Assembly: GCF_034669625.1 (NCBI RefSeq)
Contig: NZ_JAXMOY010000016.1
Coordinates: forward strand, 1,589 to 65,588
Length of the DNA: 64,000 nt
Source of the DNA: Marinobacter sp.
GTDB lineage: Bacteria > Pseudomonadota > Gammaproteobacteria > Pseudomonadales > Oleiphilaceae
Direction: 5' to 3'
The notes below the pieces were generated by a model. That model saw nothing but the letters and a program-made list of their open reading frames with translations, was not told the DNA's origin and did not search any database. Below, in pieces: positions 1-64,000 of the stretch. A program made the position numbers and the translations under genes. Numbering within the stretch: the first letter of the stretch is position 1; each line of letters opens with the position of its first letter.

Positions 1-965
1 ACGTTCGTATCGATCAGGCGCGTGAGCGAGCGAAGGGCGAAGATAAAATCGGTACCACGGGTCGTGGTATTGGGCCGGCTTATGAAGACAAAGTGTCTCG
101 CCGGGGTGTTCGTGTTGGCGACTTGCACAACATGGAAGACTTTGAAGTTAAGCTTCGCGAGATCATGTCTTACCACAACTTCGTGCTGACTGAATATTTC
201 AAGGAAGAAGCCGAAGACATCGATGCGGCTTTGGCTGAGTTGAAGCAGATGGCGGAAGAAATTCTGCCGATGGCTGCCGACGTGACCGATATTCTGCACG
301 GCCACCGCAAGCGTGGTGAACACATCCTGTTTGAGGGCGCTCAAGGCTCTCTGCTGGATATCGATCTCGGTACCTACCCGTACGTAACCTCTTCCAATAC
401 CACCGCCGGCGGCACCGCCACGGGTTCCGGTTTTGGCCCTTTGTATCTGGATTACGTGTTGGGTATTACCAAGGCCTACACGACCCGCGTTGGATCAGGT
501 CCGTTCCCGACGGAACTGTATTGCGACATGGGTGAGCACCTGGCGGTCAAAGGTAACGAAGTCGGCACGACCACTGGCCGTTCCCGTCGCTGTGGTTGGT
601 TCGACGCCGTGGCATTGCGTCACGCGATCCAGATCAACAGCGTGTCCGGCATCTGCCTGACCAAGCTGGATGTTCTGGACGGTTTGGAGACGGTGAAGGT
701 TTGTGTTGGTTACAAAACACCGGACGGCGAAATCACCCGACCACCGATCGGCTGCGATACCTTTAAAGACATCGAGCCGATTTACGAAGAGTTGCCTGGC
801 TGGAGCGAAAGCACCTTTGGTTTGACCACCATTGAGGAGCTGCCGGAGAACGCGAAAGCGTATATCCGCTTCCTTGAGGAACAGATCGAAGCGCCGATCG
901 ATATCATTTCTACCGGCCCTGACCGCGTAGAGACCATCACTCTGAGGCACCCGTTCGGGGAATAA
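1..965 (+). CDS. purA: Adenylosuccinate synthetase, 5'-truncated by the window edge (reading frame runs from position 3)
   Basis: Frame from position 3 reads [16 protein letters not shown]; also [31 protein letters not shown] and STGPDR motifs. Confidence 0.98.
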
Positions 966-976
966 GCTTCTGAGTC

Positions 977-1016
977 AAAAAAACCGCCTTTAGCGTAAGC
1001 TTCAGGCGGTTTTTTT
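977..1016. terminator. Bidirectional intrinsic terminator between convergent purA and cmoB
   Basis: AAAAAAACCGCCT...AGGCGGTTTTTTT, with an A7 run before and a T7 run after the stem. Confidence 0.9.
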
Positions 1017-1033
1017 ATGTCGCGAATAGATCG

Positions 1034-2026
1034 TCAGGGTTTCTCGGCAATGATCGTTGCACGTTTCGGGCCCGGGTAACCTTCAACGGTTTTCGTGGGA
1101 TCGTTTGGGTCCAGGAAGTCTGCCAAAGAATTGAACCGCATCCAGTCAGTCTTTCGTTGCTCTTCGGTGGTGGTGTCGCTGACATCGACGACGCGGGCAT
1201 TTTTGAAGCCCGCGCGTTCGAGCCATCGAATCAGGGTCGGGCAGCTGGGTAAGAACCAAACGTTGCGCATTTGCCCGTAGCGGTCTTCCGGCACCAGACT
1301 GAAACCTTCAGGGCCGTCCACAATCAGTGTCTCCAGAACGAGCTCGCCACCGCGGCGCAAGGTGCCTTTCAGATCCAGTAGATGGTCAATTGGAGAGCGT
1401 CGGTGATACAGCACACCCATCGAGAAGGTGGTATCGAAATGCTCGAGATTTTCCGGCAGATCTTCCATGCGTATCGGCAGTAAGTCGACAGCTGACTCCC
1501 CGAGATAACCTTTGACCGCTAAAAACTGAAACATGAACAGCAATCCGGGGTCGATCCCAACGACCTGCCGCGCGCCGGCACCGGCCATGCGCCAGCAGTG
1601 ATACCCAGAGCCGCAACCGACATCCAGAATTGTGCGTTCGTTAAGGTCAGCCAGATGCGGGGCAACCCGATCCCACTTCCAGTCTGAGCGCCATTCGGTG
1701 TCAACGTGGGTGCCGAAAAAGTTGAAGGGCCCTTTGCGCCAGGGCATCAACCCGCGCAGGCCCAGCTCCAGACTTTCTGCGTTTTGTTCACCCAAGGGTT
1801 GGTCAGTCGTCACGGTGACGGCGGACGAGGTAAGGTCAACTTTTGTTGGGAGGTTCGTGGGCAGGGCTTCAAGTGCCGCCTGCCAGCGAGCCATGTCGCC
1901 GTGGGGGTTGTCTTCAAAGCGGCGGACCAGCTGGTCGGTAAGAACCTCTGCCCAAGCTGTCTGGTCGCTGTTGTTCAGGTAATCAAGAAACGGGGAGAAA
2001 TGTGTGCGCCAGTCGAAAGCAGCCAT
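1034..2026 (-). CDS. cmoB: tRNA U34 carboxymethyltransferase (cmo5U synthase)
   Basis: LMPWRKGPF, DTEWRSDWKW, LDVGCGSGYH, FSMGVLYHRRSP, MRNVWFLPS and EGYPGPKRA motifs; adjacent to cmoA. Confidence 0.96.
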   Translation of the reverse strand: MAAFDWRTHFSPFLDYLNNSDQTAWAEVLTDQLVRRFEDNPHGDMARWQAALEALPTNLPTKVDLTSSAVTVTTDQPLGEQNAESLELGLRGLMPWRKGPFNFFGTHVDTEWRSDWKWDRVAPHLADLNERTILDVGCGSGYHCWRMAGAGARQVVGIDPGLLFMFQFLAVKGYLGESAVDLLPIRMEDLPENLEHFDTTFSMGVLYHRRSPIDHLLDLKGTLRRGGELVLETLIVDGPEGFSLVPEDRYGQMRNVWFLPSCPTLIRWLERAGFKNARVVDVSDTTTEEQRKTDWMRFNSLADFLDPNDPTKTVEGYPGPKRATIIAEKP

Positions 2027-2047
2027 AGGTCTTGCGGTATCCGGGGG

Positions 2048-2806
2048 TTAGGGGTTCTTGATGGCCAGCATGGAAACAAAGTTGAAACACTGATACCACA
2101 CCAGTACTTGGTCAAAACCTACGTCGAGAAGCCGTTGCTTATGCGTGGTCAGGGTCTCGGGAATCATGATGTTTTCAATCGCTGCACGCTTCTGGCTGAT
2201 CTCCAGATCGGAGTAGCCGTTGGCGCGCTTGAACTCGTGGTGCAGCTGAGTCTGGGTGTCCTGTTCCGTCTCGGACTCGAAACGGATCTTTTCCGACAGA
2301 ACCAATACACCGCCTGGTAGGGTGGCGCTGGCGATCCGTGTGAGTAGATCTTTCCGTCGTTCAGGCGGTACAAACTGAAGTGTAAAGTTCAGGGTAGTGA
2401 CCGAAGCTTGGCTCAGTTCTGTGGTCAGAATGTCCTCGCAGCGCAGGGTGACCGGCAGTTCCTGGTCATCTAATGCAACATAGTGTTCGCAGCGCTCGAT
2501 CATGGCGCTGGAGTTATCCACGCCCACCAGAGTGCAATCGGAATAGGGGATACCGTGTCGCATGGCCAGTGTCGAGGCGCCCAGTGAACAGCCCAGGTCG
2601 TAGCAGTGGGAGCCGGGTTGCACGTACTGTTCGGTGATGACTTCGATCATCGGGATGATCGTGGTGTAACCGGGCACCGAGCGGCGAATCATGTCCGGAA
2701 ATACCCGAGCCACCGAAGCATCAAAACGAAAGTCTTCAGGATTGCGCTCGGTCGCGAACAGGCGGTCAGTCATTTGTGGCGCCTGCGTCGGTTTTTTACT
2801 GCTCAT
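2048..2806 (-). CDS. cmoA: Carboxy-S-adenosyl-L-methionine synthase
   Basis: DFRFDASVARVFPDMIRRSVPGY, YDLGCSLGA, LNFTLQF and YQCFNF motifs; start placed at ATG 2806 (MSSKK) rather than the ORF-track start. Confidence 0.96.
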   Translation of the reverse strand: MSSKKPTQAPQMTDRLFATERNPEDFRFDASVARVFPDMIRRSVPGYTTIIPMIEVITEQYVQPGSHCYDLGCSLGASTLAMRHGIPYSDCTLVGVDNSSAMIERCEHYVALDDQELPVTLRCEDILTTELSQASVTTLNFTLQFVPPERRKDLLTRIASATLPGGVLVLSEKIRFESETEQDTQTQLHHEFKRANGYSDLEISQKRAAIENIMIPETLTTHKQRLLDVGFDQVLVWYQCFNFVSMLAIKNP

Positions 2807-3164
2807 CGCTATCCTCGACTTTAGGCTTTGCCGGGTCCCGGTCGGTTGGCGAGGGTCGGGCACAGCGTACGCCACGGTTCTTGTAATCCACCAGAACGCC
2901 GCGGAAGGACGGGTCTACGTCGGCAGCAATGGCAAGGTAGCCGTTTTCGCAGACTGCGTGCAGCTCTGAGGACTTTCGGGACATTCGGAACTCTTCGCCC
3001 GGATCCAGGTGAATGGCCTGAAAGTCGCCGACCGGAACGTGGTCTTTGTTGTCTGAATGCTTGATGCGGCCCCCGGCTTCCAGAGCCACCACGGTGCCGA
3101 TGATGGCGATAACCGCTGTCAGAATAAGGGCTCGCGTCGAATAGCGGCTTTCACTTTCGCTCAT
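2796..3164 (-). CDS. Small hypothetical protein with an N-terminal hydrophobic anchor or signal and two Cys
   Basis: 122 aa; RBS AAGAGG before ATG; hydrophobic ALILTAVIAIIGTVVAL; packed between srkA and cmoA on the same strand. Confidence 0.75.
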   Translation of the reverse strand: MSESESRYSTRALILTAVIAIIGTVVALEAGGRIKHSDNKDHVPVGDFQAIHLDPGEEFRMSRKSSELHAVCENGYLAIAADVDPSFRGVLVDYKNRGVRCARPSPTDRDPAKPKVEDSDEQ

Positions 3165-3183
3165 GTTTACCTCTTGTCAGTGT

Positions 3184-4203
3184 TCAGAATTGGCCTGGGA
3201 GCGCAAGAGCAGGCTCTTGCAGGGCCGAGAGTTGTTCGCGCAGGGAAAGGATCTGGTCGGACCAGAAGCGCGGTTGTGCAAACCACGGGAAAAACCGGGG
3301 GAAAGCCGGGTCTTCCCAGCGCCGCGCCAGCCAGGCACAGTGTGCGATTTGGCGGTAGCAGCGAAGTGGCTCGATCAGGTGACGTTCCCGACGATCAAAA
3401 TCCCGGAAGGTCTCATAGCCCTCGAGCAGTTCCCCGAGTTGGCTGCCCCGTTCGGTGAATTCACCGTTCAGAAGCAACCACATATCCTGAACGGCCGGGC
3501 CGGTGCGGCAGTCGTCCAGGTCGACAAACAGCATCGATTCATCTCGGCATAGAATATTGCCAGCATGGCAATCACCGTGGATTCGGAGCGTGGCGACGTC
3601 ACCGGCGTCGTCCATCCGTTGTTTGCAGCCAGCCATTAAATCCGGGATCAGGCTGTCCCAGGCCGGTCGCAGGTCATCAGGAATCCAGCCGCCGTTAATG
3701 AGTAGTGCGTTGTGTTCTTCCAGACCGTGAATCAGGTCAAACGTCGGGCGGTGTTCGAATGATTTGGTTGCGCCCAGGTTGTGGATCTGGCCCAACCATT
3801 GGCCAAGACGATAGAGCGTGTCGGGGATGCTGGTGTCTGGGGCTTGTCCACCGCGCTGAGGGAAAACGGCGAACCGGAACTCGCCATGGCGACCCAGCGA
3901 GTTACCGTTGTTCAGCGACAGTGGGGCGACCACGGGAATGTCTGCGGCCTGAAGGTCGAGTGTGAACTCGTGTTCTTCACGGATGGCAGCATCAGACCAG
4001 CGGCCAGGGCGATAGAACTTCGCGATGACCGGAGGGCCTTCGTCCAGCCCGATCTGATACACCCGGTTTTCATAACTGTTCAGGGCAAAGAGTCGTCCAC
4101 TGACGGCAAAGCCGGCTTCTTCCAAGGCGTCGAGAATGGTTTCCGGCGTCAGAGTGTCGTACGGATGGGTAGAAGCAGTTATGTCAGAAGGCTCATGTTG
4201 CAT
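3184..4203 (-). CDS. srkA: Stress response Ser/Thr kinase SrkA (RdoA/YihE family)
   Basis: ALNSYENRVY, IAKFYRP, HGDCHAGNIL and FVDLDD motifs. Confidence 0.93.
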   Translation of the reverse strand: MQHEPSDITASTHPYDTLTPETILDALEEAGFAVSGRLFALNSYENRVYQIGLDEGPPVIAKFYRPGRWSDAAIREEHEFTLDLQAADIPVVAPLSLNNGNSLGRHGEFRFAVFPQRGGQAPDTSIPDTLYRLGQWLGQIHNLGATKSFEHRPTFDLIHGLEEHNALLINGGWIPDDLRPAWDSLIPDLMAGCKQRMDDAGDVATLRIHGDCHAGNILCRDESMLFVDLDDCRTGPAVQDMWLLLNGEFTERGSQLGELLEGYETFRDFDRRERHLIEPLRCYRQIAHCAWLARRWEDPAFPRFFPWFAQPRFWSDQILSLREQLSALQEPALALPGQF

Positions 4204-4208
4204 AGTAG

Positions 4209-4631
4209 TCAGAGGGCCGAGTTTTGTTGAGATTGCATGGATTGCAGGTGGTACCAGTTTTCATCAAGTTCCCAGCGCACGCGTTTAATGGCGGGCGATG
4301 AAAGCACAATGTCGCCGGCCCGAGCCTGAACCTGGGCGAGTTCGCGCTCAGCCTTTTGCCAGTCGCGATGGGTGTCCGACAAATGTTTCATGCGGGGAAA
4401 GATCACCGACAACGCTCGTTGTGTTGAAACCGTATGGGACCGTAGCGAACTGATGGTTGCCGTATCGCCTTCCACGCGCAGCACCCGGTGTTGATAGGGG
4501 TAGCTGGAAACTACTTTGTCGGCTTTCAGTTGGTCATTGAGGCTAGTGACTTCAAAGCCGCGCCAGCCAATCCAGCCCACAAAGAGTGCGGCGACAATCA
4601 TCACCGTAAGAAACTGCTTCCTGTCCGACAT
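4209..4631 (-). CDS. Hypothetical membrane-anchored protein
   Basis: N-terminal transmembrane segment FLTVMIVAALFVGWIGW; ends 5 bp before the srkA start; start placed at MSDRKQ. Confidence 0.75.
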   Translation of the reverse strand: MSDRKQFLTVMIVAALFVGWIGWRGFEVTSLNDQLKADKVVSSYPYQHRVLRVEGDTATISSLRSHTVSTQRALSVIFPRMKHLSDTHRDWQKAERELAQVQARAGDIVLSSPAIKRVRWELDENWYHLQSMQSQQNSAL

Positions 4632-4754
4632 ATCCCATGCTCCGTGCACCCGTTACGCTTGCGGTAAAGTATAACGGTTCTGAAAGCTCAGGTAATGTAA
4701 CGCAGGGCTATCTGGGTTAATTTCAGGTTGTTGATTGAATAGCAGGGCTGCAAA

Positions 4755-5864
4755 GTGAGTTACGAAAGCTACAAAGTGCAAACGGTGGTTGTTGGCGCCG
4801 GGGTGGTGGGGTTGGCGGTTGCCCGGGCGCTTGCCCAGTCAGGGCGCGACGTCCTGGTCCTCGAAGCAGGCGCCAGATTTGGCGAGGGTATTTCTTCCCG
4901 AAATAGCGAAGTGATTCACGCGGGTATCTATTACCCCAGGGATTCCCTGAAAGCGTCGTTTTGTGTTCGGGGCCGCGAGCTGCTCTACGAGTATTGCGTC
5001 ACTCGGAAGGTGGAGCACCGTAAGTGCGGGAAATGGATCGTTGCTACCGACGATCGTCAGGCGTCGAGGCTGGAGGCCATTTGCCGGCAAGCTGAAGGTA
5101 ATGGCGTGAGCTTGCAACAGGTTACCGGCGATGCAGTGAACGCGCAGTGCCTCGATATACGGGCCTTTGCTGGGTTGTGGTCACCTGAGACCGGCATCAT
5201 CGATAGCCACGGTTTGATGCTATCGATGCTGGGTGAGCTGGAAGATGCCGGCGGGCAACTGGTACTAAACAGCCCGGTTCTTGCTGCAGATAGCTCACCC
5301 GATGGCCATCGGCTCACGGTCGGTGGAGATGCTCCGGTCACCTTGATGGCCAGTGAAGTGGTGAATGCAGCAGGGTTGGGGGCGCCGGGTCTTACCCAAG
5401 GCTGGTCGGGTCTGCCTGACAGTGCCAAGCCAGAACAGTGGTTAGCCCGAGGCGTATATTTCAGTTATAGCGGCAAGCACCCATTCAATCAGTTGATCTA
5501 CCCCTTGCCGGAACCGGGCGGGCTTGGCGTTCACCTGACGTTGGATTTAGCCGGGCAGGCCCGCTTTGGGCCAGATGTTGAGTGGATTGAAACGGAGAAT
5601 TACACCGTGGATCCAAATCGGATGCAGGCTTTTGTAGAGGGCATTCGCCAGTGGTGGCCATCGCTCGATGCGAGTCGGCTACAGCCCGCTTATGCTGGCA
5701 TTCGGCCCAAGCTGGCCGGGCCTGAGGACGGCTTTGCTGACTTCCGGATCGATGGGCCTGAGGACCATGGGGTGTCGGGACTGGTTCATCTTTTTGGCAT
5801 TGAGTCGCCTGGCCTGACCTCTTGCTTGGCCATCGCTGATTTTGTAAAACAGAAGTTGGGTTAA
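4755..5864 (+). CDS. FAD-dependent oxidoreductase, L-2-hydroxyglutarate oxidase (LhgO)-like family
   Basis: VVVGAGVVGLA Rossmann motif, SSRNSEVIHAGIYY, GLGVHLTLD and GIESPGLTS. Confidence 0.88.
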   Translation: MSYESYKVQTVVVGAGVVGLAVARALAQSGRDVLVLEAGARFGEGISSRNSEVIHAGIYYPRDSLKASFCVRGRELLYEYCVTRKVEHRKCGKWIVATDDRQASRLEAICRQAEGNGVSLQQVTGDAVNAQCLDIRAFAGLWSPETGIIDSHGLMLSMLGELEDAGGQLVLNSPVLAADSSPDGHRLTVGGDAPVTLMASEVVNAAGLGAPGLTQGWSGLPDSAKPEQWLARGVYFSYSGKHPFNQLIYPLPEPGGLGVHLTLDLAGQARFGPDVEWIETENYTVDPNRMQAFVEGIRQWWPSLDASRLQPAYAGIRPKLAGPEDGFADFRIDGPEDHGVSGLVHLFGIESPGLTSCLAIADFVKQKLG

Positions 5865-6589
5865 CCCGGTGTGCGAGCCAAGGCCCAAATTTGAATGTCG
5901 CGCGCTCCAGCCTCGGTTAATGCCCGGGCCAGAGCCCGAGAGGTAGCACCGGTTGTTACCACGTCGTCGATTATGGCGACCCGTTCCGGCATCGGGGTGC
6001 AAACCTCAAACACCTTGTTCAGATTCGTTAGGCGCTCGGTTCTGTTAAGGCCTCTTTGCGCGTGCACCTGCCGTCTTCGCCGAACGGTTTTGCTTCCTAC
6101 CGGGATCTTCAGGCGAGCCCCCACATATTCTGCAATGTCCTGTGACTGGTTGAAACCGCGCTGCCATCGGCGCAGCCAATGCATGGGCGCGGGAACCAAC
6201 AGCTCCGGACGTTCGGAGTCAGTCAGTGTTTGTTCCAGATAGTCGCTGAAATCAGCCAGCAGGGGCCGCGCGAATTTGCGTTGGCCATGGTATTTGTAGC
6301 GGCCGATCATGCTGTCGACCGGGAACTGGTAGCGCCAAGGGATCAACGAACGTGTGAAGGGTGGTGGATGCGCCAGGCATTCGCCACAGAGCCTGACGGG
6401 GCCTGCAAAAGCCAGGGGGAGGGCGCAGGTGTCGCAGTGCAGCCGGTTGTGTGGAAGGTCTGCTCGGCAGGCCGTGCAGAGGCCTTGATTGGCCGGCGTA
6501 TCGAGGCAGGTAACACAGCGACCTGCTGTAGCTTCGCTGTTAACCAATTTGCCTAGATAGGTTGACAGCGGTTTTAGTCTGTTTATCAT
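5861..6589 (-). CDS. comF: ComF/GntX family phosphoribosyltransferase-like protein with Zn-finger N-terminus
   Basis: CxxC pairs, RGFNQS, IIDDVVTTGAT PRTase loop, IWALART; divergent from bioB. Confidence 0.92.
   Translation of the reverse strand: MINRLKPLSTYLGKLVNSEATAGRCVTCLDTPANQGLCTACRADLPHNRLHCDTCALPLAFAGPVRLCGECLAHPPPFTRSLIPWRYQFPVDSMIGRYKYHGQRKFARPLLADFSDYLEQTLTDSERPELLVPAPMHWLRRWQRGFNQSQDIAEYVGARLKIPVGSKTVRRRRQVHAQRGLNRTERLTNLNKVFEVCTPMPERVAIIDDVVTTGATSRALARALTEAGARDIQIWALARTPG
6562..6589 (+). promoter_or_regulatory. Probable sigma70 promoter for the bio operon, lying inside the 5' end of comF
   Basis: TTGACA (6562-6567), 16 bp spacer, TATCAT (6584-6589). Confidence 0.65.
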
Positions 6590-6600
6590 CGTGGTTTATC

Positions 6601-6630
6601 CGTAAACCAAAAACCTTGTTAAGGTTAACA
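6601..6630. promoter_or_regulatory. BirA (biotin repressor) operator
   Basis: CGTAAACC-N14-GGTTAACA resembles the known TGTAAACC-N14/15-GGTTtACA BirA box; directly upstream of the bioB RBS. Confidence 0.85.
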
Positions 6631-6640
6631 GGACTTGAAC

Positions 6641-7699
6641 ATGACCGCTACTGCGCTGCGCCACGACTGGAGCCTTCAGGAGGCTCAAGAGCTTTTTCAT
6701 CTCCCGTTTAATGATCTCTTGTTCCGTGCCCAGTCGGTGCATCGAGAGCATTTTGATCCTAATGAGGTTCAGGTTAGCACTCTACTGTCCATCAAAACCG
6801 GTGCTTGCCCTGAGGATTGTAAATACTGCCCTCAGAGCGGCCATTACAACACAGGCCTAGAGAAAGAGAAGCTTCTGGAAATTGAAAAAGTGGTCGCGGA
6901 AGCACAGGCGGCTAAGCAGAAAGGCGCTTCACGGTTCTGTATGGGCGCGGCTTGGCGCAGCCCCTCAAAGAAAGATATGCCGTACGTATTGGACATGGTT
7001 CAGCAGGTCAAATCGCTGGGTCTGGAAACCTGTATGACGCTGGGCATGTTGAAAGAGGAAGAGGCTCAGGAGTTGGCCGAAGCGGGTCTGGATTATTACA
7101 ACCATAACTTGGACACCTCGGAGAAGTACTACAGCCACATCATTACCACGCGCACCTATCAGGACCGCTTGGATACGCTGGATAACGTGCGCAAGGCCGG
7201 GATGAAGGTTTGCTGCGGCGGGATTCTGGGTATGGGCGAGGATGAGGAGGATCGCGTTGGTTTGTTGGTTCAGTTGGCGAACTTGCCGCAGCATCCTGAG
7301 AGTGTGCCGGTGAATATGTTGGTGAAGGTGAAGGGCACGCCGTTGGAAGATGTGGAGGATCTGGAACCGTTTGATTTTATCCGGATGATTGCGGTGGCGC
7401 GGATTATGATGCCGGCGTCTCATGTTCGGCTGTCGGCCGGTCGTGAGCAGATGAATGAGCAGATGCAGTCGCTGTGTTTCCTAGCTGGTGCGAATTCGAT
7501 TTTCTACGGAGAGAAGTTGCTGACGACCTCTAATCCGGAGGCGGATGCGGATATGCAGTTGTTCCGCAAACTGGGGATTCGTCCCGAGCAGCGTGAGCAG
7601 TGTGCGACTGAGGAGCAGCAGGGAGAGGTGCTTGCTGAGGCTGTCGAGTATGAGGCTACCCGTCATATGTTTTATGACGCTACTCGGGAATCTGCCTAA
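6641..7699 (+). CDS. bioB: Biotin synthase
   Basis: [11 protein letters not shown] radical SAM motif, YNHNLDT, PESVPVN, RLSAGRE, AGANSIF; ATG 6641 follows an AGGA RBS. Confidence 0.98.
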
Positions 7700-7718
7700 T
7701 TTCTGAAATTGGTGGTGT

Positions 7719-7828
7719 GTGAAGGTCTGGTGTTGCTTTTCGGGACACGCTACGAGCACATCCATGTGCGCTTGTTTCAGGCCGTCCTTGGCCTTCAACA
7801 GTCCCGAAAAGCAGCGCCAGACCTTCAC
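7719..7828. repeat. Dispersed palindromic element, copy 1 (28 bp arms, two-hairpin core)
   Basis: Arms 7719-7746 and 7801-7828 match 26/28; core GCACATCCATGTGC and AGGCCGTCCTTGGCCT, similar to copies 2-4. Confidence 0.92.
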
Positions 7829-7912
7829 TCCTAATTTGTTCGGGGAGTCAGTTGATTGTTCTGGCCCGTATTGACCGCTTTTTCTTCGCACTGACCGTTT
7901 GGTGTCGTCTTT

Positions 7913-9100
7913 ATGCGTGATTTTGCACTTGAGATAGAACAACGGAAACAGGCAGGCCTGTATCGAACCCGCCGTTTGGTTTCTGGCCCGCAACAGCCGG
8001 AGTTAATCGCGGATGGTCAGGCGTTGCTGTCGTTCTGTAGCAACGATTATCTGGGTCTCGCCAATCACCCTCAAAACATAGATGCGCTCAAGAGTGCCTT
8101 GCCGGAGACCGGGCTCGGCGGGGCCGCTTCACATCTTGTCTGTGGTCATCACGATGCTCATCACCGCTTGGAGCAGCGGTTGGCTGACTTTGCCCAGCGC
8201 AGTAGCGCATTGTTTTTTTCCACCGGTTATATGGCGAATGTTGGTGTGCTTTCAGCGTTGGTGGGGCGGGGCGATACGGTTTTTTCGGATCGGCTAAATC
8301 ATGCCTCTATCATCGATGGCTGTATTCTCAGCCGGGCCCGGGTTCGGCGTTATGCGCACGGGGATGTTGCGGCGCTGGGAGCTATGTTGGCTGACACTTC
8401 GGGTCACAAGGTGGTGGTGACCGACGGGGTCTTCAGCATGGACGGCGATGTGGCGCCGTTGAAAGCATTAGCTCGAGTCTGCAAGGCCCACGATGCGTTG
8501 TTGGTGGTGGATGACGCCCACGGTATCGGTGTGTTGGGGCCGCAGGGTCGCGGAAGTGTGCTGGAAGCGGGCTTGTCGGAGGATGAGGTGCCGGTTCTGA
8601 TTGGCACCTTGGGTAAGGCTGTGGGCACCAGTGGTGCGTTTGTAGCTGGGCCGGCAGTACTGATGGACTATCTGGTCCAGAAGGCCCGAACATACATCTA
8701 CACAACGGCTATGCCGCCGGCGATGGCGATTGCGACCTGTGCCAGTCTGGATCTGATCGAGGCCGATGATCAAAGGCGGGCCCATTTGAATGAGTTGATT
8801 GTGCGTTTTCGAGAGGGCGCGCAAGCGCTGGGTTATGAGTTGATGCCGTCTTATATGCCCATTCAGCCGATTATGATTGGTGGCAATGAGGAGGCGTTGG
8901 CGTTGAGTCAGGCGCTGGAGCAACAGGGCGTTATGGTGACGGCAATTCGGCCGCCAACGGTGCCCGAGGGGCAGGCTCGGCTTCGGGTGACTTTGAGCGC
9001 TTCGCATACCCGAGAGCATGTCGATCAATTGCTGGCAGCTCTGTCGGGTTGTCGGGGGTTGCTCGCGGCATGTGATTCCGGGCAGGTGGTGGCCGGATGA
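7913..9100 (+). CDS. bioF: 8-amino-7-oxononanoate synthase
   Basis: SNDYLGL, DRLNHAS, DGVFSMDGD, DDAHG, GTLGKA (PLP lysine) and AIRPPTVP motifs. Confidence 0.97.
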   Translation: MRDFALEIEQRKQAGLYRTRRLVSGPQQPELIADGQALLSFCSNDYLGLANHPQNIDALKSALPETGLGGAASHLVCGHHDAHHRLEQRLADFAQRSSALFFSTGYMANVGVLSALVGRGDTVFSDRLNHASIIDGCILSRARVRRYAHGDVAALGAMLADTSGHKVVVTDGVFSMDGDVAPLKALARVCKAHDALLVVDDAHGIGVLGPQGRGSVLEAGLSEDEVPVLIGTLGKAVGTSGAFVAGPAVLMDYLVQKARTYIYTTAMPPAMAIATCASLDLIEADDQRRAHLNELIVRFREGAQALGYELMPSYMPIQPIMIGGNEEALALSQALEQQGVMVTAIRPPTVPEGQARLRVTLSASHTREHVDQLLAALSGCRGLLAACDSGQVVAG

Positions 9101-9930
9101 ACATATTTAATGATTTGAATTTAGTGGCTAGCGTAGACGGAGGTACGGGGAGCAAGGCTTCGATTGCGTCGGGGTTTGGGGGTGCCAGCAAAACTTATGA
9201 CAGCGCCTCTCGTTTGCAGAAGATAATGGGCGACGCTATGTTGTCGCGCATCCCTGAAGCATTGCTGCCGGAAGCCGTTCTTGATTTGGGGTGCGGCACC
9301 GGTTGGTTTACCCGCAAGTTGATGACACGCTATCCCGAGGCGCCTGTCACCGGGGCTGATTTGTCGCCTGGTATGTTGAAACAGGCGGAGGCCGCCACCG
9401 CGTCGGAGCATGTTAACTGGCTCAACGCCGATGCGGAGCAATTGCCGCTAGCGGATGGGAGTGTTGATCTGGTCTTCAGTAACCTGATGGTGCAGTGGAG
9501 TCGGCGCCCCGAGGCTGTGCTGGCAGAATGCCAGAGAGTGCTGAGGCCCGGTGGTTTTCTGGCGATGTCTACCTTGGTAGATGGCACTTTACGGGAGCTC
9601 AAGCAGGCGTGGGCTAAAGCGGACCCAGGACAGCCTCATGTGAATCGTTTTGTGCCAGCGACGGAATGGTGCCGTTTAACCGGAGCGATTTTGCCCGGCT
9701 CGACACTGGAATTGGCGCCGATCCGTTTGTCCTATGAATCGCCGATGGCACTGAATCGAGAGCTGAAGCATTTGGGCGCGGTGTTCAAAGGTAAAGAAAG
9801 GCGCCGAACGGTGACGGCTCCCGGACGTTTTAGGGGCATGTGTAGAGCGTATCCGGGGGAGGGGTCTGGAGTTGTTCTAGCGACCTACGAGGCCGGTTGG
9901 TTGTATTGGCAAAAGCCCACAGCAGGATAA
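9097..9930 (+). CDS. bioC: Malonyl-ACP O-methyltransferase
   Basis: LDLGCGTG SAM motif, ADAEQLP, FSNLMVQW, HVNRF; 4-bp ATGA overlap with bioF. Confidence 0.92.
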   Translation: MNIFNDLNLVASVDGGTGSKASIASGFGGASKTYDSASRLQKIMGDAMLSRIPEALLPEAVLDLGCGTGWFTRKLMTRYPEAPVTGADLSPGMLKQAEAATASEHVNWLNADAEQLPLADGSVDLVFSNLMVQWSRRPEAVLAECQRVLRPGGFLAMSTLVDGTLRELKQAWAKADPGQPHVNRFVPATEWCRLTGAILPGSTLELAPIRLSYESPMALNRELKHLGAVFKGKERRRTVTAPGRFRGMCRAYPGEGSGVVLATYEAGWLYWQKPTAG

Positions 9931-9935
9931 ATAAG

Positions 9936-10640
9936 ATGGCGAAGAAAACGTATTTCGTAACGGGTACAGATACAGAGGTGGGTAAAACCATCGTGAGTGC
10001 CGCGATACTGGAAGCGGCGAAGGCTCTGGGTAAACGTACCATCGCCATGAAGCCGATCGCCTCAGGTTGTGATCAAACCCCGGAGGGGCTTCGCAATGAA
10101 GATGCTCTGATGCTTCAGGCCGCGATCACGGAATCCATCGCCTATGATGCCATTAATCCGATCGCTTTAGAGCCTGCGATTGCCCCTCATGTGGCGGCGC
10201 TTCAAGCAGGTAAACAGGTTAGTGCTCAGCGTCTGATCGGATTTTGCCGTGGTCTTCAGATGCGTCCGGCGGATTTGATGCTTGTGGAAGGGGCTGGCGG
10301 TTGGCGGGTGCCGCTGAACGATCGGGAGACCTATGCTTCGGTGCCTCGCGAGATGGGTCTGGGGGTTATTCTGGTGGTGCCGCTTAAGCTGGGTTGTATC
10401 AACCATGCCATGCTCACGGCAGAAGCGATTCGTGCTGATGGTTTGAAAGTGGCCGGTTGGGTCGCCAATCATCCCGAGGCGGAGTCGATGAGTTGTGAGC
10501 AGGAAACGCTGAATTATCTGGTAACGCATCTTGATGCACCCTGTTTGGGTATTTTACCGTGGATAGATGAGGTGCCGGTTGCCGATATGCCGGCGGTTTT
10601 GGCTCGTTATTTAAATGTCTCTCCGTTGATTGAAAATTGA
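9936..10640 (+). CDS. bioD: Dethiobiotin synthetase
   Basis: YFVTGTDTEVGKT, MKPIASG, VEGAGG and LGCINHA; start placed at ATG 9936. Confidence 0.97.
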   Translation: MAKKTYFVTGTDTEVGKTIVSAAILEAAKALGKRTIAMKPIASGCDQTPEGLRNEDALMLQAAITESIAYDAINPIALEPAIAPHVAALQAGKQVSAQRLIGFCRGLQMRPADLMLVEGAGGWRVPLNDRETYASVPREMGLGVILVVPLKLGCINHAMLTAEAIRADGLKVAGWVANHPEAESMSCEQETLNYLVTHLDAPCLGILPWIDEVPVADMPAVLARYLNVSPLIEN

Positions 10641-10691
10641 TCAGGCATGTGCGTTAATTAGGTTAATTGTCTACCACGGGGACACCCCTCC

Positions 10692-10937
10692 ATGATCAAC
10701 AACACTCTCGGTATTGGTATTCAGGGCATCCAAGACGGAATGGCCGGGATGGACAATGCCGCTCGAAAGATCGCCCGTGGTGGAGCAGACGGCCCGCAAG
10801 GGAGCGCTGAGGGTGCTGGCAACCTTGCTGAGCCCATGCTTGAGCTTAATTTGTACAAACGCAGTGTCGAGGCTTCGGCGCAAGTCGTGAAAACGGCGGA
10901 TGAGACCATAGGCACTCTATTGGATATTAAGGTGTGA
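10692..10937 (+). CDS. 81-aa protein resembling only the terminal helices of flagellar rod/hook proteins
   Basis: C-terminus NLAEPMLELNLYKRSVEASAQVVKTADETIGTLLDI resembles the Flg basal-body rod C-terminal motif; N-terminus LGIGIQGI resembles the rod N-terminal motif. Confidence 0.75.
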   Translation: MINNTLGIGIQGIQDGMAGMDNAARKIARGGADGPQGSAEGAGNLAEPMLELNLYKRSVEASAQVVKTADETIGTLLDIKV

Positions 10938-10953
10938 GCGGCAGATTTCACCC

Positions 10954-11673
10954 GTGAACATACTGCCATCCGCTTCTTCTGTTTACCCCTCTTTAAGCGG
11001 CGTTTCAGGGCCCGACTCCCGCGGTTCGGCAGTCTCTGGCGCTTTGGACACACCCGGTGAAAAATCCCCTGGCGACGAAGGTCGGTCGGTGCGCGCTCCA
11101 GAGCAAGCCTCTGAAGGTAAATCGGCAGATTCGTCGACTGAAGAAACGGGGCAAGAAAAAGAGAACCCTCAGGGACTGACTGAATCCGAACTGAAAGAAC
11201 TCACCGAACTCAAAGCCCGAGACCGGGAGGTACGTGCTCACGAGGCCGCGCATCAAGCGGTGGGTGGACAACATGCCGGAGCTATCTCGTATTCGTATGA
11301 GCGTGGCCCCGATGGCGCTCAGTACGCAGTTGGCGGTGAAGTGCCTATTGATGTGTCACCGGTCGCGGGTGATCCCCAGGCGACGATCGAAAAGATGCGG
11401 GTTGTTCGCTTCGCTGCCATGGCGCCCGCCGAGCCGTCATCGCAAGATCGCGCTGTAGCCGCCCAGGCCATGCAGACGATGTTGCAGGCACAAGCAGAAC
11501 TCGCCAGTGGTGAAAGCGACAAGGCGAGCATTAATGGTGGGGCAGAAGAAGCTGAGCCGGGCCGCAACTCTCAGGAATCCCCGTCCCGCCAGGCTACAGA
11601 AGCCTATCAAAACATCTCCGCCATGCAGGGTTACGGGTTTGACTCGGACGCTGCGACCTCGATTTTTGTTTGA
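10954..11673 (+). CDS. SprA-related family protein (putative metalloprotease, HExxH)
   Basis: LKARDREVRAHEAAH, YERGPDGAQYAVGGEVPID and AAMAPAEPSSQDRAVAA, with low-complexity flanks. Confidence 0.85.
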   Translation: MNILPSASSVYPSLSGVSGPDSRGSAVSGALDTPGEKSPGDEGRSVRAPEQASEGKSADSSTEETGQEKENPQGLTESELKELTELKARDREVRAHEAAHQAVGGQHAGAISYSYERGPDGAQYAVGGEVPIDVSPVAGDPQATIEKMRVVRFAAMAPAEPSSQDRAVAAQAMQTMLQAQAELASGESDKASINGGAEEAEPGRNSQESPSRQATEAYQNISAMQGYGFDSDAATSIFV

Positions 11674-11779
11674 TTCCTTTCCTGCCATAACAGTCTGAAT
11701 ACGAACGGCGTATCGCTATTTCTAGCCTGCTCTGGTTACGTTTGTGCACACAAAGCACGACAAAATTGACTCAATTCTC

Positions 11780-11825
11780 TTGACAATTCTGTGCTCCAAA
11801 ACGTATGTTTCAAACAAGTGTTTAA
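11780..11825 (+). promoter_or_regulatory. Probable sigma70 promoter with overlapping PsrA-type operator(s) for the acyl-CoA dehydrogenase
   Basis: TTGACA 11780-11785, TATGTT near 11804; TTCAAACAAGTGTTTAA (11809-11825) fits the PsrA G/CAAAC-N2-4-GTTTG/C box, and AAAACGTATGTTTC is an adjacent second box. Confidence 0.7.
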
Positions 11826-11918
11826 TTAAGACCTTGGAGCGGAAGCTTCATGGTGTCTGAGCAAACCACGGTCATAGCTGCACCAACTTCAGCTGCAACC
11901 ATAATTGAGGTGGATTCA

Positions 11919-13718
11919 ATGCCTGAGTACAAAGCGCCCCTGCGTGATATCAAATTTGTAATGAACGAGCTGCTCGACAGCGAGACCCACTACGCCAATT
12001 TGGAAGGCGCTGAAGACGCAACTCCGGATATGGTGGATGCCATCATCCAGGAAGGTGCGAAATTTGCTGAGCAGGTGTTGTCTCCACTGAACGCAATCGG
12101 CGACCGTGAAGGCTGTACCTGGAGCGAAGACGGCGTTAAAACGCCGACTGGCTTCAAAGAAGCATACGACCAGTTTGTTGAAGGCGGTTGGCCTTCACTG
12201 GCCGCTGACGCCAATTACGGTGGTCAGGGTCTACCCGATTCCCTCGGCATCGTGATGAGCGAGCTGAACGGTACCGCTAACTGGTCTTGGGGTATGTACC
12301 CGGGCCTTAGCCACGGTGCAATCAATACTCTTGAAGCACACGGTACTGAAGAACAGAAGCAGACTTACCTGACCAAGATGATCAGCGGTGAGTGGACGGG
12401 CACCATGTGCTTGACCGAATCTCACTGTGGTTCTGACCTGGGCACACTGCGTACTAAAGCAGAGCCTAATGCAGACGGTTCATACAGCATTTCCGGCACC
12501 AAGATCTTCATCTCTGCCGGTGAGCACGACATGACCGAGAATATTATTCACATCGTTCTGGCTCGTCTGCCAGGTGCGCCTGAAGGTACCAAGGGCATCT
12601 CCCTGTTTATCGTACCTAAGTGCCTGCCAGCCGAAGACGGTTCTGCCGGTGAGCGTAACGCCGTTTCCTGTGGTTCCATCGAGCACAAGATGGGGATCCA
12701 CGGTAACGCAACTTGCGTAATGAACTTCGACGGTGCCAAAGGTTGGTTGATCGGGCCTGAAAATAAAGGTCTGAACTGCATGTTCACTTTCATGAACACC
12801 GCCCGTATCGGTACCGCGATTCAGGGTCTGGGTGCTGCAGAACTGGCGTTCCAGGGATCACTGGCTTACGCGAAAGACCGTCTGGCGATGCGTTCACTGA
12901 GTGGCGCCAAGAACCCAGAAGGCATTGCTGACCCGATCATCGTTCACCCGGACGTGCGTCGTATGCTGCTGACTCAGAAGGCCGTGGCTGAAGGTGCTCG
13001 CGCACTGATCTACCTGACCGCTCAGAAAGCTGACGTCGTAGGTCGTGGTAAGACTGAGGAAGAGCGCAAAGAAGCTGACGAAGCACTGGGCTTCCTGACG
13101 CCCATCGCCAAAGCCTTCCTGACCGAAATCGGTTACGAAGCAGCGAACTTGGGTATGCAGGTATTCGGTGGTCACGGTTTCATCTCCGAATGGGGCATGG
13201 AGCAGAACGTACGTGATGCCCGTATCGGCATGATCTACGAAGGCACCACCGGCATTCAGGCGCTGGATTTGTTGGGCCGTAAGGTTCTGATGACTCAAGG
13301 AGAGTCTCTGAAGACCTTCACCAAGCAGGTTCACGTATTCTGCAAGGAAAATGCCGACAACGAGCAGTTGAAGCAGTTCGTTGAGCCGCTGGCTGCGATC
13401 AACAAGGAGTGGGGCGACCTGACCATGAAAGTGGGTATGGCCGCCATGAAGAACCGTGAAGAAGTTGGTTCTGCTTCTGTTGATTACCTGATGTACTCTG
13501 GCTACGCCGTGTTTGCATACCTGTGGGCCCAGATGGCCAAGATTGCTCAGGAGAAGCTGGAAGAAGGTACCAGTGAAGAAGCGTTTTACACCGCTAAGCT
13601 TCAGACTGCACGCTTCTACTTCACCCGCATGCTGCCGCGTACCAGGACTCACGCTGTAACCATGCTGGCCGGCGCAGATACGCTGCTGGATATGCCGGAA
13701 GAAAACTTCGCCCTTTAA
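11919..13718 (+). CDS. Long-chain acyl-CoA dehydrogenase (FadE-like, ~600 aa)
   Basis: [10 protein letters not shown] start after a GAGG RBS; [39 protein letters not shown] and [10 protein letters not shown] motifs. Confidence 0.95.
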
Positions 13719-13747
13719 GGCTGAGGTTGCTATCTGATTGATAGTGC

Positions 13748-13786
13748 AAAAAAAGCCCGTTCTCTGTGAGGAGACGGGCTTTTTTC
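13748..13786 (+). terminator. Intrinsic terminator
   Basis: AAAAAAAGCCCGT...ACGGGCTTTTTT. Confidence 0.9.
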
Positions 13787-13944
13787 ATGAGTTTAGGGTC
13801 GGTATTAATGTAGAATACCGGCCCACACTATAATAATTTTTTTGCGGACACATTGCCGATCGGGCGGACGTCGCTGAGCCTTCTTGTGAGGGCCGTTTTG
13901 AGCATGCCCCCGAAAAGACTGACTGATTTTCTGGAGAGCTATAC

Positions 13945-15735
13945 ATGGCTGATTATCAAGCCCCCCTTCGTGATATGAGTTTCGTGTTGAACGAAATGTT
14001 TGATGCGCCTGCTTTGTGGGCCTCACTGCCAAGAATTGCTGAAAATGTAGATCCGGAAACGGCCGATGCCATTCTGGAAGAAGCTGGAAAAATCACCAGC
14101 GGCGTTCTTGCCCCGCTGAACCGCGAAGCCGATGAGCAAGGCTGTAAGTGGAACGAAGGTGAAGTCACCAGTCCGGAAGGCTTTAAAGAGGCGTATCAGA
14201 CCATCGTTGAAGGTGGTTGGAATGGTCTGGGCGGTAACCCGGAATTCGGTGGCATGGGTATGCCCAAAACTCTGGTCGCGCAATTTGAAGAAATGATGCA
14301 GGGCGCCAACATGGCCTTCGGCCTGGCTCCCATGCTAACCGCTGGCGCATGCCTGGCGTTGAACGCCCACGGCAGCCAGGAACTGAAAGAAAAGTACCTG
14401 CCGAACATGTACTCTGGCGTTTGGTCTGGTGCCATGGGCTTGACCGAGCCGCATGCGGGTACTGATCTGGGTATTATTCGTACCAAGGCTGAGCCGAAAG
14501 ACGACGGCTCCTTCGACCTAACCGGCACCAAGATCTTTATCACTTGGGGCGAGCACGACATGGCGGAGAACATCATCCACCTGGTGCTGGCCAAACTGCC
14601 GGATGCACCTAAAGGTCCGAAGGGTATCTCCTTGTTCCTGGTTCCGAAGTTCATGGTTAATGACGACGGTTCTCTGGGCGAGCGTAACCAATTCAGCTGT
14701 GGTTCTATTGAAAAGAAAATGGGCATCAAAGGTTCCGCTACTTGCGTAATGAACTTTGATGGCGCCAAAGGCTGGTTGGTTGGCGAAGAAAATAAAGGCC
14801 TGAACGCCATGTTCACCATGATGAACTACGAGCGTCTGGGTGTAGGCATCCAAGGTATTGGCGCGGCTGAAGCCTCACTGCAAAGCGCTCGTGAATACGC
14901 CAACGAGCGTATCCAGAGCCGTGCTCCAACCGGTGCCCAGCAGCCTGAAAAAGCCGCTGACCCGATCCTGGTTCATCCGGACGTTCGTCGCATGCTGCTC
15001 ACCATGAAGAGCTACGTTGAAGGCGGCCGTGCTTTCTCTACATACGTAGCCAAGTGGTTGGACATCTCCAAGTACTCCGACAACGACGAGCAGCGCAAAC
15101 ACGCCGAAGGCTTGGTTGCCTTGCTGACTCCGGTTGCCAAAGCCTTCCTGACCGACCGCGGTCTGGAAACCACCATCATTGGCCAGCAGGTCTTCGGTGG
15201 TCACGGCTTCATCCGTGAGTGGGGTCAGGAGCAGTTGGTTCGTGACTGCCGTATCACCCAGATTTACGAAGGTACCAACGGTATCCAGGCGATGGACCTG
15301 ATGGGCCGTAAAGTGGTGGCGAGCCAGGGCAAATTGTTCGAACTTTTCGCAGAAGACGTGGGTGCATTCATCGAAGAAAACAGCGCTGACGAAGCGCTGC
15401 GCCCCTACCTGGAGCCGCTGGCGGCTGCGCTGGAGCGACTGGCTGACACCACTGAACACGTCATCAAACAGGCTGCTGAAAACCCCAACGCCGTTGGCGC
15501 TGCGGCAGTCGACTACCTGGATATGTTCGGCTACACCGCGCTGGCCTACATGTGGGCGAAAGCGGTTAAAGCTGCTGCACCGAAGGCAGAAGGTGACACC
15601 TCCGGCTTCTACACCGGTAAGCTGAAAACCGCACGTTTCTACTTCGAGCGACTACTGCCGAAGGCCGTGTCACTGGCTGAAGGCATCCGCAGTGGCAGCG
15701 ATGCCATGATGGCGCTGGATGCGAACGAAATTTAA
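13945..15735 (+). CDS. Second long-chain acyl-CoA dehydrogenase (tandem paralog)
   Basis: [44 protein letters not shown] and IYEGTNGIQA. Confidence 0.95.
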   Translation: MADYQAPLRDMSFVLNEMFDAPALWASLPRIAENVDPETADAILEEAGKITSGVLAPLNREADEQGCKWNEGEVTSPEGFKEAYQTIVEGGWNGLGGNPEFGGMGMPKTLVAQFEEMMQGANMAFGLAPMLTAGACLALNAHGSQELKEKYLPNMYSGVWSGAMGLTEPHAGTDLGIIRTKAEPKDDGSFDLTGTKIFITWGEHDMAENIIHLVLAKLPDAPKGPKGISLFLVPKFMVNDDGSLGERNQFSCGSIEKKMGIKGSATCVMNFDGAKGWLVGEENKGLNAMFTMMNYERLGVGIQGIGAAEASLQSAREYANERIQSRAPTGAQQPEKAADPILVHPDVRRMLLTMKSYVEGGRAFSTYVAKWLDISKYSDNDEQRKHAEGLVALLTPVAKAFLTDRGLETTIIGQQVFGGHGFIREWGQEQLVRDCRITQIYEGTNGIQAMDLMGRKVVASQGKLFELFAEDVGAFIEENSADEALRPYLEPLAAALERLADTTEHVIKQAAENPNAVGAAAVDYLDMFGYTALAYMWAKAVKAAAPKAEGDTSGFYTGKLKTARFYFERLLPKAVSLAEGIRSGSDAMMALDANEI

Positions 15736-15761
15736 ACCGATTTCGTAGATCCGGTACGTAC

Positions 15762-15788
15762 AAAGCAGGCCCTAGTGGCCTGCTTTTT
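15762..15788 (+). terminator. Intrinsic terminator, possibly bidirectional
   Basis: AAAGCAGGCC-CTAGT-GGCCTGCTTTTTT. Confidence 0.88.
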
Positions 15789-15844
15789 TGTGGGTACTGA
15801 TAAACAAACTGTATCACGCATACCCTAGGGCGCCGAAGTTGTTA

Positions 15845-16480
15845 CTACAGGCGATGGATCAGGTCCGGATTAATCACAAACGGATTCTCATTACCCTGAA
15901 TTTCTGCAACGCTACGGTGCCTGGTCTGCTCCTTATCATCCGGCGGATCAAGCTCGCTCCAGCTCTGGAACACCGGAGACGCGCCCAGCCACGGCAAGCC
16001 GTAAGTGTCGACCATATACGCCATCGTACGAGCGACATCACCCTTAATGCGCTCCGGCGGCTCAAAGAACTGATTATTCGTACGGATGCCGCACTCATCT
16101 CTATCGATGGCCTGACTCAAATTCTCATAACGCGCTGTTCGGCGTTTTAGCTCCACGCGGCTGCGAACCGGAACCATGTTGTGCAAATCTGACGAGATCT
16201 GGCGGTAGCGATTATCCCGCTTGCACTGCGATGTGGTCCCGCAATCCAAAGCGGAACGAATATCGGCGAGCGGATAGATGTGCCCGTCAGTCATCACAAA
16301 ACCTTTGGATTTGAACGGCTCATCACAGAAAAAAGACGTCCCGCCGTCAGCATAAAGGTTGCCCCAAAACTCATTTTTGACCACCGATTCCGGATCACTG
16401 AATCGAGTGTTCTGAGCGATAACCATGCCGGCTGAAAGAGCGATAGCAAGTGTCGTGGGTATGGCTATTATTTTTTTCAT
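15845..16480 (-). CDS. Secreted endonuclease I (EndA/Vvn) family protein with a divergent active site
   Basis: Signal peptide; LYADGG..FFC, HIYP, DLHNMVP, FEPPERIKGDVAR, DPPD..E..R and IQGNENPFV. Confidence 0.82.
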   Translation of the reverse strand: MKKIIAIPTTLAIALSAGMVIAQNTRFSDPESVVKNEFWGNLYADGGTSFFCDEPFKSKGFVMTDGHIYPLADIRSALDCGTTSQCKRDNRYRQISSDLHNMVPVRSRVELKRRTARYENLSQAIDRDECGIRTNNQFFEPPERIKGDVARTMAYMVDTYGLPWLGASPVFQSWSELDPPDDKEQTRHRSVAEIQGNENPFVINPDLIHRL

Positions 16481-16738
16481 GGTCCATATGCCTCACCGTG
16501 TACATCGAGTGCCTGATCTGGCTGATAGCTAAACGATCAAGTCGCAGGAATTATGACAGTGTGATCATTTATTGATGTGAAGTATGACACAGTGATGGTC
16601 AGCGGAAACCGCGTTTGGCTTGGTTAATGTGTATGTTTGTTACTCACCTTGTGAGGCGTGTCAGCAAGTTTCGATGGGTATTGCAGTGTGGCTGGGGTAT
16701 CAGGCGAGCGCGTGTAGTGAGGTGCCTTGGGTGCCGAC

Positions 16739-17746
16739 TCAGTTGGCGCCGGCAAGCAGAGCCGACAAATCCCTGAGATGGTGCCATGGTGATAAGTCGC
16801 CGTAACCCTTGGCGGCACGATCGGTAATACTGCACAGTCTGATGGCGCGGTGCAGTTGCATCAGGCTGAGTCGTCGCGCGGCCTGTTGAATAGCGCCCGC
16901 CCGCTTGGGTTGGAACACCCCGCGTTTTTTCAGAAAGCCCGCCGGATTGTCGCCGGGAGGTAAGGCGGTCTTCAGTTCTATGATTAAATGCAGATCACGA
17001 ACCAGCACGCTCAACAAGCCCAGCGGATTTTCACCTTCCTGCTGCAGGATTCCGATGATTTTGCCAGCATGAGCCGCTTTACCGGCGAGCAATTCGGTTA
17101 CCAGCTCGAAACCGTTGAACCGTGCGCTGTCTTGTACCGCCATCTCGATGGTTTCTTCATCGATGGTTTTACCGTCGGAGAGAAGGGTTAGCCGGTCCAG
17201 CTCCTGACTCGCGGCAAGCAAGTTGCCTTCCAAGCGTTCGGCCAGCATCGCCAGAGCGCCACGGGTAATGTGCAGGCCCTGGTTGCTGGCCCGCTGCTGA
17301 AGCCAGCCGGAAAATTTATCCGAATCCACGGGCCAAACCGGAACATGGACTCCATTGGCCTGTAAATCTTTATACCATTTACGTTTGGTTTCTGCCGCGT
17401 CGAGTTTGGCACTGATCAGCAGCAGGATGACGTCGTCCGGAGGGAATTGGAGAATTTGCTCCATGACCTTTCGGCCGTCGCCCAGTTTGCCGGTGGGCAA
17501 GTGGATTTCGATACGCCGCTTCTCCGCAAACAGAGACATAGCGTTACATTCGTTAGCCACTGAGCCCCAGTCCAGCTGTTGATCAGCGTGATACGTCAGA
17601 CGGTCACGGTAGCCCGCGTTTTTGGCGCTCTTGCGTATCTGGTCGCAGCATTCCTCAACCAGCAAGGGTTCATCACCCGAGACAAGGTAAACCGGTGCAA
17701 GACCCTTCTTCAGTGTTTGAGGGAGTTGGCCGGCCTGAATCTTCAT
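16739..17746 (-). CDS. holA: DNA polymerase III subunit delta
   Basis: YLVSGDEPLL, SLFAEKR, EGNLLAASQEL and DRAAKG; downstream of lptE. Confidence 0.95.
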   Translation of the reverse strand: MKIQAGQLPQTLKKGLAPVYLVSGDEPLLVEECCDQIRKSAKNAGYRDRLTYHADQQLDWGSVANECNAMSLFAEKRRIEIHLPTGKLGDGRKVMEQILQFPPDDVILLLISAKLDAAETKRKWYKDLQANGVHVPVWPVDSDKFSGWLQQRASNQGLHITRGALAMLAERLEGNLLAASQELDRLTLLSDGKTIDEETIEMAVQDSARFNGFELVTELLAGKAAHAGKIIGILQQEGENPLGLLSVLVRDLHLIIELKTALPPGDNPAGFLKKRGVFQPKRAGAIQQAARRLSLMQLHRAIRLCSITDRAAKGYGDLSPWHHLRDLSALLAGAN

Positions 17747-18321
17747 GGTGACTCGGAAGGTTTTTCGTTGGCTGAATGCGCCTTTAGGGCGGCGTCAATT
17801 CGCTCTTGCGTTATCGGCACCAACCGGAAAATAACCTGCTGGGCAAGTTGGTCACCAAGCTGCTGTTGAAGCTCTTCTTCTTCTCGCTGCTTGGCGAGCA
17901 CGTTGGTTTCGTCGTAGCGATAGGTTTCGCTAGAGGTCAGCTCAGTTGCTGCTATGAGCGGCACCTGGTTGGACGTGAATAGTTCAAGGGTTACGCTGTG
18001 GCGCAAAACGTACTCGGCGGCAGAGGCCTGCGCAGTGATTGCTGACGCCCGGCGATCCTTACTGTAGTTCCGAAGTTTCAGTTGGTAATCGGCGGTCTCG
18101 ATGGGCTGTAACTCAATGCCGCCCAGAGACAGTTGTTCCCGAACCGACTCACAGAATCTAGCCGGCAAGGACTCCGGGCAATCAATGGCCAGAGGCTGCA
18201 AAGCCGCCGGTACCGGCGAGGTGCCCCGTAGCTGAAAACCGCAGCCGGAAACGACGGTCACGGTCAGTGCCGCTAGTAGCGGCAACCGAAGTGTTTTCAG
18301 TAACAGAGGCACCCATCTCAT
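17743..18321 (-). CDS. lptE: LPS assembly lipoprotein LptE
   Basis: Lipobox VSGC followed by GFQLRG; lies between leuS and holA; start placed at ATG 18321. Confidence 0.92.
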   Translation of the reverse strand: MRWVPLLLKTLRLPLLAALTVTVVSGCGFQLRGTSPVPAALQPLAIDCPESLPARFCESVREQLSLGGIELQPIETADYQLKLRNYSKDRRASAITAQASAAEYVLRHSVTLELFTSNQVPLIAATELTSSETYRYDETNVLAKQREEEELQQQLGDQLAQQVIFRLVPITQERIDAALKAHSANEKPSESP

Positions 18322-18322
18322 A

Positions 18323-20935
<2,613 letters not shown>

Positions 20936-21061
20936 TCAGAATGATGTTCGAAAAGGCCGAACATTCTAACGCACCCGCGGCTTAACAGGTAGTCTGCCAA
21001 TTTGTCGGACTTGTGCCAGACTTCCTAATGTTGGAGTTTTTCAGAAGATGAGAGGACGACC

Positions 21062-21616
21062 ATGACCGAACCAGAGCGTAATCATCTTTCAGGCAAGGCC
21101 CTCGATGCCTATGACAGAATGCTTGAGCGTGTGCAGTCCCGATTAAACCTGCTTCAGGAAACCTCGTTGCAGACACTGGAGGAAGAAGTTCAGAAGGCCG
21201 TCGAGTTCGAGTACGAACTGGAAGAGATGACCCGGGAGGAGGCCGATCTGCTGGGGGCTTATCTCGAAAGAGACCTGGAGCATCTGATGCACTTTGTCGA
21301 AGAAACCGGGGAAGGCCTGAAAGAATGGTTGCAACTGGATATGTCGTTGCTCGAGCAAACTCTGGCGGATCGGTTACTGTCGGTGGCGGATCAGACGCTG
21401 GTCGACACGCTGGCACTGAAGCAGAAACTCGAAAACGACGAAGTGGGGCAGTACATTGCAGGTGAAGTGGCCACTGCCGGGATGTTTCAGTGTCTGAATT
21501 GCAATCACATGCTATGCCTGACAAAAACCAGTCATCTGGAGCCTTGTGAGGCCTGCGACTCCCATTATTTTGAACGGGTGACCAGTCGCTGGCCAAACAA
21601 GGCTGACAAAGCCTGA
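21062..21616 (+). CDS. Zinc-ribbon-containing protein (YbeL/DUF1451-like)
   Basis: C-terminal GMFQCLNC...LEPCEAC..YFER; divergent from leuS, as ybeL is in E. coli. Confidence 0.85.
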   Translation: MTEPERNHLSGKALDAYDRMLERVQSRLNLLQETSLQTLEEEVQKAVEFEYELEEMTREEADLLGAYLERDLEHLMHFVEETGEGLKEWLQLDMSLLEQTLADRLLSVADQTLVDTLALKQKLENDEVGQYIAGEVATAGMFQCLNCNHMLCLTKTSHLEPCEACDSHYFERVTSRWPNKADKA

Positions 21617-21619
21617 AGG

Positions 21620-23167
21620 TCAGTTCTTCGGTATCACTCGTTCACGGACGAAGACGATCAGAATCAATGCCAAGGTGAGCACTGGCCAGGAGCCGGTTTG
21701 CATATAGGGCGTGCTGCCGGTGGCCGTGAACACTTCGCCGGTCAAGACGGTCCGCTTAAACTGGGGGATGCGCTCGGTCATCTGACCCTTTTCATTGATG
21801 ATGGTGGTGACGCCGTTATTGGTACCCCGAAGCATATAGCGGCCGGTTTCCAGTGCACGCATGCGGGCCAGCTGCAGGTGTTGCAGGGGGCCGATGGAGT
21901 CACCGAACCAGCCATCGTTACTGATGGTCAGCAACAGACCGGTGTTGCGAGCGTTGAAGGCAACAAAATCCGGGTAAGCCACCTCGTAGCAAATGTACGG
22001 CATCACGTTGGTGCCATTAGCTTGCAAAGGCGACTGATTTTTGGGGCCGGGCGTAAAGCTGCTCATGGGAAGATCAAAAAAGCCGATCAGGCCTCTAAGC
22101 AGACCTTCCAACGGAACATATTCTCCGAATGGCACCAGTTTCTGTTTGTGATAAATACCTTCACCGTTGCCCATCGCCATGATGCTGTTGTGGAAGGTGT
22201 TGCCTGCCTTTTTCTCACTGTAGCCATACCAGGGAATGCCGGTGATCAGGGTGCTGTTTTCGCCCAATCGTTCCTGAATGTGGGCGAAGATGGGGCCGGC
22301 CTGGTCCTGAGGGATCGGAATGGCGGTTTCGGGCCATAGGATGATGTCTGCTTGCCAATGTTCCTCGGTCATTCCCAAGTAAGTGACAATCTGATCCCGA
22401 AGGAAGTCCGGATCCCACTTGACCTGCTGGGGGATGTTGCCCTGCATGGTGACAAAACTGACCGGTTCGTCACTGATGTCGGTCCAATCGGTTTTATTCA
22501 GCGCGGGGGCAATGAACCAAGGCAATAGGGCGGCAATCAGGGTTGCTACAGCCGCTTTAGTGCGGCCGACCCTCAGCATCCACCAGAACGCATACGCAGC
22601 TGCGGCTGTGGCGGTTACCCAGAAGGTTATCCCGTGGACGCCGGTGACTGGCGCGAGGCCGGCGAGAGGGCCGTCAGTATGGGCGGTGCCCAGATAGAGC
22701 CAGGGGAAACCGGTGAGCAGCCAGCCTCGTAGCCAGTCGCCCATCAGCCAAATGGCGGGGAATAGGATCAGGCGACGGATCAGGCTTTGTTTTGCCAGTT
22801 TGCCCCAGAACCAGAAAGCCAATCCATGAAACAACGCGAGCCCCGCAACGAATAAAACCATCAAAATAATGGCGACTACGATGGGCGTGTTGCCGTACTC
22901 GCTGATGCTGATGTAGATCCAGCTGGCGCCGGAGCCAAACAACCCTAACCCCACCAGCCAGCCAGCACGGAACAGTTTTTTAGCAGGTTGGTGCAGTGTT
23001 GCCAGAAGAATCAGAAACGCAGACAGCGGTCCGAGCCACCACAGGTGGAACGGCGAGAATGTCAGTGTTTGAACAGCGCCGGCGATCAGTAGGATCGCCG
23101 AGCTGAACCAAGGGTTGGTCGTAAACTTGAGATTTAAAGGGTGGCTTAGGCCTGACTCATGAGACAC
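21620..23167 (-). CDS. lnt: Apolipoprotein N-acyltransferase
   Basis: GFPWLYLG, QGNIPQ, WPETA, KQKLVPFGEY, ICYEVAY, SNDGWFG and RGTNNG. Confidence 0.97.
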   Translation of the reverse strand: MSHESGLSHPLNLKFTTNPWFSSAILLIAGAVQTLTFSPFHLWWLGPLSAFLILLATLHQPAKKLFRAGWLVGLGLFGSGASWIYISISEYGNTPIVVAIILMVLFVAGLALFHGLAFWFWGKLAKQSLIRRLILFPAIWLMGDWLRGWLLTGFPWLYLGTAHTDGPLAGLAPVTGVHGITFWVTATAAAAYAFWWMLRVGRTKAAVATLIAALLPWFIAPALNKTDWTDISDEPVSFVTMQGNIPQQVKWDPDFLRDQIVTYLGMTEEHWQADIILWPETAIPIPQDQAGPIFAHIQERLGENSTLITGIPWYGYSEKKAGNTFHNSIMAMGNGEGIYHKQKLVPFGEYVPLEGLLRGLIGFFDLPMSSFTPGPKNQSPLQANGTNVMPYICYEVAYPDFVAFNARNTGLLLTISNDGWFGDSIGPLQHLQLARMRALETGRYMLRGTNNGVTTIINEKGQMTERIPQFKRTVLTGEVFTATGSTPYMQTGSWPVLTLALILIVFVRERVIPKN

Positions 23168-24002
23168 TTCGGGTTACCTGCAGCAAACGGATGACACGGT
23201 TATCGGCGTTGGCTATGGTAAACTTCAAGCCGCCGAATTCAACCGTTTCACCACGCCTTGGCAGGTGACCAAACTCCTTAAGAACCAATCCGCCGATGGT
23301 ATCGAACTCTTCTTCGTCCATGCCGGTTTCGAAAAATTCGTTGAAATCATCGATCGGGGTGACCGCTTTCACCGCATAGGTGCCATCACCTCGAGCCTTT
23401 ATGTGGGTTTCTTCGTCGAAATCGTGCTCATCTTCGATCTCACCCACGATCTGCTCGAGAACATCTTCAATAGTGATCAGGCCGGCTGTGCCACCGTACT
23501 CATCGACCACGATCGCCATGTGGTTGCGGTTCTCTTTGAACTCTTTGAGCAGCTGGTTCAGGCGCTTACTTTCAGGCACAAAGGTCGGCGGGCGGAGGAT
23601 TTCTCGGATATGGGACCAATCCAGATCATCGTTGAGGGCCAGCGGCAATAAATCTTTGGCCAACAGCACGCCGAGAACGTCATCCGGGCTTTCACCGATC
23701 ACCGGAAAACGGCTGTGGGCAGAGGCGATGATATCGGGAAGGAACTCTTTGGGCTCCTGAGAGGCTTTGACGGTGATCATCTGAGAGCGTGGAATCATAA
23801 TTTCTTCCACGCGCATATCGATCACTTGCATCGCACCTTCAATGATACTCATTGAGTCGGTGTCGATGATTTCCTGGGATTCTGCATCCCTCAGGATTTC
23901 CAGTACGTCCTCTACGGACTCCGGCCCACTGGAAAAGGCCTGTGAAATACGCTCCAGCCAGGACTTGTTGCCCTGACTGCGACTCGACTGATCGTCGCTC
24001 AT
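23157..24002 (-). CDS. corC: Mg/Co transport CBS-domain protein CorC
   Basis: [30 protein letters not shown] and [14 protein letters not shown]. Confidence 0.95.
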
Positions 24003-24472
24003 GAGTCTGTTTCCGTTTCCTCTGCTTCGTAAGGGTTGGCAAACCCGAGCTGCGCAAGCAGCTGGATTTCGAGGCCTTCCATAACCTCGGCATCACTGTC
24101 TTCAATATGGTCGTAACCCTGAAGGTGCAGCATGCCGTGTATTACCATATGAGCCCAGTGGGCCGCAGGTTGTTTATGCTGCTCTTGGGCTTCTTTTTCA
24201 ACAACCGGCGCGCAAATAACAAGATCACCGGCCAGAGGAAATGTTATACCCGCTGGTGCTTCAAATGGAAAGGACAAAACATTGGTGGGTTTGTCCTTTT
24301 CACGGTACTGAAGGTTCAGAGTCTGGCTTTCTTCGACGTCAACGATGCGAATCGTAACCTCGGACTCATCTTCGCCTTGCCAAGCGAGTTCCGCCCAAGC
24401 CTGAAAGCTGGACTCGTCGGGTAGCCCTTCGCCTTCAAACGCATTCTGGAAATCGACCGTCAACTGACTCAT
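23999..24472 (-). CDS. ybeY: rRNA maturation factor YbeY
   Basis: [10 protein letters not shown] and [11 protein letters not shown] zinc motif. Confidence 0.97.
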
Positions 24473-25455
24473 GAGCGTGGGTCACTTCCATCGTTGAATG
24501 AATCGTAAGCTTCGACGATACGCTGAACCAAGGGGTGGCGAACCACGTCTTTTGATTCGAAACGGGTAAACCCGATGCCTCTTACGTTGTTTAGAACGCC
24601 GGCAGCATGAATAAGTCCCGAGTCCTGTCCGCGTGGCAAGTCCACCTGTGTGGTGTCACCGGTAATGACAGCAGTAGAACCAAACCCGATCCGGGTCAGG
24701 AACATTTTCATTTGTTCCCGAGTGGTGTTCTGGCTTTCATCGAGAATTATAAAGGAGTTGTTGAGCGTACGACCACGCATAAACGCCAAGGGCGCAATCT
24801 CGATCACACTTTTCTCGATTAACCGAGTGGTTTGCTCAAACCCGAGCATTTCGTAAAGGGCGTCATAAAGCGGCCGCAGGTACGGGTCTACTTTCTGGGC
24901 AAGGTCACCCGGCAGGAAGCCCAGCTTTTCGCCGGCTTCGACGGCAGGACGTACCAGCAGAATGCGTTTTACCTGCTCGTCTTTCAAAGCCTCAACGGCG
25001 CAGGCCACCGCCAACCAGGTTTTGCCCGTGCCCGCAGGCCCGATACCGAAGTTGATGTCGTGGGTTCGAACGCTGTGCACATACTTCTGCTGGTTCTGGC
25101 CCCGGGGCTTGGCGGTCAGTTTGGGAGTTTTGATAACCGTGATTTGCCCTTCATTGTAGGGCACCTCGTCCGGCAGCCTTTCCAGCCCGGTTTCCCGAAT
25201 GAACAGGTGCACGGTATCCGGCTGAATATCGTCCACGGCTTCGGTTTCCCGGTACATATGACGAATAACTTCCGTGGCAGCAGCGACGTTTTCAGTTGCC
25301 CCTTCAACCCGGAAGTGATGGCCGCGGCGGCCAACTTTTACCTGTAGACGCTTTTCGATCATCTTCAGGTGTTCATCAAATTGCCCGCACAGCGTGGTGA
25401 GCCTTCGCTGGTCTACGGGGTGAAGGTCAAATTGTCTGCTGTCTTGAGTGTTCAA
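24469..25455 (-). CDS. ybeZ: PhoH-like ATPase
   Basis: [35 protein letters not shown] and DVVRHPLV; TTG start after GGAG. Confidence 0.96.
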
Positions 25456-25531
25456 TCTTACTCCGTATTGGTTTACTCCCGTCGGGCTGTGGCGCCTGAG
25501 TTCGGGGAGATAGCATGTCTGTGTTTGGTGC

Positions 25532-25557
25532 TATGGGCTGGATGCCTTGCATTCAGC
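25532..25557 (-). promoter_or_regulatory. Possible sigma32-type promoter for ybeZ-ybeY-corC-lnt
   Basis: Minus strand GCTGAA-N14-CCCATA resembles CTTGAA-N13/17-CCCCAT; the operon is heat-shock regulated in E. coli. Confidence 0.4.
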
Positions 25558-25672
25558 CTTTGTTTAAATAATGTGCAGGCTCGATAAAGAAAAACAAGTG
25601 TAGGCCTATTACCCTTTTGCGGTTTCAGGTCTTTGAATTTCTTTCATGCCATCGTGAAGCTGGGAGGAGATA

Positions 25673-25773
25673 GGTTGGTGAGACCTCCAAAAAATGTGCG
25701 GAGCCATGGATGGCGGAGCAGAAGCGCCACATGGATGTGCCAAAGGAACGGTTTTTGGGAGGCCTCACCAACC
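25673..25773. repeat. Dispersed palindromic element, copy 2
   Basis: Arms GGTTGGTGAGACCTCCAAAAA and TTTTTGGGAGGCCTCACCAACC; core GCCATGGATGGC and CACATGGATGTG; outer TGGGAGG/CCTCCCA extends the pairing. Confidence 0.92.
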
Positions 25774-25814
25774 CGCCTCCCATCCCCAAGCCCCCAACAC
25801 ATGGGAGCCAAAAC

Positions 25815-27161
25815 TCAATACATCGCCGAATCCACAGGCACGCCACGCAAAGAGTTTGCGTAAGCCTCGACAATCTCCACATCGACAAAGTGGCCAACGA
25901 TCTCCGGGTTGTCGTGGCGGAAGTTCACAATCCGGTTGTTCTCGGTACGGCCTGAATACTCACCAGGATCTTTCTTGGAAAGCCCGGTTACCAGAATGCG
26001 CTGAGTCGAACCGACCATCTTGCGACTGATATCCATCACTGTCTGGTTGATACGATCTTGCAGGATCTTCAGGCGCTGCTTCTTCACTTCCATCGGCGTA
26101 TCGTCAGGCAGATCGGCTGCCGGAGTACCCGGGCGGGCGCTATAAACGAAACTGAACGACATATCAAAGCCGATGTCGTTGATCAGCTTCATGGTGTCTT
26201 CGAAGTCTTTTTCGGTTTCACCGGGGAAACCAATAATGAAATCGGAAGAGAAGCTGATGTCCGGGCGAATCTTGCGCAAACGGCGCAGCTTGGATTTGTA
26301 CTCCAACGCTGTGTGGCCGCGCTTCATGGCCGCTAGAATGCGGTCGGAACCGCTTTGCACCGGCAAGTGCAGGTGGCTGACCAGCTCGGGTACCCGCTCG
26401 TAAACTTCGATCAGCGAATCGCTGAATTCCACTGGATGAGAGGTGGTGTAGCGGATTCGGTCGATGCCATCGATGGTGGCGATCATTTCGACCAGTTCGG
26501 CCATGTCCATTACATCGCCATCGTGGGTTTCGCCACGATAGGCGTTTACGTTCTGACCCAGAAGATTGACTTCACGAACGCCTTGGCTAGCCAAGTGTGC
26601 GACTTCGGCTATGACATCGTCCACCGGGCGGCTGACTTCCTCTCCGCGGGTATAAGGCACCACGCAGAATGTGCAGTACTTGCTGCAGCCTTCCATAATG
26701 GAGACAAACGCGGAAGGACCGTCGGCTCCGGGGTCCGGCAGGTTGTCGAATTTTTCGATTTCCGGGAAGCTGACATCAACCACGCCAACGCCATTACCCT
26801 TGGCGCGCACTTCGGTGATCATGTCTGGCAGGCGGTGCAGGGTTTGCGGGCCGAAGACCATGTCGACAAACGGTGCCCGGTCGATGATGGCCTGACCTTC
26901 CTGGCTCGCCACGCAGCCGCCGACGCCGATGATGGTGTCGGGTTTATTGCTTTTGAGCTTTTTCCAACGGCCGAGTTGGTGGAACACTTTGTCCTGTGCT
27001 TTTTCACGGATGGAGCAGGTGTTCAGCAGCAGGATGTCGGCGTCCTCTGGTGAGTCGGTCATTTCGACGGGCTCGCCAGTTTTGAGTAAGTCTGCCATGC
27101 GGGCGGAGTCGTACTCGTTCATTTGGCAGCCGTGGGTTTTGATGTACAGCTTCTTGGCCAT
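25815..27161 (-). CDS. miaB: tRNA-2-methylthio-N6-dimethylallyladenosine synthase
   Basis: [39 protein letters not shown] and C-terminal TRAM domain; start at MAKKL. Confidence 0.98.
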
Positions 27162-27317
27162 GGGTCTCACGCGGTTTGGTGTATGTTGCGCCGGATGTGG
27201 TGTTTTGGCGCTGGCAAAAATTGGACGGAGCATTATACCGGTGTGATTAAACTTCAACCACCGTTGTCTCGGTATTCCTTACCAAACACTGTGCTATTAT
27301 TTGCCGCTTTGGTGTTA

Positions 27318-27429
27318 GAAGGCTTTTGGGGTGGGTTTTCCAAAAACCGCTACGGGCACATTCATGTGCGCTTCTCTCCGGCCATCCATGGCCTACGAAT
27401 TTTTTGGAAAACCCACCCCAGAATCCTTC
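27318..27429. repeat. Dispersed palindromic element, copy 3
   Basis: 29 bp arms match 27/29; core GCACATTCATGTGC and GGCCATCCATGGCC. Confidence 0.92.
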
Positions 27430-27506
27430 CCAAACTGTTGGAGCGGGCGTCCTTGCGACAGTGAATTGCTCCTTGACCGCTCCTAAAACTGAACGAAATT
27501 TTTAAC

Positions 27507-28241
27507 ATGACCCCCGAACGCCTCGCCCGAATTAAACACATCCTCGACACCCGCCAACCAGACCTTCGGGTGCTGACCGATCAGGTGCATAAACCCAGAA
27601 ACCTGTCAGCCATCATTCGCTGCTGTGATGCCTTTGGGCTGGCCAATATGCATGTAGTGTGGCCGAAAGAAGGTTTTCGAGCGTTCAGGAAAACAGCCGG
27701 TGGCAGCTATCACTGGGTGACGACCCATACCCACCCGACCATGAAAGAGGCGGTGGCTGAGTTGAAAGGGCAGGGCCATAAAATCTACGCCGCGCAGTTG
27801 TCGGACCGGGCAGTGGATTTTCGGGAAGTGGATTTCACCGTGCCCTGTACGATTGTGATGGGCAATGAAGTGGACGGAGTGAACCCGGTTACCGCAGAGC
27901 AGGCAGATGAGCACATCGTGGTGCCGATGATGGGGATGGTGGAATCGCTGAACGTGTCGGCGGCCTGCTCAATCATCCTGTCGGAAGCTCAGAGGCAACG
28001 GAAACTGGCGGGGATGTTTGATCAGCGGCGGATGCCGGATGATGAATACAACCGCCTGCTGTTCTCCTGGTGCCAGCCCACGGTGAAACGATACTGCGAC
28101 GACCGAAACCTGCCGTATCCACCCATAGATCACGAAACCGGCGACTTGATCGATGGCGTAGGGTGGATGCAGGATGTCCGAAAGCTAAGAGCCAACCGCC
28201 CCAGATGGGACGATGAAAAAGAGCCAGTAGCAGAAGAGTAA
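27507..28241 (+). CDS. trmH: tRNA (guanosine(18)-2'-O)-methyltransferase
   Basis: RQPDL, HKPRNLSAIIR, KTAGGS, MGNEVDG and ESLNVSAA SPOUT motifs. Confidence 0.92.
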   Translation: MTPERLARIKHILDTRQPDLRVLTDQVHKPRNLSAIIRCCDAFGLANMHVVWPKEGFRAFRKTAGGSYHWVTTHTHPTMKEAVAELKGQGHKIYAAQLSDRAVDFREVDFTVPCTIVMGNEVDGVNPVTAEQADEHIVVPMMGMVESLNVSAACSIILSEAQRQRKLAGMFDQRRMPDDEYNRLLFSWCQPTVKRYCDDRNLPYPPIDHETGDLIDGVGWMQDVRKLRANRPRWDDEKEPVAEE

Positions 28242-28304
28242 TCAGTGTCCCAAAAAGAATCCTCACCCCGCAACCCGCCCCCCAAACCTCGAAGGCTACC
28301 GAAA

Positions 28305-29321
28305 TTAGTCTTCGCGAGCCTCAAGATACCGCTGCAACTGCTCGCGCAAAGCCTTAGGCAAACGCGTAATCGTCAGCGCATCTTTGTCACGATCATAATA
28401 CACCGCCTGATTCACTAAGTCTGATGAAAACGAAACGCTCATGCCGCCGCCAGAACCGGCTATCCGCACGAGTTTCTTGACCTTGCGGTGGTCCGGGTGC
28501 AGCACACCGGTTTCCGGCATTTCCACGGTCTGGCTGGCGAATTCCTTGAACCGTTCAGGCTGGCTTTCATCCAGATAGCTGGACAAGGCTTCAATCGCCA
28601 CCGGTTCACCCAAAGCATGTTGGTCTTTGCAGAACTCGTAAGCCTTGGCGCGCACCTCACCGGCTTTCTCCGGCTCGCTGGTTTTGGCGAAGGCTTCTAC
28701 CGCATCGAGGAACGTGGTGGTCTCTTTCTCAACATCCACGCTGTTGGTGAACGCGCACAAACGAATGAACAACTCACCGGGGTCACCCGTGCCGCGGGCG
28801 TGGACGAGGGTCATGTAGTTGTCGCCGTCTTTGCCATCGCGCCAGTCATCCAGCTCAATGCGAACCGCCAAGTCCAGGCGGGACAGGCTCAGAACGTCGG
28901 TGGCATCGAGTTTCTGGCTGCCATCAAAGCGCATGGCGCTGTCGGTTTCCAGAATGAACAGATACACCGCTTCCGAATCAGCCAGAGCATCGTGCACAAC
29001 CATCAGGTGGCCGTCGAATTCTTCCTGACTGCCGTTCAGAAGCTCCTGCCACTGGCCGAACAATCGGTCGGTCATGGCCGCGAAGGTTTGTTTATCTTCC
29101 AGGTAGTCTTTCAGCCACGCACTTAACGGGCACTCGCCAACGTCTTCGGAGAAACGTCCGTATTTCTTGCCGGGTTTGTTGTTAAACAAACGCTTCATTT
29201 GCTTGTGCAGAGCTTCGTAATCGCCACCGGGCTCCTGCAAGGCCTCACCGGCAACAAGGCGAGCGGGTTGGCCCGGCTGGTATTGGCTGGCAAAAGCGGT
29301 GCGGAGGTGTTTGATGGCCAT
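28305..29321 (-). CDS. yejK: Nucleoid-associated protein (YejK/NdpA family)
   Basis: 338 aa; FNNKPGKKYG, LAVRIEL, VAIEALS..LDE and HPDHRKVKKLVRIAGSGGGMSVSF. Confidence 0.8.
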   Translation of the reverse strand: MAIKHLRTAFASQYQPGQPARLVAGEALQEPGGDYEALHKQMKRLFNNKPGKKYGRFSEDVGECPLSAWLKDYLEDKQTFAAMTDRLFGQWQELLNGSQEEFDGHLMVVHDALADSEAVYLFILETDSAMRFDGSQKLDATDVLSLSRLDLAVRIELDDWRDGKDGDNYMTLVHARGTGDPGELFIRLCAFTNSVDVEKETTTFLDAVEAFAKTSEPEKAGEVRAKAYEFCKDQHALGEPVAIEALSSYLDESQPERFKEFASQTVEMPETGVLHPDHRKVKKLVRIAGSGGGMSVSFSSDLVNQAVYYDRDKDALTITRLPKALREQLQRYLEARED

Positions 29322-29430
29322 ATTACGATCCTGTCGGTTTTACGAGATTCAGATGGCGGAGATGATGCCACGGATCGGGCAGGGATTCATTTGCAGAATG
29401 TACGGAGAGGCGAGTATTACTCGTAATAAG

Positions 29431-29476
29431 CAAAAGAAACCCTCACCCTGGCAGGCTGTCCGCCAAGGGAGAGGGG
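29431..29476 (-). terminator. Imperfect intrinsic terminator after cysN
   Basis: Minus strand CCCTCTCCCTTGGC...GCCAGGGTGAGGG followed by TTTCTTTTG. Confidence 0.6.
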
Positions 29477-29488
29477 TTATTAGTCAGA

Positions 29489-31129
29489 TCACAGTGCCCG
29501 AAGCAACCCAGAAACCGCCTCAGTAATCTCGGCTTCGCTATCAGCATTCACGCTGGTGTTAGCAATGTCAGTGCCGAGATTCACAGCCACGGCAATCAGC
29601 CCGTGAGCGGTAAGCAGTTGGGAAACGCGGCGACGCTCATCCGCATCACCGGTGTTTTCTTCAGAAACCACCACAGCCGTCCGGCCTTGATCAAACAACG
29701 CGCGCTCCACCGCCAAAGCCAAAGCAGGGGCCTGTTTGCCGCTACAGGCAATGATGGCTGGCTTCTGAGCCAAACGGCGCTCACGCTCTTCTGCCGTGAC
29801 CGGGTCCAGAGATTCCAGACCATCGGCCAGGCCGGCGATCATGCCCGCACCGACCGTCACGTTGGTCAGACGGTCGATGACGATGAAGCTGCCGGTGGCG
29901 TGATTGCGCTGGTACGCATCAAATGCGATGGGCTGGTTCAGGGTCAGTTCGCACAGACCGATTTCGTTGAGCTGCAACTGGCTCGGATTCGGGTTCTGCT
30001 CCAGCGAGTTCACATCGGTCTGATGGTGAATCTTCTTCACCGTGCCGGAGGTGAATGTGGGGCCGAGTTTGATGTCGTACAGGCGACCGGTTTCCAGCGG
30101 AGCGTCTGTCATCCACACGATGTTGGCGTTAAAGCGATTCGCCACTTCCGGCTCGTCGTCCGCTTTCACCAGCATGTCGCCACGGCTGATGTCGATCTCG
30201 TCTTCCAGAGTCAGGGTGACGGCCTGATCGATGTAAGCTTCGTCCAGCTTGCCGTCGAAAGTGACAATCTCTTTGACCTTGCTGGTGCGGCGTGAAGGCA
30301 GAGCCATCACGGTTTCGCCTGGGCGGATCAAGCCGGAAGCGATGGTGCCGCAGAAGCCTCGGAAATTTAGGTTGGGTCGGGTGACGTACTGTACCGGGAA
30401 CCGGAAGTGCTCCAGGTTCTTGTCACGGGAGACCTCAACGGTTTCAAGGATTTCCATCAAAGGCTGGCCAGTAAACCAAGGCGTGTTTTCGCTCCGATTC
30501 ACCACGTTGTCGCCATCCAGAGCAGAAAGCGGCACAAAGCGAATATCTTTGAGACCCAGTTTGGTGGCAAATGCCTGATACTCTTCGCGAATTTCGTTGA
30601 AACGCTCCTCGCTGAAGTCCACCAGATCCATCTTGTTTACCGCAACCACGATGTGGCGAATGCCCAGCAACGACGCAATGTACGAGTGGCGGCGGGTCTG
30701 GGTCATCACGCCGTGGCGGGCGTCGATCATCAGGATCGCCAGCTGGGCGGTCGACGCACCGGTGGCCATGTTGCGGGTGTACTGCTCATGGCCCGGGGTG
30801 TCGGCAATGATGAACTTGCGCTTATCGGTGCTGAAATAGCGGTAGGCTACATCAATGGTGATACCTTGTTCACGCTCGGCCTGCAGTCCGTCGACCAGCA
30901 GGGCCAAGTCCAGTTTTTCACCGGTAGTGCCCATTTTGGCGCTGTCGGTTTTCAGGCTTGCCATGTGATCTTCATAGATCATCTTAGTGTCGTGCAGCAG
31001 GCGGCCGATCAGGGTGCTTTTGCCGTCATCAACGCTGCCGCATGTCAGTAAGCGCAGCAGTTCTTTGTTCTCGTGCTGTTTCAGGTACGACAGAATATCG
31101 TCGGCGATCAGTTCAGACTGGTGTGACAT
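29489..31129 (-). CDS. cysN: Sulfate adenylyltransferase subunit 1 (GTPase) with a short degenerate C-terminal extension
   Basis: [48 protein letters not shown] and GSFIVIDR. Confidence 0.97.
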
Positions 31130-31130
31130 C

Positions 31131-32039
31131 TTAGAAGTACCCTTCCCGCTTTTTCTGTTCCATGGAGCCGGCTGAATCGTGGTCGATGACCCGCCCCTGA
31201 CGTTCGGAGCTGGTGGCCAGCAGCATTTCTTGAATGATCTCTGGCAGAGTGTCTGCTTCAGATTCGATGGCGCCGGTCAGCGGGTAGCAACCCAGTGTGC
31301 GGAAACGCACCGACTTCATCATCGGTTTCTCGCCTTCTTTCAATGGCATGCGGTCGTCATCGACCATGATCAGCGTGCCGTCACGCTCAACAACCGGGCG
31401 CACGGCCGAGTAATACAGGGGAACGATGTCGATGTTTTCCAGATAGATGTACTGCCAGATATCCAGCTCGGTCCAGTTTGAAAGCGGGAACACCCGGATG
31501 CTTTCGCCCTTGTTAACCTTGCCGTTGTAGGTGTTCCAGAGCTCGGGGCGCTGATTCTTTGGATCCCAGCGGTGGTGCTCGTCCCGGAATGAGTAGACGC
31601 GCTCTTTTGCACGGGATTTTTCTTCATCCCGGCGGGCGCCACCGAAGGCTGCGTCGAATTTGTACTTGTCCAGTGCCTGTTTCAGGGCCTGGGTTTTCAT
31701 CATGTCAGTGTGCTTGGCGCTGCCGTGAGTAAACGGCCCGATGCCTTGCTTCACACCCTCTTCATTGGTGTGCACGATCAAGTCCAAACCATAGCGGCTG
31801 ACCTGCTTGTCACGAAACTCGATCATGTCCCGGAATTTCCAGGTGGTGTCGACGTGCATCAGCGGAAAGGGTGGTTTGCCAGGGTAGAAGGCTTTTAGTG
31901 CCAGATGCAGCATCACGGCAGAGTCTTTGCCGACGGAATAAAGCATGACCGGGTTATCAAACTCGGCCGCCACTTCCCGGATTATGTGGATGCTTTCGGC
32001 TTCCAGCTGTTTCAGATGGGTGAGATTGTATGTGGTCAT
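31131..32039 (-). CDS. cysD: Sulfate adenylyltransferase subunit 2
   Basis: [41 protein letters not shown] and KKREGYF. Confidence 0.98.
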
Positions 32040-32176
32040 GGTCATCCGTTGCCGCAGAGGGGCTTTTAATGGCTGTAATCAGTATGACAACTATAACAGG
32101 GGGGTATAGGGTATAAGAAGGTGCGCGTTAAGACTTTTAAGTTCTAATGATATGGCAGGTGATCTGTCGAGGAATT

Positions 32177-32203
32177 AAAAGGGCCGGTGTGGGGTGGCCC
32201 TTT
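32177..32203 (-). terminator. Intrinsic terminator after the PilZ gene
   Basis: AAAAGGGCC-N10-GGCCCTTT. Confidence 0.7.
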
Positions 32204-32218
32204 GAGGCGGCTATTGAG

Positions 32219-32689
32219 TCAGGGGTGTCTGGGTTCTGCGAGAAGCTTGCCGATGTATTGATCGATGAAGTCGAATCCATTGCCTTCGATGCTGTTGAAC
32301 TGTAAGCCGATATGAAATTCATTCCGAGCCACTCGACGTATATGCACCACCTTGCTTTCCGCCACAATGATGACCGACTGTGTCGGGAGGACCGGAACCG
32401 GAAAGCGAGTCGTGAGGATAACGGGGTTTTTAGGGGCAGGCGGTTGCATGCCAGGAATCAGGGACTTCGCCGTTAGCTCGTCGCATTGGACCATGACGCC
32501 GGTCCGGGAAATGTTAGCGACCTTGCACTGAAGCTGGTGGCCATCCACTTTCTCGATGGTGATTTCGGTTGATACGTCTGCCCGCTGCTGGTTTCTTAAG
32601 TTAGGTTTTGCATCGAGAGGCTTCATAGTGACTCGTCTTGCATTTGACGTATCGAAAGAGGTTGCTTGTCCCATTATGTCTTGCGCCAA
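32219..32689 (-). CDS. PilZ-domain (c-di-GMP-binding) protein
   Basis: RNQQR (RxxxR) and NISRTG (D/NxSxxG) motifs, C-terminal IGLQF. Confidence 0.82.
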   Translation of the reverse strand: MAQDIMGQATSFDTSNARRVTMKPLDAKPNLRNQQRADVSTEITIEKVDGHQLQCKVANISRTGVMVQCDELTAKSLIPGMQPPAPKNPVILTTRFPVPVLPTQSVIIVAESKVVHIRRVARNEFHIGLQFNSIEGNGFDFIDQYIGKLLAEPRHP

Positions 32690-32927
32690 GGTTTGGTGTA
32701 TTCTTATTTGTTTGAAAAGTGATCAGCTCTGATTCTGCAGCAAATTGTGACAGGTTCGCAACAGAAATTGTAAACAAGGTGTCACAAACTAGAGCAACTT
32801 TTAAGTTGTTCGTGCGAGTTATCCTTATCTAGTGCGAGCGGTAAGGCTGCAGTTGGCAAGCCGCTGATGTAAAATCGCGCCCCTACATTCATCAGGAGCA
32901 TTGCTCCGGGATTCCCGAAGAACCGTT

Positions 32928-34268
32928 ATGACCGAGAAGACAGAAAATGCCGCCCAGGGCGGAAAAGTTGGTTTTATCAGCCTTGGCTGCCCGAAGGCTC
33001 TGGTTGATTCCGAGCGCATCCTGACCCAGCTTCGTCTGGATGGCTACGATGTGGTACCAACCTATAACGACGCTGACGTCGTAGTTGTGAATACTTGCGG
33101 GTTTATTGATGCTGCCAAGCAGGAATCCCTGGATGCGATTGGTGAGGCGCTTAATGAAAATGGCAAGGTGATCGTAACCGGTTGCATGGGTGCTGAGGCT
33201 GATACGATTCGTGAAGCCCATCCCGGCGTTCTGGCGGTGTCTGGCCCTCATGCCTACGAGGAAGTGGTTGGAGCCGTGCACCAGTACGTGCCTCCGAAAA
33301 AGGACCACGACCCTTTTATCGATCTGGTCCCGCCGCAAGGCGTCAAGCTCACGCCTCGGCACTATGCTTATCTGAAAATTTCCGAAGGCTGCAACCATCG
33401 ATGCACCTTCTGCATCATTCCATCGATGCGCGGCGATCTCGTCAGCCGTCCTATTGGTGATGTCATGGATGAGGCACAGCGGCTGGTCGATGCTGGTGTC
33501 AAAGAACTGCTGGTGATTTCCCAAGATACTTCCGCCTACGGCGTAGATACCAAATACCGCACCGGTTTTTGGCAGGGGCGTCCTCTGAAAACCAAAATGC
33601 AGGCGTTGTGTGAAGCGTTGGGTGAACTGGGTGTTTGGGTGCGTTTGCACTACGTCTACCCGTACCCTCATGTAGACGACATCATTCCGTTGATGGCCGA
33701 AGGGAAAATTCTGCCGTACTTGGACATTCCGTTTCAGCACGCCAGCCCGAAAGTGCTCAAGGCCATGAAGCGACCGGCTCATGATAGCAAAACGCTGGAT
33801 CGCATTCGCAAATGGCGCGACATTTGTCCGGAGTTGACCATTCGCTCGACCTTCATCGTTGGCTTCCCGGGTGAAACTGAAGAAGATTTCCAGTACCTGC
33901 TGGATTGGTTGGATGAAGCTCAGCTGGATCGTGTTGGCGCGTTCACCTATAGCGCGGTTGAGGGCGCACCGGCCAACGAGCTGGAAGGCGCCGTTCCGGA
34001 AGAAGTGAAAGAAGAGCGTCTTGCACGCTTCATGCAGAAGCAGGCCGAAATCTCAGCGGCTAGGCTACAGGCCAAGATCGGCAAGACCATCGAGGTGCTG
34101 ATTGACGAGGTGGACGAAGAAGGTGCTATTGGTCGATCCAAGGCCGACGCTCCGGAAATCGACGGTATGGTATATCTAAATGACGTTTCTGATGTGGAGC
34201 CGGGTCAGATTGTGAAAGCGGTGGTTGAGCACGCCGACGAACACGATTTGTGGGCGTCTCTGGTGTAA
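32928..34268 (+). CDS. rimO: Ribosomal protein S12 methylthiotransferase
   Basis: [38 protein letters not shown] and DAPEIDG; start at MTEK. Confidence 0.97.
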
Positions 34269-34281
34269 GTTGAACGAAATC

Positions 34282-34309
34282 AAAAGGCCCCGACACGTCG
34301 GGGCCTTTT
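34282..34309. terminator. Bidirectional terminator between rimO and can
   Basis: AAAAGGCCCCGAC-AC-GTCGGGGCCTTTT. Confidence 0.9.
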
Positions 34310-34324
34310 TGGTGGTGCTGGCGA

Positions 34325-34987
34325 TTATTCGCTGATGTTAGCGATGTAATCCGAGTAATACTGGTCAAAGTCCTTGAATTCCATGCTGTCGCGACCGCAG
34401 CAGCGAATGTTCCCGGATTTGATGTCATACACCCAGCCGTGGATTTGGATCTTCCCGGTGGCCAGTTTGGCCGCCACCACAGGATGTGTGCGCAGGTGTT
34501 GTACCTGTTGCAGCACGTTTTCCTCGATAGCTTCATTCAGATACTTGCTGTCCAGACACGCATCGCTTGCAATGCTGTGTCGTTCACGCACGATCTCCAT
34601 GGCTGACCGACAATGCCCCAGCCATTCTTTCACGTGTGGCAGCCCCTTCAGCGCTGGAATATCCAGCGCTCCTTTGATGGCCCCGCAATCCGTGTGGCCA
34701 CAAACGATGATATGGCGGACACCCAAAACCGCAACGGCGTATTCGATGGACGCGGTCATGCCTCCGGTTTCATTACTGTGCGGAGGAATGACGTTACCAG
34801 CATTTCGACAGATGAACAGGTCTCCGGGGTGTGAGCCAGTGACCATGTTCGGGTCGATACGCGAATCCGAGCAGGTAAAGAACAGCACGTCTGGGTTTTG
34901 GCTATCAGCCAAAGCGCCAAACAGATCTTTGTGCTCTGGGTAGACGTTCTTGCGGAAGTTCAGTACGCCGCGAACAATGTGATCCAT
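34325..34987 (-). CDS. Beta-class carbonic anhydrase
   Basis: CSDSR, RNAGN, HTDCG zinc ligands and HGWVYDI. Confidence 0.95.
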   Translation of the reverse strand: MDHIVRGVLNFRKNVYPEHKDLFGALADSQNPDVLFFTCSDSRIDPNMVTGSHPGDLFICRNAGNVIPPHSNETGGMTASIEYAVAVLGVRHIIVCGHTDCGAIKGALDIPALKGLPHVKEWLGHCRSAMEIVRERHSIASDACLDSKYLNEAIEENVLQQVQHLRTHPVVAAKLATGKIQIHGWVYDIKSGNIRCCGRDSMEFKDFDQYYSDYIANISE

Positions 34988-35005
34988 AATGTCTCCTTCT
35001 GCCGG

Positions 35006-36814
35006 TCAGGCAATTTCAATCAATACTTCCCCCGGAGTGACCCGGTCGCCCTTGCTGACGTGAATCGCCTGAATGGTGCCATCAACACTGGAGTGAATTT
35101 CTGTTTCCATCTTCATGGCTTCAGTGATGAGAACGGCCTGGCCAGCAGTGACAGTATCACCTTCCTGGACCAGCACATCCACCACATTTCCGGGCATGGC
35201 TGTGCTGACGTGGCCCGGATCGGTGGCTCGCTTGCGGCCTTTTCCGCCGGTTTCGGCCACGTATTCGTTCAAGGATTCAAACACCACTTCCTCAGGCATA
35301 CCGTCCAGCGAGAGATACAATTTACGCTTGCCGGGCTCGGTGCTGCCAACGCCGGTGACCGCTACTTCGTAGGTTTCACCATGCACATCAATGCGGAATT
35401 CGGTTGCCATTGCTGATCCCAATCGGCCTTGCCCCGATTGCTCGGCGGGTAAGAGCTCTTCCGGTTTGAGTGTGCCATCCTTGCGCTGTTGCAGGAATTC
35501 GCGGCCCAGATCCGGGAACATGGCGTATGTGAGCACATCTTCCTCGGAGTTGGCCAGACTACCAATGTCTTCTCGCAATTTGTTCAGCTCAGGGGCAAGC
35601 AGGTCGGCTGGACGGCCATCGTTGACCGCCTCGTTGCCAATGGCCTTTTTGCGGATGTCGGCATTCACCTCGGCGGGCGGGTGACCGTAGCCGCCTTGCA
35701 GGTAGCGCTTCACTTCATTAGTGATGGTTTTGTAGCGTTGCCCGGCCAGCACGTTATAGACTGCTTGCGTGCCAACAATCTGGGATGTAGGCGTGACCAG
35801 TGGCGGGTAGCCAAGGTCTTTCCGTACCCGTGGGATTTCGTCGAACACCTCATTGATCTTGTCGAGGGCGTTTTGCTCTTTCAGCTGGTTGGCCAGATTC
35901 GACATCATGCCGCCCGGCACTTGGTTAATCTGAACTGAGACGTCCTCTCTGGTGAACTCACTCTCAAACTGGTGATACTTCTTGCGCACTTCCCGGAAGT
36001 AAGCCGCGATCTCGCTAAGCAGTTCAAGGTCCAGTCCGGTGTCGTACTCGGTGTCTTTCAGCGCAGCGACCTGTGATTCGGTTGCCGGATGACTGGTGCC
36101 ACTGGCGAAGGCCGAAATGGCGGTGTCGATGCGGTCTGCGCCGGCTTCGATGGCCTTGAGTTGGCAAAGGGGCGCAAGGCCCGCTGTTGAGTGGCTGTGA
36201 ATCACGAGCGGCAGGTCAACGGCGGATTTGATCGCCTTCACCAGCTCGTAAGTCGCATAGGGGGTCAGCAGGCCAGCCATATCTTTGATCGCAATCGAAT
36301 CGGCACCCATGGCTTTCAGTTGCTCGGCTTGTTTCACAAACAGGGCAGGCGTGTGTACCGGGCTGGTGGTGTAACAAATGGTTCCCTGCGCGTGTTTGCC
36401 GGCTTTTTTAACGGCTTTTATGGCGGTTTCAAGGTTGCGCAGGTCGTTCAGGGCATCGAAAATTCGGAACACGTCGATGCCGTTGTCGGCTGCCTTCTGC
36501 ACGAAGGCTTCTACCACATCGTCGGCATAGTGACGGTAGCCGAGCAGATTCTGGCCCCGAAGCAACATTTGCAGGCGGGTATTGGGCAGTGCTTCGCGCA
36601 ACTGGCGCAGACGTTCCCAAGGGTCTTCTTTCAGGAACCGCACGCAGGCATCAAAGGTGGCGCCCCCCCAGACTTCCAGAGACCAATAACCGACCTGATC
36701 CAGTTTGTCGCAAATCGGCAGCATGTCTTCGGTGCGCATGCGCGTTGCAATCAGGGACTGGTGCGCATCACGCAGGATAAGGTCAGTGATTTCGATTTTT
36801 TTCGCGTTACTCAT
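35006..36814 (-). CDS. pycB: Pyruvate carboxylase subunit B (carboxyltransferase plus biotin carrier; OadA-like)
   Basis: RDAHQSL, WGGATFD, MLLRGQNL, IKDMAG, VTPTSQIVG and EAMKM biotinylation site; follows a biotin carboxylase gene. Confidence 0.9.
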   Translation of the reverse strand: MSNAKKIEITDLILRDAHQSLIATRMRTEDMLPICDKLDQVGYWSLEVWGGATFDACVRFLKEDPWERLRQLREALPNTRLQMLLRGQNLLGYRHYADDVVEAFVQKAADNGIDVFRIFDALNDLRNLETAIKAVKKAGKHAQGTICYTTSPVHTPALFVKQAEQLKAMGADSIAIKDMAGLLTPYATYELVKAIKSAVDLPLVIHSHSTAGLAPLCQLKAIEAGADRIDTAISAFASGTSHPATESQVAALKDTEYDTGLDLELLSEIAAYFREVRKKYHQFESEFTREDVSVQINQVPGGMMSNLANQLKEQNALDKINEVFDEIPRVRKDLGYPPLVTPTSQIVGTQAVYNVLAGQRYKTITNEVKRYLQGGYGHPPAEVNADIRKKAIGNEAVNDGRPADLLAPELNKLREDIGSLANSEEDVLTYAMFPDLGREFLQQRKDGTLKPEELLPAEQSGQGRLGSAMATEFRIDVHGETYEVAVTGVGSTEPGKRKLYLSLDGMPEEVVFESLNEYVAETGGKGRKRATDPGHVSTAMPGNVVDVLVQEGDTVTAGQAVLITEAMKMETEIHSSVDGTIQAIHVSKGDRVTPGEVLIEIA

Positions 36815-36831
36815 GTTCGCTCTCCTATAGA

Positions 36832-38247
36832 TTACCAGCCAGCATGGGCTGCGATGGTGGCGGCAATCGCCAGTGCCACGGCACTGGGGTGACGTTTTTT
36901 CGAATAGTTCAGCAGTTCGGGGTGATCCGGCACAAAGCTGGTGTCAAACTCGCCCGCCCGGAAGTCGGGGTGGTCCAGAATCTGCTGGTAATAATTGGCG
37001 GTGGTGGTAATGCCGTGCAGGCGCATATCGTCTAGGGCACGTTTGCCGCGAGCGATCACTTCGTCCCAAGTCAGTGCCCAAACCACGAGCTTCAGACACA
37101 TGGAGTCGTAGTAGGGCGGAATCTCGTAGCCGGTGTAAATGGCGGTGTCCACCCGCACTCCGGGGCCGCCTGGCGCGTAGTAGTGAGTTACGCGACCAAA
37201 GCTGGGTAGAAAGTCGTTCTTGGGGTCTTCCGCGTTGATCCGGAATTGAAGGGCGTAGCCGCGATAGGAGATGTCTTCCTGGCGATAGCTCAAGGGTAGG
37301 CCCGAGGCAATCCTCAATTGCTCCCGAACGATGTCCACTCCGGTAATAGCTTCGGTGATGGTGTGTTCCACCTGCACACGGGTATTCATCTCCATGAAGT
37401 AGACTTCATTGCCGGTCAGCAAGAACTCAACCGTACCGGCGTTCTCGTAACCCACGGCCTCGGCTGCTTTGACCGCTAGGCCGCCGATGTACTGGCGCTG
37501 CTCAGGCGTGAGTTGCGGGCTTGGTGCAATCTCGATCAGCTTTTGGTTACGACGCTGAATCGAACAATCCCGTTCGTATAGGTGTATGGCCTTCCCTTGA
37601 CTGTCTCCGAGTATCTGCACTTCAATGTGGCGAGGATTGACGATGCACTTCTCCATAAATACTTCGGCCGAGCCAAAGGCTTTGGTTGCTTCGGAAATCA
37701 CTCGCGGATACTGGGTTTTCAGTTCTTCGGCGCTGTCGCATCGGCGAATCCCGCGGCCACCCCCGCCGGATGTCGCTTTGAGCATGACTGGATAGCCAAT
37801 CTCGTCAGCCAGCTTGAGTGCTTCATCAAGATCCGCCAGATTGCCTTCCGAGCCGGGAGTAATCGGCACGCCAGCCGCGCGCATACTGTCGCGGGCTTGG
37901 GTTTTATCGCCCATTTTGTGGATGACGTCAGATTTGGGGCCGATAAAAGTCACCCCGTGCTGCTCGCAAAGCTGCGCGAATCGGGCATTTTCTGACAGAA
38001 ATCCGTAGCCGGGGTGAATGGCATCGCACCCGGTTTCCAGCGCTAAATTGACTATCCGTGCCGGGTCCAGATAGCCGGCCAATGGGTCTTCTCCCAGGGA
38101 GTAGGCTTCATCAGCCCGCTTCACGTGCAAGCCGTAACGATCCGGTTCGGTGTAGATAGCCACCGAGCGGATACCCATCTCAGCGCAGGCTCGCTCAATG
38201 CGCACCGCAATCTCGCCTCGGTTGGCGATCAGAACTTTCTTCAACAT
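36832..38247 (-). CDS. pycA: Pyruvate carboxylase subunit A (biotin carboxylase)
   Basis: ANRGEIA, HPGYGFLSE, GGGGRG, ERDCSIQRRNQK, EMNTRVQVEH and RINAED. Confidence 0.92.
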   Translation of the reverse strand: MLKKVLIANRGEIAVRIERACAEMGIRSVAIYTEPDRYGLHVKRADEAYSLGEDPLAGYLDPARIVNLALETGCDAIHPGYGFLSENARFAQLCEQHGVTFIGPKSDVIHKMGDKTQARDSMRAAGVPITPGSEGNLADLDEALKLADEIGYPVMLKATSGGGGRGIRRCDSAEELKTQYPRVISEATKAFGSAEVFMEKCIVNPRHIEVQILGDSQGKAIHLYERDCSIQRRNQKLIEIAPSPQLTPEQRQYIGGLAVKAAEAVGYENAGTVEFLLTGNEVYFMEMNTRVQVEHTITEAITGVDIVREQLRIASGLPLSYRQEDISYRGYALQFRINAEDPKNDFLPSFGRVTHYYAPGGPGVRVDTAIYTGYEIPPYYDSMCLKLVVWALTWDEVIARGKRALDDMRLHGITTTANYYQQILDHPDFRAGEFDTSFVPDHPELLNYSKKRHPSAVALAIAATIAAHAGW

Positions 38248-38379
38248 GGGAGATTCCTCGTTTCGTCGTCCCGAATGAAGGTTTTAAAAGAGTAGCGAGA
38301 ATGAGTGATCAGTAAAAATTGATATTATTTCGTTTGTGTATAATGAATCACTTATAGGTGGTCTGGTGAAGGAGAATTT

Positions 38380-39327
38380 ATGCCGCTGAGTATCCAAAAA
38401 CTGGCTAGCCGGCTGACGTTTCGCCAGCTTCAAGTTTTCAAGGCAGTTTATGATTTGCGGAGCTACAGCAAAGCAGGCGAGCTGTTGGGATTAACCCAGC
38501 CCGCCGTCAGCAGTCAGGTTCGGCATCTCGAGCAGGCGTTGGAGATGCCAATGTTCGAGTATGTGGGGCGTAAGCTGTATTGCACGGCGGCCGGAGAGGA
38601 AATGGCAGCGTGCGTGCGCACGGTGTTTAACGAGCTCGGGGATATGCAAAATCGCTTGGCAGCACTCGAGGGAAGGGTGGCTGGGGATCTGCGATTGGTG
38701 GCGGTAAGCACAGCTCAGTATGTGGTGCCTTACCTGCTGCGTTCGTTTCTCGAACAGAATCCGCAGGTCAATGTATCGGTGGCGGTGGTTAACCGCGCAA
38801 CTGCGTTGGAGCGATTGAACGAGAACAGCGATGACTTGGTAATCATGGGGATGGTCCCGCAAGGTAAGCCGTTAACCTCATTGCCTTTTCTGGACAATGA
38901 GTTGGTGCCGGTTGTTCCCGCTGGGCATCCGTTGCTTGCGCAAAGTGCGGTTAGCCCCGAAGATTTTCTGAGCAGTCAGCTACTGATCCGGGAATCCGGT
39001 TCCGGCAGTCGGTTGGCGTTAGAGGTTTATTGCCAAAAACACCGTCTGAAAATGGAGCCGGTGATGGAGCTGGGGTCGAATGATGCAGTTAAGCACGCGG
39101 TTCTGGCGGGCTTGGGGGTGGCGGTTATACCCAAACTGAGTATTCTGTCGGAGTTGGCTTTAGGCTCTCTTATGGCCCTTGATATCAACGATTTCCCGCT
39201 ACGGCGCAGTTGGTGTGTGGTGCATCCGCAAGGTCGGCACCCGACTCCGGCTATGAAGGCGTTTATTGATTACATTCAGCGGAATATTGCAGAGTTCGAT
39301 AACCTGTTTCGGCGTATGGGTTCCTGA
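38380..39327 (+). CDS. LysR-family regulator (CbbR-like; probable PycR)
   Basis: HTH LTFRQLQVF...SYSKAGELLGLTQPAVS, RESGSGSR; divergent from pycA. Confidence 0.88.
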   Translation: MPLSIQKLASRLTFRQLQVFKAVYDLRSYSKAGELLGLTQPAVSSQVRHLEQALEMPMFEYVGRKLYCTAAGEEMAACVRTVFNELGDMQNRLAALEGRVAGDLRLVAVSTAQYVVPYLLRSFLEQNPQVNVSVAVVNRATALERLNENSDDLVIMGMVPQGKPLTSLPFLDNELVPVVPAGHPLLAQSAVSPEDFLSSQLLIRESGSGSRLALEVYCQKHRLKMEPVMELGSNDAVKHAVLAGLGVAVIPKLSILSELALGSLMALDINDFPLRRSWCVVHPQGRHPTPAMKAFIDYIQRNIAEFDNLFRRMGS

Positions 39328-39340
39328 CTTTGGTGCTTTC

Positions 39341-39412
39341 GGTCCTAGCCTGCTGTTTTTTGGGGAGGGGGCTAAAAGCCGCCCCCTCCCCATAATCTCT
39401 CAGGCTGGGGCC
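39341..39412. repeat. Nested 72-nt hairpin (REP-like) between the convergent LysR gene and gatB
   Basis: Inner TGGGGAGGGGGC/GCCCCCTCCCCA perfect 12 bp; outer GGTCCTAGCCTG/CAGGCTGGGGCC 12 bp with G-U pairs. Confidence 0.7.
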
Positions 39413-39442
39413 TAAGTTAAAGACCCCTGCCAAAGCTAGCCG

Positions 39443-40894
39443 TTAACCACCAAGCTTGCGAAGAAGAATTTCGTTGAACAACTTAGGGTTGCCCTGACCT
39501 TTGGATGCCTTCATCAAAGGTCCCATAAAGCCGCCGAGCATCTTCTTGCGTTTCTTCGGGTCTTCCTCACCTTGGAACTGGGCAACCTGATCCGGCATGC
39601 CGGCCAGGACCTCGTCTACCATAGTTTCCAGAGCGCCGGTGTCTGATACCTGCTTCAGTCCCTTGGCTTCGATAATCGCATCCACGTTATCGTTCTCGCC
39701 GGTCCAAATAGCTTCAAACACCTTCTTCGCGCCAGAAGAGGATACCGTGTTGTCTGCAATGCGGATCACCAGAGCTCCCAGCTGAGCACCAGTGATCGGC
39801 GCGTCTGCTACCGACTTTTCTTCTGCATTCAAGCGTGCTGAAAACTCGCCCTGAATCCAGTTGGAAGCCAGTTTAGCATCCTTGCCGTGCTCCACAGTCT
39901 CCTCGAAGAAGCCGGCCAGTTTAGCGTCGGCAGAGAGGATGCCGGCATCGTAATCGTTCAGACCATACTGTTCCTTGAAACGGGCGCGACGGGCATCCGG
40001 CAGCTCCGGCAGGCGCGAGCGGGCGTCTTCGATGAAGGTGTCGTCGATTTCTACCGGCAGCAGATCCGGGCAGGGGAAGTAGCGGTAGTCGTTGGCTTCT
40101 TCTTTGCTCCGCATGGAGCGAGACTCATCCCGGTCACCGTTGTACAGGCGGGTTTCCTGAGTGATCTCACCGCCGTCTTCCAGGATGTCCATCTGGCGTT
40201 CTACTTCGTGCGCGATGGCCTGCTCCATGAAGCGGAAGGAGTTCAGGTTCTTTGTTTCAGTCCGTGTGCCTAGGGTGTCTGAGCCCTTGGGCTTGAGCGA
40301 AATGTTTACGTCAAAACGCATAGAGCCTTGAGACATGTCACCGTCGCAGATGCCGAGCGATGTCACTAAGCTGTGCAGTTTCTTGGCGAAGGCCACCGCT
40401 TCTTCGGAGCTGTTCATGTCTGGCTCGGTGACCACCTCGATCAGCGGCGTGCCGGCACGGTTCAGGTCGATACCGGACATGCCGTGATAATCCTCATGCA
40501 AGGACTTACCGGCGTCTTCTTCCAAATGTGCATGGTGAATGCGTACCCGCTTGGTGCTGCCGTCAGACAAGTCGATGTCGACATGGCCAGGCCCCACAAT
40601 CGGCTGGGCCAATTGTGTGGTCTGGTAGCCCTTGGGCAGGTCCGGGTAGAAGTAGTTTTTGCGCTCAAATACCGAACGACGGCCGATTTCGGAATTAGTG
40701 GCTAAGCCAAACATCACCGCATAGCGGAATGCTTGCTCGTTAGGAACCGGCAGCGTGCCTGGCATGGCCAGATCAACGGCGTTGGCCTGGGTGTTGGGCT
40801 CGGCGCCGAAGGCGGTGCTGGAGCCAGAGAAAATCTTGGTTTTGGTGGCAAGCTGAACGTGAATTTCCAGCCCGATCACGATATCCCACTGCAT
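39443..40894 (-). CDS. gatB: Asp/Glu-tRNA amidotransferase subunit B
   Basis: [41 protein letters not shown] and DYRYFP. Confidence 0.98.
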
Positions 40895-40916
40895 GTGTTC
40901 GTCTCCTTATCCGGGC

Positions 40917-42368
40917 TTATTGAGGTTCACGCTGGTGCCAATCGGTCACCTGCTGGAACTGATGGGCGGCGTTTAGCAAACGGGCTTCGGAGAAATAATC
41001 CCCGATAATCTGCAAGCCAACCGGCAAGCCGTCGACAAAACCTGCGGGCACCGACATCGCCGGAATGCCTGCCAGGTTGATGGCGATAGTGAACACGTCT
41101 TCCAGGTACATGGTGACCGGGTCGGTGGTCTTCTCGCCCTGAACGAAAGCGGGGGAAGGCGACACCGGACTCATCATCACGTCCACCTCTTTGAACGCGT
41201 TGATGAAGTCTTGCTGGATCAGGCGGCGAACTTTCTGAGCCTTCAGATAATAGGCGTCGAAATAGCCTGCCGATAGGGCATAGCTGCCCACCAGAATCCG
41301 GCGCTTCACTTCGTTACCGAAACCTTCCGCTCGGGTGCGGGTGTACATGTCCATCAGGTCTTTCGGGTTTTCGCAGCGGTAGCCATAGCGTGCGCCGTCG
41401 AAACGGGACAAGTTGGCGGAGGCTTCTGCTGGAGCAATTACATAGTACGCAGCGATGGCCAGTTTGGCATTCGGCAGTGAAACTTCCTTCACCGTCGCGC
41501 CCAGCTTCTCGTACTCGCGCACCGCATTGCGGACCTGTTCTTCCATCGCTGGCGACAACTGCTCGCTGAAGTATTCCTTCGGCAAACCGATCTTCAGACC
41601 TTTCAATGGCTCGTTCAAAGTGGCGGTGTAATCCGGCACTTCGCGGTCGATGCAGGTCGAGTCCTTTGGATCGAACCCGGCCATCACATTCATCATCAGC
41701 GCCGCGTCTTCCGCTGTGCGCGCCATAGGGCCGCCCTGATCCAGGGACGAAGCGAAAGCAATCATGCCGTAACGGGAAACCCGACCATACGTCGGTTTCA
41801 GGCCGGTAATGCCGCACAGTGCCGCAGGCTGGCGGATAGAGCCGCCAGTGTCGGTGCCGGTTGCTGCTGGCACCAAGCGCGCGGCGACAGCTGCTGCCGA
41901 ACCACCTGAAGAGCCGCCAGGCACCCGCTTGTCGCCCCAGGGGTTGGTCACAGCGCCAAAGAAACTGGACTCGTTGGAAGACCCCATGGCGAACTCATCC
42001 ATGTTGGTCTTGCCCAAACACACTGCACCTGCCGCTTTGAAATTCGCTGTTACGGTTGCGTCATAGGGCGGTACAAAGTTCTCCAGCATCTTCGAACCAC
42101 ACGTCGTGCGAACGCCGTTGGTGCAGAAAATGTCTTTGTGAGCAAAGGGAACTCCGGTCCAAGCTGTCGCCTTACCGGCGGCCCGCATTTCGTCGGCGGC
42201 CTTGGCTTCGGCCAACGCCTGCTCGTCGGAGATGGTGATAAAGCTGTTGTACTTGCCGTCTTCGTTCTTCAGACGGTCGAGGAGCTGTTGCGTCAGCTCC
42301 ACACTAGAAATCTTCCCGCTCTCCAGCTCTTTGGAAAGCTCTGCTACGGACTTGTTATGCATCATCAA
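40917..42368 (-). CDS. gatA: Asp/Glu-tRNA amidotransferase subunit A
   Basis: [33 protein letters not shown] and [11 protein letters not shown] amidase signature. Confidence 0.98.
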
Positions 42369-42435
42369 TCCTGAAATCTATGATGGTCAGAAAAATTGCC
42401 GGATGAATGGCAGCGGCTGCTTAACGTGAAACCGT

Positions 42436-42723
42436 TCACTCAATAACTTTGGGAACCAAGTACAACCCATCCTCGGTCGCCGGCGCAATCGCTTGAAACG
42501 CTTCCCGCTGATTGGTCTCAGTGACCTCGTCTGCGCGCAATCGCTGAACGGCATCCAGAGGGTGCGCCATGGGCTCCACCGCGTCGGTATCCGCCGCACT
42601 TAACTGATCTACCAGATCCAGAATGTTGCCCAGATCCTCCTCCAGAGCCGAAACCTGCTCGTCATCCACTTTGATGCGGGCGAGCACGGCAACTTTTTCA
42701 ATGTCCGCGCGGGAAATGCTCAT
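42436..42723 (-). CDS. gatC: Asp/Glu-tRNA amidotransferase subunit C
   Basis: 95 aa; VAVLARI, EPMAHP, RLRAD and YLVPKVIE. Confidence 0.96.
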   Translation of the reverse strand: MSISRADIEKVAVLARIKVDDEQVSALEEDLGNILDLVDQLSAADTDAVEPMAHPLDAVQRLRADEVTETNQREAFQAIAPATEDGLYLVPKVIE

Positions 42724-42818
42724 GTTGCCTCCAATAAAGCATGTGTGAATACAATTTAATGCAATGATGCCCGGACGCTCGGCTACGGCAGTTTAAGGGT
42801 GCTCTTGCGATGTCCGGG

Positions 42819-42931
42819 GATGCCTTGGGGAACTGCTTTCCAAAAATTTCCGGAGCCATGGGTGGCGGAGCTGAAGCGCCACATGGAAGTGCCGAAGGAG
42901 CGGTTTTTGGAAAGCAGTTCCCCAAGGCATC
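42819..42931. repeat. Dispersed palindromic element, copy 4 (perfect 28 bp arms)
   Basis: GATGCCTTGGGGAACTGCTTTCCAAAAA and its exact reverse complement at 42904-42931; core GCCATGGGTGGC and CACATGGAAGTG. Confidence 0.93.
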
Positions 42932-43066
42932 GTTGCGCCTGTTGGAACAAGCCGGATATATTAGCAGAAACCTGCCACCGATTGGCCCCGAAACAACCTA
43001 TAAAATGTGCAAATAGTAAGCCAGCATCCCCGATGGCGCCTTGCCTGCACAAGGCCCCACTGATAA

Positions 43067-45059
<1,993 letters not shown>

Positions 45060-45060
<1 letters not shown>

Positions 45061-45539
45061 TGCTGTCAGTCATCAGCTATCCACTGTTTTTAGTCTCGGT
45101 TCTGATCTCTCTGGTATTGAGTATTTCACTGTTTCCGGTGGGTTGGTTTGAGTTCCGGCCCGAGTGGTTGGGACTGGTGGTGTTTTATTGGAGTTTCCGC
45201 GCGCCCGCTCAATTCGGCGTGATCCTGGCGTGGTGCCTTGGCCTGTTACTGGATACCCTGGAATCTACGCCGCTAGGTGTTAACGCGATGGGCATGGCTT
45301 TGATTGCGTTTCTGGTTTTGACCGTGCACCAGCGCCTTCGTATGTACCCGCTGCCTCAGCAATGTCTTATGGTGTTCTTGTTGCTGGGCATCAATCAGAT
45401 GCTGGTGCATTTTCTTAAGCAGCTTGTAGTAGGTGCTGAAAATACTGGCTTCAGTTATCTGTGGCCTGCGCTAACCAGTGCCTTGATCTGGCCCCTGTTA
45501 AGTAGTGTGCTGGACCATATCAATCGAAAACTGGGATAA
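45060..45539 (+). CDS. mreD: Rod shape-determining protein MreD
   Basis: Hydrophobic 159 aa; RPEW..LVVFYW, GLLLD; operon position. Confidence 0.93.
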
Positions 45540-45545
45540 ATCACT

Positions 45546-46148
45546 ATGCCTGATCTGATTCTTGCTTCCGCCTCCCCCCGGCGCGCTGAGTTGCTTCAGC
45601 AGATAGGCTTAAGTTTTCAAGTACAGCCGGCGGATATTGATGAAACGCCTGCTTCGCTTGAAACTCCTGAACACTACGTTGAGCGGCTGGCTCGGGAAAA
45701 GGCATTGTGTATCGCGCGTGAGCATCCAGAGAAACTGGTTCTGGGCTCCGATACCTCTGTGATACACAATGAGGAAATTCTGGGTAAACCCGAGTCGACC
45801 GAGCAAGCTGTGGGCATGCTGCAGGCGTTGTCTGGAAGCACCCATCAGGTGTTAACCGCCGTGGCGCTGGCCAAAGGTTCTGAGTGCTGGTCCCGTGTTG
45901 TGGTCACCGATGTCACGTTCCGGGAACTTGAGGCCGCAGAGATTCGCGCCTATGTCGCTAGCGGCGAGCCCATGGATAAAGCAGGAAGTTATGGCATTCA
46001 GGGGCTGGGGGGCATTTTTGTCAGTTCCATCAAGGGTAGTTACAGTGCGGTCGTGGGGCTTCCTCTTCAGGAAACCTCAGCATTACTCGCCCAAGCGGGC
46101 CATCCCGTGACGCAGTTCTGGCCGAGCACTAAGGAGAGTAAACGATGA
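45546..46148 (+). CDS. maf: Maf family nucleoside triphosphate pyrophosphatase (YhdE)
   Basis: [37 protein letters not shown] and VVGLP. Confidence 0.95.
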
Positions 46149-47626
46149 GTGAAGAAATCCTGATCAACGTAACGCCAGTGGAAACCCGAGTGGCGTTGGT
46201 CGAAAACGGCATGCTGCAGGAAGCGTACATCGAGCGGACCAGCCGCAAAGGGATTGTCGGTAATATCTACAAAGGGAAAGTGGTGCGAGTGTTGCCGGGT
46301 ATGGAGGCCGCATTCGTTGATATTGGGCTTGAGCGAGCCGCGTTTATACATGCTTCGGATGTTGTGGCCAGTCAGCCTCCAGCGGAGGAAGAAGGTGACG
46401 GACCAAGAGTGGTTCCGGATATTCGAACGCTCCTGCGGGAAGGCCAATCCTTAGTCGTTCAGGTCACCAAAGATCCGATTGGCACCAAAGGTGCGCGCCT
46501 GACCACGCAACTTTCTGTGCCGTCCCGTTATCTGGTGTTCATGCCAGGGGTTAAGCATATTGGCATCTCCCAGCGTATTGAAGATGACAGCGAGCGTGCT
46601 CGACTGAAGTCGATTATTGAAGAAGCGTCTGCCGAACATCAGGAAGTTGATGGTGGTTACATCATCCGAACGGCGGCCGAAGGCGCGCAGTCTGAAGAAC
46701 TCATCGCTGATATGGTTTATCTGCACCGTCTGAGCCAATCTGTGCATGAACGCATCGCCAAAGCGCCGGCACCCTCGGCGGTGTATCAGGACCTGCCGCT
46801 GTTCATCCGTACGATTCGTGATTTGATTCGGCCGCAAACGGAAAAAGTACGCATCGACAGTCGGGAAAGCTATCAGCGTGTGATGGATTTTGTGCATGAG
46901 TTCGTCACCGAGTTTGCCGACAAGGTCGAGTATTACCCGGGCGAGCGACCCATTTTTGATCTTTACTCGGTTGAAGACGAAATCCAAAAAGCGTTGAGTC
47001 GTAAAGTTCAGCTCAAATCCGGTGGTTACGTCATTATCGATCAAACCGAAGCGATGACCACCATCGACATCAACACCGGAGCCTTTGTCGGTCACCGAAA
47101 CCTTGAAGAAACCATCTTCAAAACCAATCTTGAAGCGGCCAGATCGATCAGTCGGCAACTGAGACTCCGAAACCTTGGCGGCATCATTATCATCGATTTT
47201 ATCGACATGGATGACACGGAGCACCAGCGGCAGGTGCACCGAATGCTTGAGAAGATGCTCGAGCGTGACCATGCAAAAACGAAGATCACCGGCGTTTCTG
47301 AACTGGGCTTGGTGGAAATGACGCGCAAGCGCACCACCGAGAGTCTTGGGCAGGTGCTGTGTGAGCCATGCCCGATCTGCGACGGCCGGGGCTTTCTGAA
47401 AACCTCCGAAACCGTCTGCTACGAGATCTTCCGGGAAATTCTCCGGGTAAACCGGGTCTACGAGGCAGAGAGTTATCTGGTGATGGCGTCCCAGCACGTG
47501 GTTGACCGATTGCTCGACGAAGAGTCCGATAACGTGGCGGACCTTGAGACCTTCATCAAAAAGACCATTCGATTCCAGGTTGAGCCTTTCTACAGCCAGG
47601 AGCAGTATGATGTGGTACTGCTCTGA
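46145..47626 (+). CDS. rng: Ribonuclease G
   Basis: [40 protein letters not shown] and EMTRKR. Confidence 0.97.
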
Positions 47627-47668
47627 GATCTGAGCAGCCGTGTATTTCAGAGGGGCTGACCGATAACG

Positions 47669-50600
47669 ATGTCGATCCGCGATGAAGGCAGTGTCCAAGC
47701 AGACCCGCCACCCGGAGGGCTGTTAGGCCGTGTATTGGCTGGCATTGCTTCATGCGTATGGTGGGCTTTGCTCATCTGTCTGGTTTTGCTGGCGCTGTAT
47801 GCGGGTATTGGCCGGCAGCTGACGGCCAATATTGATCGCTTCTCCGATCGCACCGCGCAAATGCTCACCGAACAGACGGGATTCGAGGTCAATATTGGCC
47901 GCCTGTCTTCCTCTTGGCAGTGGCTTAACCCCTCCATAACCGCAAGCGATATCACGGTTCAGAATCCCGACACCGGTGAGGTAGTAGCAGATCTCGATCA
48001 CTTGAGTGCGAAGCTGGATTTTCTGTCCTCCCTTATGCGTTTCCGCATCGTGTTTGAAGATTTCGAAGCAGATGGGCTTTCGCTTGTTCTTAAGCGAACC
48101 GCGATCGATGGCGATAGCCAACCAATAGACGAGTTGCTGCAAGACCCCGCAAGAGAAAACGGCAGTTTTCAGCAGTGGCTGGATTATGCCGGAACCTGGC
48201 TGTCGGACCCTGAGGTGCGAATTACACGGGTCAGCCTGACGCTCGATGACGGTAAAGACCATTTGCGCCACATTGATATTCCCCAACTGGATTTGCTGTA
48301 TCGTCGTGGGCTGTTTCAGGCTGCAGGTCGCGCCATGCAGAGCGGAACCGCCACGCAGTTGGCCAGCTTTGCGTTGGTGGGCCAGCGTTTTTTTCGGGGT
48401 GACTTTACCGGCCAGCTCTATCTGGACGTGGACTCTGGGCGGTTGTTCGACGGGCTGGTCGATGACCTGAGCTGGAAAGGCATTCGTTTGGAAGGTTTCG
48501 ATCTCGGGGGTAAAGCCTGGATGACTTTCGAGCAGGGAGAGCTGTTGCAGGTTCAGGGTCAGGTTGAAACACCTTATTTGCAATTGGGTGTGAACAGTCA
48601 GTCCTTGGCTCCGCTGGAACATATCCACGCCCGGTTCGGTTGGAAGCGCGGTGAGGCACTGATGTTCCAGCAACTGCAGTGGCAGTGGGCCGGAGATTTC
48701 GTACAACCTTTCAGTTTTAGAATTCAGCCTCAAGACCCGGGCTTGGCTTTGGTAGCCGATGCACTGCCGTTGGAACCGCTCAGAAGGCTGGTGTTGAATC
48801 TGCAGTTGTTGCCCGAGGTGGCTAATCTTGCGTTAGAACATTATCGCCCGCAAGGCTACGTCGACGACATGCTGTTGCTGTTGCCTGAGCAAGCGGGAAA
48901 CTTCAGTTTGTCGGGGCAGTTGCGGGATGTGGGCGTGCAGGCCTGGCAGGGCGCGCCCGGTGCGACCGGGCTCGAGGGTTATTTCGAACTGTCGGCAAAC
49001 GGTGGCTTTGTTGATTTAAATGCTCAGGATCCGGTTACTCTGGATTTTCCTTTGTTGTTCGTTGATGAGTGGGCCTTTGATGCGATGACGGGGCGAGTGT
49101 CGTGGTTGAAGGAAGGATCGCTAATTCGGGTATTTGCAGACCAACTTCAATTTGATTTTCAGCAGGATACGGTGATTACCGGTGCATTTGACCTAAAAGT
49201 CGACGGCCAGGGTGAAGATAGCCTCGGTTTGCGGGTCGGGGTGGAAAATGGCAAAGCGGATATGCTTGCCGCATTCGTACCCGCTCATGCTGTGGATCAA
49301 GGGCTCTATGAATGGCTTTCTACCCGCATTCAGGAGGCGGACATACTAAGTGGCGAGTACTATGGCCACGGCCAGATTGGCTCTGACGCGCCGCGCGGGT
49401 CGTTTGTCTCTTCGATGTGGTATGAGTTTGAGAATGGCAAGGTCCGCTACGATGATCGATGGCCATTAGTGAGCGATGTCGCCGGCCGGGTGGAAGTTCA
49501 GAATGGAGACACCTTGGTAACGCTCCGGCAGGGACGCACCGGAGGTTTGGCGATTGATCAGGCTCAGGTGCAGATTGTACCGGGGCATATGGAAGCGCCG
49601 GCCCGAATACAGATTGATACTTCGGCGCCTGTACCGGGAGACGCGGTGTCCTGGTGGATGGGTAATAGTCCGCTTGGTGAACTGGGAGGTTCCGCCCTCG
49701 CGGAGGCCGACATTCTTGGGCAATTCCAGCTAGGGCTGCATATCGATTTGCCCTTGAGCGGCGAACTGCCCGTTACTGTTGAGGCACGCGTGCAAACTGA
49801 GGGGGCTGAATTTGGCCTTCCTGACGCCGGGCTGACGTGGCGCAACATCAGCACAGATCTGACTTATCACACTAAAGCCGGCTTTTCCGGTGGGCCTGTA
49901 GCTGCGGAGTTTTTGGGGCAGGCGGTGAATCTCTGGTTTGGTCGAAGCGACCAGGACGATGTGTTACACATCCAGCAAAGCGGCGATCTTCCGTTACCCT
50001 CCTTTTTGCATCAATTTGACCTTGGCGGCGATAGCTCGTTTGGGCTGGATGGCTCGCTGGAATACAACGCGAGACTGACGGTGGGTCCGGACGGAGTGTC
50101 TCCGATTTCGGTGTCGTCGGACCTGTTTGGGCTGGCAGTGGATTGGCCAGAGCCCCATGGCAAAGAAGCCGTAGATACCGCACAACTTGATGTGCAGATT
50201 GATCCCTTCGTAGACGGTGGCGTGCAAGTGATTGGCGAGTGGGCGGATAGACTGGCGTTCAATTTGAACCTGAAAGACTCTGGCTTTGACCTCACCTTTG
50301 GCCATTTATACCTTGGCAATCACCGGCTTTCGGATATTCAGGTAAGCGCTTTGGATTTGGGTGATCGCTGGATTGTGAATACCGAATCTGAACGAGCCGT
50401 GGGTCGTGTGCTTATTCCGGATAATGATGGCGTTGTTGAGGTTGATTTTCAGAGACTTAGTTTGAACCGGCAAAATGAAGACGATGAATCACAGGATGCA
50501 CCGGAGCTTTTGACTCTGGAGGCGCAGTTGGCGGCCTTCCGAGAGCTGGATATTGGCAGCTGGCCAAGCATAGACGGCGAGATTTCTGCCTTGACCGTTG

Positions 50601-51388
50601 ACGGTAAGCCCGCCGGGCGCTGGGTGTTCAAGCTCCGCCCTGAGGATCATCAGTTAAATGTAACAGGCATTGAAGGGCAGGTGGGGTCTTTGGCGTTGAC
50701 CGGCGATATGACCTGGCGCATTCTCGACGGCCGGGAAGTGACCCAGTTTAAAGGTCAGCTCGCGGGTGGGGGGCTTAAGGGGTTAGAGCCGATTACAGGC
50801 AACTCTATCCCCTTAACCAATGAAGAAACCACGATCGAGCTGGATGTTGACTGGCCTGGCAGTCTTGCCCAATTTGAACTGGGAAAGCTTAGTGGCAACG
50901 TCAGTGTGCGTTTGGATGATGGTGTCATTCTCGAACAAAACAACTCGGCGCAACTCTTCCGGATTTTTAATCTCCTCAATACTGACACGTTATGGCGCCG
51001 CTTAAGTTTGGATTTCTCGGATCTTTATGAGGCCGGTGTTGCCTTTGATGCCATCTCGGGCAAAGCCGTCATTACCAATGGTTTGCTCAGTCTGGACCCT
51101 GAGCTACAGTTGGTAGGGCCTTCTGGCGCCTTTAAAGTCAGTGGCAACACGAATATGGCGACAGAAGATCTGAATATGCGTTTGGTGATGGTGCTGCCGA
51201 TCACCCAGAACCTGCCGTTGGCTGCGTTGCTGATGGGCGCCAGCGCTCCGATTGGTGGGGCCTTGTTTGTTCTGGATAAGATACTGGGAGACCCGCTCAG
51301 CAAACTGACCAGTGCCACGTATACGGTGACAGGTAACTGGAGCGAACCAAAGGTTGAGTTGAAAGGTGTTTTTGATACAGGTGAGTAA
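47669..51388 (+). CDS. yhdP: AsmA-like phospholipid transport protein YhdP
   Basis: 1239 aa; N-terminal TM segment, WQWLNP, RRLSLDFSDL..G..FD.I.G and YTVTGNWSEP; follows rng. Confidence 0.9.
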   Translation: MSIRDEGSVQADPPPGGLLGRVLAGIASCVWWALLICLVLLALYAGIGRQLTANIDRFSDRTAQMLTEQTGFEVNIGRLSSSWQWLNPSITASDITVQNPDTGEVVADLDHLSAKLDFLSSLMRFRIVFEDFEADGLSLVLKRTAIDGDSQPIDELLQDPARENGSFQQWLDYAGTWLSDPEVRITRVSLTLDDGKDHLRHIDIPQLDLLYRRGLFQAAGRAMQSGTATQLASFALVGQRFFRGDFTGQLYLDVDSGRLFDGLVDDLSWKGIRLEGFDLGGKAWMTFEQGELLQVQGQVETPYLQLGVNSQSLAPLEHIHARFGWKRGEALMFQQLQWQWAGDFVQPFSFRIQPQDPGLALVADALPLEPLRRLVLNLQLLPEVANLALEHYRPQGYVDDMLLLLPEQAGNFSLSGQLRDVGVQAWQGAPGATGLEGYFELSANGGFVDLNAQDPVTLDFPLLFVDEWAFDAMTGRVSWLKEGSLIRVFADQLQFDFQQDTVITGAFDLKVDGQGEDSLGLRVGVENGKADMLAAFVPAHAVDQGLYEWLSTRIQEADILSGEYYGHGQIGSDAPRGSFVSSMWYEFENGKVRYDDRWPLVSDVAGRVEVQNGDTLVTLRQGRTGGLAIDQAQVQIVPGHMEAPARIQIDTSAPVPGDAVSWWMGNSPLGELGGSALAEADILGQFQLGLHIDLPLSGELPVTVEARVQTEGAEFGLPDAGLTWRNISTDLTYHTKAGFSGGPVAAEFLGQAVNLWFGRSDQDDVLHIQQSGDLPLPSFLHQFDLGGDSSFGLDGSLEYNARLTVGPDGVSPISVSSDLFGLAVDWPEPHGKEAVDTAQLDVQIDPFVDGGVQVIGEWADRLAFNLNLKDSGFDLTFGHLYLGNHRLSDIQVSALDLGDRWIVNTESERAVGRVLIPDNDGVVEVDFQRLSLNRQNEDDESQDAPELLTLEAQLAAFRELDIGSWPSIDGEISALTVDGKPAGRWVFKLRPEDHQLNVTGIEGQVGSLALTGDMTWRILDGREVTQFKGQLAGGGLKGLEPITGNSIPLTNEETTIELDVDWPGSLAQFELGKLSGNVSVRLDDGVILEQNNSAQLFRIFNLLNTDTLWRRLSLDFSDLYEAGVAFDAISGKAVITNGLLSLDPELQLVGPSGAFKVSGNTNMATEDLNMRLVMVLPITQNLPLAALLMGASAPIGGALFVLDKILGDPLSKLTSATYTVTGNWSEPKVELKGVFDTGE

Positions 51389-51403
51389 TTCGGGAGACTG
51401 GAT

Positions 51404-52228
51404 ATGATGAAGGTTGCTGCAATTCAGATGGTCAGTGGTCACGATATTGCCGTCAATCTGGCGGAAGCCGCCCGCCTGCTCAAAGAAGCCGCCGAGCGTG
51501 GTGCCAAAGTGGCGGTGTTACCTGAAAACTTTGCGATATTGGCCACGAACCAGATGCAAGCTTGCGGTGAGCAGGAGGCCGGGGATAGCCCGGTGGTGAG
51601 GCATTTTCTGGCGGAGCAAGCCAGAACGCTCGGGCTTTGGATTGTCGGAGGCTCCATGCCGATGGCGCGCCGACCGGAGGGCTCGGTTATTTCAGGCCGG
51701 GTGAGGGCATGCTGTTTGGTCTATGACGATCAAGGGCACGAGGTCGCGCGCTATGACAAGATTCATCTTTTCGATGCCATGGTGGAAGACGCCCATGGCC
51801 AATATCGGGAATCTAATGCTTTTGAGCCCGGTGATCAGGTTGTCACCATAGATACGCCGGCGGGTCGCTTAGGCATGGCCATATGCTATGACCTGCGGTT
51901 TCCAGAGTTGTTCCGGGCGCTTCGAGAGCAGGGGGCCGATTGGATTTGTCTGCCCAGTGCATTTACCTGGCAGACAGGCGATGCTCATTGGCATGCTCTT
52001 ATTCGTGCCAGGGCGATTGAAAATCAGGTGTGGATGGTGGCACCGGGTCAGGGCGGTCAGAACAGTGACCGCAGAAGAACTTACGGCCATAGTCTGGTGT
52101 GTGACCCGTGGGGCAAAGTGGTCGTCGAAATAGACGAAGGCCCGGGTGTGGCTCTCGCGGATCTGAATCTGGATCACTTGAAGCAAGTGCGGACTCGTAT
52201 GCCGGTGTGGGAGCACCGGCGCTTATAA
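51404..52228 (+). CDS. Carbon-nitrogen hydrolase (Nit1-like amidase)
   Basis: VLPENF, YDKIHLFD and ICYDLRFPE (E-K-C triad), ARAIENQ, GHSLV. Confidence 0.93.
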   Translation: MMKVAAIQMVSGHDIAVNLAEAARLLKEAAERGAKVAVLPENFAILATNQMQACGEQEAGDSPVVRHFLAEQARTLGLWIVGGSMPMARRPEGSVISGRVRACCLVYDDQGHEVARYDKIHLFDAMVEDAHGQYRESNAFEPGDQVVTIDTPAGRLGMAICYDLRFPELFRALREQGADWICLPSAFTWQTGDAHWHALIRARAIENQVWMVAPGQGGQNSDRRRTYGHSLVCDPWGKVVVEIDEGPGVALADLNLDHLKQVRTRMPVWEHRRL

Positions 52229-52241
52229 ATGGCCGGCAGCT

Positions 52242-52769
52242 TTAGTGCTGCTCGGCTTCGTCAATCCATTCTCTGATCGCACGAAACAGCTTGCGCGCCT
52301 GCCCGGTATGGGCCTGCTTTTCGACTTCCTTACGGGCGTTCCGAACCAGATTGCGAAGGTGCTGAACCTCTGCATTTGGGCAGTAGTCGATAAACTCGCC
52401 GACCACTGAATCCCCTTCAGAAATCATCTTGTCTCGCCAGCGCTCGGCGAGATGGTGCCGGCGGGTATGCTCTTCGCTGCCGGCATAAAACGCATCGATG
52501 GTTTTACTGATGCTTTCAGGGTCGTCTTCCTGACGAATGATCTTGCCAATGTATTGTAGATGCCTGCGGCGGGCTTCACGCTGCGTGATGCGGCGTGATT
52601 CCAGAATCGCCCGTTGAAGCCTGTCGCTGATCGGCAGCGTGGCCAGTTGGTCGTCGTTCAGTTCCAGCATACGTTTGCCGAGATCCTGCAGTTCATGCAT
52701 GTCTCGCTTCAATTGCGATTTGCTGGGCCCCAGATATTCTGGAAGTTGGTCATCAGTATGGTCAGTCAT
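52242..52769 (-). CDS. yjgA: Ribosome biogenesis factor YjgA (DarP)
   Basis: PSKSQLKR, LQDLG, RRRHLQYIGK, ERWRD and QHLRNLVRNA. Confidence 0.92.
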   Translation of the reverse strand: MTDHTDDQLPEYLGPSKSQLKRDMHELQDLGKRMLELNDDQLATLPISDRLQRAILESRRITQREARRRHLQYIGKIIRQEDDPESISKTIDAFYAGSEEHTRRHHLAERWRDKMISEGDSVVGEFIDYCPNAEVQHLRNLVRNARKEVEKQAHTGQARKLFRAIREWIDEAEQH

Positions 52770-52786
52770 GTTGTCTATCGATTCTG

Positions 52787-54148
52787 TCAGGCGTAGAAGA
52801 GGGTGGCCAATCCCAGAAAGGCCATGAAGCCAACAACATCGGTCACCGTTGTCAGAATAACACCGCCGGCAAGGGCAGGGTCAATATTACGGGACTTCAG
52901 GAACAGGGGCAGAACGGTGCCTACTACGGTGGCGGCAACCAGATTAATCACCAAAGCGGCCGCAATCACGCCACCGATCATCCAGTCGCCGAACCAAAGG
53001 ATTGCCGCGGTAGCTACGACAACGGCCCACAAAAGTCCGTTAAGGATACCCGAGAGCAGTTCTCGATTCAGCAACCACGCAACGTTAGCGCTGCTGATCT
53101 GTCCGACGGCCATGCCCCGAATAACCAGTGTCAGGGTTTGACTGCCGGCAATGCCGCCCATGCTCGCAACAATGGGCATGAGGACCGCCAAGGCAACCAC
53201 TTTGGCAATGGTGTCTTCGAACAAGCCGATCACTGCAGAGGCGGTAAAGGCGGTCAGCAGGTTGATGCCTAGCCAAACCGCGCGCCGTCGGGTGGTTTTC
53301 ATGACCGGGGCAAAGGTATCTTCGTCTTCATCTAGACCGGCCAAACTCATCAGGGAGTGGTCCGCGTCTTCACGAATAACATCGACCACGTCATCGATGG
53401 TGATGCGACCCAGCAGCTTGTTGTGCTCGTTGACCACCGGTGCTGAAATCAGGTCATAGCGTTCGAAAAGGGTGGCAACTTTGGTGTCGGACAGCGTGAC
53501 GGGAATGGGCTCAATGTCGGTGTCCATAACTTCCCGGACGGTAGACGCCGGGTTGGATACCAGCATCCGGGTAATGGCGAGTGTGCCGATAAATTCATCC
53601 CGCCGGTTAACCACAATCAGGCTGTCTGTCATGGGGGGAAGGCTGCGGTGGCGCCGTAAATAACGCAGTACTACGTCGATGCTGATGTCCGGGCGCACCG
53701 TGATGGTGTCCGTGTTCATCAAGCCGCCGGCGGTGTCTTCGGGGTAAGAGAGAACTTCCTCAACCCGTTGCCGGTCTTGTTCGTCCATGGTGTCCAGAAC
53801 TTCCAGGATCACCGTGTCGGGTAACTGTTGAAGAAGGTCGGCGAGGTCATCCGACTCGAAATCTTCAATGATGTCCGCGAGTTCCTGAGCGTTAAATTTG
53901 CTCAGGAAGTAGCCTCGGATGTCGTCGCCGAGGTGCTGGAGAACTTCACCTTCCAGTTGTTTATCAACCAGGTTCCACAGCAGCGCCCGCTGACGGGGCG
54001 GAGAGGATTCCAGCAGGTGAGCGATATCACTGGGACTGAGGCCGCCATTAAGGATGCGGGCAACCTGCTTCAGCGCGCCACTATCCAGAGCCTCGCTCAG
54101 TGAGCGGAGTCTCTGGTGGGCCTGACTTTGTTCCAGAATATCAGACAT
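52787..54148 (-). CDS. mgtE: Magnesium transporter MgtE
   Basis: YPEDTAGGLM, CBS pair, GRITIDD, PIVASMGG.AGSQ and DPALAG. Confidence 0.96.
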   Translation of the reverse strand: MSDILEQSQAHQRLRSLSEALDSGALKQVARILNGGLSPSDIAHLLESSPPRQRALLWNLVDKQLEGEVLQHLGDDIRGYFLSKFNAQELADIIEDFESDDLADLLQQLPDTVILEVLDTMDEQDRQRVEEVLSYPEDTAGGLMNTDTITVRPDISIDVVLRYLRRHRSLPPMTDSLIVVNRRDEFIGTLAITRMLVSNPASTVREVMDTDIEPIPVTLSDTKVATLFERYDLISAPVVNEHNKLLGRITIDDVVDVIREDADHSLMSLAGLDEDEDTFAPVMKTTRRRAVWLGINLLTAFTASAVIGLFEDTIAKVVALAVLMPIVASMGGIAGSQTLTLVIRGMAVGQISSANVAWLLNRELLSGILNGLLWAVVVATAAILWFGDWMIGGVIAAALVINLVAATVVGTVLPLFLKSRNIDPALAGGVILTTVTDVVGFMAFLGLATLFYA

Positions 54149-54234
54149 GGATCCACCTACGGTCAGAAAACCTCCGTATTATAGCGGAGTTAGGCGACCT
54201 CGGTGAGGGGGAGTTGTAGGTGAATTGCGAAGAA

Positions 54235-54504
54235 TCAGCCGCCTTCGCCAAAATAATCCGCAATCAGGGCGGTCAGAGCGTCGATGGCTTGTTGCTCATC
54301 CGGACCTTCGGCAATGAGTTCGACGGTTGTGCCCTGACTGGCTGCGAGCATCATGACTTGCATGATGTTCTTGGCGTTGACCTTACGGTCGTTGCGACTG
54401 ATCCAGACTTGCGAGTCGTGCTCGGAGGCGGTGGCGACCAGTTTCGCCGTAGCTCGGGCGTGCAAGCCGAGCTTGTTGATGATTATGACCGAGCGGCTGA
54501 TCAT
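54235..54504 (-). CDS. ptsO: HPr-family phosphocarrier (NPr/PtsO)
   Basis: NKLGLHARA (His15 motif), IAEGPDE; last gene of the rpoN cluster. Confidence 0.9.
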   Translation of the reverse strand: MISRSVIIINKLGLHARATAKLVATASEHDSQVWISRNDRKVNAKNIMQVMMLAASQGTTVELIAEGPDEQQAIDALTALIADYFGEGG

Positions 54505-54510
54505 GATGAA

Positions 54511-55395
54511 TCAGATTTCCCCTCTGGCTTGTAGATGGGGCAGCTCGGAGTGGCGAACTTGTACGTTTCGGTATTTTTTTGCGAAATGGTTTTTCAGTTG
54601 TTCTGATACGTACACGGATCGATGCTGGCCGCCGGTGCATCCGATGGAAATGGTCATGTAACTGCGATTGCTGTCGGCGAACGAGGGGAGCCAGGAATCG
54701 AGAAAGCCAGTGATGTCGTTGACCATCTTTTGACTCAAAGGCTCACGCTCGAGAAAGTCGATGACCGGCTGGTCGATGCCGGTGTACTTTCTCAGGCTGG
54801 TGTCCCAATAAGGGTTGGGGAGGCACCGAACATCGAAGACATAATCCGAGTCGACCGGGACACCGTGCTTGAAGCCAAAAGACTGGACCAGCAAAGCCAA
54901 TTCCTGATCTTTCCGACCTGCAACCCGCTGCTTGACCATGTCACGCAACTCGTACATGGACAGGCCGGTGGTGTTCACATAAAGGTCGGCCAATCTGGAT
55001 AGCGGCTCAAGGAGGGTCTTCTCGTTTGAAATGGCTTCCGGAAGAGACGTGTTCTCGTCGCTCAGCGGGTGTTTGCGTCGGGTCGCGTGAAAGCGCTGCA
55101 GCAGAGTTTGCTCGTCGGCATCCAGAAAGATGATTTCGACGTCCATCCCGGTGCTTTTCAGCTGCGTGTATATCGCCTCGAAATTCGCCAGCTCGCCGGA
55201 CAGGTTACGAGCGTCAATGCTGACCGCCATCTTACGCAGGCGAGTGGTCGCGTCTTGGGTAGAGGCTTCTTGCGTCAGAGGGAAGAGCAGGCCAATCGGG
55301 AGATTGTCTATGCAATAGAACCCCAAATCCTCCAGCACATGCAGTGCGGTACTTTTACCCGAGCCTGAGCGGCCGCTGACGATGATCAGCTTCAT
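54511..55395 (-). CDS. rapZ: RNase adapter RapZ
   Basis: SGRSGSGKS, YCIDNLP, TRRKHPL, SFGFKHG, DVRCLPNP and GCTGGQHRSV; start at MKLII. Confidence 0.96.
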   Translation of the reverse strand: MKLIIVSGRSGSGKSTALHVLEDLGFYCIDNLPIGLLFPLTQEASTQDATTRLRKMAVSIDARNLSGELANFEAIYTQLKSTGMDVEIIFLDADEQTLLQRFHATRRKHPLSDENTSLPEAISNEKTLLEPLSRLADLYVNTTGLSMYELRDMVKQRVAGRKDQELALLVQSFGFKHGVPVDSDYVFDVRCLPNPYWDTSLRKYTGIDQPVIDFLEREPLSQKMVNDITGFLDSWLPSFADSNRSYMTISIGCTGGQHRSVYVSEQLKNHFAKKYRNVQVRHSELPHLQARGEI

Positions 55396-55436
55396 AACGG
55401 TATTCCTCTCATGCTGCGCGTTTCGCTTCGCCCGTT

Positions 55437-55907
55437 TCAGGTCTGGTTCGAGATCATGGCCTGATACAGACTGCCGGCATCCTGACACTGGCGCAGTTTT
55501 TCGCAAAAAGAGCTTTCATTAAACTTTTCAGCAAGCTGACTGAGCAGTTCCAAATGTTCGCTAGTCGCTTCTTTGGGGACAACCAGAGCGAAAACTATGT
55601 CAACGGGTTGGTTGTCGATGGAATCGAAGTCAACCGGGTCGGTCAGTGTCATCAATACGCCGATGACTCTATTCAGCCCGTCCAGACGGCAATGGGGGAT
55701 GGCTATGCCCTCGCCAATGCCGGTGCTGCCCAGGCGCTCTCGCGACACCAGATTGTTGAAGATATCTGTATCGTTGAGACTTTCATCCTGATGATGAATG
55801 TGTTCAGCGATAAACTCCAGTACACGTTTTTTGCTTGACGCCGCAACACAGCACAGAGTCAGTTCTGGAGCCAGAATGTTGTCGATGGTCAGGGATGAAT
55901 CGCTCAT
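55437..55907 (-). CDS. ptsN: PTS EIIA-Ntr
   Basis: SKKRVLE, RERLGSTGIGEGIAIPH and DFDSIDNQPVD. Confidence 0.96.
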   Translation of the reverse strand: MSDSSLTIDNILAPELTLCCVAASSKKRVLEFIAEHIHHQDESLNDTDIFNNLVSRERLGSTGIGEGIAIPHCRLDGLNRVIGVLMTLTDPVDFDSIDNQPVDIVFALVVPKEATSEHLELLSQLAEKFNESSFCEKLRQCQDAGSLYQAMISNQT

Positions 55908-55926
55908 AGATCGACTTCATTTCCGT

Positions 55927-55962
55927 AAAAAAAAGGCTGCGGCCGGATACTCCTGCCGCAGC
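55927..55962 (-). terminator. Intrinsic terminator after hpf
   Basis: Minus strand GCTGCGGC-N11-GCCGCAGC followed by CTTTTTTTT. Confidence 0.8.
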
Positions 55963-56007
55963 ACGTCTTATTGAAACGCCCGGTTCGGTTTCACGCTAAA
56001 GCGTGCG

Positions 56008-56310
56008 TTAACCGTTACCTTGCATCCGGGCAACTGTCTTTTCTTTATGTTTGAGGATCTGGCGGTCAAGTTTGTCGACCAGGCCGTCAATAGCGGCGTA
56101 CATATCCTCATTCTCAGCCTTTGCGTGAATTTCGCCACCAATCACATGGAGGGTAGCTTCGGCCATCTGGCGAACTTTCTCAACTTCCAGCGTCACCTGA
56201 CAATTACTGATGTGGTCAAAGTGTCGCTCAAGCTTATCAAACTTGGTGGTTACGTAATCCTTTAGTGCGGGAGTCAGTTCTACATGATGGCCTGAAATAT
56301 TGAGTTGCAT
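56008..56310 (-). CDS. hpf: Ribosome hibernation promoting factor
   Basis: MQLNISGHHVELT, KLERHFD and DMYAAIDGLVDKLDRQ. Confidence 0.96.
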   Translation of the reverse strand: MQLNISGHHVELTPALKDYVTTKFDKLERHFDHISNCQVTLEVEKVRQMAEATLHVIGGEIHAKAENEDMYAAIDGLVDKLDRQILKHKEKTVARMQGNG

Positions 56311-56381
56311 AGGCTTCTCCTGTTGTCATATAGCCGGCTTTTGCCGGACTGAGTGTCAGCACCTCTTGTGCTGACGAATCC

Positions 56382-57920
56382 TTAAACCAAACGTTTACGC
56401 TCGTTCGAGGGAGGGATATGCATCGCCTCTCTGTACTTGGCTACCGTACGCCGGGCAACATTGATTCCCTGTTCTCCTAGCATGGCTGCAATTTTGCTAT
56501 CACTCAATGGCTTTTTTGGTGTTTCCTCAGCAATCAGCTTTTTGATCATCGCACGAATAGCCGTTGAGGAACATTCTCCACCCTCGGCAGTGCCCACGTG
56601 ACTGGAGAAAAAGTATTTAAGCTCAAAAATTCCCCGAGGGGTATGCATGTATTTTTGAGTGGTCACCCGGGATATCGTCGACTCGTGCATATCCACGGCC
56701 TGGGCGATGTCGGACAGGATGAGCGGTTTCATGGCTTCATCGCCATGGTCCAGAAAACCCTGTTGGTATTCAACAATGCGAGTGGCAACTTTGAGTAAGG
56801 TCTCGTTGCGGCTCTGAAGGCTTTTGATAAACCACTTGGCCTCTTGCAGCTGGTCGCGCATGTAGGTGTTGTCAGCGCTGCTGTCGGCCCGTCGAATCAG
56901 CGAAGCATAGCTGGCGTTAACGCGAATACGCGGGGCGATTTCCGGGTTAAGCTCCACGCGCCAGCGGCCTTCGTGTTTACGTACGATGACATCCGGGATT
57001 ACGTAATCGGGCTCGGTCTGGTCGATGCTGTCGCCCGGCCTGGGATTCAGGCTGGTGATCAGCGCCAACACCTCTTTCAGCTGATCTTCTTTCAAGCGGC
57101 TGCGTCGAAGAAGCTGGGCGTAATCCCGATTGCCTAACAAATGTAGAAACTGGGTGACCACGAGCTTGGCCTGACGTAGCCAGGGCGTATCAGGCGGCAA
57201 TTGGCTTAGCTGGATCATCAGGCAGTCTTGCAGATCCCGGGCAAACACGCCCGGTGGGTCGAAATGCTGGAGTCGATGCAGAACCGCCTGAACTTCATCG
57301 AGTTCCAGGGGGTCTTCTTCTGAGCCCTCAAACAAACCAGAATGAATCTCTTCAAGGGAAGACGTTAAATAGCCTCTGTTATCGACGGCATCTAACAACG
57401 CGTGTGCGATGGCCTGATCCCTTTCGCTTAGGGGGGTCAGATTCAATTGCCACTCAAGATGGTCGTGCAGAGTCTCGCTCGGCGAGTTGCGGGTCTCGAA
57501 ATCAGAGTCGTTTTCATCATCGCCTCGGCTTGCAGGGGCCGGCGCGGATTGGTAAATGTCGTCCCAAGCGGTATCGACAGGCAGGTCGTCAGGGATGTTG
57601 TCGGGTGTTTGGTCTTCCGCCGACCAGTCAGGTGCGGTTTCCGATTCATCCCAATCCGAGCTTTGCGAGTCGGTGTTTGACTCTTCCTGAGCAGAGGCTG
57701 TCTCATGCTGGTCGTCGCGGCTATTTTCTTGCTGTTCGCTTGAGTCAGCCTGATCGTCGTCCTCGGAGGTTTCCAGCATCGGGTTTGAGTCGAGTGCCTG
57801 CTGGATTTCTTGCTGAAGGTCCAAAGTAGAAAGTTGCAGCAGTCGGATGGCTTGCTGCAACTGGGGGGTCATGGTCAGACTTTGGCCCATTTTGAGCTGT
57901 AGAGAAGCTTTCATAACCAT
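56382..57920 (-). CDS. rpoN: RNA polymerase sigma-54
   Basis: [24 protein letters not shown] and [10 protein letters not shown] (RpoN box). Confidence 0.98.
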
Positions 57921-58097
57921 GGCTCAAAATCCATAACGTGCCTGCATCCTGATAAAAAAACATTGCTTGCGAATGAAAAAAATTGTTGTGCGCTGGTAAC
58001 TTGCGGCGCTTGGCCAACAACTTAAGCAATTACCCTGCCGAGTTTACTTGCTCGCGTTCAGCAAAACAATCAGCCCGGCTCTCAGGTCTACGATCGT

Positions 58098-58823
58098 CTA
58101 TAGTCGGAACTCGTTCCCTAGATAGACTTCTTTCACTTGCTGGTTAGCAAGAATGACATCAGAGCTGCCCGAGGCGATGATGTGACCGCCGGAAACAATG
58201 TAGGCATTCTCGCAAATATCCAACGTTTCTCGGACGTTGTGGTCGGTGATGAGAACGCCGATGCCTTTGTCGCGAAGATGTCGGATGATGTGTTTGATGT
58301 CGCTGACAGAAATTGGGTCCACCCCGGCAAACGGTTCGTCCAGAAGAATGAAGGCAGGTTCCATGGCCAGAGCGCGAGCAATTTCTACCCGACGACGCTC
58401 GCCGCCAGAGAGAGCCATGCCCACGCTGTCACGAATGTGAGTGATGTGAAACTCTTCAAGCAGTTCTTCCAGCTTAGCTTCGCGATCCGCTTTGGAAAGT
58501 GATTTGCGCGTTTCCAATATGGCCATGATGTTATCGCGTACGGTCAGCTTGCGGAATACAGAGGCCTCCTGGGGCAAGTAACCGATGCCTTTGCGGGCGC
58601 GCCCGTGCATGGGTAGGGGGGTGATGTCGTTGTTGTCGATGGTGATGCGGCCGTGGTCCGCTGGCACCAGTCCAACGATCATGTAAAAACAGGTGGTTTT
58701 GCCGGCGCCGTTGGGGCCCAGCAGGCCAACGATTTCCCCTGAGCGAATCTCCAGTGAGACGTCCAGAACCACTTTTTTCTGTTTGTAGCTTTTGGCCAGA
58801 TTGCTGGCCCTGAGAACTGCCAT
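58098..58823 (-). CDS. lptB: LPS export ABC ATPase
   Basis: [34 protein letters not shown] and ITDHNV. Confidence 0.97.
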
Positions 58824-58836
58824 CAGAACCTTCCTG

Positions 58837-59358
58837 TTATTGACCTGAACTGCGTGGCTGAATCACCATTTCGACTCGGCCTGAGCCTTCACCTTCAGAA
58901 TCGCCCCCATCTGCGGTGACCACCCGGTTTGCGGTGTCGTAGTGGATGATGTCGCCGCGGAACGTGCTGCCGCCTTGTTCGATCATCGCTTCTCGCTCGA
59001 AGGTCAGCTGGCTGTCTTTGGCAGACCAGGTGATGTTCAGGGCTTCGGCATTGATGACTGCGGTTTTGTCCTGCGACGGCTGGCGGTAATGGGCAGGCGT
59101 ACCACTCGCTTCAATTCGGCTTAGCCCTTGTGGGCTGCGGTAGAGAACAACGCGTTCCGCGTCCAGTTTTACGTTGCCTTGTACCAGTTCTACGGCTCCG
59201 GTGTAGATGGCCGTGCCTGCGCTGTCATCTAGGCGTGCAGAGTTGGCGCTGACTTTGATGGGCTCGTCGGAGTCCAGGGTGAAAGCGGCTGCAGGGCTGG
59301 CCAGAAAAGCGGCTGCCATGATCAGTGAAAAAAGAAGTTGGTTACCTGATGGGATCAT
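58837..59358 (-). CDS. lptA: LPS transport periplasmic protein LptA
   Basis: Signal peptide, [15 protein letters not shown]...QG and GRVEMVIQP. Confidence 0.92.
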
Positions 59359-59941
59359 AATGCCCTTCCACTTGGGAATTGAGTTCCAAAATTCGGTCGT
59401 CCAGCCAGGCTTTCATGCCTGTTGCTTTGGTGGTTCCGTGCGGCTCGGTGATCGTTACCGGTTGGTCGGTGTACACGGTACCTTCGGTATTGTTTAGGGT
59501 TAGCTCGTTGGTTTCGAGTGAGGTATCAGAACCTTGAAGCTGTCGATGGATAACAACGTTACCGTTCAAGTTAACCAGTCCATCGTCTTGCAGAAGGCTA
59601 CCCTGATCCGCCTCAATATTCCACGGGACGGGGTCGCCGTCGCCATGGAGTGTGGCGCGGGGCTTCTCCATGGTGGCAAGGTTGCGACTTTCAAACTGCT
59701 CGATGCGTGGGCTGGTCATGCGAATTTTCGGGTTGCCCTGAGGGTCCCAGGTTCGGTAATCCGCCTGAATGATAAAGCCGTCCGGTTCCGCCGGGCCGCG
59801 AAGCTCTTTGGCGTTGTCCTGCGTGCCTGCCGGCTCTTCGCTTTGCCACATGAGAAACAAGGTGGCCGCTATAGTGCCGCCCAACGCCAGTGTTCTGGCC
59901 CAGGCTTTGCCTTTCCCGGGGCTGAACAGTTGGGCGATCAC
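59342..59941 (-). CDS. lptC: LPS export protein LptC
   Basis: TM segment then beta-jellyroll-like sequence (TDQPVTI); GTG start overlapping the kdsC stop; position between kdsC and lptA. Confidence 0.88.
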   Translation of the reverse strand: MIAQLFSPGKGKAWARTLALGGTIAATLFLMWQSEEPAGTQDNAKELRGPAEPDGFIIQADYRTWDPQGNPKIRMTSPRIEQFESRNLATMEKPRATLHGDGDPVPWNIEADQGSLLQDDGLVNLNGNVVIHRQLQGSDTSLETNELTLNNTEGTVYTDQPVTITEPHGTTKATGMKAWLDDRILELNSQVEGHYDPIR

Positions 59942-60507
59942 GATTCGGCGCTCACATAGGGCTTGAGGGTTGTCGCGAGCAGATCCTGTGACCAGAGAAT
60001 CAGGTCGCAAGCTTCTCGCACCGCGCCGCTGCCGCCCGCAACGGTGGTGCAATAGTCCGCTTGTTGTCTTACCAGCCAATAACCGTTTGGCACAGTGATG
60101 CCGAGGCCGGCGAATTGCAGTGCGGGAAGATCCGGCAAGTCATCGCCCATGTAGGCGATTTGCTCAGGGGTGATGTCCATGTCGGCCACCAGTTCTTGCA
60201 GCGCAATTTTTTTGTCTTCCCGCCCTTGCATGAGATGTGTGATACCCAAGTCGCTCATGCGTTTTTCGGTCAGAGGAGAGCGTCGGCCTGTAATCACAGC
60301 AACGGTGATGCCGGCATTCATCAGTTGCTTTAGCCCGAGGCCATCCAGAATGTTGAACGTTTTCAGCTCATCGCCACTGGCGCTGAAGTAGAGTTTTCCG
60401 TCACTCATGATGCCGTCCACATCAAAGGCGACGAGTCTGATGGCGGTCGCTTTGGTGCGGAGTTCAGTGCTCCACTGTTGGCTGAGAGGTGGGGTTAGAT
60501 CTGTCAT
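59938..60507 (-). CDS. kdsC: KDO-8-phosphate phosphatase
   Basis: FDVDG, FNILDGLG, ITGR, YMGDDLPD and GAVRE HAD motifs. Confidence 0.95.
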   Translation of the reverse strand: MTDLTPPLSQQWSTELRTKATAIRLVAFDVDGIMSDGKLYFSASGDELKTFNILDGLGLKQLMNAGITVAVITGRRSPLTEKRMSDLGITHLMQGREDKKIALQELVADMDITPEQIAYMGDDLPDLPALQFAGLGITVPNGYWLVRQQADYCTTVAGGSGAVREACDLILWSQDLLATTLKPYVSAES

Positions 60508-61496
60508 TAAATGACCCCCGCCCGCAACAGGTCGTGCATGTTGATGGCGCCGACCAGATTGCCTTCGTCGTCGGTAACCGGGAGGGCATTAATTTTCAGC
60601 TCTTCCATAATATTGAGCGCATCGGCTGCCAGCTGATCTGACTGGATGGTTTTTCCGTTGCGGGTCATGACCTGATCGATGGCCGTGGTGTGTACATCAA
60701 CCGATTTATCCAGAGTTCGACGCAGATCGCCGTCGGTAAAGATACCAGTCAACTCGCCATTGGCGTTCACGACGGTGGTCATGCCCAGGCCTTTGCGAGT
60801 GATCTCCAGAAGTGCGCCACTGAGGGTCGTGGTTTCAAGTACGCGGGGAACCTTGTCGCCGGAGTGCATAAAGTCGGAAACGCGTAACAATAAGCGTCTC
60901 CCTAGTCGACCACCCGGGTGGGAAAAGGCGAAGTCTTCCGCGCTGAAGCCGCGGGCTTCCAGCAACGCGACGGCTAATGCATCGCCCATGACCAGTGTGG
61001 CCGTGGTGCTGGATGTGGGGGCAAGCCCGAGCGGGCAGGCTTCACTGGCAACGCTGACGTCCAAATTGGCAGCGGCCTCTTTTGCCAGCAACGAGTCTGG
61101 GTTGCCCGTCATGCTGATCAGGGGGGCGCCCATTCGCCGAATTAAAGGTAGAATAGTGACAACTTCGCTGGTGCTGCCGCTGTTGGAGATGGCGATAACC
61201 ACATCCTGCGAGGTGATCATGCCTAGGTCACCGTGACTGGCTTCGCCCGGATGCACGAAAAAAGAGGGCGTGCCGGTGCTGGCCAGCGTTGCGGCAATTT
61301 TGTTTCCGATGTGGCCGGACTTGCCCATTCCAGTCACCACGACTCGGCCTTTGCAGGCCATAATGATGTCGCAGGCACGGGTGAAGTCGCCATTGATACG
61401 ATGTTCAAGCGCTTCGATTGCATCCCGTTCAATTTGGATGGCCCGAACGGCTGAGTTGCGGTAATCCGGGGAACTTGACGTGTTTGTATCTGTCAT
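60507..61496 (-). CDS. kdsD: Arabinose-5-phosphate isomerase
   Basis: GMGKSGHIG, ASTGTP, HPGEASHGDLG, EACPLGLAPTSST and CBS pair. Confidence 0.96.
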   Translation of the reverse strand: MTDTNTSSSPDYRNSAVRAIQIERDAIEALEHRINGDFTRACDIIMACKGRVVVTGMGKSGHIGNKIAATLASTGTPSFFVHPGEASHGDLGMITSQDVVIAISNSGSTSEVVTILPLIRRMGAPLISMTGNPDSLLAKEAAANLDVSVASEACPLGLAPTSSTTATLVMGDALAVALLEARGFSAEDFAFSHPGGRLGRRLLLRVSDFMHSGDKVPRVLETTTLSGALLEITRKGLGMTTVVNANGELTGIFTDGDLRRTLDKSVDVHTTAIDQVMTRNGKTIQSDQLAADALNIMEELKINALPVTDDEGNLVGAINMHDLLRAGVI

Positions 61497-61699
61497 CTCG
61501 GCTGGCTTTGCTCGGTCGGTCTGTGAACCCGGCCCGGTTATCGGGACGGACGACTATGGCAGGAAGTATATCATTGATACCCGGTAGGGCTGCCAATGTT
61601 CAGAGCATCTGAACGTTGCAATCAATACATTTTAATAACCTGAGATTGAGGTCCGGCGACGCTTATCATAATGTAGGCGCTCCTCGAAAAGGATGGATT

Positions 61700-62512
61700 A
61701 TGGAGTCATCTGCATACATTACGCTAAAGGATGTGGTGTTTTCCCGCTCCGGCCGGCGTATTTTTGATGGTATTACCTTGGATATCCCCGTGGGTAAAAT
61801 TACCGCCATCATGGGGCCGAGTGGCACAGGCAAGACTACGCTTCTGCGGGTTATCGGTGGACAGCTGAGACCGGATTCCGGACAGGTCACAGTCGCCGGT
61901 CATGAAGTTCCGAAACTTAAGCGGAAGGAGTTGTACCGCCTGCGTGAAAAAATGGGCATGCTCTTTCAAAGTGGCGCATTGTTCACAGACATCAGCGTAT
62001 TCGAGAACGTTGCTTTCCCATTGCGCGTTCATACCGCCCTGCCGGAAGACATGATTCGCGATATCGTTTTGATGAAATTGGAAGCGGTAGGGCTGCGTGG
62101 AGCGCGAGATTTGATGCCGTCAGAGCTTTCGGGTGGTATGACTCGCCGTGTAGCTCTGGCTCGAAGCATCGCGCTGGATCCTGAGCTGATCATGTACGAC
62201 GAACCCTTTGCCGGTCAGGATCCGATCGCGATGGGTGTGCTGGTCAAGTTGATCAGAGATCTCAACAGTTCGATGGGATTGACCAGTGTGCTGGTATCTC
62301 ACGATGTGCCTGAATCTCTGAGTATCTGCCATTACGCATGCATCATTGCCGATGGCAAGGTGATCGGCACCGGTACACCGGAAGAGTTACGGAACCACCC
62401 GTCGGAGCTTGTTCAGCAGTTCCTGAGCGGCCAGCCGGATGGGCCGGTACCTTTCCATTACCCTGCCAGTGAGCCCGTCGACGATTTTGGCCTTAAAGGA
62501 GCTTCGCTATGA
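61700..62512 (+). CDS. mlaF: Mla ABC transporter ATPase
   Basis: [22 protein letters not shown] and [10 protein letters not shown]; start at MESSA. Confidence 0.95.
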
Positions 62513-63291
62513 TGGATTACGTAGCGAACTTCGGTCGCCGAAGTATGGAGATCATTGGCTCTCTGGGGCGCGCGACTCAGTTTTTGATCGGCGTTCTTGT
62601 GGGTGTCCCTAAGCCGGCGACGGGCTTTCCGCTTCTCGTCAAACAGCTCTATGCGGTGGGCGTGCTTTCGCTGGCAATTGTTGTGGTTTCCGGCTTGTTT
62701 ATTGGCATGGTATTGGCGCTGCAAGGCTATACCATTCTCAGCGATTACGGCTCAGAGGCCGCGATTGGTCAGATGATTGCGCTAACCTTGGTGCGGGAGT
62801 TGGGGCCGGTGGTGACGGCGTTGTTATTCGCGGGCCGTGCAGGTTCTGCACTGACTGCAGAAATCGGTTTGATGAAGGCGACAGAACAGTTGTCGAGCAT
62901 GGAGATGATGGGGGTCGACCCGTTGCGCCGTGTTATTGCGCCTCGTCTTTGGGCTGGTTTTATCGCGATGCCGATACTGGCAATGATCTTCTCGGTTGTT
63001 GGCATTTGGGGCGGCATGCTGGTTGGCGTGGATTGGCTGGGTGTTTTTGAAGGTTCCTTCTGGGGCAACATGCAATCATCGGTCGATTTTCTGGACGATG
63101 TGCTGAACGGTGTCATTAAAACTGTGGTGTTCGGCTTTGTGTGCGCCTGGATTGCCGTCTATCAAGGGTACGACTGTGTGCCCACGTCTGCAGGCATCAG
63201 TTCTGCGACGACCAAAACAGTTGTTTATTCATCACTGGCGGTGCTCGGCCTCGATTTTGTGCTGACCGCTGTTATGTTTGGCGATTTCTAA
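62509..63291 (+). CDS. mlaE: Mla permease
   Basis: [30 protein letters not shown] and TTKTVV. Confidence 0.96.
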
Positions 63292-63312
63292 TAAGGATTC
63301 TAGGGCCCTGTT

Positions 63313-63762
63313 ATGGTGCAGAGAACAACGGAAATAGTGGTAGGTTTCTTCATGATCGCCGGGTTGGCAGCCCTGCTGTTTTTGGCGTTGCAGGTGAGTG
63401 GGTTGTCGCCTAAGTCGGCCTCGTCGACGTATACGATATACGCCAACTTTAATGATGTGGGCGGCCTGACTCCGAGGGGGAAAGTTTCAATGGCGGGCGT
63501 GACCGTTGGTTCCATCGAGTCCATCAGTCTGGATATGAATACCTTCCAGGCCAAAGTGACCATGGCCATTCGCTCGGATGTGGATACCATTCCGGCAGAC
63601 AGTGCGGCGGTTATCCGAACCTCCGGGCTGTTGGGTGAGCAGTACATCGATATTTCTATTGGTGGGGATATGGAGTCTTTGAGCGAAGGCGACACCTTTT
63701 ATTCCACCCAATCCGCGATGAATCTGGAAAGACTGATCAGTAACTTTGCCTCTGGCCGCTGA
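63313..63762 (+). CDS. mlaD: Mla MCE-domain protein
   Basis: EIVVGFF, F.DVGGL, GVTVG and TSGLLGEQYI. Confidence 0.96.
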   Translation: MVQRTTEIVVGFFMIAGLAALLFLALQVSGLSPKSASSTYTIYANFNDVGGLTPRGKVSMAGVTVGSIESISLDMNTFQAKVTMAIRSDVDTIPADSAAVIRTSGLLGEQYIDISIGGDMESLSEGDTFYSTQSAMNLERLISNFASGR

Positions 63763-63786
63763 TCGCGGTCAGGACAGGAGAATAAG

Positions 63787-64000
63787 ATGTTTGTTTTGAA
63801 ACGAAAACTTTTTGCGATCTTCGCGGTGTTGGTAATGGCTGCCGGTCAGGCTAGCGCGGGCGTTGAGGAAGATCTGAAAAAATATGTCAGCGACAACACT
63901 CAGATGTTGGTGGAGAAGCTGAACGCTGAAAAAGGTCTTTATGAAAAAGATCCTGAAGCCTTTTATCGAAGCATGAATGATGCTTTGACGGATTTCGTGG
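63787..64000 (+). CDS. mlaC: Mla periplasmic lipid shuttle, 3'-truncated by the window edge
   Basis: ATG after an AGGAG RBS; signal peptide MFVLKRKLFAIFAVLVMAAGQASA; follows mlaD; not in the ORF track because it is open-ended. Confidence 0.85.
   Translation, partial: MFVLKRKLFAIFAVLVMAAGQASAGVEEDLKKYVSDNTQMLVEKLNAEKGLYEKDPEAFYRSMNDALTDFV

Follow-up and report, generated by a model that had tools for sequence, protein, structure and literature searches.

A long-stemmed intergenic repeat of Marinobacter with two small GGA-loop hairpins, very probably a short-hairpin variant of the TwoAYGGAY RNA motif

The 64-kb stretch of Marinobacter sp. DNA analysed here, referred to as the window, contains four copies of an element of about 110 nt, all of them intergenic (Table 1; neighbouring genes were named by Pfam). 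They lie at the positions noted for them in a preliminary description, and their core pattern, AAGCG(N)CACATGNANGTGC, is matched four times in the window versus 0.00 times expected from shuffles; a profile search of the 64 kb found no fifth copy. A 55-nt core is common to the four copies and is enclosed by an outer stem, P1, whose arms are inverted repeats of 28–29 nt that are 83–100% complementary. The sequence of this stem differs from copy to copy, except for an inner CCAAAAA/TTTTTGG, and each copy is still self-complementary. The eight hairpin sequences quoted in the preliminary description are correct, and six of them fit CANGGANG, the loop GGA being broken in hairpin 2 of copy 3 (GAA) and in hairpin 1 of copy 4 (GGG). 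In copy 2, the element that had been flagged, the two loop GGAs are indeed separated by 22 nt. The count of five GGAs in its core is also right, but three of them look structural or are unconserved: two make up a symmetric internal loop of hairpin 1, closed by a C-G and a G-C pair, and the third follows hairpin 2, in the AAGGAGCG stretch that is specific to a sub-family. For half of the window copies, the flagged one included, the GGA strand is not the sense strand of the operon; in copies 1 and 2 it is antisense, and the operon mRNA would carry AUCCAU loops at these sites, and not AUGGAU.

Table 1. Positions, strands and neighbours of the four elements in the window
Feature	Position	GGA strand	Remarks
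Copy 1	7719-7828	(-)	P1 arms 7719-7746 and 7801-7828
Copy 1, hairpin 1	7781-7792	(-)	
Copy 1, hairpin 2	7757-7768	(-)	
Copy 1, neighbours	bioB 6635-7699 (+), bioF 7913-9100 (+)		GGA strand antisense to operon
Copy 2 (flagged element), refined limits	25661-25782	(+)	P1 arms 25661-25694 and 25752-25782
Copy 2, hairpin 1	25703-25714	(+)	GCCAUGGAUGGC, GGA 25708-25710
Copy 2, hairpin 2	25728-25739	(+)	CACAUGGAUGUG, GGA 25733-25735; preceded by conserved AAGCG
Copy 2, neighbours	miaB 25815-27257 (-), phoH 24469-25455 (-)		GGA strand antisense to operon
Copy 3	27318-27429	(-)	P1 arms 27318-27346 and 27401-27429
Copy 3, hairpin 1	27381-27392	(-)	
Copy 3, hairpin 2	27357-27368	(-)	Loop GAA, not GGA
Copy 3, neighbours	miaB (-), SpoU-type methylase 27507-28241 (+)		Divergent region; GGA strand sense toward miaB
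Copy 4	42819-42931	(+)	P1 arms 42819-42846 and 42904-42931, 28/28 paired
Copy 4, hairpin 1	42855-42866	(+)	Loop GGG, not GGA
Copy 4, hairpin 2	42880-42891	(+)	
Copy 4, neighbours	gatC 42436-42723 (-), mreB 43118-44161 (+)		Divergent region; GGA strand sense toward mreB

The four elements belong to an intergenic repeat that is abundant in Marinobacter and consists of a long hairpin bearing two small ones with GGA in their loops. The earlier proposal of a dispersed repeat family was thus borne out beyond the window: when species-representative genomes were scanned with the core pattern, the same element was present in dozens of Marinobacter species among the matches listed. About 40 matches in Collinsella and scattered single ones in other phyla, also among the matches listed, were set aside as conserved coding sequence or chance. 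An nhmmer profile built from 64 seed copies gave 92 hits in 973 kb of fetched DNA, 88 of which are complete. The density in the window is of about one copy per 16 kb and, as the window is unbiased in this respect, would extrapolate to a few hundred copies per genome. Several sub-families can be told apart by their linkers and hairpin stems, and the one with a GGA/GGA internal loop includes copies 2 and 4. The same plan with the opposite hairpin order is found in Xanthomonadales and other Proteobacteria (loci L044, L058 and L105). The closest relative of the window among the fetched loci comes from Marinobacter sp. S0848L (L114), with 85–89% DNA identity over about 8 kb. A plasmid collection yielded no copy on a Marinobacter plasmid, its sole match being a weak one of 47 nt in Rhizobium, and a literature search found no description of the Marinobacter repeat.

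The structure was measured on an alignment of 79 copies, in which the GGA strand is predicted to fold as a three-way junction of P1, hairpin 1 and hairpin 2, with computed energies for the whole element of approximately -60 to -75 kcal/mol. P1 comprises 28 pairs (median length 28 bp), and 98.1% of its cells are paired, whereas controls in which the partner was slid reach only 35–47%. Double changes occur in 27 of the 28 pairs, most positions show all four Watson-Crick types, and the covariation score is 0.672 versus 0.169 in shuffles. The sequence of P1 is nevertheless partly constrained, with two semi-conserved stretches near the junction, a GGGG block and CUUUCC-AAAA(C/A). Hairpin 1, which comes first in the core, reads GCC-A-N-GGA-N-GGC, typically GCC-AUGGAU-GGC, and extends outward through a conserved non-canonical block, either tandem G.A or a symmetric 5'-GGA/5'-GGA loop, that is closed by covarying pairs (GC, CG and UA at columns 38-59). 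Hairpin 2 reads CAC-A-N-GGA-N-GUG, typically CAC-AUGGAU-GUG, and is framed by the conserved AAGCG and AGCG; in ten copies its stem has a covarying U-A pair in place of C-G.

The mismatches of P1 indicate which of the two strands folds. An A.C or C.A mismatch on one strand corresponds to a G.U wobble on the other, so that the two classes report on opposite strands. Read on the GGA strand, G.U and U.G account for 44 mismatches versus 7 of A.C and C.A (binomial p 1.2e-7), an excess found in sense (13:1), convergent (10:1) and antisense (9:4) contexts with respect to the flanking genes. This asymmetry points to the GGA strand as the folding, functional single strand across the family, and it rules out a purely double-stranded role. 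In agreement with it, RNAfold gives a more stable structure for the GGA strand in 74 of the 81 copies folded (mean energies -74.5 versus -70.0 kcal/mol); window copies 1-3 oppose the trend, as their complement folds equally well or better. The asymmetry fits folded single-stranded DNA, with G.T in place of G.U, as well as it fits RNA.

The loops were then the part of the element on which the preliminary description had rested its suggestion of CsrA/RsmA-type sites, together with a proposal to compare the GGA with the N positions. In that comparison, the fixed letters are far better conserved than both Ns, so that the outcome named there as refuting did not arise. The C, A, G, G, A and G of C-A-N-G-G-A-N-G are conserved in 95–100% of 85-88 copies, while U occupies the first loop N in 55% of them in hairpin 1 and in 85% in hairpin 2, the others having G or A, and the second N is U or C in 82 and 14% (hairpin 1) and in 61 and 32% (hairpin 2). 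The last loop position is a pyrimidine in about 93–97% of copies, and a minority of the copies read ARGGAY. Because the seed pattern itself fixed some of the loop letters, a profile with both hexaloops masked was also built. In the 21 copies that it adds outside the seed patterns, decayed ones included, the fixed letters are 81–100% conserved, N1 52% and N2 52–81%.

The CsrA/RsmE site is (A/U)CANGGANG(U/A), presented as an ANGGAN hexaloop with a closing C-G pair, and CsrA dimers are able to bridge two such sites, a loop spacing of about 24 nt being within the bridgeable range. The loops of the element have the same pattern of fixed and free positions as the CsrA/RsmE site. Conservation exceeds the CsrA consensus, as it extends to AAGCG, AGCG, the G.A block and the pyrimidine after GGA. 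CsrA is expressed in Marinobacter (PMC10516948). No csrA gene is present in the window or in the fetched loci, which amount to about 1 Mb of scattered DNA, a coverage at which this result is uninformative. Binding of CsrA by the element is plausible, although it is to be taken as a possibility somewhat short of an even call.

The preliminary description regarded the repeat as a candidate for an undescribed system, and this is not so, as the element is a sub-threshold relative of Rfam family RF01731, the TwoAYGGAY motif. In a permissive Rfam scan, the GGA strand of copies 2, 3 and 4 aligns to RF01731 from end to end with 23.4, 26.8 and 31.8 bits, respectively; the alignments cover both AYGGAY loops, P1 and the trailing CGG, and the match of copy 4 has the lowest E among the window copies (0.0024). 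Copy 1 has no RF01731 match up to E 10. The gathering score of the family is 43 bits, and at gathering thresholds Rfam calls nothing in the window, nor any of the roughly 40 copies contained in 18 Marinobacter loci. Generic miRNA-precursor matches also appear in the permissive scans and are artefacts, since any long perfect hairpin gives them. The TwoAYGGAY motif was described in 2010 (Weinberg et al., PMC2864571) from human gut metagenomes, Clostridia and gamma-proteobacteria, as a structure whose two terminal loops both read AYGGAY and whose P1 is 'often very large, e.g. 24 bp' (supplement to PMC2864571), and it was judged to be probably an RNA and not cis-regulatory. Its gamma-proteobacterial members are multiple copies in Psychromonas ingrahamii. 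In 2015 its loops were read as a CsrA-binding motif and sequestration of CsrA was proposed, tandem G.A pairs in one of its stems being mentioned as well (PMC4333381). A literature search found no experimental follow-up or binding data for any TwoAYGGAY RNA. A CsrA reading of the Marinobacter element would be a reasonable one, and it is already published for the parent family.

The likeness between the element and TwoAYGGAY covers two adjacent hairpins with CAUGGAUG in their terminal loops, a long closing P1 of variable sequence around both of them, a conserved CGG/GCG after the second hairpin, multiple copies in a gamma-proteobacterium, and the lack of a consistent gene in cis. Each also has a non-canonical G.A block in one stem, and the two blocks may correspond. 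In contrast to the Rfam model, the Marinobacter element measures about 110 nt instead of 168, its hairpins have 4-9 bp instead of 10 and 15 bp, and their order is reversed relative to the consensus, with the GCC-type hairpin ahead of the ACA-type one. In many loops the first N is G or A, so that they read ARGGAY, P1 is very uniform in length (28 bp), with the semi-conserved GGGG block and a CCAAAA/UUUUGG inner end, and the scores of 23-32 bits fall below the gathering score. The Marinobacter element is very probably a short-hairpin variant of the TwoAYGGAY RNA motif; it is filed as a variant and not called a member because of its shorter hairpins, the opposite hairpin order, the more regular P1 and the sub-threshold scores.

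Other known systems were compared with the repeat as well. The Csr/Rsm sponge sRNAs (CsrB, CsrC, RsmX/Y/Z and the Alteromonas Aln1a-c, PMC5864184) share with it the GGA in hairpin loops, with the site (A/U)CANGGANG(U/A), and paired sites spaced so that a single CsrA dimer could span them. These sponges, however, come from a small number of dedicated genes that possess a regulated promoter and a terminator of their own, and each RNA contains many GGA sites, whereas the Marinobacter element occurs about once every 16 kb, in either orientation, with two loop sites and a 28-bp enclosing stem. Rfam scans gave no match of the elements to any Csr/Rsm sRNA family, and an identity as a CsrB/RsmY-type sRNA gene was rejected, as the flanks contain no conserved promoter or Rho-independent terminator. 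REP, BIME and REPIN sequences resemble the element in being abundant intergenic hairpin repeats that lie mostly just downstream of genes, sometimes as inverted pairs, with a presence that varies between relatives and one strand distinguished from the other. REP/REPIN was rejected on anatomy, because their paired arms are conserved around a free centre, while in Marinobacter it is the centre that is conserved and the arms that vary; the GTAG-type tetranucleotide at the hairpin foot is also missing from the element. Integron attC sites are similar in that the structure of a long imperfect palindrome is kept while its sequence is free, and in that one strand is favoured as a folded single strand. 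An attC site was likewise rejected on anatomy: attC sites have conserved outer R''/R' boxes and a varying centre and form ordered cassette arrays next to intI, unlike the Marinobacter copies, which are placed among housekeeping genes in either orientation and have a conserved centre. A MITE was discarded, as the P1 termini differ in every copy and the longest flanking direct repeats match the null distribution, and so was an intrinsic terminator, no T-run following the hairpin on either strand and the scans having found none.

Gain and loss of copies can be followed between related loci. In one locus (L015) a copy lies between two convergent genes whose window counterparts overlap near 5860, which gives a filled and an empty version of the same site. 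In another (L119), two copies placed back to back occupy the site at which the window shows just a short palindrome (39338-39415); truncated copies exist too. For copies 2 and 3, the loci L041, L111 and L114 contain orthologues with unchanged site and orientation, those of copy 3 being in L114 and L041. Ten orthologous pairs were compared. The three closest show no double changes in P1. In five of the six more diverged ones, 9-13 of the 28 P1 pairs are doubly changed, with compensation, against 0-2 single changes, and the sixth (window copy 2 versus L041/L111) has 6 double changes in P1. The core is 68–96% identical in the more diverged pairs and diverges more slowly than the flanks, while P1 diverges at about the same rate as the flanks or faster. 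Either the pairing of P1 is under strong selection or its arms are corrected against each other. Target-site duplications showed no excess over permuted flanks, and the copies within one genome are not near-identical, so that there is no sign of a recent burst. Copies are gained, lost and left to decay like REP or MITE elements, and those that persist keep their core.

The orientation of the family was derived from rough greedy ORF calls, which left 70 classifiable copies. Relative to the flanking genes, the GGA strand is sense in 21 of them, antisense in 16, convergent in 23 and divergent in 10, with no orientation preference at the resolution of these calls, and 60 of the 70 lie downstream of at least one gene, often some 10-40 nt past its stop codon. 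Within 40 nt on either side of P1 there are no conserved promoter hexamers and no T-run; these flanks show only a weak C-rich/A-rich tail, and on neither strand is the downstream profile T-rich, C and A prevailing instead. Scans for consensus promoters and terminators around copies 3 and 4 found none. The lack of a conserved promoter or terminator indicates that the elements are not independent sRNA genes and, as they have no transcription signals of their own, they would, in any role as RNA, ride on neighbouring transcripts. A search for RNA-seq runs found none from this strain. Contigs from RNA libraries of related species contain cores of the element and unique P1 arms, but these contigs are unstranded and break at the repeat; some of these contigs reach 80-136 kb, which suggests that there is DNA in the library.

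The explanation that best accounts for the whole, uniting the family, the fold, a CsrA-type mechanism and the turnover, is proposed tentatively, as very nearly an even call. According to it, the element, devoid of a promoter of its own, would be transcribed within neighbouring transcripts, and the GGA-sense RNA would display two A-N-GGA-Y hexaloops, each closed by C-G and about 24 nt apart. One dimer of a protein that binds GGA hairpins, most likely CsrA, could then occupy both loops, with P1 acting as a scaffold that holds them in a fixed frame; being a perfect duplex of 28 bp, P1 might also be cut by RNase III. Depending on its location, a copy would give CsrA a local hold on the mRNA next to it or form part of a distributed CsrA sink, and persisting copies would keep their core while P1 drifts at a roughly neutral rate through compensated changes. 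That such a two-loop mechanism operates on neighbouring transcripts is a fair conjecture that may hold but is somewhat more apt to fail. It is weakened by the unbiased orientation, by the antisense placement of window copies 1 and 2, by the absent transcription signals and by the conservation beyond the CsrA consensus.

In a second reading, considered rather unlikely, the repeat is a REP-like element for the processing or stability of mRNA and its loops bind a factor other than CsrA. P1 would then be a barrier to 3'-exonucleases or an RNase III site in read-through transcripts, setting the relative expression of the neighbours, and the core would bind another protein or engage in loop-loop pairing with opposite-sense copies (AUGGAU with AUCCAU). 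The placement of 60 of the 70 classifiable copies behind at least one gene speaks for it, as do the two window copies that sit between genes of one operon and a P1 which, with 28 bp and 98% pairing, exceeds what a scaffold needs. The near equality of the orientations would bring both the GGA and the UCC versions of the loops into the RNA pool, and the conserved AAGCG, AGCG and G.A block are what the CsrA consensus leaves over. However, a pure stability role would neither conserve the loops at 95–100% nor favour one strand, the fixed and free positions are exactly those of the CsrA/RsmE site, and without a T-run the element is not an intrinsic terminator.

A third possibility, judged unlikely, is a mobile element that acts at the level of single-stranded DNA. 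The GGA strand would fold as ssDNA, for instance on the lagging-strand template, its two CATGGATG hairpins would be the recognition sites of an HUH/Y1-type transposase or recombinase (compare RAYT/REP and IS200/IS605), and the variable P1 would be kept perfect by templated correction from arm to arm and not by selection. In its favour, the changes in P1 are nearly all double, with hardly any single-change intermediates, the G.T versus A.C asymmetry comes without an orientation bias towards transcription, and the flanks have neither promoter nor terminator. Presence/absence polymorphism, truncated copies and back-to-back pairs are also in keeping with mobility, and a subset of the copies has CAGGCTAGG about 20 nt 3' of P1, which resembles an offset cleavage or target site. 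On the other hand, a non-systematic look noticed no transposase gene beside any copy, target-site duplications do not rise above the null, and the dissimilarity of the copies within one genome speaks against a recent burst. Orientation alternates within 64 kb with no obvious replication-strand bias, the tandem G.A block and the hexaloop architecture match an RNA motif family, and orthologous copies persist with a conserved core at flank identities down to about 65%, which suggests a constraint at the level of the host. Finally, a double-stranded DNA site for a DNA-binding protein, be it the palindrome itself or the paired CATGGATG boxes, which are direct repeats 24-25 bp (two helical turns) apart, is very improbable, as is a chance palindrome, given the strand-asymmetric wobbles (44 versus 7), the covarying hairpin stems, a P1 whose sequence is free while its pairing is kept, the 0.00 expected versus 4 observed matches and the conservation of the family across species. 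Part of the remaining probability belongs to combinations, because these readings are not mutually exclusive.

The CsrA-type mechanism has a more far-reaching form, in which each genome would hold a few hundred portable two-site CsrA modules that are embedded in ordinary mRNAs and excised by RNase III at P1; it is regarded as quite improbable. If it were true, the repeat would constitute a CsrA sink distributed over the genome, or a regulon of CsrA whose wiring comes from insertions of the element; either would depend on the transcriptional load and replace or supplement the classical sRNAs of CsrB/RsmY type. The copy-specific P1 would prevent cross-pairing and ectopic recombination between copies, and antisense transcripts of the element, with AUCCAU, could form loop-loop pairs with the sense ones. 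Should binding of CsrA be confirmed, dispersed repeats would represent a route by which CsrA control is spread over a genome. Most of the known TwoAYGGAY members come from gut metagenomes and Clostridia, and Marinobacter adds a tractable genus: it is a culturable gamma-proteobacterium with a canonical CsrA, which makes the CsrA hypothesis directly testable. The Rfam model misses this genus-wide branch of the TwoAYGGAY family. The repeat also shows with unusual clarity a 28-bp stem evolving at a roughly neutral rate and still 98% paired, and it therefore bears on the question of selection versus templated correction.

The window carries an empty site at ~5860 that is filled in L015, a locus fetched from another genome (1628-1794). 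Two convergent genes of the window, at 4755-5864 (+) and at 5861-6589 (-), share 4 nt, and in L015 there are ~165 nt more between them, including one copy of the family. Decayed or truncated copies are found at five further sites (L094 ~6557 and ~5504, L043 ~2066, L045 ~5870 and L092 ~6); examples are copies that keep only the 5' half of hairpin 2, the second of the two core hairpins, before they break off, and copies in which P1, the closing stem, is missing.

Copies frequently occur as back-to-back pairs in convergent intergenic regions, with their GGA strands diverging and a spacing of 180-290 bp (Table). Two of these pairs, those of L042 and L102, are orthologous and quite unlike in their P1 sequences. 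The inverted repeat that lies between convergent genes of the window has its orthologous region at L119 3085-3390, which harbors two back-to-back copies framed by the motif CCTAGCCTG...AGGCTAGG, and this motif is also present in the window repeat. Among the 81 family copies, about 20 also have CAGGCTAGG some 20 nt beyond the 3' end of P1, whereas all four window copies lack it there. Possible readings of it are a remnant, a target motif and the outer part of one sub-family.

Elements of the same plan, with two CAUGGAUG hairpins and a variable P1 of 20-25 bp, are found in Luteimonas, Pseudoxanthomonas and a further proteobacterial MAG (L044, L058 and L105), which suggests a wider super-family. 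Their first hairpin is the AAGCG-CACAUGGAUGUG one, an order shared with the Rfam TwoAYGGAY consensus. The sole match in the plasmid collection, 47 nt with 83% identity to the core of window copy 4, lies on the Rhizobium sp. BG4 replicon NZ_CP044126.1 (1002420-1002466) and may be another TwoAYGGAY-like element.

In window copies 1-3, at 7719-7828, 25661-25782 and 27318-27429, the UCC strand, complementary to the GGA strand, folds equally well or better, opposite to the family trend. Copy 1 has two C.A mismatches, which become G.U pairs if read on the sense strand of the operon.

Coordinates of paired copies, same-plan elements and neighboring features
Feature	Locus	Position	Remarks
Inverted repeat TTCGGTCCTAGCCTGCTGTTTTTTGGGGAGGGGGC / GCCCCCTCCCCATAATCTCTCAGGCTGGGGCCTAA	window	39338-39415	between convergent genes
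Back-to-back pair	L042	4742-5040	
Back-to-back pair	L102	1793-2093	
Back-to-back pair	L081	2515-2800	
Back-to-back pair	L032	4238-4636	
Back-to-back pair	L069	4911-5200	
Back-to-back pair	L068	7247-7610	
Same-plan element	L044	~5050-5230	
Same-plan element	L058	~10-200	
Same-plan element	L105	~3030-3220 of reverse complement	minus strand
Short G+C-rich hairpin AAAAAAACCGCCTTTAGC / GCTTCAGGCGGTTTTTTT	window	977-1016	flanking A-run and T-run

The short G+C-rich hairpin of the window resembles an intrinsic terminator that would work in both directions. L068, a locus of a Marinobacter MAG that has two family copies, also contains RNA domains of a group II intron (RF02001, RF01998 and RF00029) at 4796-6591.
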